A stretch of DNA of 61,592 bases, from the IMG/VR virus record IMGVR_UViG_3300012929_000002; one strand, written 5' to 3'. The notes beneath the pieces were generated by a model. The model did no database searches. It saw only the letters and a program-made list of their open reading frames with translations, and was not told the DNA's origin. Shown here piece by piece: positions 1-61,592 of the stretch. The stretch comes from a virus. The translations under genes were made by a program, and so were the position numbers. Numbering within the stretch: the first letter of the stretch is position 1; each line of letters opens with the position of its first letter.

Positions 1-123
1 AAGCTCCGTTCTAAGCTCCCCGTCAGAACTCGGCTGAGTCGGAAGCGGTCTCCCTCCGGGATGTTTCCGGGAAGCGGGCGCTATACGGCAGTAGTCCGGA
101 CGGACGGGGCGCACGATCCGAAG
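1..123. repeat. Terminal direct repeat, left copy (identical to 61470..61592)
   Basis: Base-by-base comparison of both window ends: aagctccgttctaag...gcacgatccgaag occurs at 1-123 and 61470-61592. Confidence 0.95.
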
Positions 124-242
124 TATTCACGCGAGGTACTGCGAGCGCATTCGCTAATACCGAAGCAACGGATCTTCGGGCGTTGCGGTTCGCGGGTAGG
201 GGCGCGCACTTCTACCCGCGTTCCGGAGCGCTAGGAGGCGAC

Positions 243-455
243 ATGGGAAACACCAGGAGGGCACGAGCGCGCCGGTACGTGGAGCGAGTATGGCACGCGG
301 ACGGATACTGGTATTCTCCGCGCCTCAGGGTGCACGGGACCTGGAATGGATACAATAACTGGTACTGTCACTGTCCGCCCTGCACAAGGGCGAATACGGA
401 CAAGACGCAGAACCGGAGGGCAGATGAAACGAGAATTACCGCTCCTACGCGGTAG
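243..455 (+). CDS. Small Cys/His-motif protein (HGTxxGY..C.CxxC), possible DNA-binding
   Basis: ATG lies 4 nt after AGGAGG (233-238) and is in frame within track ORF 183..455. Contains HGTWNGYNNWYCHCPPC, a motif I recall from small actinophage proteins. Overlaps the next gene by 32 nt. Confidence 0.45.
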   Translation: MGNTRRARARRYVERVWHADGYWYSPRLRVHGTWNGYNNWYCHCPPCTRANTDKTQNRRADETRITAPTR

Positions 456-1455
456 CGAGCGTGGAGATTTTAAGACGTGTCAGTGGCAGTGGTGGCAAGC
501 CTGGCGGATGGGCTACGCCAACCCGAAGCCCAAGACGGACGCCCTATGGTTTGGGGGTGGTATCCACCTGGCTCTCGCGCACTACTATCAGCCGCAGGGC
601 AAAGGACCGCTACGCGGCTTCAAGCGCGGGCCGGATCCCATGGAGACGTGGCAGAAGTTCTGTAAGTTGGAGCGCCCGCGCTTCTTCCGTAAAGGCGAGC
701 CGGGCGATCTGGAGGAGAAGGAATACATCGCGTACGAAGATCTGGGCAGCGCGATGCTCGAGGGTTACGTGGACTATTGGGAAGGCGATCCCGCCTGGGA
801 GTTCCTGGCGCCCGAGATGCCGTTTAGTGTCCTAGTCCCAGATCATGAAGGTAATCCGCTGTTGAACTTTGTAGGTACGTGGGACGGTGCAGCGAGGGAT
901 CACTCCCGGGATGGTGAGATTATCCTGGTGGAGACCAAGACGACTAAGGCCATCAGCACCAGGCATCTCATCCTAGATCCGCAGTCGGGCGGGTACGATC
1001 TGGTAGCCGACACGATGCTGCATCACACGGGGCTGCTCCCGCCGGGCGAGAGCGTCCGTTACATCGTCTACAACTTCCTGCGCAAGGCAATGCCCGATCA
1101 GCGCCCGACGAACCCAGAAGGGTTCTACATCAATAAAGACGGCACTATCAGCAAGCGGCAACCGCCGGCCTATTACCTGCGCCATCCGGTGGAGCGGTCG
1201 CGCGCTGAGAAGCAGAGCGTTCTGAACGGCTTGATTAACGAGTCGCTCCAGATGCAGCAGATCCGTGACGGCACAGTGCAGCTCACAAAGAATCCAGGAT
1301 TCCTCGGGGAGAATTGCCGCCGCTGTGACTTCGCCGAGATGTGCGAGCTCCATGAGCAGGGTGGAGACTATGAGGAGTTCGCACAAAACTTCCTCGTCCA
1401 GTGCGACCCCTACGCCGACCACCGCCCCGACGCGAAGTCCAGCAAATTTCTTTAG
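424..1455 (+). CDS. Cas4/RecB-like PD-(D/E)XK exonuclease with Fe-S cysteines
   Basis: Start after GGAGGG (415-420). Has a D...LVETKT (D-ExK) core, an N-terminal Cys (FKTCQW) and a C-terminal CRRCDFAEMC (CxxCx5C), which is the Cas4/AddB pattern. Confidence 0.7.
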   Translation: MKRELPLLRGSERGDFKTCQWQWWQAWRMGYANPKPKTDALWFGGGIHLALAHYYQPQGKGPLRGFKRGPDPMETWQKFCKLERPRFFRKGEPGDLEEKEYIAYEDLGSAMLEGYVDYWEGDPAWEFLAPEMPFSVLVPDHEGNPLLNFVGTWDGAARDHSRDGEIILVETKTTKAISTRHLILDPQSGGYDLVADTMLHHTGLLPPGESVRYIVYNFLRKAMPDQRPTNPEGFYINKDGTISKRQPPAYYLRHPVERSRAEKQSVLNGLINESLQMQQIRDGTVQLTKNPGFLGENCRRCDFAEMCELHEQGGDYEEFAQNFLVQCDPYADHRPDAKSSKFL

Positions 1456-1464
1456 GAGGGCAAA

Positions 1465-1695
1465 ATGCCGATTAGCATGAGTTTTGACAACAACGAAAAT
1501 GCCTTGATGGCGGCCGTGTACGAGAAGCTGGGCCGGCAGATAGCCCAGGAGATGCGATACAACGCCCATGTTTATTGCGACACCGGTCCCAATCGGGATA
1601 AGTATCGCGTGAGGCTAGACCTCAATCTCTACATAGACGTGGCGCTCATCAAGAAGATGGAGGAAGACGGCTATGGCGTCAAGAAAGGCACGTAA
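1465..1695 (+). CDS. Hypothetical protein (76 aa)
   Basis: Track ORF with AGGAGGG 6 nt upstream of the ATG. Confidence 0.6.
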   Translation: MPISMSFDNNENALMAAVYEKLGRQIAQEMRYNAHVYCDTGPNRDKYRVRLDLNLYIDVALIKKMEEDGYGVKKGT

Positions 1696-1720
1696 GCCTA
1701 TGCCTACCGCTCGGGGGCGT

Positions 1721-1730
1721 GGTAGGGTAC
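1721..1730 (+). promoter_or_regulatory. GGTAGGGTAC promoter-like motif (TAGGGT -10-like)
   Basis: Intergenic copy of a motif seen at 8 sites, nearly all just upstream of gene starts. Confidence 0.4.
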
Positions 1731-1820
1731 CGCAGCAGGCGCCGGTAACCGCACCTCCGGCCTCTACCGCTCGGACCACGCCCATCTATGACCAGCTTGT
1801 AAGAGAAATAGGAGAACCGA

Positions 1821-2102
1821 GTGGCCAACAGAAAGTTTGAGTTCTACGTGCGATACATCGATCCCGAAGAGGTCGAGCGCACTACCCCCGCCAAGCGCGA
1901 GGAGCGTATCGCCGGCCCGTACCCCGCGACCACCGTTCAGCGCGCACTCACGCAGTTCTACACCGATGTGGCCGACAAGCCTATCGAAGGTGAAGATGGG
2001 CCTATCCGGGCGAGTCGTAATATCCTATGGCTCAAGGCCAAGATCGTAGTGGTGGACGTGATGCGCGCCAAAGGCCAAGCCGGACCGCAGATGGAGGTCT
2101 GA
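1821..2102 (+). CDS. Hypothetical protein (93 aa)
   Basis: Track ORF with a GTG start after AGGAGA. Confidence 0.6.
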   Translation: MANRKFEFYVRYIDPEEVERTTPAKREERIAGPYPATTVQRALTQFYTDVADKPIEGEDGPIRASRNILWLKAKIVVVDVMRAKGQAGPQMEV

Positions 2103-2257
2103 TGCGCAAGGATGAACTGATTGAGGCTCTGCAGGAAGACGAATCCCCGGATGAGTACACAGTGTCCGTGAGCCTCACTTCGGAAGGATGGTCCGGAAAC
2201 GTATCCGGTGTCGCAAACGACGGCGACGGCCCTATCATTCAGGTGGTGAGGGACTGA
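2102..2257 (+). CDS. Hypothetical acidic protein (51 aa)
   Basis: ATG overlaps the upstream stop (TGATG). In frame within track ORF 2027..2257. Confidence 0.5.
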   Translation: MRKDELIEALQEDESPDEYTVSVSLTSEGWSGNVSGVANDGDGPIIQVVRD

Positions 2258-2430
2258 TGAAGGTTCACCAGCTCGTTGACTGGCTCGAGAAGAACGCGGA
2301 TCCGGAGGGAACCGTATTCGTGGAGGCCAGTGGAGATGGCGCTCTGCACGGCGGTCCTGCTCGACAAGTTATCGAGAGAACTAAACTACACGGATATCCC
2401 GAATACATCGTGACTACAGAGGCCGACTGA
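2257..2430 (+). CDS. Hypothetical protein (57 aa)
   Basis: ATG overlaps the upstream TGA. In frame within track ORF 2188..2430. Confidence 0.5.
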   Translation: MKVHQLVDWLEKNADPEGTVFVEASGDGALHGGPARQVIERTKLHGYPEYIVTTEAD

Positions 2431-3236
2431 TGCCGCCGATTATCTCTATGTCCGCGTATGAGGAGGTCAAGAACGTTCTCGTTTTCGGAGATAGCGGCAT
2501 CGGCAAGACGGTTCTGGCCGCTAGCGCGCCTAAGACTCTCGTTCTCGGTGTAGAGCAGGGGCTCGTTTCCGCCAAGCGGCAGGGCAGTACAGCGGATATG
2601 TGGCTCATCGAGAGCTGGGGCGGATTGCCTACGGATAAGGACGCGGAGAACAATCTGCGCGCGGCTTATCGCTGGCTCAGCAAGGGAGGATACCGAAGGT
2701 ACGATTGGATTGATGTCGACGGCATCACCGAGATGCAGGAGATGGCCAAGATGCAGCTCCTGGCGGACGGGATTGAGATGGACCCGAATGCGAGCGAGTA
2801 CGTGCTGGAATGGCAGAGTAACCTGGCGCTTCAGCAGATGACCAAGATCATGGTTAAGAACTTCTGTAAGATGCCAGTCAATACTGTCTTCACGGCTCTT
2901 CCGATGGACATGGATGACGCCGAGGGCGAGAACAAGGTCATGCCGTTCATCGACGGCAAAAAGGGTGCCATCTCACAGTATGTCTGCGGCCAGATGGGCG
3001 CTGTCGGCTACATGAAGCAGATAGCCGTACGGCAGGGCAAGGAGAAAGTTCACAAACGGCGGGTGTACTGGGAATATCGCAAGCCGTACTTCGGCAAGAA
3101 CAGGTTCGGTCTACCGGCTTACACGGACGATCTGTCCCTGCCCGCGCTGGTGGCCTTGATGAAGGACAAGAAGCCGGCTGTAACTCGTACCCGAACCACC
3201 CCCGCGCGCCGTACCGCACGGGTAACAGGAAGGTAG
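2430..3236 (+). CDS. RecA-like AAA ATPase (Sak4/AAA_24-type recombination ATPase)
   Basis: Walker A VFGDSGIGKT and Walker B-like YDWIDVDGITE. Sits between the nuclease and the SSB-position gene. Confidence 0.6.
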   Translation: MPPIISMSAYEEVKNVLVFGDSGIGKTVLAASAPKTLVLGVEQGLVSAKRQGSTADMWLIESWGGLPTDKDAENNLRAAYRWLSKGGYRRYDWIDVDGITEMQEMAKMQLLADGIEMDPNASEYVLEWQSNLALQQMTKIMVKNFCKMPVNTVFTALPMDMDDAEGENKVMPFIDGKKGAISQYVCGQMGAVGYMKQIAVRQGKEKVHKRRVYWEYRKPYFGKNRFGLPAYTDDLSLPALVALMKDKKPAVTRTRTTPARRTARVTGR

Positions 3237-3240
3237 ACAA

Positions 3241-4347
3241 GTGGCTCGTATTAAGTTCAAGGGTAATCGGGCGGCCGCCTCGAAGGCGGCTAAGGCCGAA
3301 GGTGAAAGTTACAAGGTCTATGACGGACCGCAGCCGCCCCGGGCGCCGTACCGGATGAGGCTTATCCGCATGAACACCAAGTACAACACCAACGGCGATC
3401 CGTGGTTCAGCGTATTCGCGGCTATTGACGAACCCGTGAAGAAGAACGGCAAGACGAACGTCAAGGCACAGTACAACGGTGCGACGGCACGCGGTAGTAG
3501 CAATCAGTCCGCGGACTACCCGGAGATGTTCAACGCTTTCCTATCCAGTATGGGATGCTCTAAGACGGATATCTTGGCCGTCTGGAACACGGGCGTCGAG
3601 ACTGTGGACAATCCGAAGGGCGACGATTTTGTCAAGACGCTCGGCAAGGTGAAGATCGCGGGCGCCGCACTGCACTTCTACGGTCTTGTCGACATGGAAG
3701 CCGGCGGTATCAACAAGGCGACCAAGAAGAAGTATCCCGACCGCCTGGGCGTAGTGCGCTTCCTCACGCCCAATGACATCATGGGCGCCTCCGACTCGCC
3801 CGACGATGAGGACGAGGACGAGGAGTCGGAAGACGACGAGCTTGACTCGGACGAAGTGGATGAGGATGAAGACGCCGAGGACTCCGACGAAGAGGAAGAG
3901 GGCGATATCGACGAAGAGGCGTACGAGGAGCGTCAGTCTGAGCTGGAGGGCATGACCCGTGCCGCACTCAAGGCGCTGCTCAAGCCGTTGGGCAGCGAGA
4001 TGCGGGTGACCACCAAGGTCAAGGACGAAGAGATCGTAGAAGAGATCCTGGGCCTGGAGTTCCCGGAAGATGAAGAGGTTGACTCGGACGAAGAAGAGGA
4101 AGAGCCGGAGGAAGACGATCTGGCCGAGTTGGATCGTACCGGTCTGAAGGCTATCATCAAGGCTGAGGAGCTGGACGTTCGAGTCGTCAAGTCTATGACG
4201 GACGAACAGATCCGCGAGGCCATCACTATGGCACGCGGTGAGGCGGCCGAAGAGGTGGAGGAAGAGCCGGACGAGGTGGAACCCCCGAAGGACAAGCCGA
4301 TCGTGAAGCGCCGGAGCAAGAGCACGGCGGGCGAGCCCCCTTTCTAA
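3241..4347 (+). CDS. Acidic protein with two HeH (SAP/Rho_N-like) repeats, possible ssDNA-binding or DNA-mimic role
   Basis: GTG start after AGGAAGG. Long D/E runs at nt 3793-3930, ~4060-4130 and ~4243-4290. Repeats are TRAALKALLKPLGSEMRV...EEIVEEIL and RTGLKAIIKAEELDVRV...EQIREAI. Confidence 0.6.
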   Translation: MARIKFKGNRAAASKAAKAEGESYKVYDGPQPPRAPYRMRLIRMNTKYNTNGDPWFSVFAAIDEPVKKNGKTNVKAQYNGATARGSSNQSADYPEMFNAFLSSMGCSKTDILAVWNTGVETVDNPKGDDFVKTLGKVKIAGAALHFYGLVDMEAGGINKATKKKYPDRLGVVRFLTPNDIMGASDSPDDEDEDEESEDDELDSDEVDEDEDAEDSDEEEEGDIDEEAYEERQSELEGMTRAALKALLKPLGSEMRVTTKVKDEEIVEEILGLEFPEDEEVDSDEEEEEPEEDDLAELDRTGLKAIIKAEELDVRVVKSMTDEQIREAITMARGEAAEEVEEEPDEVEPPKDKPIVKRRSKSTAGEPPF

Positions 4348-4481
4348 TTACGGGCGGATATCATAGCCCGATGGGATATATTCCGCGGAGAAGAATATAC
4401 CGGTGAGCTCCTAGCGGCTCGGGTGTCGCTGGGCGGGCGTACGGCCGGGACTGCCACGGGGCTTCCGGCCGTACTGCCACT

Positions 4482-4490
4482 GGTAGGGTG
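4482..4490 (+). promoter_or_regulatory. GGTAGGGTG promoter-like motif followed by TATGGTATAA
   Basis: Variant of the TAGGGT motif, 30 nt upstream of the 4519 start. Confidence 0.35.
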
Positions 4491-4518
4491 TATGGTATAA
4501 CAGCACCCAGAAAGGCCG

Positions 4519-5082
4519 ATGATGATCACATGGCTTCCTCAATTCGCATTTGGCGCTAGCGCCAAGCGGCTAGACGACGAACGCCTCATGAAGCAGATCG
4601 AGATGTGCCGCAAGATGATTCCTCTTCTGGAGGCAGAGAACGATAGCCTGGAAGAGATCAGGATGTGGACAGGATATGAACAGAGATTTTGTCTATACGC
4701 CCTGATGATTGTGGGAGAGGCGATCACTAAACGGCATATTCACCCAGTGGACAGCCGTGACTTCCATAGGCTCTGGCGGGATCTCAAGGATGCCGGCGTA
4801 GGCGCGGCGCGGCCGCCGTGGGAGAAAGATGTAAACATTATTCGTAGTCACCGCAGTCGCCTAATCGCAATGGATCCCGAACGCTACAAGCCGTTATTTC
4901 CGCGCACTCCGGAAAAGATGCCGGTCCTATGGCCCCAGACATTGCGAACGGACCCAAGCGTTTATCGTCTTCGCATTAAGACGGAAGACATTATAAAGCT
5001 CGCCGACGATAGGCGGAGACTACCGCCTTGGCTTTACTACAATCCGGATCAAAACGAAGTGATTGTTAGGAGCAACAATTGA
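4519..5082 (+). CDS. Hypothetical protein, possibly pyrimidine-dimer DNA glycosylase-like
   Basis: N-terminus TWLPQFAFGASAKRLDDERLMKQ...MWTGYEQRFCLYALMIVGEAITKR resembles my memory of that family's N-terminal pattern. Not verified. Confidence 0.3.
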   Translation: MMITWLPQFAFGASAKRLDDERLMKQIEMCRKMIPLLEAENDSLEEIRMWTGYEQRFCLYALMIVGEAITKRHIHPVDSRDFHRLWRDLKDAGVGAARPPWEKDVNIIRSHRSRLIAMDPERYKPLFPRTPEKMPVLWPQTLRTDPSVYRLRIKTEDIIKLADDRRRLPPWLYYNPDQNEVIVRSNN

Positions 5083-5110
5083 AGCCTCGAAACCTCTGTG
5101 AGGTTCCTCG

Positions 5111-5941
5111 ATGAACGTTGTAGTGTTAGGATGCGGCCCGAGCGGCTTGATGGCTGCGCACGCGGCCGTGAGTGCCGGGTGTCGGGTGGTGATATATTCC
5201 CGTAAGCAGAAATCTCCGATTTTGGGAGCTCAGTTCTTACACGCGGATATTCCCGATTCAAATTCTCCTCCGCCGGAGTTTGTAACGTGGAAGCATCGAA
5301 TAGGAGAAAGCGGTCGGTATCAGCCAGAAGATTACCTCCGCAAGGTATACGGTTCCGCCTGGGACGGAGTTATATCTAATGAGATGTATAACGTCGGTCA
5401 GCAGGCGTGGGATCTAAGGGAAGTATATCGGCATCTATACACTAGATTTGAGGCCGATATAGTCGACTGGTACTACTCTGCGAACGCGCTCAACGTGCTG
5501 GGACGGAAGCTTGCCGGCCGGGGGCGCAACTTTCTAGTCATCAACACTTTGCCGCGCCGAGTGGTGTGTCAGAAGCCGCAGGAGCACGAATTTATCTCAA
5601 CCAAGATTTGGGCTATGGGGGATGATCCCGCCAACGGTCTTGTCTGCCCGATCGTAGTGCCGAACTTCACCATTGAATACAACGGCAATCCTGAACCTTC
5701 TTGGTATCGGGTGAGTAAGATATTCGGCCATACCACCATGGAGTGGCCCGGCTACCTGCCCAAGCCGCCCGTGGCGGGCGTGGTGGCGGTTAACAAGCCC
5801 GTAGCCACTACCTGCACCTGCTGGCCTGGCGTAGTGCACGTGGGGCGGTACGGGCTATGGCGCAAGGGTGTGTTGTTACACCATGTTTACGACGACACTC
5901 TATTGGCCGTCAACGCGGCTCGACAGGAGGCTCTGTTCTGA
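5111..5941 (+). CDS. FAD/NAD(P)-binding Rossmann-fold protein (putative oxidoreductase)
   Basis: N-terminal dinucleotide-binding motif VVVLGCGPSGLMAAHAA (GxGxxG). Confidence 0.5.
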   Translation: MNVVVLGCGPSGLMAAHAAVSAGCRVVIYSRKQKSPILGAQFLHADIPDSNSPPPEFVTWKHRIGESGRYQPEDYLRKVYGSAWDGVISNEMYNVGQQAWDLREVYRHLYTRFEADIVDWYYSANALNVLGRKLAGRGRNFLVINTLPRRVVCQKPQEHEFISTKIWAMGDDPANGLVCPIVVPNFTIEYNGNPEPSWYRVSKIFGHTTMEWPGYLPKPPVAGVVAVNKPVATTCTCWPGVVHVGRYGLWRKGVLLHHVYDDTLLAVNAARQEALF

Positions 5942-6672
5942 TGCCATATCTCACCGATCGAGGAGATTACGTTTTTGTCCCTCCGGTAGAGCCGGAGACT
6001 AGATCATCCCAGGCAATCTTGGGCGATTCCGCATCGGACGAGCCCGGCCTCCTGGACGAGGCGCTGGAAGAGTTCTTGTCCAAGAACGCGGATTACAAGG
6101 ATGCTAGCGATGCGCTCGGTATCGTCGGGCAGGTGGCGGACCTATGGCGCAAAATCGTCAAGCTCAAGACAGCCGTCATCGACGGCGGCCACCTTAACGG
6201 TGAGACTCCTCATCAGCTTATCCGCGACATCTTCGGGCACAGCCTCTTGGCTCTGTACTATGACGACATCTTGCGCACAAAGGTTAAGGAAACAATTCCG
6301 GTTCCTGACCTTAAGATAGACGGTGTGCAGGCAGTCGTTAATGCTGAATCTCCTCCGACTAGAATCACCCCCGTTATGCTCAATAGGTTCCAGGCCACAG
6401 AGGCAATTCAGAAGTCAATTAAGACCGCCCGGAGGTTGGGGCTCGGTCTTGAGGATGTCGGCAAGATCTTCAATGAGGTCTGGGGACAGCAAGAGGATGT
6501 CGGTGCTAAGAGTCGCTCGCAAGCGATAGCGTTGCAACGTATCCAGAATAACGCGGAGGGCTTTGTCGACGAGGGTGGTACATGGGATCAGATCCGGGCT
6601 ACGGTGGAAGAGGCTCGCGTTCAGAGGTCCATGGCAAATCCATTCTCGGAATCTGATAAGCCTGCCTTCTGA
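5941..6672 (+). CDS. Hypothetical protein, possibly DUF1599 (nucleotide modification associated domain 1)-like
   Basis: ATG overlaps the upstream TGA. FLSKNADYKDASDALGIVGQVADLWRKIVKLK resembles the KNxDYG...DKxxRL pattern I recall for DUF1599. Confidence 0.3.
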   Translation: MPYLTDRGDYVFVPPVEPETRSSQAILGDSASDEPGLLDEALEEFLSKNADYKDASDALGIVGQVADLWRKIVKLKTAVIDGGHLNGETPHQLIRDIFGHSLLALYYDDILRTKVKETIPVPDLKIDGVQAVVNAESPPTRITPVMLNRFQATEAIQKSIKTARRLGLGLEDVGKIFNEVWGQQEDVGAKSRSQAIALQRIQNNAEGFVDEGGTWDQIRATVEEARVQRSMANPFSESDKPAF

Positions 6673-9600
6673 TGGCGTATACCTTCTTCTCGCCGCATAG
6701 TCACACCACCTTCTCGTACGGCGATGGATTCGGTACGCCGGAAGATCACGCCATGCGGCTGGTGGAGCTGGGCGCGCCGGGGGCAGTGTTAACCGAACAT
6801 GGCAACGTCAGCTCTCATGCCCAGTGGGAGAAGGCGTGCAACAAGCACGGGCTACACGCGGCCTTCGGGTGCGAGCTCTACACTGCTCCGCCCGGTGAGT
6901 TGAGCAAATGGCATCTTACCGCTATCGCCGAGACGGACGAGGGCTATCGGAATCTATGCCGGCTGGTTTCTCGGAGCTGGGCGGAAGGTTTCTACCGGTG
7001 GCCGACGACGCATAGCAACATGCTCTTGGATCATTCAGAAGGGATGATGATAACTAGTGGGTGTAGCGACAGTCTGCTCGCATGTACTCTACTTGGAGGT
7101 AAGTCGCTTGGCGAGAAGCGTGAGGCGGCGAGTTCCGAAGATATCGTACGAGCCGAGGGCGTTGTTCGGTGGTTCAGTAGTGTCTACGGTGACGGTTACT
7201 ACCTGGAGGTCCAGCGGTTCCCTGAGCTGGCGCGAACGCGGACTCTCAACAGAATATACGCTGAGCTTTCGCGGAGAACGGGTGTCCCACTTGTCGCAAC
7301 TGCGGACGTCCACTATCCGAAGCCAAACCAGAATGAAATGCAGAAAATCCTCCACGCCGCTCTCCGAGGCGGAGGCAAGACCGTTGAAGGAATCGAGCAG
7401 GAGTGGGAATACGACATTCGGCTTTCGTATCCTCTCTCGGATCGGCAAGTCGTGGGACAACTCGTTGCCACCGGCCTTACGCGGCGGCAAGCTCTCGGAG
7501 CCGTAGCCGCCAGCGCTGAGATAGGTCAGCGTGCGAAGGTTGTGCTCCCGAAGAACGAGCGCATCGTCTACCCGACCGAGCCGGGCCAGACAGTAGAAGA
7601 GATGATGTGGGAGTGGCTGCGCGACGGCTGGCGGTACCGCTGGAAGCAGAACGCGCACCTTCGAGCCGATCCGCAAGCCTATCATAATCAGCTCAAGTAC
7701 GAGTCGGGCATCGTGATTGATAAGAAGTATGTGTCATATTTCTTGATGATCTCGGAGGCTGTCCGGTGGGCCAAGGACCATGGTATTGCGGTCGGGCCAG
7801 CGCGCGGTAGCGCGGCGGCTAGTCTAATCTGCTATCTGCTACGCATCACCGAGGTGGACCCGCTCCAATTCCCGCACATGATGTTTGAAAGGTTCCTAGA
7901 TGTCAGCAGAGACGACTTCCCGGATATCGATCTGGACTTCGCGGATGACCGACGCGATGAACTCCGCCAGCACCTGGTTGAAGTTTGGGGCGCAGATCGC
8001 GTCGGCAATATCGGAAACTTTGTCCGATATCGCGGCAAAAACTCCATCGACGACGTCGCCCGGGTATACCGGGTCCCAAAGTGGGCCGCCGAAAAAGTCA
8101 AGTCCCTCATCCTCGACCGCTCCGGCGGTGACGCCCGGCAGAGTGACAGCCTCGCGGACACGTTCGACTTCTTCCCGACAGCCAAGGCCATCGTCGAGCA
8201 GTTCCCGGCGCTCCGGCACGCCATAGATTTGGAGGGCGGCTACCGGGGCATGTCGGTACACGCGGCCGGCCTGGTGGTCAGCAGTACCCCCATTAGCGAT
8301 ACGTGTGCCCTCTACACTCGCGAGATGCACGGCAAACCGGTAACTGTGCTGGCCTACGACAAGAAGTCCGCCGAGCAGGTCGGCATGTTGAAGGTGGATC
8401 TGCTAGGGCTCAGTACTATGTCGATGATCGCACGGGCACTAGAGATTATCGGAATGAGCTTGGAGGAACTGTATACCATCCCGCTGGATGATCCAAAGAC
8501 TCTGGCATCCTTTAAGAATACGGATGTGGTCGGGATTTTTCAGTTTGAAGGTCGCGCTCAGCGCGTCATCACTAAGGATGTCAGCCCGGATAACTTCCTG
8601 CATCTTGCGGACATAAACGCTCTGAGTCGGCCGGGGCCGCTCTTCAGCGGAGTAGCGGCGGAGTACGTTGCACGCAAGCACGGTCGCCATGAGATCGAGA
8701 GCCTGCATCCAATCGTTGACAGGGTGACGGACTTCACATACGGTACCATCGTTTATCAGGAGCAGGTTCTCACAATCATCAAAGAAATCGGAGGCTTTCC
8801 GGTCGCCAAGGTCGGGGACATCCGCCGCATTATCTCTCAGAAGTTGGGGGAGGCAAGTATGAACAATATGCGGCAGGAGTTCCAGAGCGGAGCGCGGCGC
8901 CTTCACGGCATAAAAGAAAATCTTTCGGGCCGCATCTGGCGGCAGATGGTGACAAGTGCCAACTACAGCTTCAACATAGCGCATTGCATCTCCTATAGTA
9001 TGCTCGGGTTTTGGTGCATGTGGCTCAAGGTACACCACCCACTAGCCTTCTATGCCGCTCAACTCGCCAAGGTAAACGACGATAAGCGTCCGCGCCTCAT
9101 GAAAGACGCTATGGATCATCACATTTCCATTCTTCCGCCGCACCCCGCTCGGAGCGGTCTGACGTGGACGCCGGTAAGATCGAAGAGCGCCGTTAGAGCC
9201 GGCTTGACGCAGATGCCGGGCATCGCCGTCAAGAAAGGCGAGGCGATGCTGCTAGAGCGCAAGGCTATCCTAGATAACGCGAAGAAGACGTTGGCTCCAG
9301 GACATCATGTATCGGATATAGCGCCCTGGAAGTGGGACGATTATCTTGCGGTCCGCGGTATCGGCAAGAAGACGATCGAAAAGATGAAGGCGTTTGCGGC
9401 CGATCCAGACCCGTTCGGACTGTTGCGGGTGCGCACCACCCTGGAGAACTACCGGGCCGGCATACGGGGCCGGCGCGCAGGCTACCGGGGGCTACCTACG
9501 CCCACCCACACCAGCGGCAGTATGCCCGACGGTGCGATAGAAGAAGTTGTGTGGATGGGATTCTGCCTTAGTAAGAACTATCAGAACGCGGTGGAGAAGG

Positions 9601-9935
9601 AGCGTACTCGCTCCGGCCGGGACGAGGCCGAAATTATTAAGGAGCTCAAGGATCCGCACTTGCTCGATAGTTGTGTGTTGCGCTGTTACGACGACGGCCC
9701 GGAGGATGTATATCTCAGGATTAACCGTTGGTCGTTTCCGCCCTTGGCGGAAGCGCTGGAGGAGATAGTTCCTAACGAAGATATCGTAATGTGTGTCGGA
9801 TATAAGAGAGAGAACGACTTCGGAGTGTCGCTACAGGTTAACGATCTCATCGTAGTAGCGCCGGACGAAGAAGAAATAGGGATAGATTACGTCAAGGAGG
9901 AAGAGGATGTCGAGCTCGAAGAGGCTGTCGGATAA
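6672..9935 (+). CDS. dnaE: DNA polymerase III alpha subunit (DnaE-type, PHP domain)
   Basis: PHP motif HSHTTFSYGDG, GPARGSAAASLICYLLRITEVDP and FERFLDVSRDDFPDIDLDF. 1087 aa. Confidence 0.93.
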   Translation: MAYTFFSPHSHTTFSYGDGFGTPEDHAMRLVELGAPGAVLTEHGNVSSHAQWEKACNKHGLHAAFGCELYTAPPGELSKWHLTAIAETDEGYRNLCRLVSRSWAEGFYRWPTTHSNMLLDHSEGMMITSGCSDSLLACTLLGGKSLGEKREAASSEDIVRAEGVVRWFSSVYGDGYYLEVQRFPELARTRTLNRIYAELSRRTGVPLVATADVHYPKPNQNEMQKILHAALRGGGKTVEGIEQEWEYDIRLSYPLSDRQVVGQLVATGLTRRQALGAVAASAEIGQRAKVVLPKNERIVYPTEPGQTVEEMMWEWLRDGWRYRWKQNAHLRADPQAYHNQLKYESGIVIDKKYVSYFLMISEAVRWAKDHGIAVGPARGSAAASLICYLLRITEVDPLQFPHMMFERFLDVSRDDFPDIDLDFADDRRDELRQHLVEVWGADRVGNIGNFVRYRGKNSIDDVARVYRVPKWAAEKVKSLILDRSGGDARQSDSLADTFDFFPTAKAIVEQFPALRHAIDLEGGYRGMSVHAAGLVVSSTPISDTCALYTREMHGKPVTVLAYDKKSAEQVGMLKVDLLGLSTMSMIARALEIIGMSLEELYTIPLDDPKTLASFKNTDVVGIFQFEGRAQRVITKDVSPDNFLHLADINALSRPGPLFSGVAAEYVARKHGRHEIESLHPIVDRVTDFTYGTIVYQEQVLTIIKEIGGFPVAKVGDIRRIISQKLGEASMNNMRQEFQSGARRLHGIKENLSGRIWRQMVTSANYSFNIAHCISYSMLGFWCMWLKVHHPLAFYAAQLAKVNDDKRPRLMKDAMDHHISILPPHPARSGLTWTPVRSKSAVRAGLTQMPGIAVKKGEAMLLERKAILDNAKKTLAPGHHVSDIAPWKWDDYLAVRGIGKKTIEKMKAFAADPDPFGLLRVRTTLENYRAGIRGRRAGYRGLPTPTHTSGSMPDGAIEEVVWMGFCLSKNYQNAVEKERTRSGRDEAEIIKELKDPHLLDSCVLRCYDDGPEDVYLRINRWSFPPLAEALEEIVPNEDIVMCVGYKRENDFGVSLQVNDLIVVAPDEEEIGIDYVKEEEDVELEEAVG

Positions 9936-10347
9936 GAAGGAGTTCTTCACGCTCTCGGACATTAACGAATGGGTGGCGGAGGCTTATCGTATGGGAATGC
10001 CGCCAGACGCCATCGTTCGGGCCAACGTTACTTTCCGTGGTCGTATCCGGGAGATCTGGGCAAGTGATCAGGAGAAGGCTCCGACGCTCAAATTGTCCGA
10101 GCATCGAGCGAGCTGTCACGGCCCCATCGGAGAACTTCAGTGTGGCGGTCACCATTACTGGGAGGAGGACGCTAAGCAAGAAGCGTCATATCCGGAAGGT
10201 TCTCAGGACACCGAACCGCCAGCTCCCTACTATATACCGCGTCAACAGCTCACGCCCAACGGCCCGTTGCATGGCGGCTTTACTGTCGTTGAGGGTAAGC
10301 CCGGTGCGGAAACCCTGTCAGAACGACCGACGCACGAGGACGAGTGA
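9907..10347 (+). CDS. Hypothetical protein (146 aa)
   Basis: Track ORF with AAGGAGGAAGAGG before the ATG. Overlaps the dnaE 3' end by 29 nt. Confidence 0.5.
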   Translation: MSSSKRLSDKKEFFTLSDINEWVAEAYRMGMPPDAIVRANVTFRGRIREIWASDQEKAPTLKLSEHRASCHGPIGELQCGGHHYWEEDAKQEASYPEGSQDTEPPAPYYIPRQQLTPNGPLHGGFTVVEGKPGAETLSERPTHEDE

Positions 10348-10544
10348 TGACAGCTCATATTCCTAATCCTAGCGGTGTTTCCGCCGGGCAGTTGTTCCGT
10401 ATCCTTACCGCCGAGCAGCGAAGAATTATTGTTCAGGCCTTTGTGCAGGCATCGGAGGTGGTGATCAATCTAAATCAGGGCCAGCTCCCGGAAGGGTATC
10501 TGGAGACGGCGCAGGAAATTAGACGCAATTGGAACGGCAAATGA
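10344..10544 (+). CDS. Hypothetical protein (66 aa)
   Basis: Track ORF. Start overlaps the upstream stop (GTGATGA). Confidence 0.5.
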   Translation: MMTAHIPNPSGVSAGQLFRILTAEQRRIIVQAFVQASEVVINLNQGQLPEGYLETAQEIRRNWNGK

Positions 10545-10621
10545 TCAAGTATTGGGTAACGGTGCTGGTAGTGGTACTTGCGTGCGCGGGTACCGCCGGG
10601 GTAGGGTACTTAATGGGTTAA
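10541..10621 (+). CDS. Hydrophobic micro-ORF (26 aa, MIKYWVTVLVVVLACAGTAGVGYLMG)
   Basis: ATGA overlap with the upstream stop and a single TM-like stretch. Below the track size cutoff. The TAGGGTAC motif lies inside it. Confidence 0.3.
   Translation: MIKYWVTVLVVVLACAGTAGVGYLMG
10598..10609 (+). promoter_or_regulatory. GGGGTAGGGTAC promoter-like motif, preceded by the TGCGCGGGTACC half-operator (10583-10594)
   Basis: Motif copy 36 nt upstream of the 10642 start. The 12-nt half-site is identical to 48073-48084. Confidence 0.4.
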
Positions 10622-10641
10622 AGCCCAATTAGGAGGGCAAT

Positions 10642-11010
10642 ATGGAGCAATTATTCTATATCGCGGGCCCGATATTTGGCAAGGGGATGGATCTCAATCT
10701 TCCCGAATTTGAACGAGTGGCCCGATTGGCAAAGCTCAAACTGGGATGCCGTACTCTTATTCCGCACAATATTGAGCCATATGGCCATGCCGGCAAGTGT
10801 CCGCCCGGGCGGCAGACCGAGGCCGAACAGCACGCGGCACCTTGTCATATGCGAGCGGATATCCGAGCTATGCTCATGTGCGACGGCATCATACTATTGC
10901 CGGGGTGGCAGACGAGCCAAGGTGCTCAGTTAGAGATGCAGGTGGCTTCGGCCTGCGGCCTTTCAGTATATCAGGCCGGTCATTTGGATACGCTAGCTCA
11001 AATCTGTTAG
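10642..11010 (+). CDS. DUF4406 / nucleoside 2-deoxyribosyltransferase-like protein
   Basis: FYIAGPIFG...CDGIILLPGWQTSQGAQLEMQVASACGLSVY matches the YIAGP...GW.xSxGAxxE pattern of that family. AGGAGGG RBS. Confidence 0.55.
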   Translation: MEQLFYIAGPIFGKGMDLNLPEFERVARLAKLKLGCRTLIPHNIEPYGHAGKCPPGRQTEAEQHAAPCHMRADIRAMLMCDGIILLPGWQTSQGAQLEMQVASACGLSVYQAGHLDTLAQIC

Positions 11011-11018
11011 GAGGGCTA

Positions 11019-11099
11019 ATGTTGTGGAGAGTGCTAGTAGTGGCAGCGGTCGTGGCGATAATCGTCGCAATCGGCCTGGCTCGCGGATTTATTCACTAG
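11019..11099 (+). CDS. Hydrophobic micro-ORF (26 aa, MLWRVLVVAAVVAIIVAIGLARGFIH)
   Basis: AGGAGGG (11010-11016) precedes the ATG. Single TM-like stretch. In frame with the tail of track ORF 10797..11099. Confidence 0.4.
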   Translation: MLWRVLVVAAVVAIIVAIGLARGFIH

Positions 11100-11401
11100 A
11101 CGATCTACCGACGATAGCTCGGGACATTCTGGCTCGTTTAGCGCAAGCTGGATTCGATGTAGATAACGAACAGCCGCGCCAGATTATGTGTGTCGCGGAA
11201 GAGGCCGGAGAATTCGTCGGGGCGTGGCGCAGGTATTACGGCTGGGCGCGGCGGAGCGGCACGAAGGGCGATATGGCCAGTGAACTGGCCGACCTTATCA
11301 TTGTGACTTTTATTGCGGCCGAAGTTACTGATATTGATGTTATGGCCGCCCTGGAGTCAAAGTTAGAGAAAATCTACACGAGAGGATGGAAAGATGCTTG
11401 A
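11024..11401 (+). CDS. MazG-like nucleoside triphosphate pyrophosphohydrolase
   Basis: EEAGEFVGAW (EExxE) and ELADLIIVTF (ExxD) motifs. The start is uncertain because the 5' end overlaps the micro-ORF. Confidence 0.6.
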   Translation: MESASSGSGRGDNRRNRPGSRIYSLDDLPTIARDILARLAQAGFDVDNEQPRQIMCVAEEAGEFVGAWRRYYGWARRSGTKGDMASELADLIIVTFIAAEVTDIDVMAALESKLEKIYTRGWKDA

Positions 11402-11723
11402 CGAAGTTAAGAAGGAGATCGATCAGAAGTTCTCGGAAGGGGATTTGACCCGAGCTATCTTCATCGCTGGGGGATTCTTTAGTGCCTGCTGGACGGGGAA
11501 GCAAGAGGGCCGGTTCGACAACGAAAACGCCGAGGCTATGGCGGACTTTCTGTCCGAACGCATTAACGCTCATGTCCGGCGCGAGATCCAGCGAGGATTG
11601 TCGGGAGTTCAGGTAGACGCGCATATCGTCAAGACGGGGCTATCCGGCCCGACTACGGACCCACACAGTGCGGGGAGCGGTCGGCACAATCCCGAGGCAG
11701 AACATCGAGGTTCCGAGAGATGA
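11394..11723 (+). CDS. Hypothetical protein (109 aa)
   Basis: Track ORF that overlaps the upstream 3' end. Confidence 0.55.
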   Translation: MLDEVKKEIDQKFSEGDLTRAIFIAGGFFSACWTGKQEGRFDNENAEAMADFLSERINAHVRREIQRGLSGVQVDAHIVKTGLSGPTTDPHSAGSGRHNPEAEHRGSER

Positions 11724-12079
11724 CGCAGATCGGTAATCCTCTATACGACTACCCGGACCCAGTAGCCGTAATCCCACGAAATGGAGTTACGGTGAATAAG
11801 AATCTTCAGGACAGAATGACGGTTCTCGAGGTCGCCGTCGGTACGGCTATGTGGGCGCACGGCAAAGTAAAGATCCCTCGAGATGCGCTAACTCGAACAT
11901 GTCTTGACCTGCTCGGAATGTTCGGGGATGAGCGCTGTAATCTGCTCAGCAGCACTACCTACGGGCAGTTCTACAGCGGACAGGTAGGAACGCCACATAC
12001 AGTTCACATGCCCGCCGCTGATCAGGTGGCGAAGATGGCTCCGGGTCCGGAAGAATACAAGGACGGAAACTGCGTCTAG
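11720..12079 (+). CDS. Hypothetical protein (119 aa)
   Basis: Track ORF with ATGA stop-start overlap. Confidence 0.55.
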   Translation: MTQIGNPLYDYPDPVAVIPRNGVTVNKNLQDRMTVLEVAVGTAMWAHGKVKIPRDALTRTCLDLLGMFGDERCNLLSSTTYGQFYSGQVGTPHTVHMPAADQVAKMAPGPEEYKDGNCV

Positions 12080-12091
12080 AAAAGTTGGGCG

Positions 12092-12111
12092 GGCAGCCCT
12101 CCGGGGCTGCC
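12092..12111 (+). terminator. Hairpin terminator candidate (GGCAGCCC-tccg-GGGCTGCC, then TTGCCTT)
   Basis: 8-bp GC stem and a tetraloop, 13 nt after the stop at 12079. Confidence 0.55.
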
Positions 12112-12136
12112 TTGCCTTAGAAAGAAGGGAGAATCA

Positions 12137-12691
12137 GTGGTTAAGGTAAGGCGTCACGCTACCGGAGCGTCTCTTTCCAATCCGAATAACGCCCCTATGG
12201 ACACTCCTAAATCCCGAGGTCAGGATAAGAAGAAGGCTCGAGAGCCTCGACACGAAGGACCGACCCTAGACCCGCTGGTAGCGGCACGAGTGCTACGCGC
12301 TGTGCTAGCCGATCATGCGTTCCGCAAGGCCAGTGGCTACGTGCCCGACCCCGCTACCGGCTATACCGATGTAGCCGCCCAGACGCTCAATATTATCGAC
12401 GCCCTAGGACTTAAGATTCCGGGATTTGTTACTGTCGTAGAGCCTAACGGCGGTGGTGTTGCGCATGTCCCGCGAGATCAGTGGGATGTTTGGCAAGGAG
12501 AGCTTTATCAGGCTAATCTCCGACGCATCCGACGCAGAGAAATGGAGCGAGGCGAGGTTCTAACCGAGGAAGAAATCGCCCGTCTAGCCGGTACTCGGAT
12601 AGAAGACGACGCAGTACTGCGCGAAAACGTTAGTGAATGGATAGAGCGCCTCCGAGCCGGCGCCGAAACTTGGGAGGAAGAAGATGAGTGA
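12137..12691 (+). CDS. Hypothetical protein (184 aa)
   Basis: Track ORF with a GTG start after AAGGGAG. Confidence 0.55.
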   Translation: MVKVRRHATGASLSNPNNAPMDTPKSRGQDKKKAREPRHEGPTLDPLVAARVLRAVLADHAFRKASGYVPDPATGYTDVAAQTLNIIDALGLKIPGFVTVVEPNGGGVAHVPRDQWDVWQGELYQANLRRIRRREMERGEVLTEEEIARLAGTRIEDDAVLRENVSEWIERLRAGAETWEEEDE

Positions 12692-14069
12692 AGATCGGTG
12701 GGCGCACGTTAAGCCAGTGCTATGTGAGCACATTACGGCCAATCACGTGGCGCACGAGTGGAACGACGCAGACGGCTTGCGCAAGAAGTGTCCCGGGAGG
12801 CAGGATATTCCTTTCGACGCCTATCCCGGACACGTCGAGTCGAGCGGGCAGGACGTCTACTCCGCCCCGCTGATCGAGGTGGGCAAGACGATACAGCGCT
12901 GGGCGGATAACGCGATGTTCAGTGCCGCACCGCTGGACAAGGAAGAAGGTCCGAAAGTCTACCTGCTCAGCATGACGCCGGATCCGCTAGGCACTATCGC
13001 GGCGGTCAATCAGATGTACGTCGGCAAGCCGGTGCGCAGCCTGGCGGACGTGACCGACAACGAGCGGCGCGAGCACTGGCAGCGCGTCATTAAGACCCGC
13101 CTCAAGGCGCCGTTCGAGTTCGTCAAGTTCCACTTCATGATCGAGGGAGTGACGCGTGCCTTCACTCACCAGATGGTCCGCCAGAGGACTGCGACGTTCG
13201 CTCAGGAAAGCTTGCGTTTCGCTGTTGTTGAAGATGATTTCACTAGCCGAGTGGCTCTACCGCCAAGCCTAGCCGGCACCACCGGAGAAATGTTCCAGGA
13301 GCGTGCTCGCATTGTCAAGAAGTACAGACAGCTCACGCGTTACGGAGACGACCACGGCACTCAGGTTCCGCATCCCAGCTGGACTGAGTGGCAGGAGTTC
13401 ACGGCGCGCTGTAGCGAAATGGAGCGCAAGCGGTACCGTTGGGACCTTGCGCTGGAAAAGGCGCAGGACAGTTACTCGCAGATGATAGAAGACGGTATGC
13501 CCGCCGAGGACGCGCGAGGGCTACTGCCGACCAATATCCTCACGCGGCTGCACTACACGACGGACCTGCGGGCTCTGCTGGAGCACGCCGGCAACCGATT
13601 GTGTACTCAGGCTCAGTTCGAGTGGCGGCTGGTCTGGGCTCGGATGATCGAGGCGATCCGAGACTACCGGGGCATCTATCGCGCCGACGTCTCGGGAGAG
13701 CTAGGTGGTCCTCCTGGGACAACAACGCGAACCCGGTCTAGCGACTGGCAGCAGGAGGAGATCTCTAAGCTGTTCAAGCCGATCTGCTATCAGACCGGCA
13801 AGTGCGAGTTCATGTCTCCGGACGACAGGGCGTGTTCAATTCGGGCTCGCGTACAGGTCAATGCTGAAATCGGTCGAAAGCCCGAACAGTGGGCAGAGGA
13901 ATATGATGAAGTTGAGGGAAATCCTATCATGTCCGGCTTTGGTCCACAGAGCGTCGTTCGAGAGCACACCGGTAAGCCCGTATTCATTGGAGCTATTAAA
14001 CCGGTCGAGTGGCTAGCGGACCCGACGGCGGCTAGGCGCGATGGGGGTGGACACATTGGCCGCTCTTAA
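12684..14069 (+). CDS. thyX: ThyX-like flavin-dependent thymidylate synthase, atypically long (461 aa)
   Basis: ThyX signature with His->Gln: VRQRTATFAQES (RHRx7S pattern). Also LRALLEHAGNRLCTQAQFEWR (the AQxEIR region). Confidence 0.7.
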   Translation: MSEDRWAHVKPVLCEHITANHVAHEWNDADGLRKKCPGRQDIPFDAYPGHVESSGQDVYSAPLIEVGKTIQRWADNAMFSAAPLDKEEGPKVYLLSMTPDPLGTIAAVNQMYVGKPVRSLADVTDNERREHWQRVIKTRLKAPFEFVKFHFMIEGVTRAFTHQMVRQRTATFAQESLRFAVVEDDFTSRVALPPSLAGTTGEMFQERARIVKKYRQLTRYGDDHGTQVPHPSWTEWQEFTARCSEMERKRYRWDLALEKAQDSYSQMIEDGMPAEDARGLLPTNILTRLHYTTDLRALLEHAGNRLCTQAQFEWRLVWARMIEAIRDYRGIYRADVSGELGGPPGTTTRTRSSDWQQEEISKLFKPICYQTGKCEFMSPDDRACSIRARVQVNAEIGRKPEQWAEEYDEVEGNPIMSGFGPQSVVREHTGKPVFIGAIKPVEWLADPTAARRDGGGHIGRS

Positions 14070-14180
14070 TAGGTGCAGTGTCAAGCGGTGTAAGTGGCCG
14101 CACGTGCGTTGTACGGCGGCAGGCTGGCCCAACCCACATCGGGGCTATCACCAGTGGCTCTGGCTAACTTGGAGGTCGTA

Positions 14181-14372
14181 GTGAAGCATCTCAAGATTAC
14201 TTTCGTGGACGGCTCTGAGGAGGAGCTAGAAGCTAAGTATGATCGCGCCAGAACCGCGGACGGAGTTTTGCTAACGACTAGTAATGAAGGTTATACGACT
14301 CGAGAGCTAACTGGACCGAGCTATCCGCTAGTCAACATCAAGAAATACGAGTGGGTGGAGGGATACAAGTAA
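14181..14372 (+). CDS. Hypothetical protein (63 aa; the longer track ORF starts at 14094)
   Basis: GTG after TTGGAGG, in frame within track ORF 14094..14372. Confidence 0.45.
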   Translation: MKHLKITFVDGSEEELEAKYDRARTADGVLLTTSNEGYTTRELTGPSYPLVNIKKYEWVEGYK

Positions 14373-14662
14373 TGGCCGAGGGTCCCGAGTATAACACCGA
14401 TAGCGAGGCGTTCAAGGCCGTCAAGGCAGACCTCCAAGGGGCGGTGGAGGCATATTTCCGCGTCTGTAACGAGGAAAATGACACTCAGTATATGGTCACG
14501 CACTGGGTTTTGATGTGCGAGGGTGTAGTTATGAACGAGGATAATTCGGTGGTGGTATTTCGAGAGCCTAGTAATCCCAGTCCTAGCCACAGCAAACAGA
14601 TGGGTCTACTCCGATACGGACTAATTCGCCTTGAGAAAGAAGTAATGTCCGATGACGAATAA
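14372..14662 (+). CDS. Hypothetical protein (96 aa)
   Basis: ATG overlaps the upstream TAA (TAATG). In frame within track ORF 14351..14662. Confidence 0.5.
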   Translation: MAEGPEYNTDSEAFKAVKADLQGAVEAYFRVCNEENDTQYMVTHWVLMCEGVVMNEDNSVVVFREPSNPSPSHSKQMGLLRYGLIRLEKEVMSDDE

Positions 14663-14672
14663 GGAGTACCCG

Positions 14673-14924
14673 ATGTCAGTGCCGCCGAAGTATCGACCGA
14701 ACAAACTGTCTGACGAAGTAAAGACGTACATTGTCATCGACGTCCACGATCGAGCTCGTGAATGGACGGGTAATCTCAATCAGATATTTGAAGAATTCCA
14801 GGATATGGAGAAGCCCTTCTTCGTAATGGACGGAGGTGGAGTAGTCCAGCTAATCTACGTCGTTAGTATTGACGACATCGATAGCTTCACGGCGGACGAA
14901 GAGGAGGAAGATGCAGAAGAGTAA
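14673..14924 (+). CDS. Hypothetical acidic protein (83 aa)
   Basis: AAGGAG lies 6 nt before the ATG. In frame within track ORF 14652..14924. Confidence 0.5.
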   Translation: MSVPPKYRPNKLSDEVKTYIVIDVHDRAREWTGNLNQIFEEFQDMEKPFFVMDGGGVVQLIYVVSIDDIDSFTADEEEEDAEE

Positions 14925-15084
14925 TCACTTCCGGGCTGGAGGAGCAGTAGTGAGCGTTATCTTCCGAGATAAAGATGCCGAGGCGATTTCAGACGCGTTG
15001 CTGCGGGATATTAGTCTCGGAATATATAAATATGACGAACCTATAGAAGTCTGGGAGAACGAGGGAGGATCGTGTGAAGATTAA
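14911..15084 (+). CDS. Hypothetical protein (57 aa)
   Basis: GAGGAGGAAG immediately before the ATG. In frame within track ORF 14869..15084. Confidence 0.4.
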   Translation: MQKSNHFRAGGAVVSVIFRDKDAEAISDALLRDISLGIYKYDEPIEVWENEGGSCED

Positions 15085-15814
15085 GCCTTGGGATGGCGAT
15101 GAGTTTCTAGACGCGCCGACTGTAGTCTCTTTTGATATGGGGGGCATGACCGGTTGGTCCGCCTGGGAAGTACATCCCGAGGCGCTTACCGATCCTACGG
15201 TAAAGATCCTGGACAATGTGGAACACCACACCTGGGGAGAAATTGATTCTCGAGGCCCGGATGCCGAAGTCTCCTGCGCCAAGGAGGCTCTTGAGATAGT
15301 CCGTGGATTTCCGGGCTGTGCAGTTCTGATGGAAGACTTTATCCTACAAATGTATAGTAAGGGGCGCGACCTTCTGACTCCGGTACGTCTTAATGCGATG
15401 CTCGATTTCGCGTTAGAGGTCAATCTAGGCGTGACGGTGACACACCGACAGATGGCCAGCGAGGCAAAGGCAACCGTGACAGACGCTCGGCTCAAACTAT
15501 GGGGGTTCTACACTAGCGCCGGCGGACAAGAGCACGCCCGAGACGCGGATAGGCACGCCATCCTATTTCTTCGCAAAGCAAAGGATCCTAAACGCGGCGC
15601 CCTCCGCCGGGCGGCGTGGTGGCCTCATATCTACGGCATAGGCGCGCCCTATTACATAGCCCCGAAGAATGATTTAGCGGGCCAGACCGTAATTCTCCAG
15701 AACGATAAAGGGAAGGATCCAGAATACTTAGCCGGCCTGATGCCCACCTTTAAGGCGCCGATGGCGCGCGGCGGAAAAATCGGCAGTGTCCGTAACACAA
15801 GGAGAACAGGATGA
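15074..15814 (+). CDS. RuvC-like Holliday junction resolvase
   Basis: VVSFDMGGMTGWS (N-terminal Asp), LMEDF and ARDADRHAILFL match the RuvC-fold acidic residues. GGAGG RBS and GTG start. Confidence 0.6.
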   Translation: MKIKPWDGDEFLDAPTVVSFDMGGMTGWSAWEVHPEALTDPTVKILDNVEHHTWGEIDSRGPDAEVSCAKEALEIVRGFPGCAVLMEDFILQMYSKGRDLLTPVRLNAMLDFALEVNLGVTVTHRQMASEAKATVTDARLKLWGFYTSAGGQEHARDADRHAILFLRKAKDPKRGALRRAAWWPHIYGIGAPYYIAPKNDLAGQTVILQNDKGKDPEYLAGLMPTFKAPMARGGKIGSVRNTRRTG

Positions 15815-16059
15815 GCAAAGAACCAGGCAACCCCCGAGGTGTGTTTATAAGAAACGGAGATAAGACTTACGACTACCTAAAAGCGAATAGTTTTAGGATG
15901 CTAGGAGACGGCACTGTAATTCTTACAGATAGTTCATCGGTGGACGTAGTGGTATATAGACTCCACGAATGGTCTTCTGTGGGATTTATCGATCATCGTC
16001 CTACGGTCGGAATAAATACACAGAAAGTCTCTGAAGACGAGACCCTGAGTAATGCCTGA
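15811..16059 (+). CDS. Hypothetical protein (82 aa)
   Basis: Track ORF with ATGA overlap. Confidence 0.55.
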   Translation: MSKEPGNPRGVFIRNGDKTYDYLKANSFRMLGDGTVILTDSSSVDVVVYRLHEWSSVGFIDHRPTVGINTQKVSEDETLSNA

Positions 16060-16216
16060 TCGCAGAGATTTTGCGAAAAGCGACGGACCTATCAGATCAG
16101 TAATCTGTTATCTGGTATGGCTACTGGCTGTCACAATGATAGGAGTAGTGGCCGTCGCGGAGCTAATTAAGCGCAGGTTCAAAGCGATCACCGCAGGTAG
16201 AAAAGCCGGCGCGTAA
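16052..16216 (+). CDS. Small membrane protein (54 aa)
   Basis: ATG overlaps the upstream 3' end. Central TM stretch VICYLVWLLAVTMIGVVAVAELI. Below the track cutoff. Confidence 0.4.
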   Translation: MPDRRDFAKSDGPIRSVICYLVWLLAVTMIGVVAVAELIKRRFKAITAGRKAGA

Positions 16217-16238
16217 ACTGGTACGCCTAAACGCAAAA

Positions 16239-16264
16239 CCCCCGGTGGTGTGGTTCACCGGGGG
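16239..16264 (+). terminator. Hairpin (CCCCCGGTG-8 nt-CACCGGGGG)
   Basis: 9-bp GC stem after the 16216 stop. An A-run lies upstream but no T-run downstream, so terminator function is uncertain. Confidence 0.4.
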
Positions 16265-16527
16265 TGAGCGTCCCGCCGACGAGCAGGAGTTGGAACGTGC
16301 CCCAGTATACCAGGCGTTGCTGTATTCATCCTGATCATACTCTCTGTAAGTTCCCGCGAGTGACAGGTAAAGAAGGAACGGAAGGGGCAGGAAGTGGCGC
16401 TTGTTGCCTACACTGGGAAGGTCAGAAATGCCCTTGGGATCCTTGGGCACTAGACGAGAGTGACCTGCCTGATAGAAATCACTGGGATAGAGTTCAGAAG
16501 GCTGTTGAAAAGGCTATGAGGGCATGA
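16264..16527 (+). CDS. Doubtful ORF (87 aa, Cys/Trp-rich)
   Basis: Track ORF with ATGA coupling to the primase gene at its 3' end, but no convincing RBS and odd composition. Confidence 0.3.
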   Translation: MSVPPTSRSWNVPQYTRRCCIHPDHTLCKFPRVTGKEGTEGAGSGACCLHWEGQKCPWDPWALDESDLPDRNHWDRVQKAVEKAMRA

Positions 16528-19010
16528 GCGGGAGCGTTCCTACGCTGGGACCTCGAGAGCCGTGGCGACACGCCGCGCTCATATATCTGGAGGTCGGTTG
16601 GCTTCCTATCCCGATTCCGCCCGGCAAGAAGCATCCTGTTCCAGTTGGATACACTGGAAATGAAGCTAAGCGCATAACCCGTTCGGTTGTAGAAGAATGG
16701 TTCGCCGAACTACCGGATAATAGCAACATCGGAACAAGAATTCCGGATGCAATTATCGTTATAGACGTAGACGCGTATAGGAATGGCGTAGCGACGCTCA
16801 AGGCGCGCGAGAAGCAGTGGGGCGAACTACCCGACACCTGGCGTAATTCTGCCCGGAATGACGGCGCGGGTGGACACATGTTTTTCCGGCTACCCAAGAG
16901 CGCGCTAGGATTGCACTGGCCCGGTAAAATCGGCGATGGCGTTGAAATTCTTCAGCCGACACATCGCTATGCCGTGGTGTGGCCCAGTATCAATCCTTCT
17001 AATAACCAGATGTACCGTTGGTATCAGCCCGGCGATCCTACAGAAGGTCCTGGATACGCTGGAATTCCTAGCCTGAGCGACATCAGAACTGAGATGCCAG
17101 CGCGTTGGATCAAGGCTCTCACTAACGGCGAGGCCTATCACTACATGCCCAAGAAGAAGGGCGTTAGTGAGGCGGCCGTAATCACTTGGCTCAAAGAACA
17201 GCGCACGGGAGAGCCGTGCACGCGTATGCGCCGTGCGATGCAACAGGCTACCAAGACGGTGGGCCCGGATGGCGGACACGATAGCGCCCTGTTTAGCGTC
17301 TACAACATCATCATGGGTGCGCAGGAAGGGCATATCGGTATCTATCAGGCTCTTTCCTATGTTAAGAACCTCCTGATAGAAGACATTACCGATGACAGTC
17401 GCCCCGGATCCGTACGCACATTGCAAGACGCGGAAGAAGAATGGAACAGAATGCGGGACGGTGCCGTGCGCACCGCCATGCAGCGTGTAATAGATTCTCC
17501 TGAAATGGTAGGGTCTCGTTGTCGTTGTTTGATAGAGGAAGTGGACGGACTATATCGTCCTCCGCCCGGGACGCGCACCGATCAGCAACACGCCCGTCAG
17601 GTTATTAGCTGGGTGAGCGACCAGGCCCGCTACGCCAAGGACGGTGCCGTCTGGGTGATTAAGGATGATGAGCGTTGGATAGCCGACCCTAGCGTTAATT
17701 CTCAGGGCGTGGTGGCTCTGGTGGCGGATAACATGCCCTTTGGGGAAGATCCGGAAGATGTTGAGGCAGACGACGAAGGTTGGAAGCCCGAATACTCTGA
17801 GTGGAAACTCCGCGAGAGATACGAGACCGCCAAGACGATGGGTGGCATAGCGGCCAAGGTGCAGGCCCTGGTCACAACTCGGCGCAGTAGTGATCCGTAT
17901 GTCGTTAACTTGCACGATCTGGACAAAGACCCGGACATCTTGTGGACTCCTAACGGCCCGGTGGATCTGCGCGGAGAAGAGGGAAAATCCCGCAATTCGG
18001 ATGAGAAGATAGATCCCGGCGCGGTGCACCTGCACTGTACCCGGTACAGCCCGTTGGCTGGCCCGGTGCCGGCCTGGCAGGCCCTATGTGCGGCCGTGTG
18101 GCCCGACCCCGCCGTGCGCGCCTGGGCGTTGCAACTGTTGGCCGTGGGGCTTACCGGCTACAGCCCCAAAATGTTCCTGCACTTCTACGGAGAGAAAGAT
18201 CGAGGCAAGACAAGTATTCCCACTTTGGTCGCGGATTTGCTCGGCAGTTACGCTCGTAGTGACTTGCAAGCCACCCTTATTGCGACAGATGCACAGCCGT
18301 GGGATCGCGCGGCATTGCACGGCCTCCGCTTCGGCTTCGTGGATGAAACCCCCGATCCTAGACCTCGTCCTACCGAGGAACTAAAGAAGCTAACCGGCGG
18401 GGCCGAGATTAACGCGGCCTATAAAAATAAACAGCCTTTTAAGTTTGATCCGACGCACACTCTGGTATTCGCCAGTAATCCCGAACCTAACCTGACCGAT
18501 CCGGCGGTGGTGGCGCGTATTAGGATGTTGCCGTGCACCGGTAGCATCAAGGGTATTCGTAGTGCGCGGGCTAAAATCGGCGAACTTCGAGGGCGGATTT
18601 GGCAGCAAGAGGCTCCCGGCGTGTTGTGGCAATTGTTAGAACTCGCCAAGCAATATGTCTCTAATAATGACGTAATAGCTCTGGAGAACGCTCCCGTTGT
18701 GGTCCGCCGGGCAGCCGCGGAGTTGCGGCAAGACCAGGATGTTTTGGGCGAGTGGCTCGATATGCACGCGCATACTGTGTCGCGTAACAAGCCGGAAGAG
18801 TGGCGTACGGTGCAGGAATTATACGATGGTTTCGCTAAATGGTGTGGGCAGAATTCTAGGACGAAGTGGTTTTTAGGCGGTAAAGATACGCGATGGTTGG
18901 GGAATCAACTTCGGAGTCGTAAGATGAATTCTGGTTATTTGTCTCGCCGCAGTAATAGTAAAACCTACTGGAATGTGGACTTTCTTCCTTCTGGATTAAA
19001 GGTTCGTTGA
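16524..19010 (+). CDS. Bifunctional Prim-Pol primase / P4-D5-type helicase
   Basis: N-terminus LPIPIPPGKKHPVPVGYTG and IVIDVDAY (Prim-Pol). C-terminus has Walker A YGEKDRGKTS and Walker B FGFVDETP. 828 aa. Confidence 0.8.
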   Translation: MSGSVPTLGPREPWRHAALIYLEVGWLPIPIPPGKKHPVPVGYTGNEAKRITRSVVEEWFAELPDNSNIGTRIPDAIIVIDVDAYRNGVATLKAREKQWGELPDTWRNSARNDGAGGHMFFRLPKSALGLHWPGKIGDGVEILQPTHRYAVVWPSINPSNNQMYRWYQPGDPTEGPGYAGIPSLSDIRTEMPARWIKALTNGEAYHYMPKKKGVSEAAVITWLKEQRTGEPCTRMRRAMQQATKTVGPDGGHDSALFSVYNIIMGAQEGHIGIYQALSYVKNLLIEDITDDSRPGSVRTLQDAEEEWNRMRDGAVRTAMQRVIDSPEMVGSRCRCLIEEVDGLYRPPPGTRTDQQHARQVISWVSDQARYAKDGAVWVIKDDERWIADPSVNSQGVVALVADNMPFGEDPEDVEADDEGWKPEYSEWKLRERYETAKTMGGIAAKVQALVTTRRSSDPYVVNLHDLDKDPDILWTPNGPVDLRGEEGKSRNSDEKIDPGAVHLHCTRYSPLAGPVPAWQALCAAVWPDPAVRAWALQLLAVGLTGYSPKMFLHFYGEKDRGKTSIPTLVADLLGSYARSDLQATLIATDAQPWDRAALHGLRFGFVDETPDPRPRPTEELKKLTGGAEINAAYKNKQPFKFDPTHTLVFASNPEPNLTDPAVVARIRMLPCTGSIKGIRSARAKIGELRGRIWQQEAPGVLWQLLELAKQYVSNNDVIALENAPVVVRRAAAELRQDQDVLGEWLDMHAHTVSRNKPEEWRTVQELYDGFAKWCGQNSRTKWFLGGKDTRWLGNQLRSRKMNSGYLSRRSNSKTYWNVDFLPSGLKVR

Positions 19011-19029
19011 GGCTAATGAGGCGATGGAG

Positions 19030-19325
19030 CAGTGCATGTTGGCCGCCGCACATGCACTGTCACATGCACTGCCTTTATTGCATAAGCAAATCCAATTTGC
19101 ATTCGCACACAGGATTGGCCTGGGATTTGCTTTTGTTAATAAAACAGTGCATGTGCAGTGCATGTGCAGTGCATGTCTACAGGCCACATGCACTGATGAA
19201 ACCGCAGGTAGAACGCCTAACAGTGCATCAGTGCATGTAAACGTTAGGTAGTAGCAGCATTATGTGTGTGGGTGCAGGCACACGGGAAGAGGTAAAACTT
19301 CCGAAACACATGCACTGATGCACTG
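19030..19325. repeat. Array of 11 CAGTGCATG/CATGCACTG 9-mers flanking an A+T-rich patch (candidate replication origin)
   Basis: Forward copies at 19030, 19145, 19156, 19167, 19221 (8/9) and 19229. Reverse copies at 19051, 19063, 19187, 19309 and 19318 (8/9). No credible ORF in the stretch. Confidence 0.85.
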
Positions 19326-19462
19326 GTTAGCTAGGCTAACGATATTATGGAAGGTGGTGAATCCTCTTGTTAACAAGTGGTGAAAGGAGTATGATTTGGG
19401 ATGAGGACCGGTAAAGAAGTAGGAAGGATGAATAGGATGTCTGACTGGTTTAACGGAAGGAG

Positions 19463-19675
19463 ATGGGACTGATGGCGACGAAGATTGTGCCGAGTGAACC
19501 GGGGCCGAGTGAGTTTAGTTGGGGGAAGGGGATTATGCAACCTCTGGCATCCCTCGCGACAGGGATTCCGAATGTGGAAAATCAGCTGAGGGCGTTGCAT
19601 CGACTGAACGAGGATCCGACGAATGTGATTGACACGGCAGAACCGGATTACACTTCGGATATTAGGGAGAAGTGA
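19463..19675 (+). CDS. Hypothetical protein (70 aa; alternative ATG at 19472)
   Basis: Track ORF with AAGGAG upstream. Confidence 0.5.
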   Translation: MGLMATKIVPSEPGPSEFSWGKGIMQPLASLATGIPNVENQLRALHRLNEDPTNVIDTAEPDYTSDIREK

Positions 19676-19971
19676 TGAGACTTCCAGACGACGACGGCAA
19701 AGTTCATTTCCCGACGGGGAATAATCCGCGGCTTGTAGCCAAGAAGATTGGAAAGTCGACGCCGCCGATAGTTGGGCCGGACGATATTCGGCAGATGGCG
19801 ATCGACGCATTGCAGATGCAGGATGCGCTAATCCGTATCCAAGCAATCCTCAAGCGGCCGGCGTCAAGCCACCAGTCGCTAGCGATGCATCACGCCTACA
19901 TGCTGCGAGACATCCATCAGGTCGTGAACCTTCCTGAGTCTGATACGATTAAACGCATCGTCGGCGAGTAG
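19672..19971 (+). CDS. Hypothetical protein (99 aa)
   Basis: Track ORF with GTGATGA overlap of the upstream stop. Confidence 0.5.
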   Translation: MMRLPDDDGKVHFPTGNNPRLVAKKIGKSTPPIVGPDDIRQMAIDALQMQDALIRIQAILKRPASSHQSLAMHHAYMLRDIHQVVNLPESDTIKRIVGE

Positions 19972-19984
19972 TGAGGAGGATGAC

Positions 19985-20680
19985 GTGCCCAACTACATCG
20001 ACCAGGGGGATTTTAGTAAGGGAGAGCGGGCGCGCTCCTCTCGGGGCGGAGCGGTGCGCAAGTTCCTGAAGGATAATCCCGTCTATTGCGGACACGACTA
20101 TCAAGAGGACGACCCGACCGTTCCGGACGAGGAGTCGTTGTGTGCGAAGAAGGCGGTTCGCTATACCGACCCTCCGCGCTGCACCGAGCACGGCGGAGTC
20201 GCAGCCGAGTTCAGTCGTAAGCGCACTGAAGCGGGATACGTCCGGGTTAATCCTAAGATGGCTGCGATACTCCGAGGCGACATGGACGTCGCTGACCTTG
20301 ACGACGAAGAGCTGGCTCGCGGTGAACTCCGGGGTAAGGACGGAAAGTTTCATAGAGGACCGCGGATGGTTCCGCGAGATATGTATACCCGGATGATGAA
20401 CGAATTGTTTAAACGTGCCAACGAACAGATGAAGACGAACCTGGTCGATGCAGTGAAGGTACTGACGGCGATAGCGACTGATCCAGACGCAGATCCCAAG
20501 GATGCGATGAAGGCGGCTCAGTGGTTGATTGAACGGGTGATGGGGAAGACGCCCGAGAACGTCATCGTCACTCAGGACAAGCCGTGGCAATCCCTTCTCG
20601 TTAACGTCACTACGGACAATCCTCAGGATTACGAAGCTTTCGTCAACGAGCAGGGAAAAGAAGACGACGACAGGTTCTGA
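19985..20680 (+). CDS. Possible small terminase subunit
   Basis: GGAGG then GTG. C-terminal KDAMKAAQWLIERVMGKTPE resembles the ...AAxxLLDRGxGKP motif I recall from actinophage TerS proteins. Lies upstream of TerL. Confidence 0.35.
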   Translation: MPNYIDQGDFSKGERARSSRGGAVRKFLKDNPVYCGHDYQEDDPTVPDEESLCAKKAVRYTDPPRCTEHGGVAAEFSRKRTEAGYVRVNPKMAAILRGDMDVADLDDEELARGELRGKDGKFHRGPRMVPRDMYTRMMNELFKRANEQMKTNLVDAVKVLTAIATDPDADPKDAMKAAQWLIERVMGKTPENVIVTQDKPWQSLLVNVTTDNPQDYEAFVNEQGKEDDDRF

Positions 20681-20725
20681 GCGCGATGAGGAGTTGCGCC
20701 ACACGTGTACGACTCATCATCGCGC
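20681..20725. other. Imperfect 13-bp inverted repeat (GCGCGATGAGGAG / CTCATCATCGCGC) with ACACGTGT in the loop
   Basis: Read directly. Starts 1 nt after the 20680 stop. One mismatch in the stem. Confidence 0.7.
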
Positions 20726-20841
20726 TCGCGTAGAGAGGCCGCCGGTTGCGCCAACCGGGCCCGGTGTGGCACACTGGGCAGGCACAACCACCGTGGCGCC
20801 GCCCAGCAGGGCCGCCACCAGCGCAAACCTTGGAGGGCACC

Positions 20842-21081
20842 ATGAGCGAACCCGGAGCGGGGGTGGCAATCCCCATCCCGGTCCTGGAGCACGGCGATTT
20901 GGGTGCCGCTCCCAACGTCACTCGCTTCGGACACCCTCGCAAGGGGTTGCGACCCATCCCCCGGTACCCGTTGAGTCTGGCCACCGTTGAGGCGGATAAG
21001 ATTCTCGCCAGTATTCGGCCGCTCAACGTCGGCGGAAGTTACCCGGTTGCGCAGGGCGGTATCCCTCCCGTCGGAACTTGA
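20842..21081 (+). CDS. Doubtful small ORF (79 aa) in a G+C-rich, stop-poor segment
   Basis: GGAGGG lies 4 nt before the ATG. In frame within track ORF 20746..21081. Several frames on both strands are open here, so coding status is unclear. Confidence 0.3.
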   Translation: MSEPGAGVAIPIPVLEHGDLGAAPNVTRFGHPRKGLRPIPRYPLSLATVEADKILASIRPLNVGGSYPVAQGGIPPVGT

Positions 21082-21098
21082 GCTTGCTCCTCGGCGTC

Positions 21099-21137
21099 CT
21101 CCGGGACTGCCGGGGCTTTTCGTCCCGGAGTTTGTGG
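21099..21137 (+). terminator. Hairpin terminator candidate (CTCCGGGAC-14 nt-GTCCCGGAG, then TTTGTGG)
   Basis: 9-bp stem followed by a T-rich tail, 18 nt after the 21081 stop. Confidence 0.5.
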
Positions 21138-21236
21138 TCATCCTCTGGGATCGCCCGAGCGGACCGTGCATCCCCTCGGTACCACAGAACCCTCGTAGAA
21201 GGATAGCCCTCCTCCTCCGGGGGTTCTGTGACGTGC

Positions 21237-21250
21237 GGGGGTTAGGGTAA
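21237..21250 (+). promoter_or_regulatory. GGGGTTAGGGTAA promoter-like motif
   Basis: TAGGGT at 21243-21248, only 12 nt before the ATG at 21260, which has no SD. This suggests a leaderless or near-leaderless mRNA. Confidence 0.35.
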
Positions 21251-21259
21251 ACTTCGCTC

Positions 21260-21595
21260 ATGGCAGCGACCCCAGTAGCACTAATCACGGTTACCCGTAG
21301 CGGAGTTGTGAACACCACTCCGCTAGCTTGTGACAATGTCAACGGCAACGTCGTAAACGGCAACGGCGGCGGAGTATTCCTGGAGTTCAAGAACACCGAC
21401 ACCGTTAGTCACACCGTTACTGTTGCCATTCCCGGCACATTCGACGGCGTGGCGCATTCCGGTAAGCCTTGCGTCATCCCGGCTAGCGTTACCTGGAAAT
21501 TCGGTCCATTCGGCAATGCAACGTATGGACAGAACCTTACATTTACTGCGGATAGTGCGTTGGTGCAGTACGCCGCGTACCAGCTCGGGACATGA
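21260..21595 (+). CDS. Hypothetical beta-rich protein (111 aa) coupled to TerL
   Basis: Track ORF. The stop overlaps the TerL start (ATGA). Gly/Asn/Val/Thr-rich sequence. Confidence 0.55.
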   Translation: MAATPVALITVTRSGVVNTTPLACDNVNGNVVNGNGGGVFLEFKNTDTVSHTVTVAIPGTFDGVAHSGKPCVIPASVTWKFGPFGNATYGQNLTFTADSALVQYAAYQLGT

Positions 21596-23217
21596 CGACG
21601 GGGCACGCCACTCTGAGCAAGTGGGACGTCTTCCGCTTGTGCGGGTGGCGCGCCCATCGTCTACAGAGGGGCATAATCAGTAGCCCACAGCGGGCGCGTG
21701 TTGTTTCAGCCGGAAGGCGTCTTGGGAAGAGCGAGATCGGCGGGCACGAGCTTGTTGTAGAGGCATTGGCGACGGCGCCGCAGGCGGATATATTAAAAGA
21801 GGAAGGCAAGAGGCGTGAGTTCTGGGTTATTGGGCCGGAATACACGGATAGCGAGAAAGAGTTCCGGGTGTTGTGGAATAGCCTCAGTAAGATGGAGGTT
21901 CCATTTGATAGACCCGGCAGTTATAACGATCCTATCGGCGGTAGCCTGCACCTTTCACTATGGGGCGGAGCTTTTCAAGTACACGGGAAATCGGCTAAGC
22001 ACCCGGAGACGCTAGTCGGCGAAGGACTTAGCGGAGTAGTGTTGGCGGAAGCCGCCAAGCTAAAGCACCGCGTGTGGACAAAGTTTGTGCGCCCCATGCT
22101 GGCGGACTATCACGGCTGGGCGTTGATGACCAGTACGCCCGAGGGAAAAAACTGGTTTTACGAGGCGTGGCAAAACGGCCAGAATCCGGGAATGAGCGAG
22201 TGGTCTAGTTTCCGGGCGCCCAGCTGGCGGAATCCATATGTATATCGCACGCCCACTACTGATGCGGACGTAAAGTATCTGCAACAGCTTATGACACAGG
22301 TGGTCGGGAATAGGAGGCGCACTGCGGAAGAACTAGTCCGCATGTTTGAGCTAACTATTGATGACGAGATAGTGTCGCTACTGGACGATCTTACTGAAGA
22401 AGCGTTCAATCAGGAAATAGGTGCGGATTTCACTGAGTTCGTGGGGCGGGTATTCAAGGAGTTTGACGAAGAGGACCACGTAAAGGATTTAGAGTTTAAT
22501 CCGCGCTGGAAGACGGTAGCCTGTACCGACTACGGCTTCACTAATCCTAATGTCTGGCTGTTGATACAAATAGGTCCATGGAATGAAGTGCATGTCCTGG
22601 ATGAAGTATACGAACGCGGATTAACCTCTGACGAGTTCGCTAAGGAGATAGTGAGTCGCGGACTGTGTCCCTTTGGCCTCACCACCTTTTACCCGGACCC
22701 AGAAGATCCCGGCAGCACTAAAACCCTTGAAAAGATTCTTCACGTGACCAGTAGCGGTGGCACGGGCGGAGAGTTATTTGACAGACTTCAGCATATTAGG
22801 GAAGCTTTGCGCCTCATGCCAGAACACCTGGAAGATGGCCATCCCGAGAAATCGCCAACGTTGCGGATAAATCGTCGCTGTGTAAATCTGATTCGTGAGA
22901 TGCAGGATTATCGCTACCCGGACACAAAAGAAGAAGCCGGTAATACGCACGAAAAGCCCTTAAAGAAAGACGACCATACGCCCGAGGCGCTCGGTCGCTT
23001 CTTCGCGGGTTACTTCGGTAAGCCGACTCTGCGTGGCGGGACGCGCGTGCATAAGGCAAACTTGGGGCGTCGCAGCGTTAAGCCGGACGATGGCGTAACA
23101 ATTAACGCAGACGGCACTCTGCGCTATCCCTACGGCGGACCGCCCGTTCACGGTATGATTGCAGGCCAGCGCGCCACACCGGAGCAGCTAAGCCGCACAG
23201 TAAAGAGGAACTGGTAA
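21592..23217 (+). CDS. Terminase large subunit
   Basis: Walker A-like GRRLGKSEIG, LMTSTPEGKNWFYEAW, and size and position ahead of the portal. Confidence 0.85.
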   Translation: MTTGHATLSKWDVFRLCGWRAHRLQRGIISSPQRARVVSAGRRLGKSEIGGHELVVEALATAPQADILKEEGKRREFWVIGPEYTDSEKEFRVLWNSLSKMEVPFDRPGSYNDPIGGSLHLSLWGGAFQVHGKSAKHPETLVGEGLSGVVLAEAAKLKHRVWTKFVRPMLADYHGWALMTSTPEGKNWFYEAWQNGQNPGMSEWSSFRAPSWRNPYVYRTPTTDADVKYLQQLMTQVVGNRRRTAEELVRMFELTIDDEIVSLLDDLTEEAFNQEIGADFTEFVGRVFKEFDEEDHVKDLEFNPRWKTVACTDYGFTNPNVWLLIQIGPWNEVHVLDEVYERGLTSDEFAKEIVSRGLCPFGLTTFYPDPEDPGSTKTLEKILHVTSSGGTGGELFDRLQHIREALRLMPEHLEDGHPEKSPTLRINRRCVNLIREMQDYRYPDTKEEAGNTHEKPLKKDDHTPEALGRFFAGYFGKPTLRGGTRVHKANLGRRSVKPDDGVTINADGTLRYPYGGPPVHGMIAGQRATPEQLSRTVKRNW

Positions 23218-23254
23218 TGGACACATATCCTCAGCACCTCTGCGAGGTGCCTCG

Positions 23255-24922
23255 GTGACTACTCCCAATCCGACCGCCATATTCAATCAGTACAGTAACG
23301 CGAAGATCTTCTTTAGCACCTCCGTTCCAAACTGGATCGGCGCCAATAAGGAAGACCAGGATCGTGTCCGGGCTTATATGTTCTATGAGCGGCTGTACTG
23401 GAACGTTCCCGATACGCTGGCTATTGTCGAGCGCGGAGAAGATAGCCTTCCCATTTATCTTCCTTCAGCCCGGAAGATGGTTGAGGCCTGCAATCGGTTC
23501 CTGTGTGTTGACTGGGACTACAGCATTACGAGCACGGCCGGTAGTGCCAGTGATCAGGCGCAGTGCAAGGTGTTGATGGACGGGTTGTTCAAGAATCAGA
23601 AGATGAAGGCGAAGTTCGCCCGGCAGAAGCGGTACGGTCTTATCAGGGGAGATGCCGTCTGGCATGTGCGGGCGGACGCTAATCGGCCGGCCGGCAGTCG
23701 CATCGACATCTATGAAGTAGATCCCACGAATGCGTTCCCTATTCTGGAGGATCTTAATCCGGATAGGATTATCGGATGGCATCTTATCGACCTAGTGCCC
23801 GACCCGCGTGATGTTACCAAGCAAGTGGTGCGTCGTCAGACATACACCAAGGCGACAGGCGATTACTTTGGCCCTAGTATCATCATGTCCAGCATCGGCT
23901 ATTACGAGCTAGGTAAATGGGACGACAGGAAGACGGCTACTAACGCCAATCCCGAGGTAGCCATGGTTCCGTGGGAGGGGGAGATATTGCCCTTCGAGCT
24001 GCCGACGGACATCACATACCTTCCGGTTTATCTAATCCCCAATCAGAAGCAGCCGTGTCAGACTTTCGGTAGTAGCGAGGTGCGGGGAATAGAGACTGTT
24101 ATCGCTAGCGTCAATCAGTCCGTGAGCGATCAGGACCTCACTCTTGCGATGCAGGGATTGGGAGTGTATACCTCCACGGCCGGGCCGCCGGTAGCCGCCG
24201 ACGGGACAGCAGGAACATTCGATATCGGTCCTGGAAGAGTTGTTGAGGTTCCAGCCGACGCTACATTCTCCAGAGTGAGCGGAGTAGGAGCTAGCCTGCC
24301 CGGAATTGAACACATGAATTTTATTCTTGGAGAAACACAGTCTGCCGTAGGCATCCCAGATATTGCGGCCGGCATTGTTGACGTCTCCGTCGCGGAAAGT
24401 GGCATCGCGCTCCAATTGCAACTCAGTCCTCTTCTTTCTCATAACAAGGAGAAGGAGACGGATATGATGGACGAGTACAACTGCATGTTCCGGGATTTGG
24501 TGGAGGGCTGGTTTCCGGCGTACGAAGGATTTGGTTCTAACACGGGTGTAGAGGTCACGATGATAACGGGCAATCCTGTACCCCAGGATAGAGCGGCCCG
24601 ATTTAAGGAGATTGTTGAATTGGTGCAAGCCGTCCCGCCGCTGATGTCTACTCGTACCGCGATTGATGAGCTAAATAAGATCGGGTACGACATGCCGAAG
24701 GACGAGTTGGATCAACTCACTCAGGAGGCACAAGCCCGAGCGCAGACAATGCAATTGGATCCGTTTGCTCAGCGTGCCCTGGGAGAGTTTGCTGCTCCGG
24801 TTAACTCGGCGGGCAATGCGGTGCCCCCTTCCACGCTGCCTGTAGCTCCGCCTAAGCCGATCAACGGTCTATCCGGGGGTGCTGGCGCTGCCGGGGGCCC
24901 TAAACCAGCCACAGGGCACTAG
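23255..24922 (+). CDS. Portal protein
   Basis: 555 aa directly after TerL. Called from gene order and size. No motif verified. Confidence 0.7.
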   Translation: MTTPNPTAIFNQYSNAKIFFSTSVPNWIGANKEDQDRVRAYMFYERLYWNVPDTLAIVERGEDSLPIYLPSARKMVEACNRFLCVDWDYSITSTAGSASDQAQCKVLMDGLFKNQKMKAKFARQKRYGLIRGDAVWHVRADANRPAGSRIDIYEVDPTNAFPILEDLNPDRIIGWHLIDLVPDPRDVTKQVVRRQTYTKATGDYFGPSIIMSSIGYYELGKWDDRKTATNANPEVAMVPWEGEILPFELPTDITYLPVYLIPNQKQPCQTFGSSEVRGIETVIASVNQSVSDQDLTLAMQGLGVYTSTAGPPVAADGTAGTFDIGPGRVVEVPADATFSRVSGVGASLPGIEHMNFILGETQSAVGIPDIAAGIVDVSVAESGIALQLQLSPLLSHNKEKETDMMDEYNCMFRDLVEGWFPAYEGFGSNTGVEVTMITGNPVPQDRAARFKEIVELVQAVPPLMSTRTAIDELNKIGYDMPKDELDQLTQEAQARAQTMQLDPFAQRALGEFAAPVNSAGNAVPPSTLPVAPPKPINGLSGGAGAAGGPKPATGH

Positions 24923-24977
24923 GGGCCGAGTAGAATAATGGCCAGAAAGCGTTTAGCGTGCCTGTTAGTGAGCGAGG

Positions 24978-25211
24978 ATGAAGATGGCTGGTGGTTACGG
25001 CACGGAAGGAGACGTGTGGCCTACTATGCGACGGAAGCCAGCAATCAAGATCAAGAAGGCGAACCGGGGCAAGCTTCGCAAGGCGACGCGAACCAAGAAG
25101 GGCAAGACGATACCGGTCGCAACTCTGCGCAAGCTGACGAGCAGTAAGAACCCGACAACGCGTAAGCGAGCGAACTTCGCTCTTAACGCCAAGAAGTGGA
25201 AGAAGAAGTAA
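24978..25211 (+). CDS. Lys/Arg-rich small protein (77 aa)
   Basis: Track ORF with G/C-ending codons (aag, cgc, acg). Followed by the RBS of the next gene. The competing frame 24938..25147 looks less gene-like. Confidence 0.5.
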   Translation: MKMAGGYGTEGDVWPTMRRKPAIKIKKANRGKLRKATRTKKGKTIPVATLRKLTSSKNPTTRKRANFALNAKKWKKK

Positions 25212-25221
25212 GGAGGCGAAC

Positions 25222-25650
25222 GTGGGCGGCACCGGTAGCGGAGGGGCTCGTCCTTTTCATACTGATCCTAAGCAATGCGAGTACTGCGGAGACACTTACA
25301 CTCCACGAGGTAATCGTTCTAAGTATTGCCAGGAGTGCGCGCCAAACAGGTGGGCCTCTGGGCTCATCCGTAGATACGGAATAAGTTTTAAGGATTATAA
25401 GCAACTCCTAGAAGAACAGGATTACTGCTGCGCAATATGCAGCAATCCGTTTAGGAGCAGGGAGCTGCCGATATGGGTGCCGGGACAAGAACGCGTCGCA
25501 ACTGACATGCACGTAGACCACGATCATATAACCGGTTGGGTTCGTGGGATACTATGTCTTTCCTGTAATACACGGCTAGCCGCTTTGGAAGATGAGAAGT
25601 GGCATGACAAGGCGGAGAAGTACCTCGCCGAATGTACGGAGGTGAGTTGA
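25222..25650 (+). CDS. HNH endonuclease, recombination endonuclease VII type
   Basis: CAICSNPF...HVDHDHITGWVRGILCLSCNTRL matches the Endo VII HNH signature. AAGGAGG RBS and GTG start. Confidence 0.85.
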   Translation: MGGTGSGGARPFHTDPKQCEYCGDTYTPRGNRSKYCQECAPNRWASGLIRRYGISFKDYKQLLEEQDYCCAICSNPFRSRELPIWVPGQERVATDMHVDHDHITGWVRGILCLSCNTRLAALEDEKWHDKAEKYLAECTEVS

Positions 25651-25703
25651 CACTGTGGCCAGGAAAAAGAGTGCTCGGGCTATTGCATCCGGAGTACAGC
25701 ATC

Positions 25704-25877
25704 ATGGGTTTTATTCCAAGGCTCAGTGGCGATAGCTACTTCTTCGCTAACAAGAAGCTGGCGGCCAAGTACGCTCACAATGCAGCGCACGCCACTCAGG
25801 CACGCGGAGGCGGCCCTAAGGTAGCCTTCCGTAGGTTGCCTCGTAAACTACATCCGGGGAAGAGGGTGGCTCGATGA
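25704..25877 (+). CDS. Small basic protein (57 aa; see the recoding note for 25655..25735)
   Basis: In frame within track ORF 25632..25877. ATGA coupling to the next gene. Confidence 0.4.
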   Translation: MGFIPRLSGDSYFFANKKLAAKYAHNAAHATQARGGGPKVAFRRLPRKLHPGKRVAR

Positions 25878-26239
25878 GCTTCACACCTTCCCTGCATCCC
25901 AGAGATCTATTGGGTCAGTTCAGTGGAGTCAGCGGGAGTAATAAGCGCCTCAAGAAGATCCATAAGTCTAAGGCGAAGCTCCAGGCGGCTCAGTCCAACT
26001 TTGTGGCGACAGCCAGTGTGCGCACCGTGGGCGGAGGGCGTAGGCCGCTCACTACGGCGGAAGCGCGCAGGTTCCTCAACGACACTAACGTCAGCGTCAA
26101 TAGGGTGCAGGGCGCTACGTCTGCTCGGCGGAGTGCGGCCAAGAAAGTTATGATCGCTCGGAGCGCGCATCTGAAGAACTTCGGGCGTAAGCCACGTCCG
26201 CTGCCTAGGGTTCGTAATGCCGGCAGGAGGCTAAAGTGA
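25874..26239 (+). CDS. Basic protein with HPRDxxGxF motif (121 aa)
   Basis: Track ORF with ATGA overlap. N-terminal SLHPRDLLGQF. Arg/Lys-rich. Confidence 0.6.
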   Translation: MSFTPSLHPRDLLGQFSGVSGSNKRLKKIHKSKAKLQAAQSNFVATASVRTVGGGRRPLTTAEARRFLNDTNVSVNRVQGATSARRSAAKKVMIARSAHLKNFGRKPRPLPRVRNAGRRLK

Positions 26240-26282
26240 CAGGATCGCTCGCCTTTAGTTCCTTCGGAACGGAGGCTCACTA

Positions 26283-26858
26283 ATGCCACTCCCAGCTATT
26301 ATCGGTGGTATCGCTGCGGCGAGGGCGGCGCACGGCATCTGGAACGCGAGCCGGCATCCTAGAGGCGAGGGCGGTCGGTTTGTTCCGGCAGGGAAGTTTA
26401 GCTATCGGGTGTCTACTCGTAGCGCTACTGTTCACTACGGGCACACATTTCCTCTTATCCCTGGTAAAGCTAATCTATACGTCGGGGCTCTGGCTCGAGT
26501 GGAACGGACTAGAGGACACGAGACGGCCGTGGAGAAAAAGATTAGGGCACGCGGCAAACAGCTCACGGAAAAGTTACCGGCCAAATTCCAGAGCGTTTTA
26601 AGTAAGGGCGGATACGAAAGTCCAAGCGGCACTACTATCAGTTTTAGTAAGCCCAAGATTCGTCAGCCACAGATTAGGGCCAGCAGGCGGATAGGAACAG
26701 TGGGTAAGGCTCCAGCTAAAATGCCGATCACGGGTGGTGGCACGGGAGTGCGTCAAGTTCGTAGCCCCAATCGCAAGCCGAGGACCAGGAGCATCACTCC
26801 GGCGACTGTTGCCCAGCCAACTCTCAGTAAGGCCACGGGGAAGAAGGTGAAGAAGTAA
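26283..26858 (+). CDS. Basic protein with HPRGxxGRF motif (191 aa)
   Basis: GGAGG RBS. SRHPRGEGGRFVPAG near the N-terminus. Arg/Lys-rich throughout. Confidence 0.6.
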   Translation: MPLPAIIGGIAAARAAHGIWNASRHPRGEGGRFVPAGKFSYRVSTRSATVHYGHTFPLIPGKANLYVGALARVERTRGHETAVEKKIRARGKQLTEKLPAKFQSVLSKGGYESPSGTTISFSKPKIRQPQIRASRRIGTVGKAPAKMPITGGGTGVRQVRSPNRKPRTRSITPATVAQPTLSKATGKKVKK

Positions 26859-26932
26859 TGGGCGGTAAGCCGAGCAAGGGAACACCGAAGGATAAGCGCC
26901 TCGGGAAGAAGAGTAAGAAGAAGGGATACTAA
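26858..26932 (+). CDS. Basic micro-ORF (24 aa, MGGKPSKGTPKDKRLGKKSKKKGY)
   Basis: TAATG overlap with the upstream stop. 10 of 24 residues are K/R. Confidence 0.35.
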   Translation: MGGKPSKGTPKDKRLGKKSKKKGY

Positions 26933-26934
26933 GG

Positions 26935-27069
26935 ATGGCAAGCGCGAAGCAACTCGCGGCCCGCAAGGCTTTTGCAGCGAGAGCCAAAGCTCGGGCCGGC
27001 AAGAGTGGAAAGAAGAAGGTCGGCAAGAAGCCGGCGTTTCTGCTCAAGGGTAAGAGGAAAGGAAAGTAA
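26935..27069 (+). CDS. Basic micro-ORF (44 aa, MASAKQLAARKAFAARAKARAGKSGKKKVGKKPAFLLKGKRKGK)
   Basis: ATG lies 2 nt after the previous stop. 17 of 44 residues are K/R. Its stop is 1 nt before the JAB gene start. Confidence 0.4.
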   Translation: MASAKQLAARKAFAARAKARAGKSGKKKVGKKPAFLLKGKRKGK

Positions 27070-27070
27070 C

Positions 27071-27481
27071 ATGAGGCCGGAGACCCAGGAGTCCATGCCA
27101 CATGACATTGCTCACGAATTGCGCAGTCTTATTCCGCAAGTAGGTCCTGGAGTTTTTGAGCGTTGCGGATTTATTCTAGTGGACGCTAGCAGGAACTGGA
27201 AGATTATTGAGATAGAAAATAGAAGCGCTAATCCAGGTGAGTTTGTTATGGCTATAGAAGATCTTTCCCGACTATGGAATTCATACGGGACAGAGCTGAT
27301 CGGGGTATGGCATACTCATCCTCGTGGAGATAGAAGGCCGAGCGAGAAGGATGTCCAGTGGGCGCCTCCGGATCTTAGATACTGGATAGTGACGGAGTGG
27401 GGAGTGTCGGAATACGATATGGCTCAGAGTCCTGTGAAATGTATTGCTTATCATGGGATGCCGGATAATGGACGCTCGTGA
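27071..27481 (+). CDS. JAB/MPN (JAMM) metallopeptidase
   Basis: Complete JAMM motif: upstream Glu (FERCGFIL) plus HTHPRGDRRPSEKD (HxHx7Sx2D). In frame within track ORF 26972..27481. Confidence 0.7.
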   Translation: MRPETQESMPHDIAHELRSLIPQVGPGVFERCGFILVDASRNWKIIEIENRSANPGEFVMAIEDLSRLWNSYGTELIGVWHTHPRGDRRPSEKDVQWAPPDLRYWIVTEWGVSEYDMAQSPVKCIAYHGMPDNGRS

Positions 27482-28346
27482 GATCTGGCTGAAGCCGTAT
27501 CTTTCAATCCAGGGTACGTATGACACCAAGATTCTTATGGTCCTGAATTCAGCCGCTGCCAGCGCGGCAAAAGCCGTGAAGGGTCTGGCCGGTAAGGAAG
27601 GTATAGGAGCAACTGTACGGAGGGCGCAGCTTACTCAGATAGAGACGGCCCTGCATCGAATAATGCATCAGCTATTCAAAGATGTTGGAGACATCACTTC
27701 TGCCGGTCAGCACCTGGCCGCAGCTCGGGCATTATCAGCAGGTTTTGACTGGGATAGCATCCTATTGCACTCGGTATACGGTAGCGACCCGAAGCGCCGG
27801 GAAGTGATGAGGCGTAATCTGGTAGCGCAGGCTCCTAGGAATATAGAAGCGCTAATCATCAGGCTTAGGCGAGGCGGACTGCCTTTGAGCCAGCAGGTAT
27901 ACCGATCTATGGCGCTATCTCAGGGATGGGTAAACGCGGCTATTAGTAATGCTCTCGGCCGAGGAGCCAGTTGGTCTGAGCTGGCTAATGACGTTCGTAA
28001 GTTTATAGATCCCGCTACGCCTGGCGGAGTTAGCTATGCGGCCAAGAGACTGGCTCGTACCGAGATTAACAACGCCTATCACGCCGTGGCGATTCAAGAT
28101 ATGGCCGGGAAGCCGTGGGTTAAGCAAGTTCAGTGGCGACTAAGCAATAGTCATTCTAAGCTGGATATTTGCAATGTGTACGCGAGCCGTAAGTACACTC
28201 CGCAGGATGTACCGGCTAAGCCGCACCCGCAATGTTTCTGTTACGTGGTCCCAGTATTGATTAGCAGTCGGGAATTTCTGGCCGCCTGGCAGGCCGGGAG
28301 ATATGACGACTATCTAGCCGCGACCTATGGTAAGGCTGCCGCCTAG
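27468..28346 (+). CDS. MuF-like head morphogenesis protein (SPP1 gp7 family)
   Basis: RLARTEINNAYH and KPHPQCFCYVVPV motifs. The track ORF begins at 27444. The ATG at 27468 overlaps the JAB 3' end. Confidence 0.8.
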   Translation: MDAREIWLKPYLSIQGTYDTKILMVLNSAAASAAKAVKGLAGKEGIGATVRRAQLTQIETALHRIMHQLFKDVGDITSAGQHLAAARALSAGFDWDSILLHSVYGSDPKRREVMRRNLVAQAPRNIEALIIRLRRGGLPLSQQVYRSMALSQGWVNAAISNALGRGASWSELANDVRKFIDPATPGGVSYAAKRLARTEINNAYHAVAIQDMAGKPWVKQVQWRLSNSHSKLDICNVYASRKYTPQDVPAKPHPQCFCYVVPVLISSREFLAAWQAGRYDDYLAATYGKAAA

Positions 28347-28375
28347 TTAAGCCGCGATGTGCTAGAATTCAGCGC

Positions 28376-29059
28376 ATGAACATTCACGCGGGGCTGTGCC
28401 CCGACCTCGTCCGGTTGTGCCGGCGAGTTCCTGTCTGGGTTTCCGTTGGCATCTCCGGCGCCGAGGGCGAAGGCTCTGGAACTGGTGACGGTAACGGTGA
28501 CAACGCAGACGGAGAAACCCCGAGGGAGAAGGCCCTTCGGGAAGAGAAAGACAGGCATTTCGCTAAGGCTAGGGAAGCCAAGGAAAAGCTTGAAGCTGCC
28601 GAGGCCACTCTGGCAGAAGTGAATGCCCGCCTCAAGGAAATTGAGGACAAGGATAAGAGCGAAACGGAAAAGGCCAAGTCCGATGCCGAGGCTGCGCTTA
28701 CGGCAAAGGAAAAGGCTGACGCGGATCTAGTCGCTGCCCAGAAGAAGAATGACGAGCTTCAGATCCAGATTGCGTTCCTGGCGAGTAGCAAGTACACCTG
28801 GCATGACGCCGGTGTCGCACTACAGCTAGTGAACGGCTTTGGCGAGATAGAGGTTAAAGACGGTGAGGTAAAGGGGCTGGACAAGGCGATCGATAAGATG
28901 GCCAAGGACAAGCCTTTCCTAGTGAAGTCTGGGGGCACTGCGGCTGGTGGAGTAAGCGGTCAGCAGCCCAACGGATCCAGTACTCGACCTGCCGGACAAG
29001 AGGGAATCACAAACGCTCAGAAAGCTGAATTAGCAACGAAGTACAACATCCCCCGCTAG
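28376..29059 (+). CDS. Scaffolding protein
   Basis: Ala/Glu/Lys-rich coiled-coil-like sequence between MuF and the capsid gene. Start uncertain. Confidence 0.6.
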   Translation: MNIHAGLCPDLVRLCRRVPVWVSVGISGAEGEGSGTGDGNGDNADGETPREKALREEKDRHFAKAREAKEKLEAAEATLAEVNARLKEIEDKDKSETEKAKSDAEAALTAKEKADADLVAAQKKNDELQIQIAFLASSKYTWHDAGVALQLVNGFGEIEVKDGEVKGLDKAIDKMAKDKPFLVKSGGTAAGGVSGQQPNGSSTRPAGQEGITNAQKAELATKYNIPR

Positions 29060-29096
29060 TTGGTTATAGCGGGCATGGCGAAAAGTTAGGAGCGGC

Positions 29097-29537
29097 ATGG
29101 CCCGCTATGATAAGTACAATCCGGTTTCGGGAGGGTTCCGAGCCGTACTGGCGGCGGACTACGCTCCCGGCGCCGCTAACCCGGCCGACCCGCTGAACCC
29201 GGCTAACTTCAACAAGGTCTTCCCAGCGCAGATGGATACTACCGGTGCTATTCTGGCTCCGGCGGCTGCGGTCTTCGGCAAGTTCGTCGGAGTCTTCATC
29301 ATCAGCGGTCTGATCAAGTATGCCGGTGATGTTATTGACATCATGACGGCTGGTGAGATTGTGGACTTTGACGACGGCAAGCAAGCCGGTGTCGTGGCTA
29401 ACCAAGCTTGGTACGCCGACCCGGCGACGGGCCTGCTCACCCTTACTCCTCCCGGTTCTGGCGTGAATGGCTTTTACGTCGGTAACACGGTGGAAGCTGG
29501 CCGCCTGATCGTTCGCTGTCAGAAGGTGCAACTGTGA
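29097..29537 (+). CDS. Head-associated protein (possible decoration/DUF2190-like)
   Basis: AGGAG RBS. Lies between the scaffold and capsid genes. The function is guessed from position. Confidence 0.4.
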   Translation: MARYDKYNPVSGGFRAVLAADYAPGAANPADPLNPANFNKVFPAQMDTTGAILAPAAAVFGKFVGVFIISGLIKYAGDVIDIMTAGEIVDFDDGKQAGVVANQAWYADPATGLLTLTPPGSGVNGFYVGNTVEAGRLIVRCQKVQL

Positions 29538-30736
29538 AGACTGCATACAGTATCAATCGCCGAACCGGCGAACTCACGCCTGGCTGGGTCCTCGGCGGTA
29601 TTCGAGGCGCGGAGCACGGCTACAACGCCGAAGGTGATATCCTTAACGTCACGGCGGATGGCCGCGATATCACTGGTCTCTGGACGGAGTTTCAGCAGAC
29701 GCTGGCCATTTATAACGAGCGTCGTACTACGCTGGTCGGCATCCTCACGTTCCCGATTCAGCAACTCGTTGAGGACGTTCCTGTTATCGGCGAGACGAAC
29801 TTCGAGCTCGCGTCTGAGTTCGGTGTGCCGGTGGGCGTGCGGCCGCGAGTGCAGTACAACAGTCTGGCGTACGACTTCCATGACTACGATGTCGCTAGTC
29901 GGTTTACCTGGAAGTTCATCAGGGACGCTAGCGCTCAGCAGGTGGAGGCTGTTCATCAGCAGATTCTGAACGCCGATAATCGCCTCCTATTCCGCAAGGT
30001 AATGGAAGCGATCTTCGACAATCGGGATCGTAGTACGCTGGTCAATCGGACTGCGTATACGGTGGTTCCACTTTACAACGCTGACGGTGTTGTTCCTCCG
30101 CCCTACAAGAACACTACGTTCGCGGGCAGTCATAGTCACTACCTGGTTAGTGGCGCCGCTAACATCGATAGCGACGACGTCATGGCGCTTTACAATCTGG
30201 TGGCCGAGCACGGTTACGGCATTGAACAGGGGACGACGTTCGTTCTCTTGTGTAACCAGGCCGAAGTCGATAAGATTCGTACCTGGCGAGCCGGAGTCGT
30301 TAACGCCAACGGTGTCACAGCCAACTACGACTTCATCCCTTCGGCCAGTCAGCCGACGATCATCCTACCTAACGCGGAGGGCTTGCTCGGTAGTCAGCCG
30401 CCGAGTATCTGGAACGGTCTGCCCGTCGTGGGGTCTTACGCGGACATCTTAATCGTCCACGAAGACTACATCCCGGCCGGCTATCCGTTGCTGCTGGGCA
30501 GCGGCGGGAACGGCAATCTCCAGAATCCGGTCGGTCTGCGGGAACACGCGAATCCGGCGTACCGGGGTCTGCGCCTGCTGCCGGGTAATAACCAGGCGTA
30601 TCCGCTGATCGACAGCTACTATGCTCGCGCTTTTGGCACGGGTGTACGGCAGCGCGGCGGCGCGGCAGTGCTGATGGTCGGCACCGGCAGTTACGTCATT
30701 CCTCCGCAGTACATCAAGGGTGGTGCTCTCGGATGA
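29534..30736 (+). CDS. Major capsid protein
   Basis: 400 aa. GTGA coupling to the upstream gene. Position after the scaffold. Confidence 0.7.
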   Translation: MKTAYSINRRTGELTPGWVLGGIRGAEHGYNAEGDILNVTADGRDITGLWTEFQQTLAIYNERRTTLVGILTFPIQQLVEDVPVIGETNFELASEFGVPVGVRPRVQYNSLAYDFHDYDVASRFTWKFIRDASAQQVEAVHQQILNADNRLLFRKVMEAIFDNRDRSTLVNRTAYTVVPLYNADGVVPPPYKNTTFAGSHSHYLVSGAANIDSDDVMALYNLVAEHGYGIEQGTTFVLLCNQAEVDKIRTWRAGVVNANGVTANYDFIPSASQPTIILPNAEGLLGSQPPSIWNGLPVVGSYADILIVHEDYIPAGYPLLLGSGGNGNLQNPVGLREHANPAYRGLRLLPGNNQAYPLIDSYYARAFGTGVRQRGGAAVLMVGTGSYVIPPQYIKGGALG

Positions 30737-31062
30737 GCGTGAAGATCGATCTCACCAAACCCCTGACCGAAGAGCACGTGGAATACCTTCGGGCGCGGGG
30801 AGCCTGGGGCGAGCGGCAGCTCGCCGAGAACAAGGCGTTGTTGAGTCAGCAGGAATTTTACGCCGCTAAGGAGCGCCCGGAGCCGGACGAGATGTCGGTC
30901 GAGGAAAAGGTAAAGCTCTTGGAAGAGGCCGAGGTGTGGATTACAAACGCCAAGGTTCCGGAACTGAAGCAGCGCCTTAGTGAAGAAGGTTTGTCAACCG
31001 AGGGGAAGCAGGACGAGTTGCGAACCCGCTTGATGGATCTTGTGACTGAGCGCTACTCGTAG
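30733..31062 (+). CDS. SAP-domain protein (109 aa)
   Basis: ATGA overlap. C-terminal VPELKQRLSEEGLSTEGKQDELRTRLMD fits the SAP helix-extension-helix consensus. Confidence 0.6.
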   Translation: MSVKIDLTKPLTEEHVEYLRARGAWGERQLAENKALLSQQEFYAAKERPEPDEMSVEEKVKLLEEAEVWITNAKVPELKQRLSEEGLSTEGKQDELRTRLMDLVTERYS

Positions 31063-31078
31063 GGGGATTCAGGATCGC

Positions 31079-31109
31079 GGCCCGTGCCTTTCCCCGAGGG
31101 GCACGGGCC
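31079..31109 (+). terminator. Hairpin terminator candidate (GGCCCGTGCC-11 nt-GGCACGGGCC, then GTTCTCC)
   Basis: 10-bp GC stem, 17 nt after the 31062 stop. Confidence 0.55.
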
Positions 31110-31130
31110 GTTCTCCTAGAAGGGAAAGAA

Positions 31131-31454
31131 ATGGCAGACGCGATAGCGGTAACTCAGGCTATGGAGATGCTCGGTCCGGATGCCCCCGCTAATGGTTGGG
31201 ATGAGATTAGGGTCGGGCAAGATCTGGACAATGGTCTTACGATTAATGCCATCGCGCTGGCCTGGTGGCGGGCTCGCATGGCCCAGACAGCCAACATGAT
31301 GGACGTGAGCGAGGCGGGTAGTAGTAGAAGTCTGGGGCAAGCCTGGCAACACGCCCAGGCGATGGTTAACTATTACCAGGCAGAAGTTCTGCGCGAGACT
31401 CCAGTGGATAACCCTCGAGGCACTCTTCGTAGCTATCCCATGAGGAGGGTCTGA
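31131..31454 (+). CDS. Head-tail connector protein (positional call)
   Basis: Track ORF after the capsid-module terminator. GAAGGGAAAG upstream. Confidence 0.45.
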   Translation: MADAIAVTQAMEMLGPDAPANGWDEIRVGQDLDNGLTINAIALAWWRARMAQTANMMDVSEAGSSRSLGQAWQHAQAMVNYYQAEVLRETPVDNPRGTLRSYPMRRV

Positions 31455-31849
31455 TGTTGTGGGATAGGACAGAGGAGATAAAGATACAGCGCTCCACTAC
31501 CCTGTCCTTCATAAACGCTGATCCGATCACGGTAGTGTTAATTCCTAGGGTTAAGACGGCTGTCAGAGGTGTCGTCGAATTTGTAGACGATAGCCCGAGA
31601 AGCCCTCAGGTAATGAAGCTAATAATGCAGTCTGCGGCTGGCGGAAGTATAGAACAGCACACGGGAGACGGAACCGAACGTCGCACGGACTTTCAGTTGT
31701 TGGGGGCCTGGGATAGTCTAGGGGATATCGGAGATCATTGGCGAGACTCGAGTGGCCAGTGGTGGGAGATAACGGCTATAGTCCCCGAGAACGGACACGA
31801 GCGTCGCTATGTAGTTGAGTCCTATGGTAAGCATCCGGTCGGCGGTTGA
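31454..31849 (+). CDS. Head-tail adaptor/closure protein (positional call)
   Basis: TGATG overlap. Called from gene order. Confidence 0.45.
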   Translation: MLWDRTEEIKIQRSTTLSFINADPITVVLIPRVKTAVRGVVEFVDDSPRSPQVMKLIMQSAAGGSIEQHTGDGTERRTDFQLLGAWDSLGDIGDHWRDSSGQWWEITAIVPENGHERRYVVESYGKHPVGG

Positions 31850-31850
31850 G

Positions 31851-32213
31851 ATGGCTAACAAAACCAGTTTTGATTTTGAATTAGGAGCCATGGAGGGCAG
31901 GCTCCTCGAGCTGGACGAGAAATTACACGCCGGGATAACCCTGGCAGTGGATGAAGTTGCCGTGTTTGGAACTACATACATGAAGACTACTGCTCCCTGG
32001 CATGATGACACTGGAGCTGCGAGGGCTGGTCTTCATACACTCACTAGTCATCTGGGGAATAGGTGGGAGATAGCTTTTGCGCACGCGGTGAGCTACGGGA
32101 TATGGCTAGAGGTGGCTCATAGCGGAAGATATCAGGTGATTCTACCTAGTGTTAGAGTCGCCATGGATCGTCTAGGGCATCATCTACAGGGGATAATGGG
32201 GCAGATAAAATGA
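31851..32213 (+). CDS. Neck/tail-completion protein, HK97 gp10-like
   Basis: ATG lies 2 nt after the upstream stop. The region ...TAPWHDDTGAARAGL... resembles my memory of gp10-family proteins. Confidence 0.45.
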   Translation: MANKTSFDFELGAMEGRLLELDEKLHAGITLAVDEVAVFGTTYMKTTAPWHDDTGAARAGLHTLTSHLGNRWEIAFAHAVSYGIWLEVAHSGRYQVILPSVRVAMDRLGHHLQGIMGQIK

Positions 32214-32629
32214 GGGATATTCAAGGCGCCCTGTACGGCCTTCTCTCTACTGCTGCTCTGGCCGGAACAGATCCGGCTCTTCTTCAGGAAGACATATACT
32301 TCAATGACAGCCTAGATAGCGCGCCGAAAGACAGGCTCTTCGCTATTATAAGAATGGGAACATGGGAAATTCATAATAGTAGCGGAACACTCGCTCGGCG
32401 GAACTTTAGCGTATGGGTTCATGCTCCTAGACGTCAATGGCTGGATCATTCGGTAACCAGGACCGTTCTGTTACAGCGTGTCGTTCCTATTCTTTTGGGC
32501 GCTACGCAGATATCCGGAAATGATGGAATAATGACCTCTTGCTGTTTCGGCGGGATTAGCGGAGATCTTACTGACGAGGGCTATCAAACAATCACGAATA
32601 ATGCCAGCTTTGAGGCCGGCGTACTGTAG
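32210..32629 (+). CDS. Tail terminator/completion protein (positional call)
   Basis: ATGA overlap. Called from gene order. Confidence 0.4.
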   Translation: MRDIQGALYGLLSTAALAGTDPALLQEDIYFNDSLDSAPKDRLFAIIRMGTWEIHNSSGTLARRNFSVWVHAPRRQWLDHSVTRTVLLQRVVPILLGATQISGNDGIMTSCCFGGISGDLTDEGYQTITNNASFEAGVL

Positions 32630-32654
32630 AATGACGGTAAAGATTGGAGATATA

Positions 32655-32975
32655 ATGGCTACCCTAGACGGTCCAGACGACGCTCAGGCTCTTACTACTC
32701 GTCGTCGGACGAGCAAGCCAGTCGCCCAAGCGGACGGGAGCGTTAAGGAAGAGGCAATTCCTGAGCTGGAGGGCCCCCAGGTCCAGTATATCGGCCCGGC
32801 CTCGAGGCGGATTCTTGGTCCGGACGATTGGGAGACGCTGGGGATTTCTGATGCGGATCACAAGAAGTATGTGTGGGATCTGTCTAACTCCAAGTGCATC
32901 CGCAAGTCTGAGTTTAGTCCTCAGCAGTTGGACTATCTGAGAGTAGACGGACGCTTTCAGATTGACGAAGGGTAG
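32655..32975 (+). CDS. Hypothetical protein (106 aa)
   Basis: GGAGA RBS. In frame within track ORF 32601..32975. Confidence 0.5.
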   Translation: MATLDGPDDAQALTTRRRTSKPVAQADGSVKEEAIPELEGPQVQYIGPASRRILGPDDWETLGISDADHKKYVWDLSNSKCIRKSEFSPQQLDYLRVDGRFQIDEG

Positions 32976-32977
32976 CG

Positions 32978-33211
32978 ATGGACGTCCGGTGTCCCCATAA
33001 GAAGCACGCTGTTCTTGACGACCATCATATCGAAGTCAAGTGCAACAGCCGTTTCTGTGGGGCTGAGCCGGGAGTAGTAGTTCTTCACGTGTTTGATAAA
33101 ATCACGGGGGAGCTATTGAGGACGAGCCGGTTCAAGGATCCGGCCTTTAGATCTAGAAGGAAGGAATCCAGTGCCAGTTCCTCAGAACGTGTCCCTGCCG
33201 TACGGCATTAG
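32978..33211 (+). CDS. Small Com-like zinc-finger-type protein (77 aa)
   Basis: MDVRCPHKKHAVLDDHHIEVKCNSRFCG resembles the Mu Com layout (RCxxC...IEIxCxxC) with degenerate knuckles. Its 3' end overlaps the major tail gene. Confidence 0.4.
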   Translation: MDVRCPHKKHAVLDDHHIEVKCNSRFCGAEPGVVVLHVFDKITGELLRTSRFKDPAFRSRRKESSASSSERVPAVRH

Positions 33212-33737
33212 GGATATCAAGATCACACCTTATAGCGATACTGCCGGCACCATCCTTGGAGCCACGGTCATCGACCTCCCGAACGCTCAGACACTAAGCT
33301 TTAGTGAAGCCGAGAGCTTTGACACATTGAGGGGTGACGACAGGGTCGTCACAACACACGGTCAGGGCAGCACCGTTGACGGCGAGCTGGACGCCGGCGG
33401 TATCAGTCTGGACGCGTGGGCGGCCTTCTGCGGCGGAGTCGTTACCGAGACGGGCGTCACACCCAACCGAATCACAACGATGCGTAAGGCGGCGACCACC
33501 AACCGCCCGTGGTTCCTGGTGGAAGGACAGGCCATCAGCGATAGCGGCGGCGATCTGCACTGCATCATCTGGCGAGTCAGGGCGACGGACGCGATCTCTG
33601 GCGACTTCGCCGACGCTAAGTTCCTTCTAACCACTCTCAAGGTTACCGGCCTGCCGCTTAGCGACGATATTCTGTACGACTTTGTGCAGAACGAAACCGT
33701 GACCGCCATCAGCGCTACCGCCCTAACCCTTCCCTGA
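33171..33737 (+). CDS. Major tail protein
   Basis: 188 aa immediately upstream of the chaperone pair and tape measure. GTG after GAAGGAAGGAA. Confidence 0.55.
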   Translation: MPVPQNVSLPYGIRDIKITPYSDTAGTILGATVIDLPNAQTLSFSEAESFDTLRGDDRVVTTHGQGSTVDGELDAGGISLDAWAAFCGGVVTETGVTPNRITTMRKAATTNRPWFLVEGQAISDSGGDLHCIIWRVRATDAISGDFADAKFLLTTLKVTGLPLSDDILYDFVQNETVTAISATALTLP

Positions 33738-33767
33738 TAGAAATAGCCTAGGAGGACAAGGATCCCA

Positions 33768-34388
33768 ATGGCCGCCAATCCGTACCAGATCTCTACCTGG
33801 GGACAGCCCCTTACATTTGATTTCAAAACCCCGAGCGGGCAGACGTGCCTAATCCGCCGACTGGAAGTAGACGACCTGGTCGATCTAGACATCCTTTCTG
33901 AAATCGACCGGCTTTCCACGCTGGTTAACTCGGATCATATAGAGCCAGTGATGGGCGGTAGGAAGGTGCCTTCGGATCGCAAGCCAAAGGCCCTAACCGC
34001 AGCCCAGAAGAAGAAGCAAGAAGACGAATCTCTTATTAAGCTGATGTCCAACAAGGATGACTTCAGAATGTTGTCCTGGGTTATAGATCGTGTCGTCACG
34101 GCAGCGGTTGTCCAGCCGGTGGTGGTCAGCTCGTACACTGGAGATAAGGAAGAGCACGACAAGATATCTCTGGCAGATAGGGATCCAGATAGTATTTACA
34201 CCGATAGCATTCCGTTCCAGGATAGGATGGAAATCTTCAATAGCGCTATCGGAAGAATGGATGGCCTCGCTAGGTTTCGTGACCAGCAGACCGAGGTTAT
34301 GGGAGACGTGGAAAGCAAGTCAGGCGATGAGATGTCGTCCGAGCGAGATGCTGAGGATCTCGGGGAGCATCCGTCAGTATTGCTTTGA
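33768..34388 (+). CDS. Tail assembly chaperone (G-like)
   Basis: AGGAGG RBS. Position directly before the tape measure. Ends in CTT TGA. Confidence 0.65.
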   Translation: MAANPYQISTWGQPLTFDFKTPSGQTCLIRRLEVDDLVDLDILSEIDRLSTLVNSDHIEPVMGGRKVPSDRKPKALTAAQKKKQEDESLIKLMSNKDDFRMLSWVIDRVVTAAVVQPVVVSSYTGDKEEHDKISLADRDPDSIYTDSIPFQDRMEIFNSAIGRMDGLARFRDQQTEVMGDVESKSGDEMSSERDAEDLGEHPSVLL

Positions 34389-34563
34389 TAGAGCCGTGTG
34401 GTTGTTTGGATCTACCGTAGATAGCCAACTAGACAAGGCTATCGAAGGATGCAAGAACGAAAAGGAAATGGATAGAGCTAGGAATAGGGTTCTCGACATG
34501 TGGTTCCCAGAGAATAAAGCGGCAGCAGGAAGATTTAAGGATCCGGCAGCCTTATCTGTGTAG
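33768..34563 (+). CDS. Putative frameshifted chaperone fusion (GT-like) via a +1 shift at CUU-UGA (34383-34388)
   Basis: The +1 frame is open from 34090 to 34563 and reads ...CFDRAVWLFGSTVDSQLDKAIEG... across the G stop. It has no independent RBS or ATG. Confidence 0.45.
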
Positions 34564-34566
34564 GAG

Positions 34567-37500
34567 GTGAGTCCGTCGCCTAATTATGACCTAGGAACAG
34601 CGCACGGCCAGATCGTCATAGACTATGACAACAAAGGCACGGCTCAGGCGAGTAAGGACTTCACTTCTCTAGGTAAAGAAGCCGACAGTTTGAGAGGGCA
34701 CTTTGACGGGCTGGGAAGTACGCTAGCGGACTTCGGAAGGAACTTTGGAAGCATATCCCAAAACTTCGGGAGAAACTTCTCCATCTTCGCAGGTGGATCC
34801 GCTATCTTGGGGTCGCTTGTTCTTTCCGCTAAGAATCTTGGAGGTAGCCTTCTCGGGCTCCGCGGCGGAATTAGCGTTCTTAGTGCCTTGCGCACCGTGA
34901 TAGGCGGTGTGCCTAAGAGCATTCAGGGCTTTCCAAATGTACTGAAGCAGATAGTTCTTTTGTCCTCTGCCGTTAGCCTCCTCGGCGGTGGCCTCAAGAT
35001 ACTGGAAGCTCTAAGCTCTAGATTTGCGCTATTAGGAAAAGCCATTCCTATACTACAGTCTGTTCAAGAAAAGCTCGGATTATTCGGGAGGCCAATTAAG
35101 GACATCGCTCGACTGGTTCTCACAATAGGAACCTTTATCACTGTCGGTCGAGACATGGTAACGCTTGTTCAGGTTATCGCTAAGGTCTCGGCCGCTATCG
35201 CTTTGCTCACCGGGGGTGTGCATTTAATCGGCGGGTTAGTGGTCGCCGTTGAGCAATTAAGTGGAGCGCTGCTACTTCTCCCGGCCATCGGTGTGGCGGC
35301 GGGAGTAGTAGTGGGCACTCTGATTCTTGGATTCCAAGGGATGGGTGCGGCGTTAAAGACGGCGAACACTCCGGCTCAACTAAAAGCTCAGCAGAAGGCG
35401 CTAGACGGCCTTGCTCCTTCGGCCAGAGACTTCGTTACGCAGGTAACTGCGATGAAGCCGGCTTTTAAGAATCTTCAGCTAGGTGTTCAGCAGCAGTTGT
35501 TCGAGGGCTTGGGCACAGCCGTCCGTAATGTGGGGTCTATATACATCCCCATTATGAGAACGGGATTACAGAATGTAGCCGGGGACCTAAATTTGGTTGG
35601 GCATCAAACGGCTTTATTTCTATCGTTCCCGGATGTCGCAAAAGACTGGGTAAAGGTTCTGGCGAATATTCATACCACCCTAAACAATCTGATTCCGGCG
35701 TGGGATGCCTTTCTATCTGTAATGGATGACGTTGTGACCGTCGGTAGTGGATTTCTTCCCCACCTGGCGGATGTAATAGGGAATGCGGCCGCTAAATTCG
35801 CAAGTTTCATAGATGACGCTCGCCAGAGCGGTCAGCTGGCGGGATGGATTCAGACGGGCATTGATGCTTTTCGTCTACTGGGTCAGATAATAGTCAATGT
35901 CTTCAGTATTCTCAATTCGGTTTTTAGCGCCTTCAACGCAACCGGCTCTGGATTCTTGAACACGCTCGCCAACCTGACAGGGGTTGTCGCTACATTCTTT
36001 AAGACCGCTCAGGGAAGCCAGGCTCTTCAATCTCTGGGTCAGATATTTAACCAGATAGGAAGAGTAGTCGGAGGAGTGCTACTAGCTGCCCTCCAGGCTT
36101 TGGGCCCTATCGTTATAGCATTACTCCCGCTCATTAGGGATCTTGCCACGGACTTTGGCGGTAGCCTAATTGTCGCCATCAATATTCTTGGCCCTATATT
36201 GCTAGGCGTCGCCAACACGCTTAATGCGCTGGCTCCTATAATCTCTCCCTTCGCCGGTAGTTTGTTCGCGCTGGGAGTAGTGGCGCTGGGGGTTGGAGCG
36301 GCGTTCCGTGCCATCTGGAGCATATGCAGCATATTGATACTTGGCATTAAGGTGTTGCAGGGCGTCGTAATAGTCTTCCGTAGCGTGATACTAACCCTTC
36401 AAGTAGCGCTGTGGTTGACAGATGCAGCGGCTCTACCCTTGATAGCCACCATAGGACTATTCGCTTTAGCATTCCTGGCCATTGCAGCCGTGGTCGCCGC
36501 CGTAGTGATTATCGTTATCAAATACTGGAAGCAGATCAGCAGTTTCTTGCTTGGAGTATGGCACGCCATCGTAAACTTCGCTACCGCGATATGGGGGCCG
36601 GTCGCAGGATTCTTTGAAGGAATATGGAATTCTGTAAGTGGATTCTTCACAGACGTATGGAATAGTATCTGGGGAAAGACGGTCAGCGTATGGAATAGCA
36701 TCCTGAATTTCTTCTCAGGACTGGCCTCTTCCGTAGGCGGATTCTTCTCAGATATAGGATCTGCTATAGCCGGCGCATTCACTTCTATTATTCATTGGTT
36801 CGAGAGTCTTCCCGGTCTAACATATCGAGCGTTGATCGCGTTGCCGGGGATTGTTATTGATATCCTGAAATGGACTTTTACAAGAGGGCTGTATTATGTG
36901 GAGCAGGGTATCGAGTGGATAATCGCGGCGTGTATCGCATTTCCCATTGATGCGGCTATCGGCTTCTATAAGTTTAGTGACATGATGGGTAAAATACTGA
37001 TAGCGGCTTTTGACAATGCCGTTCATGCCACGGTAGGATTTATAACGGATGTTGTGAACTGGTTCAGGCAACTCCCCGAGAATGTGGCTCTAACTCTCCT
37101 CCAGTGGTGGAATGATCTTAGTATCTGGTGGACAAATCTGAATGCCAGCGTTGAGCTGTGGGTCGGGACGGTAATCAATAACGTTGTGTCTTGGTTCCAG
37201 AGCTTGCCTCTACGCATCGGCCTATGGCTGGTAAATCTTTGGACGAGCCTCAGTACTTGGTGGATAAATCTAAACAATAGCTCTCAGATATGGGTCGGCA
37301 ATCTTATCAACGGTATCGTAAATTGGTTCCAAAATCTTCCTTCTAGGATAGCCGTCTGGTTCACTGTTATGTGGAACAACTTTAGTAATTGGTGGACAAA
37401 CCTGAACAGTAGTTCTCAAGTATGGATCGGAAATGTCATCAACGGTGCCGTAGCCTGGTTTAGGAGCCTGCCTGGAAAGATTGTTAGCGCTCTGGGTGAC

Positions 37501-38046
37501 GCCGGAAAATGGCTGATCGGTATTGGTAAGGCAATCTTGGAAGGCTTGCTCAACGGTCTAAAAGCCGCATGGAACGCAGTTACAGGATTCGTTGGTGGTA
37601 TCGCAGATAAGATCAAGGCCCTCAAGGGGCCGCTGCCGTACGACAGGCAGTTGCTGATCCCCGCCGGGCAAGCCATAATGGGCGGCCTGCATCAGAGCAT
37701 CATCGGTGCTCTTCCTGCCATTCTAGATACGGTTAGGGGGATAGCTCCTCAGATTCAAGACGCCATGGGGAGCGCTAGTGCAACGGTTGGTTTGGGTCTC
37801 GGAGTAACCACGGTAGCTGCCACCAGTGCAGCCGCGTTGACAGCCGCCAACGGCACTGTGGGCGGTGCCGCGAGCGGTGCTAGTGCAACAGCACAACAGG
37901 CCGCCGGGCAACAACGGATAATTAATGTGGAGAATCTAAACATTCAGGGAAATCTGGATCCAACCAATCCAGTGGCGTGGCGGCAAACAATGAAGAATCT
38001 AAGAGATGGCCTACGTGATTTGGACAGGAGCGGGGCTACGACATGA
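34567..38046 (+). CDS. Tape measure protein
   Basis: 1159 aa, Gly/Ala/Leu-rich with TM-like segments and Trp-rich tandem repeats. AGGAGG then GTG. Confidence 0.9.
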   Translation: MSPSPNYDLGTAHGQIVIDYDNKGTAQASKDFTSLGKEADSLRGHFDGLGSTLADFGRNFGSISQNFGRNFSIFAGGSAILGSLVLSAKNLGGSLLGLRGGISVLSALRTVIGGVPKSIQGFPNVLKQIVLLSSAVSLLGGGLKILEALSSRFALLGKAIPILQSVQEKLGLFGRPIKDIARLVLTIGTFITVGRDMVTLVQVIAKVSAAIALLTGGVHLIGGLVVAVEQLSGALLLLPAIGVAAGVVVGTLILGFQGMGAALKTANTPAQLKAQQKALDGLAPSARDFVTQVTAMKPAFKNLQLGVQQQLFEGLGTAVRNVGSIYIPIMRTGLQNVAGDLNLVGHQTALFLSFPDVAKDWVKVLANIHTTLNNLIPAWDAFLSVMDDVVTVGSGFLPHLADVIGNAAAKFASFIDDARQSGQLAGWIQTGIDAFRLLGQIIVNVFSILNSVFSAFNATGSGFLNTLANLTGVVATFFKTAQGSQALQSLGQIFNQIGRVVGGVLLAALQALGPIVIALLPLIRDLATDFGGSLIVAINILGPILLGVANTLNALAPIISPFAGSLFALGVVALGVGAAFRAIWSICSILILGIKVLQGVVIVFRSVILTLQVALWLTDAAALPLIATIGLFALAFLAIAAVVAAVVIIVIKYWKQISSFLLGVWHAIVNFATAIWGPVAGFFEGIWNSVSGFFTDVWNSIWGKTVSVWNSILNFFSGLASSVGGFFSDIGSAIAGAFTSIIHWFESLPGLTYRALIALPGIVIDILKWTFTRGLYYVEQGIEWIIAACIAFPIDAAIGFYKFSDMMGKILIAAFDNAVHATVGFITDVVNWFRQLPENVALTLLQWWNDLSIWWTNLNASVELWVGTVINNVVSWFQSLPLRIGLWLVNLWTSLSTWWINLNNSSQIWVGNLINGIVNWFQNLPSRIAVWFTVMWNNFSNWWTNLNSSSQVWIGNVINGAVAWFRSLPGKIVSALGDAGKWLIGIGKAILEGLLNGLKAAWNAVTGFVGGIADKIKALKGPLPYDRQLLIPAGQAIMGGLHQSIIGALPAILDTVRGIAPQIQDAMGSASATVGLGLGVTTVAATSAAALTAANGTVGGAASGASATAQQAAGQQRIINVENLNIQGNLDPTNPVAWRQTMKNLRDGLRDLDRSGATT
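37051..37494 (+). repeat. Three full and one partial 132-nt (44-aa) tandem repeats inside the tape measure
   Basis: Units start at 37051, 37183, 37315 and 37447: (V/I)VxWFxxLP...W..L..WWxNLNxSxxxWxGxxIN. Confidence 0.85.
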
Positions 38047-39254
38047 GCTACGGGACAGTTCAGGTGGGCAGGTTGATCTTACGAGAGGATAGAGACACCT
38101 CTCTCAAGGTGAATGCTCAATCGGGCGGAGTGACGCTGGCTCTTACCGGGCAACAGTCGTTTCCTGGTAGCTATACTTCCGTCCAGGTAGAACAGGCCAT
38201 GGCTGATATAGCATCTTCCACGACAGCAGTAATTCCGGTTGTGTTTACCGAGAAGGTTGCCCTGAATGGGTATTACTCCGTAGCGGATTGGGCTGTCAAT
38301 CAGTCCAAGTACGTCTCAGATGGGGCGAATCTAGCACCGTGGACGATGTCTTTGGATCTTCTAGGAACAGACTATGAGATTGATATCGAGAGCCGCCTGG
38401 GCGGAGCGCAGACGAGGAGTAACGGCTATGCTCTTTCAACGGGCGAACGCTGGCATTGCCCGCCGTTCGGAGCGTACGGATATTACGCCGGAGCATCCGT
38501 CCCTAGCATCGTTACGCGTACCGGAAGCGACGGTGCTCTTACGGTCTACCGAGCCATCACATTCGGTACATATCCGCGTTGGGGATGTCCGGTTGCTAGC
38601 TATGGACTCGGAAGAGTTCGCTTCTTGGCTACTGGGATAGAGCGCACTGGCATCTCCTTAAAAGCGGATGCTACTAACTGGGAGTTGAGCAATAGTCTGG
38701 TTCGGATTAAGCCGCTAGCCGCCGGCGGAGTGCTGGAGATCAGCGCCTGGACGGGTGCCGCCTGGCAGGTAAAGAACTACGATGTGCTAGCCAATGCCGC
38801 CAGCCTGGGAGTGCTCACCGGCATCTCGTTAATTCAGAACGATTACCATCGGATCACTGTGCGGTTGCTTAAGACGGTGGCTGCTCTGGGGCGGGTAACG
38901 GTGGACGTCACTCTCCGCCGAGGCAGTAGGTTCGCAGAGATCTACATTCAATCCTCCAGCAGCACGACGCTGAAGTTCATGCGCTCCACTACCGAGGCCG
39001 GAACCCAGGCCGTGAATTTGACGTATATCAAGGCTACGGCGGCAGACGGTGCCGGTAATAAGTACGTGATGGGGAGCGCCGGCACGTACACGGCGGACGC
39101 CGCCAATGGAGCCATTAGCAAAGCTGCCGTAGTTGCCCTTGATGTTATGATTGGCGTGGAAGTTGCCGCTGCTCCGGCCGGAGATGTGGCGGCAGACCTC
39201 TACAATCAATATCTTGGAACACCGAGCGAACTAGTAACGGCGGTGAAGAGATGA
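38043..39254 (+). CDS. Distal tail protein (Dit-like, positional call)
   Basis: ATGA overlap with the tape measure. 403 aa. Confidence 0.5.
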   Translation: MSYGTVQVGRLILREDRDTSLKVNAQSGGVTLALTGQQSFPGSYTSVQVEQAMADIASSTTAVIPVVFTEKVALNGYYSVADWAVNQSKYVSDGANLAPWTMSLDLLGTDYEIDIESRLGGAQTRSNGYALSTGERWHCPPFGAYGYYAGASVPSIVTRTGSDGALTVYRAITFGTYPRWGCPVASYGLGRVRFLATGIERTGISLKADATNWELSNSLVRIKPLAAGGVLEISAWTGAAWQVKNYDVLANAASLGVLTGISLIQNDYHRITVRLLKTVAALGRVTVDVTLRRGSRFAEIYIQSSSSTTLKFMRSTTEAGTQAVNLTYIKATAADGAGNKYVMGSAGTYTADAANGAISKAAVVALDVMIGVEVAAAPAGDVAADLYNQYLGTPSELVTAVKR

Positions 39255-41893
39255 GCGTTACAGAGACTCTGGGAGCTCTCGGAAGCTGGTCTCTCACGCT
39301 GGATGATAATACTCCCAAGAGTGTACTGGATAAGATTCAATACTTCGGTCATGTCATGATAGACGTGGGGAATTCCGATCCGGGTTTCTTGAACGACAAT
39401 CTCCTTAAGAGCTCGAGGTTCGTCGGGCAATTACGAGACAAGGATTTTAAGGGAACTGGCAATACTATCGGCGGCGCCGGCATGAACGTATGGATGGGTG
39501 ACGCCGATAAGAAGGGTCAGGTGATCGAAACTCCACTCGTATTAACGGCCGCCAGTTTTGTCACAGCCATGACAGCCGTGATACCAACATGTCTCCATGT
39601 AGGAACTTTGTTTGGAACGGTGGCTGGAAATATCACTACAACTTTTCAATTCACGGATCCTAGAACAGCGGCAGACTATATCGCTAGCACCATGGGCGGG
39701 GCTTGGCGGGTTAACGGTGACGGCACTGTTGACGCTGGCCTAATAAGCGATTTGTATCGCAGTACGCCTATATGCGCTCTGGTTCGTAGTGGTGCCGGAG
39801 TAGACATGAGATTGCGAGCGTTGCCAGGTAGCTTTGATGCCTCTAGCGATGTGCAGGATTTCACTACTAGAGTTCTGTTGTTAGGTCAGGGAGAAAGCGG
39901 TTCTGTTGCAGACGGAACAGCCGACATCTCGGGCGGGTTAAATCCATATCTGGACATGTTTGGGAATGCCGTCAAGCTCACTCGTATGGTGAGCGAAAGC
40001 GATACTAGCGCGGTCAACGCTACGGCTCGCGCGCAATTGCAGCTTAATCGATTCACGTCTACCAGGGATGCTCTAACTCTTAGTACTAGCGAATATGATA
40101 TCAAGGGTGAGCTAGCTATCGGGGATAATCTTTACGTGTACGATCCGACCACGGGATTGGTGAATAATAGTAACGAAGTTATTTTCCGCGGAGAGCGGCT
40201 CAATCCACTAGTCCTTCGATGCACGGAGTTGACGTGGCCCGTAGTCAGCGGTATGACCGTGGGATACCGGGATGGCCATGGTGTATGGACCGATCTAACC
40301 CCCTACGTTAATTGGGAGTCCGGGTCTACCACGGTGGTCGTCGGTGGATATGAAAGAAGTCTAGTTAGCACTACGGAGCCTATCGGTAGTCGCCCGATAG
40401 CCGACACATCTGTTCCAGACGTGCCGACCTGGACGACACCCTTCATTCAGGCGGTATATCAGTCTCCTATTAACGGCAATACGCGAGCGCAGGTTCAACT
40501 AGTGTGGACCAAGCCGAACAACACTGACGGCAGTACGATTCTGGATGGCGACCACTACGAGATCCGCTGGCGGCAATCCACGACGCCTATCTTTCCTAGT
40601 ACATGGGCTCAGTTAGCTGGATCTACCTGGGGTTCTCTGGCGGCTCAGGCATGGGCTCAGCCCATTACCTATCCTGTTTCGCAATGGAACATGGTGGCCG
40701 TCGGTTTCGACCAGTTACATGTGATGCTGGAAGAGCTATTGCCGAGCCATCCGTATGAGGCGCAGATAAGGGCAGTGGACACGGCCAGTCCGCCGAATTA
40801 TGGCAACTGGTCTACGAACACGACGTGGCAGACCACCGATGACACGATAGCTCCGCAGACGCCGGCTCCGCCTTCCGTGGCGGCAAGCCTGATCTCTATT
40901 CAGGTCACGCATACTCTGGGTGTTGCCACAGGAGGCACGTACAATCTAGATCCCGATTTGCATCACCTGGAGATTCATGGGCAATATGAGCCCACGTTTA
41001 CTCCCAGTGACTCCACGCTGCTCGGTAAGTTGATAGCGAACAATTCGCTCCTTATCGGACAGATACCGGCCGTGGGTTCGTTCCCGATATCTTCTCTAGT
41101 GCCGACTTATTTCAAGGTTATCGCGGTGGATACCGCCGGGAATAAGTCGCTGCCGTCTTCTACAGTCTCCGCTACGGCTCTATTGATTGACGATGCACAC
41201 ATCAATACGCTCACTGCCAGCAAGATAACGGCGGGTACGATCACAACGGACCTTCTAATGGGCGGCCGGATAGCCACCGGCCTAACCGGCGCCCGAGTTC
41301 AGATGGACAGCACGGGCATCAATGCCTATGATTCGTCCGGCACCAATACCGTTCAAATCAAGAGCGATGGATCCATGTCCCTCATCGTGAACGGTGACAT
41401 TGAGCTCCCCACCGGCGGACACATCAGGGACGGCGCCGGAAATATCATCATGTCTGCCGACGCGGGGACTGGCGTCGGATTATCCACTCCGTTTGTTCAG
41501 TGCCCAATGTATCCAGCGTGGGCACAAAGTTTTCCGAGCACTTCTTATCCCTGCATGGTAGCTAGTGCTTGCACTGCCGAAACACAAATCTGGAGTGGAA
41601 CTATTTCTCAGGTCGTGTGGCCCAATATCTCGTTCTATATGCTATTAGGAAGAGTGACTGGATCTACATCAAATGCGAATTATCGATTCTATATCAACGG
41701 AGTCTTGATTAATACTATACTGAGTCCGGCTTTCACGTTTTACAAATTTAAACAGGTGGTCCTAGCCCCGGGCGGTATTGGCCTTTCGTTTGGAATTCAA
41801 GACATAGCCATCTCCATCACAATTCAGTCTACGATTACTAGCGGAGACTTTTTCGCATGTGGCCTGAGCGGCGTATCTATGAATGGGAATTAA
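39251..41893 (+). CDS. Tail tip / minor tail protein (Tal-like)
   Basis: ATGA overlap. 880 aa. Called from position. A mid region looks FN3-like (...HYEIRWRQ...YEAQIRAVD...). Confidence 0.5.
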   Translation: MSVTETLGALGSWSLTLDDNTPKSVLDKIQYFGHVMIDVGNSDPGFLNDNLLKSSRFVGQLRDKDFKGTGNTIGGAGMNVWMGDADKKGQVIETPLVLTAASFVTAMTAVIPTCLHVGTLFGTVAGNITTTFQFTDPRTAADYIASTMGGAWRVNGDGTVDAGLISDLYRSTPICALVRSGAGVDMRLRALPGSFDASSDVQDFTTRVLLLGQGESGSVADGTADISGGLNPYLDMFGNAVKLTRMVSESDTSAVNATARAQLQLNRFTSTRDALTLSTSEYDIKGELAIGDNLYVYDPTTGLVNNSNEVIFRGERLNPLVLRCTELTWPVVSGMTVGYRDGHGVWTDLTPYVNWESGSTTVVVGGYERSLVSTTEPIGSRPIADTSVPDVPTWTTPFIQAVYQSPINGNTRAQVQLVWTKPNNTDGSTILDGDHYEIRWRQSTTPIFPSTWAQLAGSTWGSLAAQAWAQPITYPVSQWNMVAVGFDQLHVMLEELLPSHPYEAQIRAVDTASPPNYGNWSTNTTWQTTDDTIAPQTPAPPSVAASLISIQVTHTLGVATGGTYNLDPDLHHLEIHGQYEPTFTPSDSTLLGKLIANNSLLIGQIPAVGSFPISSLVPTYFKVIAVDTAGNKSLPSSTVSATALLIDDAHINTLTASKITAGTITTDLLMGGRIATGLTGARVQMDSTGINAYDSSGTNTVQIKSDGSMSLIVNGDIELPTGGHIRDGAGNIIMSADAGTGVGLSTPFVQCPMYPAWAQSFPSTSYPCMVASACTAETQIWSGTISQVVWPNISFYMLLGRVTGSTSNANYRFYINGVLINTILSPAFTFYKFKQVVLAPGGIGLSFGIQDIAISITIQSTITSGDFFACGLSGVSMNGN

Positions 41894-41894
41894 T

Positions 41895-42158
41895 ATGACA
41901 TTTCGAACGATGACTCCAATCTATCCTTGTGTTATGTGGGATGGAACAAACGTGGAGGAAATCCGACAAGTTTTCTGGCGCCATACCTTCGGGGATAGCG
42001 ATGGAGTTTTGACCGTGATCGGGCCCGGCATGGCGGGCAGTGTTCAACAGGGATGGTATCTATACGGAGTGCCAGGCCCAGCGGGCATCAGCGTTTCTCA
42101 GACCGATCCTATAGACAACATCAGTTACATGGAAGTCAATATTCCTACCGGTCAGTAA
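41895..42158 (+). CDS. Hypothetical tail-module protein (87 aa)
   Basis: In frame within track ORF 41883..42158. Confidence 0.5.
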   Translation: MTFRTMTPIYPCVMWDGTNVEEIRQVFWRHTFGDSDGVLTVIGPGMAGSVQQGWYLYGVPGPAGISVSQTDPIDNISYMEVNIPTGQ

Positions 42159-42167
42159 GGATAAACC

Positions 42168-43088
42168 GTGGCGACCACGACGACAAGGCTAGGTCTAAGA
42201 AAGCCGGCTACGACAGATCTCGTCACGGTTGGCACGGATCTAGACGGTAACTATGATCTGATAGATCTGGCCGTGGGTGACACCATCTGCACCACCAGCA
42301 CGCGGCCCTCCACGCCTTGGTCCGGCCAGACCATATACGAGACGGATACCGGTAAAGAAGCGATCTGGAATGCGGCCTGGAAGTATGCCTCTTCCGCGTT
42401 GGTGTGCACTTCCGGTACTAGGCCGTCTAGCACTCTGTTGATCAAGGGCAATACGATCTACGAGTCGGATACTAATAATTCCCTGGTCTGGCTTGGCGCG
42501 GCCTGGCAACATATGGGATCGCCCATCCTCTCGACGGCAGGTAACTTTCAAAGCCCGTATGTCGGAGCTACGTATAGCAACTCTACCGACGGATGGGTTT
42601 ATGCGTGCACCAACGTTGTCGGTCCGGTATGGCAGCGTCAGAGAGCCTGGCAAGGGAACTTGGGATATGCTGAATATACCATCGCAACGGCGGTAACAGA
42701 TCAGACGGTAGGAACTGGGGCCGGGATTCAGTTCAATGGTACGGTAGCTTTTTCAACACCCCTGGTCGTCGCTAGCGCTACGAACAGTATATTCACGACC
42801 TCAGAGCTAGGGACGTTTGGCGTGACGGTCCAGGCTAGGATAGCCTCTACTGGATCCGGATTCTTGCAGGTCGTAAACGCCTCCACCGGAAAGGTATACG
42901 CAGCTAGCGGCCCTAACGTGGCGGCTGCGACTAATGATATTGTAATCGCGTTCACTAGGCGCTTGCCAGCCAGCACACCTCTCCAGTTTAACGCTATCGG
43001 GGCTGTGGGTGCTACCATTCCGCACGGCGGAGGATCTGGAAGTGTTAACGAACGTACGTGGGTTTCGTTCCAGTATGAGGGACCGTAA
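42168..43088 (+). CDS. Minor tail / fibre protein with TRPS...G.TIYE(T/S)DT...W repeats
   Basis: STRPSTPWSGQTIYETDTGKEAIWNAAW and GTRPSSTLLIKGNTIYESDTNNSLVWLGAAW, a repeat typical of actinophage minor tail proteins. Confidence 0.6.
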   Translation: MATTTTRLGLRKPATTDLVTVGTDLDGNYDLIDLAVGDTICTTSTRPSTPWSGQTIYETDTGKEAIWNAAWKYASSALVCTSGTRPSSTLLIKGNTIYESDTNNSLVWLGAAWQHMGSPILSTAGNFQSPYVGATYSNSTDGWVYACTNVVGPVWQRQRAWQGNLGYAEYTIATAVTDQTVGTGAGIQFNGTVAFSTPLVVASATNSIFTTSELGTFGVTVQARIASTGSGFLQVVNASTGKVYAASGPNVAAATNDIVIAFTRRLPASTPLQFNAIGAVGATIPHGGGSGSVNERTWVSFQYEGP

Positions 43089-43095
43089 GTAGGAG

Positions 43096-43521
43096 GTGAA
43101 AGGCGTGTTGAGGTTTCGAGACTTGCTTGGCCTGAAAGAACCACGCTCGCATATGGTGATACTCGCGGCAGTGTTCTACGCCTTTGGGCTCACGATGTTG
43201 TGGCAGCCTGGCCGTTACTTCAACACGCCTAGCTATGCCAATCTTCTTCAGTTACTCAGGCCGGAGTGGTGGGGAGGGATTCATGTTCTTGCTGCTAGTC
43301 TGATGGTGCTGTGTATCATCTGGCATGAGAACGCCAAGTTAATATTCTCCTCTCATATCATGGGGCTTCTATTGGTAGCCTTCTGGTGGGTGGCGTTTAT
43401 CGTAAGATACTTCACAGACGCCGGTACGACCATCGTTAACGTATGTTCGTGGGGAGTCTTCGTATATCTAATCGTTCGTAGTGGCCTTCTAATGATGAGC
43501 CACATCAGAGCGGAGGACTAG
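43096..43521 (+). CDS. Membrane protein with ~4 TM segments (holin-like; alternative GTG start at 43105)
   Basis: Hydrophobic segments read in the translation. AGGAGG upstream. First gene of the lysis region. Confidence 0.5.
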   Translation: MKGVLRFRDLLGLKEPRSHMVILAAVFYAFGLTMLWQPGRYFNTPSYANLLQLLRPEWWGGIHVLAASLMVLCIIWHENAKLIFSSHIMGLLLVAFWWVAFIVRYFTDAGTTIVNVCSWGVFVYLIVRSGLLMMSHIRAED

Positions 43522-43524
43522 CTC

Positions 43525-43908
43525 ATGAGCACTGCCGCAGACCTTACGGCTTATATAGGAGCTTTTGTTAGCGTTGCCGTAGCCGGCGGAACATTCTGGG
43601 CCTGGCGGAGAAAGAATAGGGATACGCAAGACATGACCGAAGTCGTGTCGTTCGAATCGTTGAACAAGGCTCTAAACAATGAAGTAGCTCGAGTCAATAA
43701 GCAGCTAGCAGATCAGAAGTTGGACTATGAGCATAGGATCACCGAGATGGAGGTCCGTCACAGGGATCAGCTCAAGTCTCTTGAAACGGATTACGAACAG
43801 CGCCACGCCACGCTCCGTTCTCGCATGGCGGATTTGGAGACGGACAATGCCAGCTTAAATCGTCAGCTAATTCAAGCCCGCAGATGGACTGATCCAAATG
43901 TCAAGTGA
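43525..43908 (+). CDS. N-terminal TM plus coiled-coil protein
   Basis: AYIGAFVSVAVAGGTFWAW followed by heptad-like charged sequence. Confidence 0.5.
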   Translation: MSTAADLTAYIGAFVSVAVAGGTFWAWRRKNRDTQDMTEVVSFESLNKALNNEVARVNKQLADQKLDYEHRITEMEVRHRDQLKSLETDYEQRHATLRSRMADLETDNASLNRQLIQARRWTDPNVK

Positions 43909-44275
43909 GACACTACTTGCCATCATGTACCTAATCATTTCCGCTTGTGGACTGACTGTTCAGAGCGTAGCGCTGATTAAACTAGTGAGGTGGCATTTTG
44001 ACGGTAGTCGCAAACGCCAGCGGCTACACTATGGCATGGTGCGCACCGCAGCTAGCCGTGTAACGTGTGCGGTAGCCTATGTGGCACTGGGGATTATAAC
44101 TTTGATCGCACGAGAGACATTTCCGATTCTGGGTCTGGCTATATTCTCCTTCACGCAAATCGTGTGGCAAGCCAATTCGTTCGCTGATCTACGACTCAAG
44201 AAGGATCTTTCTGAGAATGGAGAAGTAAATGACTCGAGTGGCCGGTCAGCGGGGCAGGCTCCCCTACAATCCTGA
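43898..44275 (+). CDS. Membrane protein (holin-like, multi-TM)
   Basis: Hydrophobic segments. Overlaps the upstream gene by 11 nt. Confidence 0.5.
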   Translation: MSSETLLAIMYLIISACGLTVQSVALIKLVRWHFDGSRKRQRLHYGMVRTAASRVTCAVAYVALGIITLIARETFPILGLAIFSFTQIVWQANSFADLRLKKDLSENGEVNDSSGRSAGQAPLQS

Positions 44276-45227
44276 CAAGCCGAATATCTATCTTCGGCGC
44301 GCTCACTTCTCGGCGATGTATGGTCGCGGAACTTCAATGCCGCCAGCTCCGCAGTCCCTGGATCGCCTGACACAGTGCCTCGAGGCTGCGGCCGGGCTGC
44401 CAATGTACGGCAATGCCGATTACGCCGATTGTGTCTGGGCTATGATCGGTCATGCCATTCAGGTTGAGACATACTTCAACTGGGGCGCCTCGGCCGAGCA
44501 GACCGTCACTACTAATGCGCTGCTCAAGGGCTATCACGACGTTACGGGTTTCGACCCGAACGACCCGAGTACCGATCAGGGCACTAACATCCAAGAAGCG
44601 CTGGACTACTGGCGCAAGACGGGCATCGTCCGGGCCGACGGCAGCGTGGATCAGATTCTGGCTTTCGCGGAGATAGACCACACCGATAGGGAGATGGTTA
44701 AGCACGCCATCGATATCTTCGACGTGGTGCTGGTCGGTGTGAATCTACCGCAGTCGGCGGAAGACCAGTTCAACCAGAAGAAGCCCTGGACGCTCGTCAA
44801 GGGTAGCCCCGTGCTCGGCGGACACGCGATCCTAGACGGCGGCTACAACACGGTGAATTCTGCGGGGGCTCTGGAACATCTCGACGCGACATGGGGTAAT
44901 GACACCAAGATCGAGGAAGACTTCTGGAACGAATGCGTCGAGGAAACTTGGGTCGTCATAACCAAGAACCTGATGGCGCGCAATGGTGGCACCGGCCCGC
45001 GTGGCTTCAATATGGCCATCTTCGCGGAGGACTTTCACGAGATGACCGGTCAGACCTTTCAGACCGACCCAGTCAATCCTCCGACGCCTACTCCAGTTCC
45101 CCCGATGCCTGTTTCGGGGCTGGACGACCTGAAGCGTGCGGCCAGCTCGTGGCTAAACCATCGCCACACCGGCATTAATGCGACGTTCGCTCGGGCGGTA
45201 GAGAAGTTCCTGGCGGCCAACTCATGA
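44229..45227 (+). CDS. Putative endolysin with a papain-like cysteine peptidase domain
   Basis: NADYADCVWAMIGHAI (Cys) and VLGGHAILDGGYN (His) resemble the C1-type catalytic dyad context. The start may be the internal ATG (MPPAPQS...). Confidence 0.4.
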   Translation: MTRVAGQRGRLPYNPDKPNIYLRRAHFSAMYGRGTSMPPAPQSLDRLTQCLEAAAGLPMYGNADYADCVWAMIGHAIQVETYFNWGASAEQTVTTNALLKGYHDVTGFDPNDPSTDQGTNIQEALDYWRKTGIVRADGSVDQILAFAEIDHTDREMVKHAIDIFDVVLVGVNLPQSAEDQFNQKKPWTLVKGSPVLGGHAILDGGYNTVNSAGALEHLDATWGNDTKIEEDFWNECVEETWVVITKNLMARNGGTGPRGFNMAIFAEDFHEMTGQTFQTDPVNPPTPTPVPPMPVSGLDDLKRAASSWLNHRHTGINATFARAVEKFLAANS

Positions 45228-45577
45228 CCGAGGAAGCAGCTCAGGATCGCTGGCCGAATCCCAGTTGGCGCGAATCTCTGCACGAGATTCGCCAACTCCT
45301 AGATGTCCGGTTCGACCGGATAGAGAAGAAGCTACATCAACTGAAGGAGATCGAACTAATGGCTCAGTCCGACGTCGACGCTCTGACCGCTTCTCTTCAG
45401 GGCCTGAAGGACACTCTGGTTGCCGACGACGGTGCCATCCAGGCGGCCATCGCCGCGCTGGAGGCTCAGGTCGCCGCCGGGCAGCCTGTGGATCTGTCGC
45501 AACTCCAGGCCGCTGTCGCCGACATGTCGGCCGCCGTGGACAGCACGACCGCGCTCGTCCCGCCGGCTACCGCTTAG
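45224..45577 (+). CDS. Hypothetical Ala/Gln-rich helical protein (117 aa)
   Basis: Track ORF with ATGA overlap. Confidence 0.5.
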   Translation: MTEEAAQDRWPNPSWRESLHEIRQLLDVRFDRIEKKLHQLKEIELMAQSDVDALTASLQGLKDTLVADDGAIQAAIAALEAQVAAGQPVDLSQLQAAVADMSAAVDSTTALVPPATA

Positions 45578-45594
45578 TTAAGAGGAGCAGTCCG

Positions 45595-47442
45595 ATGAGT
45601 GCACCCGCAGTGGTGGTTTTGTCAGGCCTCAATGAGAACGCTGCCACCTCTGCGGGTGGCACGGGGATTGTTAGCTTTCAATTAATGTCTCCTATCTCTG
45701 GCCAGGATGGCGTGGTGTACGCTATGGCCAATGCTCAGGCGTATCCGATGGCTCTCGGAGCCTGGGTCGGTGCAAGCCCGTCTCTCCGGACAACGGATAT
45801 GTCAGCTAGCTTTTACAAGGTCGTCGTTCAGCTCGACGACTGGCAGGAAGTATTCTCTGCGCCTCTACCGGCGAGTGTAACTACTCTGGCGGGAATGCGG
45901 TCCATTGCCATCAGCGATGCGCCTCCCGCCTCGGCTGGTTACGTGCCGTGGGCTCTGACGGGTGTGCCCGGCGGGGTGGCTACGCTGAGCCCAGATGGTA
46001 CTCTAATGCCCGCCCAGCGGGCCGGCTACGCGGTAGGCGCCGGCCTGCTAAACGACACAATCTTGACAGACAGCGGCTTAAGCGGAACCGTGACTCTGCC
46101 GGCCGGCGTCTATCAGAACAAGATCTTTATCGTCACCAAGCTAATCATTCCGAATAACAATACCGTTCTGATCAACTGCCGCATCATAGCCAATAGCGTG
46201 AACGGTGTGTCACTAGACGCGAACACGGGCTTAGAAACCGGTCGGCGTCTTGTCAACTGCGATATCTTTAACGCAGGAGGCCGAGCCCTCGCCGGCGCCG
46301 GTTTTAGCGCGATACGGGTGAGAGGGATGCTTCTAGGAGACGACTTCGCCCTGGTGGGTCGTAGTCATGCCGAGCCGACGTTCTTCGATAACTGCTCGTG
46401 CAGTCACTTCCGTCCCTTGGCGGGAGCGCACTTTGACGGAGTGCAGGTCGTTACCACGCCGGCCGCTCCGGTTATCGTCCGTAACTGCGATTTCAACATG
46501 AATCTGGACGATGGCTATGTTATGCCGTCCGGTGCCGGCAGTACCGGAGCCATCTTCTTTGCTCCAAACGACGTGCCAATCGGCGGAGGAGACCCAAATC
46601 CGACGCGCACTGGCAAGATGTATGTGGCGGGTAGTCGTCTTCAGTCTTCCACGGGTAATTACACTATCGTGGTCGCAGGAGAAGGATGCAGTATAATGGA
46701 CTGCGCCATCGGCGCCGGCACTACAGGAACCGAGAATCTTACTGCGGCTCATGTCAGCGGTTGGGGTAACACCGGCTTAACCGGTGGTCCGCTTGCGACC
46801 GACATCCACGGTACCGATCTGGGTGATTACCTTCTGGCCGGCGATCCTCGTGCCGGGGGCGGAGGAGGATCCTCTACATTTGCTGGACTGTCGGACGTTG
46901 ACGTGGCCGGCGTCGTAAATGCTCAGGTGCCGGCTTGGAATGCGACCAGTCACCACTGGGAGCCGGTGGACCAAGCTTCGGGTGGAGGTGGTGGGACGCG
47001 CATGTCCATCATCTCCGGATTCATTGTCTCTGGCGTTACCGCCTCGGCGGATACAGGCGGGCAGTGGTTGCCGGTGACGGGCACTAGCAAATCCATCGCG
47101 GCGATAGCTGGAGATCAGGTCGCGGCTGAATACGGATTCACAGTAGATAGTCAAACGACATGCTTCTATGACGTCGGTGTGGTAGTGGCAGGATCTCTGG
47201 TCCGAGTTATCAACTGCTCAACATTCCCGCCTAGTGCAGGTTACGAGGGGATGGCGGAATACGTCCCGGATAACCCCGCTCGATTCATCGGCACACACCA
47301 TATTCCGTGGTTTATCGCGGCATCTGGAGATATCTCGGGCGGCAATGTCACGTTCTGTGTGTGTCGTAAATCTAATGGCGCGGGAGTAATAGAAGCTCAG
47401 GATGCACTACCGATCCGATACAGTCTCTACAACAACCACTAG
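45595..47442 (+). CDS. Right-handed beta-helix (pectate-lyase-like) protein, possible depolymerase or tailspike
   Basis: GAGGAG RBS. In frame within track ORF 45265..47442. Repeated NC.I...G motifs (NCRIIANSVNG, NCDIFNAGG, NCDFNMNLDDG) typical of parallel beta-helices. Confidence 0.4.
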   Translation: MSAPAVVVLSGLNENAATSAGGTGIVSFQLMSPISGQDGVVYAMANAQAYPMALGAWVGASPSLRTTDMSASFYKVVVQLDDWQEVFSAPLPASVTTLAGMRSIAISDAPPASAGYVPWALTGVPGGVATLSPDGTLMPAQRAGYAVGAGLLNDTILTDSGLSGTVTLPAGVYQNKIFIVTKLIIPNNNTVLINCRIIANSVNGVSLDANTGLETGRRLVNCDIFNAGGRALAGAGFSAIRVRGMLLGDDFALVGRSHAEPTFFDNCSCSHFRPLAGAHFDGVQVVTTPAAPVIVRNCDFNMNLDDGYVMPSGAGSTGAIFFAPNDVPIGGGDPNPTRTGKMYVAGSRLQSSTGNYTIVVAGEGCSIMDCAIGAGTTGTENLTAAHVSGWGNTGLTGGPLATDIHGTDLGDYLLAGDPRAGGGGGSSTFAGLSDVDVAGVVNAQVPAWNATSHHWEPVDQASGGGGGTRMSIISGFIVSGVTASADTGGQWLPVTGTSKSIAAIAGDQVAAEYGFTVDSQTTCFYDVGVVVAGSLVRVINCSTFPPSAGYEGMAEYVPDNPARFIGTHHIPWFIAASGDISGGNVTFCVCRKSNGAGVIEAQDALPIRYSLYNNH

Positions 47443-47479
47443 GCTATACTGGTGGTGCCTTGAAAGGAGGCAAAGTATC

Positions 47480-47743
47480 ATGGTTGATCCCGCACCTGCT
47501 CCGACTCCCGGACCCATCTCGCGCAAGGTTAGGTTTGTTACTTTCGCGACGTATCTCGGATTCGCCGCTCTCCTGGCGGTTATCCAGGGTGTCACCAACA
47601 ATACTGACGTCATTGTTTCTTTCTTGCCGCCGTGGGCCAGTGTTTTCATCACTCCTTTGGTCCCGGCCCTAATCGCCCTAGTGACTGGATGGGCAACCAA
47701 GCACGCACCCCAGGATCTGAATCTGGCGGTGAAGAGGCGGTAG
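47480..47743 (+). CDS. Small membrane protein (87 aa, 2 TM)
   Basis: AAAGGAGG RBS. In frame within track ORF 47402..47743. Confidence 0.55.
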   Translation: MVDPAPAPTPGPISRKVRFVTFATYLGFAALLAVIQGVTNNTDVIVSFLPPWASVFITPLVPALIALVTGWATKHAPQDLNLAVKRR

Positions 47744-47789
47744 CTCCGCTGAGATAAGGTGCGGGCTCAGTGTATGAGCACGCCGAGCG

Positions 47790-47823
47790 CAACCCCGACG
47801 TGCCCCTCCAGGCGTCGGGGTTG
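47790..47823 (+). terminator. Hairpin terminator candidate (CAACCCCGACG-12 nt-CGTCGGGGTTG)
   Basis: 11-bp stem after the last late gene, followed by TTGCTAT. Confidence 0.55.
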
Positions 47824-47975
47824 TTGCTATCCGGCTTCCTTTAGAAGCCGGAATATATGCGTTCGCGCAAGCGTACGGGGTGACAGTGATCTTCCCTCCC
47901 CAGGAGGGGAGTCACCCTCCCAGATCGGATCTGTGCGCCTTCGGGGCACGCGCTATGTGCGGGTGTGCCGCGTTA

Positions 47976-48011
47976 CCCCCACCCCATCCCCCAACCCCCT
48001 TCCCCTCCCCC
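47976..48011 (+). repeat. C-run tract (six runs of C4-5); G-quadruplex-capable on the minus strand
   Basis: cccccaccccatcccccaacccccttcccctccccc read directly. Confidence 0.9.
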
Positions 48012-48018
48012 TTGCCTC

Positions 48019-48090
48019 GCGTAGGTACCTGCGCCACACGTATCGTACACAGGTACCCGTGTCGCGTCACGTTGCGCGGGTACCCGCGCA
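48019..48090. promoter_or_regulatory. Three GGTACC-centred palindromes spaced 28 and 27 bp (operator-like array)
   Basis: 48019-48034 GCGTAGGTACCTGCGC (1 mismatch pair), 48047-48062 ACACAGGTACCCGTGT (1 mismatch pair) and 48073-48090 TGCGCGGGTACCCGCGCA (perfect 18-mer). Confidence 0.6.
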
Positions 48091-48211
48091 CACGGCTCTC
48101 AGCACGCGCCTGTGGTTATTCCGCGCGGGCATGTCGTATGTGGGGCACAAGTAGGAACCGCGCGCGTTTGTTCCGCAGGAGTGTGTGTTCGCACGGCTAT
48201 TCCGTGCTCGC

Positions 48212-48256
48212 ACGGCTGATCAGCCGTAGGCGTGCGTTATAATCGCACTCGCACGC
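48212..48256 (+). promoter_or_regulatory. Perfect 16-bp palindrome ACGGCTGATCAGCCGT plus a consensus TATAAT (48238-48243) in the loop of a 7-bp hairpin
   Basis: Read directly. The palindrome covers the expected -35 position for that -10. Stem is GCGTGCG (48230-36) / CGCACGC (48250-56). Confidence 0.45.
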
Positions 48257-48396
48257 GATCCTTATTGTGCGCTTGTGATGCGTTACGCCAAACGGGTGGA
48301 GGGGGTTGCCAAAGCCGCCGGGGGCGGGCTAGCTTTGTGCCATGCCGCCAACACGGGGCAGGGGCCACCAGCTCAGCCAGGTTGCCAAGTGCAGCA

Positions 48397-48407
48397 GGGT
48401 AGGGTAC
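48397..48407 (+). promoter_or_regulatory. GGGTAGGGTAC motif preceded by TTGCCAAGTG
   Basis: Composite TTGCCAAGTG-cagcag-GGGTAGGGTAC. Confidence 0.4.
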
Positions 48408-48545
48408 GGTGGCACCACAACAGCAACACCGCAGGGGTTAGCCCAGCAGCCTGGCAACGGGCGTGGCTGGCAAGTTTAGGCCAACGGCAAGGCGTTAGGC
48501 GCAGCTAAGGCAAAAACTGCCCAAAATCACGGGGTTTGCCAAGTG

Positions 48546-48556
48546 GGGTAGGGTAC
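48546..48556 (+). promoter_or_regulatory. GGGTAGGGTAC motif preceded by TTGCCAAGTG
   Basis: Composite TTGCCAAGTG-GGGTAGGGTAC, with the same 10-mer as at 48382-48391. Confidence 0.4.
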
Positions 48557-48603
48557 ATGGTACGGTTTTACCAGGCACCAACCGGCAGGCAAACGGGCCA
48601 GCC

Positions 48604-48614
48604 GGGTAGGGTAC
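48604..48614 (+). promoter_or_regulatory. GGGTAGGGTAC motif 21 nt upstream of the 48633 start
   Basis: Followed by AAGGGG (SD) and an ATG. Confidence 0.45.
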
Positions 48615-48632
48615 AAACGTAAGGGGCGCGTA

Positions 48633-48806
48633 ATGCGCATCGCACTGCACAACGCCATTGCCCGCACTCAGGGCATGGTCGTCAACGGCTACACCAATCA
48701 GTTGTGGCGCTACCTGGTCATCAACACGCTTGCCGGGGCTATGGTTGCCTTGGCACCCAGTCAGTACAGTGCGGCCGACGGTGGTTGGCCCACCGTTGCC
48801 AGGTAG
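48633..48806 (+). CDS. Hypothetical small protein (57 aa, MRIALHNAIARTQGMVVNGYTNQLWRYLVINTLAGAMVALAPSQYSAADGGWPTVAR)
   Basis: Below the track cutoff. AAGGGG lies 6 nt before the ATG. Gene-like G/C-ending codons. A promoter-like motif is just upstream. Confidence 0.5.
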   Translation: MRIALHNAIARTQGMVVNGYTNQLWRYLVINTLAGAMVALAPSQYSAADGGWPTVAR

Positions 48807-48891
48807 TCCGCGTGTAACCTTGGTGGGTCAGGTGTGTGACCTGGCCGCGCCATGGCTACAGACGGGTAGCCTGTTTAGCTAGGAGGCCGTA

Positions 48892-49197
48892 ATGGCTACT
48901 GCACTGGGATTGGCGCCGCGTAACTCGCTGCGCAAGATCAGGGCACGAGTGCCGGTCGCTGCCGGCAGCTTGAACAGGGGCAACCGCTACACGATGACCA
49001 CTGCCAGGACGACCGTGTGTGTTGCCGACATGTCTAAGGCATGGCACGGAGACACGGCGACGATGCCGCCGCAATGGGCGCTGGACGCCGCTGCCGACAA
49101 GACGATGGCCGCCGGCTACACCAAGCGCAATAAGGTGTGTCCGGGGTGCGGAATCATGACGCCGAGCACCGGCCGCTGCGACCAGTGCTGGGACTGA
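48892..49197 (+). CDS. Hypothetical protein with C-terminal zinc ribbon (CPGC...CDQC)
   Basis: AGGAGG RBS. Track ORF. Confidence 0.55.
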   Translation: MATALGLAPRNSLRKIRARVPVAAGSLNRGNRYTMTTARTTVCVADMSKAWHGDTATMPPQWALDAAADKTMAAGYTKRNKVCPGCGIMTPSTGRCDQCWD

Positions 49198-49199
49198 GC

Positions 49200-49466
49200 A
49201 TGGACAAGACGATGCTGGAAGCGGCGTGCAATGAAGAGCACGCCGCCATGCTAAGGGCGAACTCTGCTGACCCCTACGTGCACGCCGAATATAGGCGACA
49301 CGAGTCACTGTTAAAGGCAGCTCTGATGCTGTGGACTGACGGCGATGAGCCGTACGCGGCCGCACTGTTCGACGCCTATCTCGACTCTGACGAAGAGTTG
49401 GATTGGTACGTGCGCGGAGGCGGCTACAGCCGCGACGAACTTGTTCATAACTTTGGTCATGACTAA
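49200..49466 (+). CDS. Hypothetical acidic protein (88 aa)
   Basis: ATG lies 2 nt after the upstream stop. In frame within track ORF 49137..49466. Confidence 0.5.
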   Translation: MDKTMLEAACNEEHAAMLRANSADPYVHAEYRRHESLLKAALMLWTDGDEPYAAALFDAYLDSDEELDWYVRGGGYSRDELVHNFGHD

Positions 49467-49528
49467 CAACTTTGGCGAGGCGTGAATGCGACGCGCCTGT
49501 GCCATGGTAGTTAGACGAGAGGAGAGCG

Positions 49529-49729
49529 GTGGGTAAGAAGATAGCGGGCTATGTGCTGTGGCCTTTGGCGGTCATCATGGTTCTGGCTTTGGTCATCCAG
49601 TTGGCCGATCCGCATCTGAACATCTGGGGAAGCTTCTGGGATGGGCTCGGAATGATCTTCCGGCCGTTCGGTCAGTTTCTTGTTGATGTCTGGAGGGTGA
49701 TTACTGGCAACACCAAGGCTTTCCACTAA
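49529..49729 (+). CDS. Small membrane protein (66 aa)
   Basis: GAGAGGAGAG then GTG. Hydrophobic sequence. Confidence 0.5.
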   Translation: MGKKIAGYVLWPLAVIMVLALVIQLADPHLNIWGSFWDGLGMIFRPFGQFLVDVWRVITGNTKAFH

Positions 49730-49824
49730 ACCGAGGGCGTACCTCGCCGGAGTACACGAGCGCGTGCCCGTGTGTTCCGGAGGATGCCATACGGGACATC
49801 CCAAGACCCGAGAAAGGGGTCGCA

Positions 49825-50121
49825 ATGACCACCATGGAGAAGCCGAAGCCCGTGCGTACCCGCAAGGTCGCGCCGGCCAGCGAGAAGACGGTCAAGGCGC
49901 CGAAGGCGGAGCCAGAGATGGACCTGACCGCGTATGACGAGCGCGATCCGTCCGCCGTGAACAAGGCGGAGATCGCGTTCTTCATCGAGACCGGCGCGCT
50001 GACGGGTGTCACGGACGAAGCGACTCTCGTCCTGGCTCAGAAGGTCGCGCAGCTCGTGGCCGGCACCGCTCACCGTCACTTCCAGGGGAGCAAGGCCGCC
50101 GCGCGGGTGCACGGCAAGTGA
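49825..50121 (+). CDS. Hypothetical protein, short paralogue of the 60953..61483 N-terminal domain
   Basis: DLTAYDERDPSAVNKAEIAFFIE...VAQLVAGTAHRHFQGSKAA aligns with DLSDFLNKDPSVINRAEAAWLVE...VVQLVAGSAHRAWQKSEAA. Confidence 0.6.
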   Translation: MTTMEKPKPVRTRKVAPASEKTVKAPKAEPEMDLTAYDERDPSAVNKAEIAFFIETGALTGVTDEATLVLAQKVAQLVAGTAHRHFQGSKAAARVHGK

Positions 50122-50402
50122 GCGACGATCGGATCCAGGTCTTCAACGGAGCGTGGATTGAAGGATCCGGAGAAATCCGGACTCTTTACCAAAGCATCGT
50201 CATCGAAGATGGCGAAGACATGGCCGAAGTGGCGCGTAGCCTGGTCGGCATCAAGGGTAGGGCGGTTCTGCTGGATTGTACGTATCTGGATCCAAATGAT
50301 CAGTGGCCGACGGCCGTCTATCGCGGCACCGTGTACGAGCTCGCGGCGATCCGCGCGAAGGCCAACGGCAGTCAGATCGGTAAGCCTTCGCGAAACAAGT
50401 GA
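50118..50402 (+). CDS. Hypothetical protein (94 aa)
   Basis: Track ORF with GTGA overlap. Confidence 0.5.
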   Translation: MSDDRIQVFNGAWIEGSGEIRTLYQSIVIEDGEDMAEVARSLVGIKGRAVLLDCTYLDPNDQWPTAVYRGTVYELAAIRAKANGSQIGKPSRNK

Positions 50403-50416
50403 CAAGTCTCTGCTTC

Positions 50417-50603
50417 GGACAGGGCTGTTAGAATATCCCTGTCCGTTGCAGGCAGGTCACTAAACGGGAGCAGCCTGATAGCTGCTCTAAGCGTTTATAC
50501 TGCCTCAGTAGCTCCGCGCTGTAAAAACGGAGCCCCCAGTTCGGCACGGGTTAAGGCCGAACTCGAACCAGCGAGTACTGGAACGTGCGGGTGGGACACC
50601 CGC
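50417..50603 (+). other. Chain of six hairpins in a 220-nt intergenic region (structured leader or small RNA candidate)
   Basis: Stems: 50417-24/50437-44, 50468-74/50481-87, 50511-16/50528-33, 50538-45/50556-63, 50568-71/50578-81 and 50587-93/50597-603. Confidence 0.35.
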
Positions 50604-50622
50604 CTTAGGAGGGAAGAGAGCG

Positions 50623-50904
50623 ATGAGCAGGTGGCGGCTGAGGGCGGTGATTCGTCTCCCGGGCCCCTTTGTCCTAGTTCGTGGCAAGGGCTTGCCCCGG
50701 AGACACGGGTACCCGACGTGTAACAAGAATCAGGGTCGTCCCAGTGTCGGCGCCGGCTTCATCGCTCTCTTCCTGCTAGGCTGGCTCGGCGCGTGGTCGT
50801 GGCGTACTCGCTACACTCGCCGGAGGCCACGCGTCGTGCCGGCTTGGCTTCTCTATACCATCATGTGGACGGTCATTATCTTGATCGTCGCCCTCATCGT
50901 GTAA
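50623..50904 (+). CDS. Membrane protein (93 aa, 2 TM, Arg-rich N-terminus)
   Basis: AGGAGGG RBS. Track ORF. Confidence 0.5.
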   Translation: MSRWRLRAVIRLPGPFVLVRGKGLPRRHGYPTCNKNQGRPSVGAGFIALFLLGWLGAWSWRTRYTRRRPRVVPAWLLYTIMWTVIILIVALIV

Positions 50905-50914
50905 GGAGCCCGCA

Positions 50915-51265
50915 ATGGGTCGTTGTAGGATTGAGATCTGGCCTGTCGACAAGGATGGGACGCTAACGTTCGACGCGGCGCCGGGGCGGAAGTATCGGCT
51001 ATACGCCCGCGAGGAGCAGAATTTTGTGACCAACAAGTCGCAGACGGCTTTTCTGGAGTACTGCTCCATTTCCGCCGCTCGGCGAGGTCACGGCAAGCAC
51101 TGCAAGCATGAGACCGCGTTCGATCTGGAACTCGACGAGATCTGCGATTACTGCAACGAGAAAGGTAGTGTGGACGATCCCGTCGCGGAGTGGCTCGACA
51201 AGAGAGACGGTCATCGCCTGGCTCATGGGCAATGCGGTTTGGATATGGGCTGGAGGCAGGCATGA
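50915..51265 (+). CDS. Cys/His-rich hypothetical protein (116 aa)
   Basis: AAGGAG RBS. Track ORF. HGKHCKHE...CDYC. Confidence 0.55.
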   Translation: MGRCRIEIWPVDKDGTLTFDAAPGRKYRLYAREEQNFVTNKSQTAFLEYCSISAARRGHGKHCKHETAFDLELDEICDYCNEKGSVDDPVAEWLDKRDGHRLAHGQCGLDMGWRQA

Positions 51266-51417
51266 ACGATCCGGAACCGGACCGTACCATCTCCTGGTAC
51301 TGGTGGAAGTTCGTGCACAACCTGCTGATCCACCCGTTCCTGGCGTGGCCCTACGAGCCGCGCTGGGCGCAGCGAGCCCACGACTGGACCGCGAAGCGTT
51401 GTCCTGGAGGCGGATGA
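51262..51417 (+). CDS. Small Trp-rich protein (51 aa)
   Basis: ATGA overlap. In frame within track ORF 51190..51417. Confidence 0.4.
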   Translation: MNDPEPDRTISWYWWKFVHNLLIHPFLAWPYEPRWAQRAHDWTAKRCPGGG

Positions 51418-52142
51418 TGAATCAGTGTAGTCATTGCGGCAAGGAGCACAGTTACAGTAACCGGGCGTGCAGGATGGCCAATCCTACTCTGACGCCTCCG
51501 GCTCCGGACGAGTTTCATAGGGAGGCCGCCAAGCACGCACTCCGGCCGCACACAACGGCGCTACAAAATAGGCCGTCAAAGATGAAGGCTAACAGAGCCA
51601 GCGAGAAGCAAGTGAACTACGTACTAAACTTGCTGGACAGGGTGATCGAGAAGATCCCGGAGCTGCGAGAAGGCGCCGCCCTGCTGCGCGAGACTGTTAA
51701 CGGAGCGGTTGCGGCCGGAACTTACACCAAAGATCAGGCCAGTAAGATGATCGACAACATGACCGCCGAACTGGCCAAGGCTCCGAAGCTCGAGCCTACG
51801 TCGAAGGCGGAAGAAGCTCCGAAACCTCAGATCATTCATCTGGGGATGTACTACTACGACGGCAAGGCATACCGCGCGAAGAAGTCCCAGCGCTCCGGCG
51901 GCTTCTATGTGGAGGAGCTGCTCCTAGAGCCGAAGCCCGCGTTCGTCTATGCTCGAGGCGTGGTTAAGAACATTACGCCCGAACACAAGATGCCTCCCGA
52001 GCAGGCGGCGATGTTCAGCAAGAACGTTGGGGCGTGCCTTAATTGTCTGCGCGAGCTAACCGCCAACGAGAGTCTCCGTCGGGGTTACGGTCCGGTCTGT
52101 GCCGCCCGGCACGGCTGGCCCTATGACAGCAACGCCGACTAA
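51414..52142 (+). CDS. Hypothetical protein with an N-terminal CxxC and a C-terminal DUF6011-like motif
   Basis: C-terminal CLNCLRELTANESLRRGYGPVCAARHGW matches the CxxCxxxLT...S...GxGPxC pattern I recall for DUF6011. In frame within track ORF 51108..52142. Confidence 0.5.
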   Translation: MMNQCSHCGKEHSYSNRACRMANPTLTPPAPDEFHREAAKHALRPHTTALQNRPSKMKANRASEKQVNYVLNLLDRVIEKIPELREGAALLRETVNGAVAAGTYTKDQASKMIDNMTAELAKAPKLEPTSKAEEAPKPQIIHLGMYYYDGKAYRAKKSQRSGGFYVEELLLEPKPAFVYARGVVKNITPEHKMPPEQAAMFSKNVGACLNCLRELTANESLRRGYGPVCAARHGWPYDSNAD

Positions 52143-52151
52143 GGAGAAGGC

Positions 52152-52304
52152 ATGTACGAGGATGCGCATCTGGAAGCGGACTACGAGGACCGCAATGGGG
52201 AGGTCGACTGGCGCAATTACGTCGGAGTGCCCTTCCTGGAGCCCTGGAACGAGTACGAGGAATTGGTCGGGCCAGACAACGACGAAATTGAGGAAGACGA
52301 ATGA
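52152..52304 (+). CDS. Small acidic protein (50 aa)
   Basis: AAGGAG RBS. The stop overlaps the next start (ATGA). Below the track cutoff. Confidence 0.45.
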   Translation: MYEDAHLEADYEDRNGEVDWRNYVGVPFLEPWNEYEELVGPDNDEIEEDE

Positions 52305-52699
52305 TAAACGGAGCCATCTTTTTTAAGTACCAGAAGAACGAGCACTGGAAATTCGGTGGATTCACCGCCTTCGAGAACTTCGAGGTGGCCACCTTCCGGG
52401 TTGAGAATCCCGACGGAGAGCTTCTGATGGTCGACCTGGATAACCTCCTCAAGTCCGTCGCGAATCCGATCCCCGGAGCAGGTAGCGCTGATGACGTCAC
52501 GTTGGATGACAGGGTCATCATGACTTGCGTCCATCTGGACGACGGGCGGATCGTGGACGTGTTCCCGGCCTCGGGCGAAGTCCAGGTCTATACCGAAGAC
52601 CGCAAGCGTGGTTACGAACTGACATTGCCAGAGCCCGAGAAGGCGTACGATCCTGTAGAGGCTGGTTGCGGGCTCGTGGAACTCCGCAGGATCAGTTAG
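52301..52699 (+). CDS. Hypothetical protein (132 aa)
   Basis: Track ORF with natural-looking composition. The antisense ORF 52217..53002 is rejected. Confidence 0.55.
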   Translation: MINGAIFFKYQKNEHWKFGGFTAFENFEVATFRVENPDGELLMVDLDNLLKSVANPIPGAGSADDVTLDDRVIMTCVHLDDGRIVDVFPASGEVQVYTEDRKRGYELTLPEPEKAYDPVEAGCGLVELRRIS

Positions 52700-52918
52700 A
52701 ACTTCCGTCGCAGTGGCGTCTGCGGCGGATGTGTCGGTGAGGTGATCCATCTTCCCCCTTTGGAACACCAACACCCGACTGGAGGAGCGAGAGGCGGGCC
52801 GTACTCCTGCCTCTGTAAGAGGGCCTTTGCCGGTCGTTGTGCAGCTACCGCCGGTAAAGTGTAGAAAAGATCGCACCCCTCCGCTCCACTTCAAAGTAAG
52901 CTCACAATAAGGAGAGTC

Positions 52919-53197
52919 GTGATGGTCATGTTCGTAATTGCCGTCTGCTGGGGCGGAGCCGTTTTGGCGGTACTGCGCACGAGGGCCGGCATTCGCGTTC
53001 ATGATTTCATTTATGACATTGCCATCATCGCGGTGTACGCCTCTCTGATGGCGCTGGTGACCACCACAGTCCTAACTATGTTCACGCGGTGGGGTAATAC
53101 GATGGGTGCCTATGTGATGGCCCAGTTCGGCCTTGTGGCGGGGATGTTGGCACTGCTCCTAATCTCGGCGGGCGCACTGCGTGGGCCAGTGCAGTAA
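52919..53197 (+). CDS. Membrane protein (92 aa, 3 TM)
   Basis: AAGGAGAG RBS. Hydrophobic. Confidence 0.55.
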   Translation: MMVMFVIAVCWGGAVLAVLRTRAGIRVHDFIYDIAIIAVYASLMALVTTTVLTMFTRWGNTMGAYVMAQFGLVAGMLALLLISAGALRGPVQ

Positions 53198-53239
53198 GCT
53201 ATAGGGCGGTCGGGGGCTTTTCCGATAAGGAGATATGCC

Positions 53240-53767
53240 ATGATCGCTACACTCTTGTGGATGTCGGTTTCTGGTGCGTTCACGGTTTGGGTGTGCACGC
53301 TTGTGAGTTGCCCTACTCCTCCCGGATATATTGGTCAGCATCGCTATACCGGGGAAAAGAAGCAGTGGCTCGTGTACGGATTATCAGAGGGCTTCGTAGC
53401 CCAGATACAGACATGGAATGGAGAAGACGGTGAAGGTACATCTGAGGAAGCTCGACACCGCCTGGCGGAGGAGCGTGTCGCATTATCGGGAGGGAGAGAA
53501 GTTGAGTCCGCCGCCCTCGTTGATGCGCAGTATCCGATCGGGGTCTCGCCGGCAAGAGAAGGTTCTGGTTCGTGCGGTGACGAAGTTCATGCATCGAGCC
53601 GAGGAGTGGAAGAGCGTTCTGTCCAAAACTTCAGATATGCCACGATCGTGGCCTACGCTCAACCTGTCTATCTTGGGGGAGAGTATCCCGCAGAAGACTT
53701 CCGACGCGTTCTCGTCGACCACCTCGTCACAGCCGGTGGCCGTGACCCTGTCCTCGCCAACGCATGA
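53240..53767 (+). CDS. Hypothetical protein with an N-terminal TM/signal segment (175 aa)
   Basis: AAGGAGA RBS. Track ORF. Confidence 0.5.
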   Translation: MIATLLWMSVSGAFTVWVCTLVSCPTPPGYIGQHRYTGEKKQWLVYGLSEGFVAQIQTWNGEDGEGTSEEARHRLAEERVALSGGREVESAALVDAQYPIGVSPAREGSGSCGDEVHASSRGVEERSVQNFRYATIVAYAQPVYLGGEYPAEDFRRVLVDHLVTAGGRDPVLANA

Positions 53768-53786
53768 GGATCCTCCGAATGAATGG

Positions 53787-53966
53787 ATGGAGAAGCCTAC
53801 TCCGCTTACGGACGAGATCGTTATCGGCTACTCCGAAGATTTCCTGAGTGGTCTGCTCTGTGACCGCTTGAGGGAGCTGGCCAAGGAGCACGGTATCACA
53901 GGCTACAGCAAGATGCGTAAGGCCGAACTGGTGACCGCGCTGAGGAGCGTAGAGACGAGGTCGTGA
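53787..53966 (+). CDS. Small Rho_N/SAP-like (HeH) protein (59 aa)
   Basis: Only the 3' part of track ORF 53418..53966 is taken. LRELAKEHGITGYSKMRKAELVTALRS matches the Rho N-terminal HeH pattern. Confidence 0.45.
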   Translation: MEKPTPLTDEIVIGYSEDFLSGLLCDRLRELAKEHGITGYSKMRKAELVTALRSVETRS

Positions 53967-54076
53967 AAAATCTTATATTCTGGCTGGCGTTTATTTCCGT
54001 CGTCGTGATTCTCGGATGGATTTTAGTGAATTATGGGGCGCACGGTTGTTTGGAGACATGCCGCTTTAGCGGGTAG
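53963..54076 (+). CDS. Hydrophobic micro-ORF (37 aa)
   Basis: GTGA overlap with the upstream stop. VKNLIFWLAFISVVVILGWILVNYG... Confidence 0.3.
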   Translation: MKNLIFWLAFISVVVILGWILVNYGAHGCLETCRFSG

Positions 54077-54081
54077 GGTAC
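54071..54081 (+). promoter_or_regulatory. GGGTAGGGTAC motif 20 nt upstream of the 54099 start
   Basis: Exact 11-mer shared with 48546 and 48604. Confidence 0.45.
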
Positions 54082-54098
54082 AATTGGAGGGCTGAGCA

Positions 54099-54353
54099 GT
54101 GACGGAAAATGAGCAAGTGATAAAGGCCAGCAATCAACTGGAGAAGCTGGCGCCATTGGTGGACAAGGTAGTGGCGGATCTGCTCGAGGACGTCGCTCAA
54201 GGTGTCCGCAGTGAGCTATCGTATGCAAGAGTGTACGATCTTCACTGGCGGATTGGAATAATTATTGATCAGATGAGTGCCAGAGGGTCGACCCACCTAG
54301 TTGACCTCGTTGAAATCAGGCAGAGCAACGATCGTTGGCTCAAGGAGGGCTGA
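54099..54353 (+). CDS. Hypothetical protein (84 aa)
   Basis: GGAGGGCTGAGCAGTG initiation cassette with a GTG start. Confidence 0.55.
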   Translation: MTENEQVIKASNQLEKLAPLVDKVVADLLEDVAQGVRSELSYARVYDLHWRIGIIIDQMSARGSTHLVDLVEIRQSNDRWLKEG

Positions 54354-54356
54354 GCA

Positions 54357-55433
54357 GTGGCGGAAGAGAAGATTCTGGATCGGGTGGCCAAGCTGCTCGA
54401 GCGGGCGAACCACAAGAATACCGATGCACCGGAGCGGGACGCCTGCCTGAAGAAGGCGGACTCGCTCATGATGCAGCACCAGATCGACCAGGCGATGCTG
54501 TCCGCTCGCACAGCGGGTCGCAGCGCTCCGGTAGAGCCGGTCGTGACCGAGGCCGTCTTTGTTCCTCAATCCGACGAGTTCTATGGGGTATTGGCGTCTG
54601 TTGTTGGCGTGTTCATGCGTCTCTGCAAGATCAGAGCCATCGTTTTGACCGGCTATGAACGTGACGAATACGGCCAGTTCGTGTATCGCGATGACGAGTT
54701 GGTTCAGAAGTGTACTCTGAAGATTTGTGGATTCCCAGACGACGTGGAGTACTTTCGCATGTTGTGGACGGGTGCCTTTCTAGTTTTCTCGTCCAAGCTG
54801 TATCCGCGCTGGGATAACGCGCACACGCTCGCCTGGAACGTCCGGCATCAGAAGGAGTCCGGAACCAAGTGGGGCGGCATCTACGACTTGGCCAAGGCCA
54901 ACGGCTGGTCGGGCTACCGGCGGGCCGGCAAGGTGCCGGTGGACACGCCCGTAGTCGACACGGAACTGGATGACTTCTCGGAACGTAGTAAGGAATGGGA
55001 TATTCCGCCTGCCTGGTCACACCCAGTAGCTCGCTGCCCGGCGGATAACGGTTACTTCAAGAGGCTGTATAAGCTTCAGTGCACGCTTGACGGAGTAGAA
55101 GCCACCAATCATACTCAGCGGAACGCGGCATATCGCGAAAGCTACGCCTACGGCTTCCTGGCGGAGATCCAGATGAGGGTTATCGGCATGGAGAGGATTA
55201 GGCAACAGCACGTGGCTAGCGTCGGCGGTGCGCAAGTCGCGTTGCGGGACAGGAGCCTAATCGTTCTTGACTTCTTCCAGAAGATGTTCCCGAGCTCAGA
55301 GAGTATCGAGTCAACCCGCCGGCATGGCGTGGAAGACGCGGGTAGTGCCGCCGGCCACCTGGCGGGTAAGAATGTGGATCTGCTCGGCGGGCGTAATCGT
55401 ATGGGTGGAGAAAAGCGAGCTTTGGAGGGATGA
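54357..55433 (+). CDS. DUF2786-domain protein (358 aa)
   Basis: N-terminal ILDRVAKLLERANHKNTDAPERDACLKKADSLMMQHQID matches the DUF2786 pattern I recall. Same initiation cassette as 54099. Confidence 0.55.
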   Translation: MAEEKILDRVAKLLERANHKNTDAPERDACLKKADSLMMQHQIDQAMLSARTAGRSAPVEPVVTEAVFVPQSDEFYGVLASVVGVFMRLCKIRAIVLTGYERDEYGQFVYRDDELVQKCTLKICGFPDDVEYFRMLWTGAFLVFSSKLYPRWDNAHTLAWNVRHQKESGTKWGGIYDLAKANGWSGYRRAGKVPVDTPVVDTELDDFSERSKEWDIPPAWSHPVARCPADNGYFKRLYKLQCTLDGVEATNHTQRNAAYRESYAYGFLAEIQMRVIGMERIRQQHVASVGGAQVALRDRSLIVLDFFQKMFPSSESIESTRRHGVEDAGSAAGHLAGKNVDLLGGRNRMGGEKRALEG

Positions 55434-55546
55434 TGGAGGGGATACTGGTGAGCTTCTATGTGTACTGTGGGGTCCTTCTCATACAGCTCATCAGAATGCT
55501 CAGCGAGAGCATGGACCTGTTTAACCTTCTAGTACTAGGAATGTGA
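55430..55546 (+). CDS. Hydrophobic micro-ORF (38 aa)
   Basis: ATGATG overlaps the upstream stop. MMEGILVSFYVYCGVLLIQLIRML... Confidence 0.3.
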   Translation: MMEGILVSFYVYCGVLLIQLIRMLSESMDLFNLLVLGM

Positions 55547-55552
55547 GGGTAA

Positions 55553-55993
55553 ATGCAAATATTCGGGATGCACACGAAGTCGAGTCGCCAACACTACTTC
55601 AACGAGTCATTGCCCGAGCTAACATTCTGCGGCTTGCGCAGGCTAGGTAAGATGCGCGTTATTACAGAATGGCGCGGAGTGGACTGCGGTAACTGTATCG
55701 CCACTCACGCCACAGGAGGAGTAGACACTAGCTTTATTCCAGACGAGGAGCGCGGCGAGATCTGCGCCGATAGTGGCGAGGGCGGCACCGTCACTTATTG
55801 GGAGATGGTAGAGCTGGCAGACGGGTCCTTCTACGCTTACGCGCTTGATAGGCAGGGCCAACGGCTCATCGGTGCCCCTACGGTAGAATGGGAGAAGCTG
55901 CTGGATAGTTTGAGCGCGCCCTTGCGCAAGGCCGACCTGGCGGAGATACGAATTAAGTGGCTGGACGCGCGTCTGGCTGAAGGCGACCTTTAG
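55553..55993 (+). CDS. Hypothetical protein (146 aa)
   Basis: Track ORF with GAGGG upstream. Confidence 0.55.
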   Translation: MQIFGMHTKSSRQHYFNESLPELTFCGLRRLGKMRVITEWRGVDCGNCIATHATGGVDTSFIPDEERGEICADSGEGGTVTYWEMVELADGSFYAYALDRQGQRLIGAPTVEWEKLLDSLSAPLRKADLAEIRIKWLDARLAEGDL

Positions 55994-56002
55994 GAGCGAG
56001 TC

Positions 56003-56356
56003 ATGCCTGCTGGGCACCGTGCCGCCAAGGCGGGCAGGTCTCTCATAGAGCGCATGTGGGGATTGCTAGACGAAGTGATGGACAGTCTCATGGGGTCGGG
56101 GCTGGCGGAAGAGGACACATATCATATCCGCGGTAGGGCGTATGGCATCGCACAGTGCCTAGCGCTGATGACGGATCCAATACACGCAAACGTGGACGAC
56201 GTGCGGGAGCGCGCGATGGAAAGATGGAGGGCGAGACAAAATGGTGGCGGCATCGCGCATCCGGGAGACGGTCGGCATATCGAAACGGGCGCCGAACTTG
56301 AGGCGGCAGTCGAGCGTAAGCGTAGACGAGGACAAACCGGCGTACGAACCGAGTAA
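56003..56356 (+). CDS. Hypothetical protein (117 aa)
   Basis: AGGAG RBS. Track ORF. Its 3' end overlaps the next ORF by 116 nt. Confidence 0.5.
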   Translation: MPAGHRAAKAGRSLIERMWGLLDEVMDSLMGSGLAEEDTYHIRGRAYGIAQCLALMTDPIHANVDDVRERAMERWRARQNGGGIAHPGDGRHIETGAELEAAVERKRRRGQTGVRTE

Positions 56357-56855
56357 GATTCTCAAGCTCAGAGAGGCGTGTGCAGAACACGGCTGGGAAA
56401 TATACGAGGACTGGTTCGGGGAGAACTATCGAGTTAAAGCCTGGCGGAATGACGGTGAGGAAAGGCTTCTGCTCATTTGGCGGGATCGATACTTCTCCGC
56501 CGAGGAGAGCTGGTATGAACTCATCGAGGTCCGTAGGAAGCGCGTTAACAATCAGGCTGAAGCTGTTAGATGGGTGCAGGATACTCCGGACTATACTCAT
56601 TCCAAAGAGATAGTTCGCGATGTGTTTGACTGGTCGGACTACACGGACATTGAAGTAAAGAAGTCTCTGTCGGGCAGGAAAATAACGTGGCAGAACGCCT
56701 ACACGGGAGAGCACGAGTCGGCGGTTATACCTCGTAAGGGATATTGGACGGAGGTAAGGAAAAGTTCTGCGGGTAGAAGGTACATTACCTTCGCCGATGT
56801 GGCCGGGACAGGTTTTCGGAGCGTGGGATTGGACGCGATAACTCGTATCAGATAG
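56241..56855 (+). CDS. Hypothetical protein (up to 204 aa; true start uncertain)
   Basis: Track ORF. The 5' part overlaps 56003..56356 and I could not place a better start. Confidence 0.45.
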   Translation: MVAASRIRETVGISKRAPNLRRQSSVSVDEDKPAYEPSKILKLREACAEHGWEIYEDWFGENYRVKAWRNDGEERLLLIWRDRYFSAEESWYELIEVRRKRVNNQAEAVRWVQDTPDYTHSKEIVRDVFDWSDYTDIEVKKSLSGRKITWQNAYTGEHESAVIPRKGYWTEVRKSSAGRRYITFADVAGTGFRSVGLDAITRIR

Positions 56856-56865
56856 GAGTTGAAAA

Positions 56866-56955
56866 ATGACTCGGAAGTCTTTCCTATCTTTGTGCTCTTT
56901 GGCCTTGGCGATAGATATCACCATCGTGTGGGCAGTCCTTACATTTATTAAATAG
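56866..56955 (+). CDS. Hydrophobic micro-ORF (29 aa, MTRKSFLSLCSLALAIDITIVWAVLTFIK)
   Basis: AGGAG lies 7 nt upstream of the ATG. Confidence 0.3.
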   Translation: MTRKSFLSLCSLALAIDITIVWAVLTFIK

Positions 56956-56967
56956 GAAGAGAAATAG

Positions 56968-57414
56968 ATGCAAGACGTGAACTTCGCAGAAAAGATCCTT
57001 CTGCGAGTGCGAGACCACTTCCCGCAAGAGTATCCGTTGAACGTGTACCAGTTCGCGGACGTGCTCATAGAGCTTGGAATGGAGGCTCGGAAAACCGACA
57101 CGCTCATGTTGGCCCAACGATTGCTAGACGCCGGAGCGTACCTCAATCAGTACGGAGTGGCGCAGGATCTTCAGCCCGAAGAGAGGCCGTCGGTGCCGTT
57201 GATGTTCCGGTTGTGGTACCGCCTACGCGGCAAGGAGGTATACGAAATCCCTGCTCCGATCGACATCGTTTTCACCGGGCCGCCAGGTCCCGGTAACGAA
57301 TGTGTATTCGTGGAGGTGGAACAAGCCGGAAGATCTATCAGTACGGGTAAGATGTCCTGGATAGATCGGCAGGACGGTACCGTAGCGCTCCGCCTGCCGG
57401 GACACTTCCACTAA
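56968..57414 (+). CDS. Hypothetical protein (148 aa)
   Basis: Track ORF with AGGAAGAG upstream. Confidence 0.55.
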   Translation: MQDVNFAEKILLRVRDHFPQEYPLNVYQFADVLIELGMEARKTDTLMLAQRLLDAGAYLNQYGVAQDLQPEERPSVPLMFRLWYRLRGKEVYEIPAPIDIVFTGPPGPGNECVFVEVEQAGRSISTGKMSWIDRQDGTVALRLPGHFH

Positions 57415-57423
57415 GGAGAGGGA

Positions 57424-57807
57424 ATGGACAAGATTCAGATAGAGATTTTGGTGGGTGAGTGGACTCAGTCTCGATCCATTCTGCCGGCTAGCCCCGTATT
57501 GGTACCAATATTCACAGCTATGGTAACGGGGCCGGACGTCTCTTCTGCGGTTAATCAAGTAACGGCGCATTTGGAGGATCTGCTTTCCGCTCGGGACTTC
57601 CAGGAATCTGAGGCAATTCTACAAAAGAAGCAGGCGGAGGAAAACCTTCGCAATAGGGTCTCTGAAGAGAACGAGGCCGCCAACAAACTCTTGACCGAAG
57701 AGTTACGCGAAGCCGGATACATCCTCCTCCGGAGGGACGGGAAGATAACAGGAGTATTTCATCCGGAAGAAAAGGGGCCAAAGGGCAAGTCCGAGGAGTC
57801 CGCATGA
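57424..57807 (+). CDS. Hypothetical protein (127 aa)
   Basis: AAGGAGAGGG RBS. Track ORF. Confidence 0.55.
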   Translation: MDKIQIEILVGEWTQSRSILPASPVLVPIFTAMVTGPDVSSAVNQVTAHLEDLLSARDFQESEAILQKKQAEENLRNRVSEENEAANKLLTEELREAGYILLRRDGKITGVFHPEEKGPKGKSEESA

Positions 57808-58643
57808 CCGCTCTCACGAATATCGACATGTACGACTCTACCGTTCCGGCTAACATTCCTGCCGGAGCTAAGTACGTGGCCGGCTATGTGGACGGCGCCT
57901 GGCCGTGGATGCGCACTCATCCGAACCTATTTCCCAACGCAACCAAACTGACCTTCTGTGTATTCGCGTCGAGTCGAGCGCGTTGCTTAGATGTCGAGAA
58001 GGGAAACGCGACTCCAGCACAAGCCCCCGGCTGGGTTAAGGCGGAACGCGCGGCTGGAGAAGATCCGTGGGTTTACTGCTCTCGTCTCGGAACGTACGGT
58101 TGGCAGGCAGTGCAAGACGCCTTCAACGCGCAGCACGTTGCTCATCCGTGGTATTTTATCGCGGACTACACCACACCGCGCGGTACGCTGTTAGTGCTCA
58201 ATGGCCATACGGCAATAGCTCATCAGTATGCGGACAGGGGTCCGTATGATGTTTCTGTCCTGACCGATACCGCAATCGCACTACTAGGAGGAACCGTGGC
58301 AACACTGGACGCAGACGATCACAAGGCAATCCAAGCTGATCTCTGGGAAGTTCTTACCAGCGATACGCTTCGCTTCGACGGGCGCAACTTCGCAGACATG
58401 GGAGTTCAGACTGTTCGTACGGGATTCGGTAATCAGGCGTCTCTCGCAGCGCTAACCGGCGCGCTCTCCGCGGACGAGGCGGCATTGCTCGGGGCCATCC
58501 GGAGCGGTAATGCAGATCTAGCCACGGCCATCACTAAGGTACAGACCGGACAGCCGATCACACCGGAGCAGGTGGCGGCTATCGAAGCCGCGCTAATCGC
58601 GGCTCTCCCCAGCTATAATGTCACGATTACTCCTTCCAAGTAG
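57804..58643 (+). CDS. Glycoside-hydrolase-like (DUF1906/Rv2525c-like) protein
   Basis: YVAGYVDGAWPW...CLDVEKGNATPAQAPGW...PWVYCS...WYFIADY...AHQYADRGPYDVSV follows the layout I recall for that family. Not verified. Confidence 0.35.
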   Translation: MTALTNIDMYDSTVPANIPAGAKYVAGYVDGAWPWMRTHPNLFPNATKLTFCVFASSRARCLDVEKGNATPAQAPGWVKAERAAGEDPWVYCSRLGTYGWQAVQDAFNAQHVAHPWYFIADYTTPRGTLLVLNGHTAIAHQYADRGPYDVSVLTDTAIALLGGTVATLDADDHKAIQADLWEVLTSDTLRFDGRNFADMGVQTVRTGFGNQASLAALTGALSADEAALLGAIRSGNADLATAITKVQTGQPITPEQVAAIEAALIAALPSYNVTITPSK

Positions 58644-58696
58644 AGGGAAGGTGATCGTCATCATCGACAGGGATTATTAACAGAGAGGGAGAACAG

Positions 58697-60607
58697 GTGG
58701 ACGTCCTGATCGAAAGGCATCGGAATAGGATCCACCTGTTCTCTCCCTGGGAGATGGGGCTAGCCGAGGTTTGCAAGTCTGTTCTTGGGTTCGGTATTAC
58801 CAGGAATAAGGACGGTAGCTTTAGGAGCTGGACTTACCCGCTGGACTGGAGCACCTGTCTACAGCTACGGCAGATATTCGGTCAACGGTTAGACATCGGT
58901 CCCAAGCTAGTGTTATGGGCGCGGGTAGAAGCACGCCGCCAACGCCGCGCGCGGGCCATAGCCGGCCGCACCACGGTGGACCTGGCTAAGGTGGCGGCCG
59001 TGGCCCCCGCGTTGGCTAAGGCGATGAGCCAGCGCACTTATCAACAAGTGGGATCCGCCTTCTGTGCGCACACTAAAGCCGCCCTCCTAGCGGACGAGCC
59101 GGGTTTAGGCAAGACTCTCCAATGTATGGGTGCGATGATAGAAGCTGACGTGTTCGGGGTCATCCTAGTCCTCGCGCCACAGACAGCTCTAGATATAACC
59201 TGGCGGGAAGAGCTGAAGCGCTGGTTACCGCAGGACGCTAGTTTCGCATGTCTGGGCGCGGCCGATCGTAGACACGCTGCCATAAAGGAAGCGATTAAGA
59301 CGGCCGATAGATTCGACCGCGTATGGCTCCTGTGTAACTATGAGATGCTTAGGGCACAAGGCCCGAAGATCGTAACGGGCGTTGATGCCTGGGGAGAAGA
59401 GATAAAGGAGCCTGGTCCTACGCCATACCCCGAACTATTGGAAACGGAATGGGCCAGCGTAGTGGTCGACGAGAGTCAGAGGTTACTGGTCACGCAGACC
59501 CCCGTGACGGCCAAACAGAGCCTCCAGCGGCAGGGCGCGGCGCAGCTACAGGTAGCCCGTGGCGGCTTGCGGCTGGCAATGTCGGGCACTCCGAACAGGG
59601 GGCATACCGAGAACCTATGGGGGACGCTCAACTGGCTCTTTCCGAGCAAGTACACGAGCTTCAATCGTTGGGTTGACCAGAACTTCACGTATCTGGAAGA
59701 CACCATGACCGGAGAGAAGTTTCTACAAGAGATGTCTCCGGTTCGGGAGAAGGAATTATACCGAGAACTTGATAGTATCATAATTCGACGAACCAAACGC
59801 GAAGTCGCGCCAGACATGCCGCCCAAGATGTACGCCGGATGGCATTTGGATCCGGATGATGAGAACAGTTCAGTCGGTGTATGGTTGCCGATGCTACCGC
59901 ATCAGCGCAAGGCGTATGCCCAGATGTCCGCCGAGGCCGAAGCGATGCTAGATGGCGGAACCCTATTAGCGAACGGGGTGTTAGCCGAGCTCACTCGCCT
60001 GAAGCAATTCGCGAATAGTTCCGCCCGCCTTAACGAAGACGATGAGTTGGAGCTCATGCTACCGAGCAATAAGCTCCAGTGGTTTATCACGTGGCTGGCG
60101 GAGCGCGGGATAGAGAAGGGCGGCGAGAAGAAGGGCGGCAAGGTCATCCTAGCCAGCCCCAGCACTCAGCTACTAGACCTGGTTCAGGTGGAGATAGACA
60201 GGCTCGGCATACCTAACATCAAGATCCACGGCGGTGTCACGGGTAATCGGCGTACGCAGGCCAAGCTCGTCTTCCAAGACCCGGATAGCGGTATCCGCCT
60301 GATGCTGCTCGGCACCAAGGCCGGCGGAGTGAGCCTGACGCTGGATCAGGCGGACGACATCGTGTTCTTCGGTGAAACATGGGATCCAGACGATCAGACG
60401 CAGGTTGAGGACAGAGCTGACCGCGTTAGTCGTAGCAACCATCAAGTTACGGTCTGGTATGTTCGAAGTCTTGGAACAATAGAGGAAGCAATAGCCGCCG
60501 ACAATGAGAGTCTAGACAAACTCAATCATGAATTGATGGACGGTCGCCGAGGCGTCAAGCGCGCCAAGCAACTCCTGCACTATAAATCACACCGGAGCGT
60601 AACATGA
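58697..60607 (+). CDS. SNF2-family helicase/ATPase
   Basis: Motif I LADEPGLGKT, motif II VVVDESQRL, and the C-terminal helicase region TLDQADDIVFFGETWDPDDQTQVEDRADR. Confidence 0.9.
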   Translation: MDVLIERHRNRIHLFSPWEMGLAEVCKSVLGFGITRNKDGSFRSWTYPLDWSTCLQLRQIFGQRLDIGPKLVLWARVEARRQRRARAIAGRTTVDLAKVAAVAPALAKAMSQRTYQQVGSAFCAHTKAALLADEPGLGKTLQCMGAMIEADVFGVILVLAPQTALDITWREELKRWLPQDASFACLGAADRRHAAIKEAIKTADRFDRVWLLCNYEMLRAQGPKIVTGVDAWGEEIKEPGPTPYPELLETEWASVVVDESQRLLVTQTPVTAKQSLQRQGAAQLQVARGGLRLAMSGTPNRGHTENLWGTLNWLFPSKYTSFNRWVDQNFTYLEDTMTGEKFLQEMSPVREKELYRELDSIIIRRTKREVAPDMPPKMYAGWHLDPDDENSSVGVWLPMLPHQRKAYAQMSAEAEAMLDGGTLLANGVLAELTRLKQFANSSARLNEDDELELMLPSNKLQWFITWLAERGIEKGGEKKGGKVILASPSTQLLDLVQVEIDRLGIPNIKIHGGVTGNRRTQAKLVFQDPDSGIRLMLLGTKAGGVSLTLDQADDIVFFGETWDPDDQTQVEDRADRVSRSNHQVTVWYVRSLGTIEEAIAADNESLDKLNHELMDGRRGVKRAKQLLHYKSHRSVT

Positions 60608-60846
60608 CGTGGTGGCAACTATTCCTAATCATCTTTGGCTCTAGCCTTAGCAGCACGGTATTAGTCATCGGCACTCTGCGCTATATCGCTCCACAAGTTA
60701 TCTATAAGATCCTAGATAGGTACGAGGATCGGGTAAATCGACAGTCGCTCGCAGAGGCGCGGAGACTTATAGATGCCAACCGCCAGTATCCCGCCTGGCC
60801 GAATGCCAACGGGACTGCTCGAGTGCATCGGGCAAAAATTAAATAG
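60604..60846 (+). CDS. Small N-terminal-TM protein (80 aa)
   Basis: ATGA overlap with the SNF2 gene. WWQLFLIIFGSSLSSTVLVIG. Confidence 0.5.
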   Translation: MTWWQLFLIIFGSSLSSTVLVIGTLRYIAPQVIYKILDRYEDRVNRQSLAEARRLIDANRQYPAWPNANGTARVHRAKIK

Positions 60847-60952
60847 GAGAGGCTTGCGCAGATGCTGGTCATTTGTGCTAGTATGACACAACGCTCCCCG
60901 AGGCGCTCGCGCCGAGGACGCAACCACCCGCACCAATAGACAAGGAAAAGAA

Positions 60953-61483
60953 ATGGCGCGTACGGCAACAAAGAAGGCCGCTCCGGAACCGACCCCCGAG
61001 GTCGACCTCAGTGACTTCCTGAACAAGGATCCGAGCGTTATCAACAGGGCTGAGGCTGCCTGGCTGGTCGAGTGCACCGGCCTGGATCTCGACATGGATC
61101 CGATGGATCTGGTCGAGCGGGTTGTGCAGTTGGTCGCCGGCAGTGCACATCGAGCGTGGCAGAAGTCCGAGGCAGCGGCCGATCTCCACGCCGAGGCAGC
61201 CGAACGTAGGGCAGCGGCTGAGGCGGCCAAGCCCGCGCGCAAGGCCAAGGCCGACGATGATGAAGAGGAAGAGGCTGCCGAGAAGCCCCGTCGTGGTCGT
61301 CCTCGCAAGGCCGTTGTGGAAGACGACGAAGAGGAAGAGCCGGTCAAGCCGCCGGCACGACGCGGTCGTCCGGCCAAGGCCAAGGTCGTCGAGCCGGAGG
61401 AAGAAGAGGAAGAAGAGACGGTCAAGCCAGCCCGTCGCGGGCGTCCGGCACGTAAGCCCGCCGGTAGCGAAGCTCCGTTCTAA
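60953..61483 (+). CDS. DNA-binding protein with three AT-hook (RRGRP) motifs and an N-terminal domain paralogous to 49825..50121
   Basis: PRRGRPRKA, ARRGRPAKA and ARRGRPARK separated by poly-Glu/Asp spacers. AAGGAAAAG RBS. Confidence 0.65.
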   Translation: MARTATKKAAPEPTPEVDLSDFLNKDPSVINRAEAAWLVECTGLDLDMDPMDLVERVVQLVAGSAHRAWQKSEAAADLHAEAAERRAAAEAAKPARKAKADDDEEEEAAEKPRRGRPRKAVVEDDEEEEPVKPPARRGRPAKAKVVEPEEEEEEETVKPARRGRPARKPAGSEAPF

Positions 61484-61592
61484 GCTCCCCGTCAGAACTC
61501 GGCTGAGTCGGAAGCGGTCTCCCTCCGGGATGTTTCCGGGAAGCGGGCGCTATACGGCAGTAGTCCGGACGGACGGGGCGCACGATCCGAAG
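61470..61592. repeat. Terminal direct repeat, right copy (identical to 1..123)
   Basis: Same 123-nt string as 1-123. The stop codon of CDS 60953..61483 lies inside it. Confidence 0.95.

Follow-up and report, generated by a model that had tools for sequence, protein, structure and literature searches.

Phased GGTACC-centred palindromes in the late-to-early hub of a siphovirus related to actinobacteriophages: probable protein-binding repeats of a hub-specific family

The window, by which we mean the whole stretch of DNA analysed, comprises 61,592 bases with a G+C content of 56%. Its ends share a 123-bp overlap, which indicates a complete, circularly assembled genome of ~61.47 kb. All plausible genes lie on the + strand. 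By its proteins the phage is a siphovirus with kinship to the actinobacteriophages. Its DnaE-like polymerase shares 55–56% identity with the enzymes of Nocardia phage P3.1 and of cluster-D-type Mycobacterium phages, its large terminase 59–60% with that of Gordonia phages (Gibbin, for example), and it also encodes a portal, a tape-measure protein, a primase-helicase and an SNF2 helicase. A 231-aa protein encoded at 19985–20680 matches phrog_10899 (terminase small subunit, E = 5.5e-29); ~0.9 kb with small ORFs separates this terS-like gene from the large terminase gene downstream. Neither an integrase nor a repressor was seen, and the phage looks strictly lytic. A tRNA search found none, and Rfam covariance models returned three sub-threshold, chance-level matches only (16–17 bits, against gathering scores of 45–52).

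Late genes occupy ~21.3 to 47.7 kb, and from 48.9 kb small early genes continue past the contig junction until the replication genes are reached. The ~1.15 kb from the end of the last late ORF (47743) to the first well-supported early gene (48892) is here termed the hub; structural and lysis genes lie upstream of it, small early and replication genes downstream. No credible coding sequence was found within it, and the indels (not multiples of three) and inversions that separate related hubs confirm that it is non-coding. The layout agrees with the synteny of Nocardia phage P3.1 (MW582532), in which a 1.09-kb non-coding gap (2231–3320), unannotated in the record, occupies the same place. Gene order and synteny thus bear out the claim that the palindromes described below stand at a late/early boundary.

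Relatives were found in Logan assemblies by way of a large protein collection, and the hubs on their contigs, which derive from runs of the SRR29078xxx and SRR28494xxx series and from SRR22808048, were compared. Whole hubs are available from L018, which is collinear with the window and 74% identical, and from L010, a relative at the 61% level. L016 and L017 supply partial hubs (84% and 82% identical, respectively), L012, L013 and L015 only short hub starts, and the P0018 contig only 112 bp of hub. In Gordonia phage Gibbin the hub is just 310 bp long. At the DNA level the window's hub matched none of 50,697 phage records, and the P3.1 hub matched only itself. No close relative was found in IMG/VR through flanking proteins, the perfect 18-mer described below or the conserved hub element, and the IMG/VR locus P0014 is without a hub; two metagenome scans found nothing, and a literature search found no description of the hub. 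The presence of hubs in relatives, and of the P3.1 gap, at the same syntenic place argues that the hub is an old, conserved feature of the lineage.

Read along the + strand, the hub is made up of stem-loops, a 60-bp element, a C-rich tract, three dyads, a GGAAC dyad, more dyads and a promoter stretch. Two stem-loops with perfect arms of 11 bp (47790–47823) and 9 bp (47830–47852) follow the last late ORF and end the late operon. The 60-bp element (47876–47936; CTTCCCTCCCC..GGGGAG..TCACCCTCCCAGATC.GATC) is the best-conserved part of the hub, being 88–89% identical in the 61%-level relatives L010 and L015 and leaving a recognisable remnant in P3.1. Within it a CTCCCC/GGGGAG hairpin is enclosed by a GGGTGAC/GTCACCC stem and followed by a CCCAGATC.GATC run; the stem shows one compensated change, to GGGTGAT/ATCACCC, in L010, L012 and L015. 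The C-rich tract (47976–48011, G-rich on the − strand) lies directly upstream of the first dyad and is G-quadruplex-capable. It is kept in L018, L016 and L013, and is inverted in L010 together with a remnant of that dyad. Beyond the three dyads are the GGAAC-N11-GTTCC dyad (48154–48174), with a CGCGCGCG centre, and a perfect 16-mer (48212–48227), a fourth perfect palindrome. A TATAAT at 48238–48243 is kept in L017; L018 and L016 have TACAAA instead, and the hexamer therefore does not qualify as a conserved promoter element. The first early gene (48892–49197, + strand) encodes a protein of 101 aa with a pI of 9.8 and a C-terminal CxxC..CxxC.

The three dyads share a GGTACC centre. Dyad 1 (48019–48034, GCGTAGGTACCTGCGC) has seven of its eight pairs complementary, with one T/G mismatch; dyad 2 (48047–48062, ACACAGGTACCCGTGT) likewise has seven of eight, with one A/C mismatch; dyad 3 (48073–48090, TGCGCGGGTACCCGCGCA) is a perfect 9+9 palindrome of 18 bases. 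Their centres, at 48026.5, 48054.5 and 48081.5, are 28 and 27 bp apart, and in all these respects the sites read exactly as originally predicted. All six half-sites have RYRYR-GGTAC in common, an alternation of purines and pyrimidines before the core. Despite the common GGTAC core the bases of the arms differ from dyad to dyad (GCGTA, ACACA and GCGCG); read from the sequence, the arms of dyad 2 differ from those of dyad 1 by transitions, two compensated pairs included. Genome-wide, GGTACC is not over-represented (15 copies, 12.3 expected) and 16-bp near-palindromes occur at chance frequency (24, with 27–28 expected). Three near-palindromes of any kind within 72 bp were obtained in six of 300 Markov-simulated genomes, a count that takes no account of the shared hexamer core. 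On the strength of this rarity, and of the one hexamer core common to all three sites, the cluster is real and non-random.

Folded as single-stranded DNA, dyads 1 and 2 form hairpins of −3.0 and −3.3 kcal/mol, no better than shuffled sequences; dyad 3 reaches −11.3 kcal/mol (z = −3.4 against shuffles). No T-run follows any of the three. Intrinsic terminators were therefore rejected as an identity for the dyads, there being no T-run and only dyad 3 being more stable than shuffles. The mismatch of dyad 1 could form a wobble pair on the + strand and that of dyad 2 on the − strand, so that no single RNA strand is favoured.

The downstream part of the hub contains three tandem copies of a promoter-like motif, GGTAGGGTAC, on the + strand within a 380-bp stretch (48398, 48547 and 48605; the set spans 48398–48614). 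The dyads lie 316–371 bp upstream of the first of these three GGGTAGGGTAC motifs, the smaller figure being counted from the centre of dyad 3. The genome has six exact copies of GGTAGGGTAC, each on the + strand and a short way before a gene start; in the window the motif GGTAGGGTA(C) is found at 1721, 10600, 48398, 48547, 48605 and 54072. It is kept at orthologous positions, and on the + strand only, in all relatives (L010, L016–L020 and P3.1, the last with three copies). The hub's promoter half, 73–84% identical in relatives, is well kept, as is the C-rich tract. The conservation of the motif at orthologous positions strongly supports the view that it represents a set of promoters of unusually strict sequence. 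Its TAGGGT fits what we take to be the actinobacterial −10 pattern, TANNNT, and on this ground we read the copies as putative host-type promoters. Prediction of sigma-70-like promoters across 47300–49000, dyads included, returned none.

A second locus shares sequence with the dyads. The 12-mer TGCGCGGGTACC is repeated exactly at 10583–10594, 5 nt before GGGGTAGGGTAC, and there forms part of a GGTAC-N12-GTACC dyad (10573–10594) immediately upstream of the promoter-like motif at 10598–10609. Among the sites this is the only one to abut such a motif. The number of chance recurrences expected for a 12-mer is 0.03–0.075, and the recurrence falls in the 0.2% of the genome that lies just upstream of a promoter-like motif. 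The site is not conserved: in L020 (a 76% relative) the half-site has become TGCGCAGCTACC, inside almost identical 100 bp, and in L019 (a 61% relative) it is without a counterpart. Judged from these comparisons, the link between the dyads and 10583 would be lineage-specific at best.

Of all parts of the hub the dyad block is the least conserved, being marked by indels, one of them of 23 nt, and by inversions between lineages. L017 keeps GGTACC at dyad 3 with only four to five of the nine arm pairs. The hubs of L018 and L016 are one site short of the window's three and carry asymmetric GCGGTACAAYCGC motifs. At the position of dyads 1 and 2 these two hubs have CGCGCGGTACAACCGCACG or GCGCGCGGTATAGCCGCACGC, which are still symmetric (8+8 arms) around a centre of 3–5 nt; at dyad 3 they have TGCGGTACAATCGCGC, which shows no local symmetry, the orthologous site being GCGGTACAATCGCGC. 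L018 has another copy of TGCGGTACAATCGCGC 77 nt further downstream, and the two make up a 16/16 inverted repeat. GGTACC occurs once in the hub of L010 and is absent from that of P3.1, and the perfect 18-mer was found in the window genome only. Lack of conservation is what the original prediction had named as counting against it, and the dyads as such are lost in L017, L018, L016, L010 and P3.1. What persists at homologous places is the GGTAC core, the CGCG-rich flanks and a spacing of ~29 bp; the perfect dyads do not.

These persistent parts belong to a repeat family, GGWAC(N0-3)CGCGC preceded by G/C, which is present in both orientations in hubs from the window lineage out to P3.1. Examples are GGTAC-C-CGCGC in the window, GGTAC-AAT-CGCGC in L018 and L016, GGAAC-AAT-CGCGCG in L010 and L015, and GCGCGGGAAC in P3.1. 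In the upstream halves of the hubs GGWAC exceeds its frequency in dinucleotide shuffles (window, 8 against 2.3; L018, 6 against 1.9; L010, 7 against 2.5; P3.1, 10 against 2.0) and the window and L018 each have 5 occurrences of the composite motif where 0.2 are expected, figures that are descriptive rather than an independent test, the GGWAC/CGCG motif having been defined from these same hubs after inspection. Loosely applied, the composite pattern matches only 10 places in the entire window, 5 of them in the hub and 2 at 10573–94. The GGAAC dyad at 48154–48174 is part of the same family and its best-conserved member, being found in L018 (as GGAAC..GTACC), in L017 and, inverted, in L010; GGAAC and GGTAC exchange at an orthologous site (48172 in the window, 9568 in L018). 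The density of dyads in the upstream half of the hub is 2–2.7 times that of shuffles in the window, L018, L016 and L010.

Spacing recurs as well. Neighbouring copies of the repeat lie 27–31 bp apart in the window, L018, L016 and P3.1. L018 contains three exact copies of GCGGTACAATCGCGC (one forward, two reverse) in addition to a close forward variant, and among them a start-to-start distance of 29 bp is seen two times. A global periodicity of ~28 bp that is consistent across hubs was not detected by autocorrelation.

The most distant hub of the comparison, that of P3.1, is like the window's in following the lysis genes and preceding the first early gene, in having all genes on one strand and in its length of 1.09 kb. 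It retains a remnant of the CCCAGATC element and has CAGCCGGGTAGGGTA before the first early gene. Between 2340 and 2760 it is packed with GCGCGGGAAC, CGCGCGAAAGG and GATC-containing repeats; the phasing of those rich in the first two is 28–29 bp, with three 29-nt units spaced by 29 and 28 bp, and a 34-bp palindrome stands at 2265–2298. Unlike the window's repeats, those of P3.1 are of GGAAC type and mostly direct, and the hub has neither a GGTACC nor a C-rich tract of comparable length. Outside the short motifs no identity between the two hubs is detectable by blastn.

Two segments of the hub are inverted in place between the window and L010. One, comprising the C-rich tract and the dyad 1 remnant, extends from 47969 to 48014 in the window and corresponds to 3619–3572 (minus strand) with 87.5% identity; the other, the GGAAC-dyad segment at 48122–48174, corresponds to 3792–3739. 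The flanks and the order of the two segments stay collinear. In L018 inverted copies of the repeat (16/16) flank one of the inverted segments. Orientation follows lineage: L010 agrees with L011, and the window with L018, L016 and L013, and mixed orientations were not found. We therefore regard the inversions as fixed events with no sign of an active switch. A hix/gix/sfx-type inversion system would have inverted copies of a short site around a segment that occurs in both orientations, and a serine invertase or tyrosine recombinase. The differing orientations seen here are between lineages, and no member of the resolvase, invertase or integrase families was recognised among the scanned proteins, which included all but a few late and small ORFs.

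If the repeats are bound by a protein, then the phage might encode it. That no repressor-like gene is evident had been remarked from the sequence, and searches of Pfam (~60 non-structural proteins) and PHROGs (~30 proteins, 20 of them small and non-structural) agree, having found no HTH, RHH or repressor family. The only hits among the scanned proteins were a Rho_N/SAP-like tail, DUF2786, DUF6011 and the Zn-ribbon-like first gene, and PDB sequence searches with four candidate proteins gave no match. The first early protein (48892–49197) is common to the relatives with GGTAC-type hubs, at 72–79% identity, and has a counterpart of 25% identity in L010. It has no family or PDB match, and its AlphaFold model (pLDDT 52.6) is too poor for fold comparison. 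Its co-occurrence with GGTAC-type hubs is a weak hint that this basic CxxC..CxxC protein may be the hub-binding protein.

Three phased dyad-symmetric sites of 16–18 bp in a phage control region recall the OR/OL operators of phage lambda, whose regular spacing (23–28 bp) is similar and suggests cooperative binding of dimers. Lambda operators, however, overlap promoters, share one half-site consensus and adjoin repressor genes; in the window more than 310 bp separates the sites from the nearest promoter-like motif downstream, the arms differ and a repressor gene was not found. The reading of the dyads as operators is thus upheld in part: the sites are real, phased and located at the late/early boundary, but promoter overlap, a repressor gene and conservation of the dyads were not found. 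A second comparison is with the lytic phage phi29, in which the early/late intergenic region contains phased inverted-repeat sites and the bound phage proteins p4 and p6 build a transcription-switching complex. The p4 sites are A/T-rich and flank divergent promoters, whereas those of the window are CG-rich and upstream of co-directional promoters, and a p4- or p6-like protein was not recognised.

Given the sequence comparisons, the dyads are probably protein-binding repeats of a hub-specific family and not a conserved lambda-style operator. Observed are the sites and their non-random clustering, the repeat family in related hubs and the neighbouring conserved promoter-like motifs; that a protein binds, which protein it might be and in which direction it would affect transcription are inferred. 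Binding is favoured by the core that is common within and between phages, by its occurrence in both orientations, by the recurring spacing and by the weak hairpins of dyads 1 and 2. Our preferred reading, to which we assign a probability of roughly 0.4, is that the dyads form an array of sites at which a hub-binding protein would regulate or insulate early transcription. The three dyads would be GGWAC-(0–3 nt)-CGCGC repeats placed head-to-head with a shared GTAC, members of a family that would fill the upstream half of the late-to-early hub across this actinophage-like siphovirus lineage. A DNA-binding protein, whether made early by the phage or supplied by the host as a conserved factor, would recognise the sites, probably as dimers at intervals of ~28 bp. 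With the late terminators on one side and the tandem early promoters on the other, the nucleoprotein complex would switch these promoters off or modulate them from afar or, alternatively, insulate the early operon from late read-through. For the related dyad at 10573–10594 the direct target would be the −35/spacer region belonging to the promoter-like motif at 10600. This binding-site reading is weakened by the differing arms, by the distance of more than 310 bp to a promoter-like motif, by the lack of an autocorrelation period, by the location of the sites in the least conserved block of the hub, by the lack of a DNA-binding domain in the scanned proteins and by the poor conservation of the 10583 site.

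It is doubtful, though a claim to be taken seriously, that the dyads lack a dedicated function and are by-products of quasi-palindrome correction, template switching or short inverted-repeat recombination in a fast-evolving CG-rich spacer, with the 10583 match a coincidence or the outcome of local gene conversion. The low conservation of the dyad block, its 23-nt indel and the two in-place inversions are what such turnover would leave, and perfect inverted repeats such as the 16/16 pair of L018 are substrates for such events; the perfect 18-mer is, moreover, unique to the window genome, and the 10583 match is missing from the nearest relative with sequence for that region. Turnover sits less easily with the persistence of the GGTAC core and the ~28–29-bp spacing at homologous positions, with GGWAC enrichment that recurs in hubs too diverged to be aligned (P3.1 included), or with the low chance expectation of the 12-mer recurrence and its location upstream of a promoter-like motif. 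We think it improbable that it is symmetry rather than sequence that counts, the dyads acting through RNA or single-stranded DNA hairpins or through cruciforms, whether as extra terminators or insulators or in processing, priming or fork barriers. A stem needs no conserved GGTAC core, and the weak hairpins of dyads 1 and 2 argue against a purely structural role. Nor is there a T-run or a favoured RNA strand, two strong stem-loops upstream already end the late operon, and in L017 the symmetry of dyad 3 is lost. What speaks for structure is that arms which are symmetric within a site differ between sites, dyads 1 and 2 by compensated transitions, and that the corresponding site of L018 and L016 retains its 8+8 arms around a different centre; the excess of dyads over shuffles in four hubs, the stability of dyad 3 and the tolerance of hub modules for inversion between lineages point the same way.

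The dyads could also mark a DNA transaction: a second origin of the lambda type, a concatemer junction or terminal repeat like that of T7, or a replication terminus opposite the origin. Three to four phased dyads of 16–19 bp resemble the iterons of ori-lambda, and the succession of late gene, repeats, three tandem host-type promoters and early gene is akin to the left end of a circularised T7 genome. On the 61.47-kb circle the hub is approximately opposite an iteron origin at 19.0–19.4 kb, and the contigs of relatives repeatedly break inside it. That origin, with CAGTGCATGT iterons and an AT-rich core beside the initiator-like primase-helicase gene (16524–19010), is itself convincing, and its repeat is unrelated to the dyads. 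The iterons of ori-lambda, on which the O-some forms, are like the dyads in being several phased, imperfect palindromes of 18–19 bp; the dyads differ in having no AT-rich neighbour and in being neither in nor beside an initiator gene. The hub, at 0.60–0.615 G+C, has no AT-rich unwinding element, and there is no GC-skew inflection at the hub, the skew being uniformly positive across the window and uninformative. A distance of 26 kb separates the hub from the terS-like and terL genes, and the contig breaks coincide with the C-rich tract and an element shared by strains, both ordinary causes of assembly breaks. A DNA-transaction role of any of these kinds strikes us as quite unlikely. Considered as specific candidates, a second origin at the hub was rejected for the clear iteron and AT-rich origin elsewhere and the high G+C content of the hub, and a pac or packaging site was judged unlikely because the terS-like and terL genes are at 20–23 kb.

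A broader form of the binding-site reading is rather unlikely. In it the GGWAC-CGCG repeats would be the sites of a family of hub-binding proteins extending from P3.1 to the metagenomic phages, which would assemble at ~28-bp intervals on the late/early junction, and inverted sites would also have flipped the C-rich/G-quadruplex and GGAAC modules. The hub would then be a lineage-wide, modular control region without a recognisable regulator or recombinase.

Little is understood of how lytic actinobacteriophages control transcription; for Patience, a relative, the authors call the mode of gene transcription unclear (PMC4324244). The lineage offers a compact and comparable control region, consisting of terminators, a conserved structured element, a repeat array and two to three tandem promoters of strict sequence. 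If the repeats bind a protein, they would point to a new family of regulators and give a handle on the early/late switch; if they bind none, then they would exemplify the turnover of palindromes and inversions in phage non-coding DNA. Either outcome would be of moderate, specialist interest.

Three minor observations concern the hub and its genome. Contigs break within the hub at their 3′ ends in L012, L013 and L015 and at their 5′ ends in L011, L016 and L017; the breaks, from several samples, fall at the C-rich tract or the conserved 60-bp element, and could reflect low coverage of C/G tracts, sequence common to co-occurring strains or real heterogeneity. Several palindromic hexamers are nearly absent from the whole genome relative to Markov expectation (GCATGC, 0 against 9.6; TGTACA, 0 against 7.0; CTGCAG, 1 against 11.1), and CCGCGG occurs at a ratio of 0.39. 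This depletion has the look of restriction-site avoidance and may be a clue to the restriction enzymes of the host; avoidance of CGCG was considered and dismissed, the ratio outside the hub being 0.88. Finally, the actinobacterial LexA box GAAC-N4-GTTC, sought in the window's hub, is absent there, and the short hub of Gordonia phage Gibbin carries ATCGAACGTACGTTCGTA at 11770–11786, adjoining a GGGTAGGGT motif, which is a near-perfect match to what we take to be the mycobacterial-type LexA box, TCGAAC-N4-GTTCGA.
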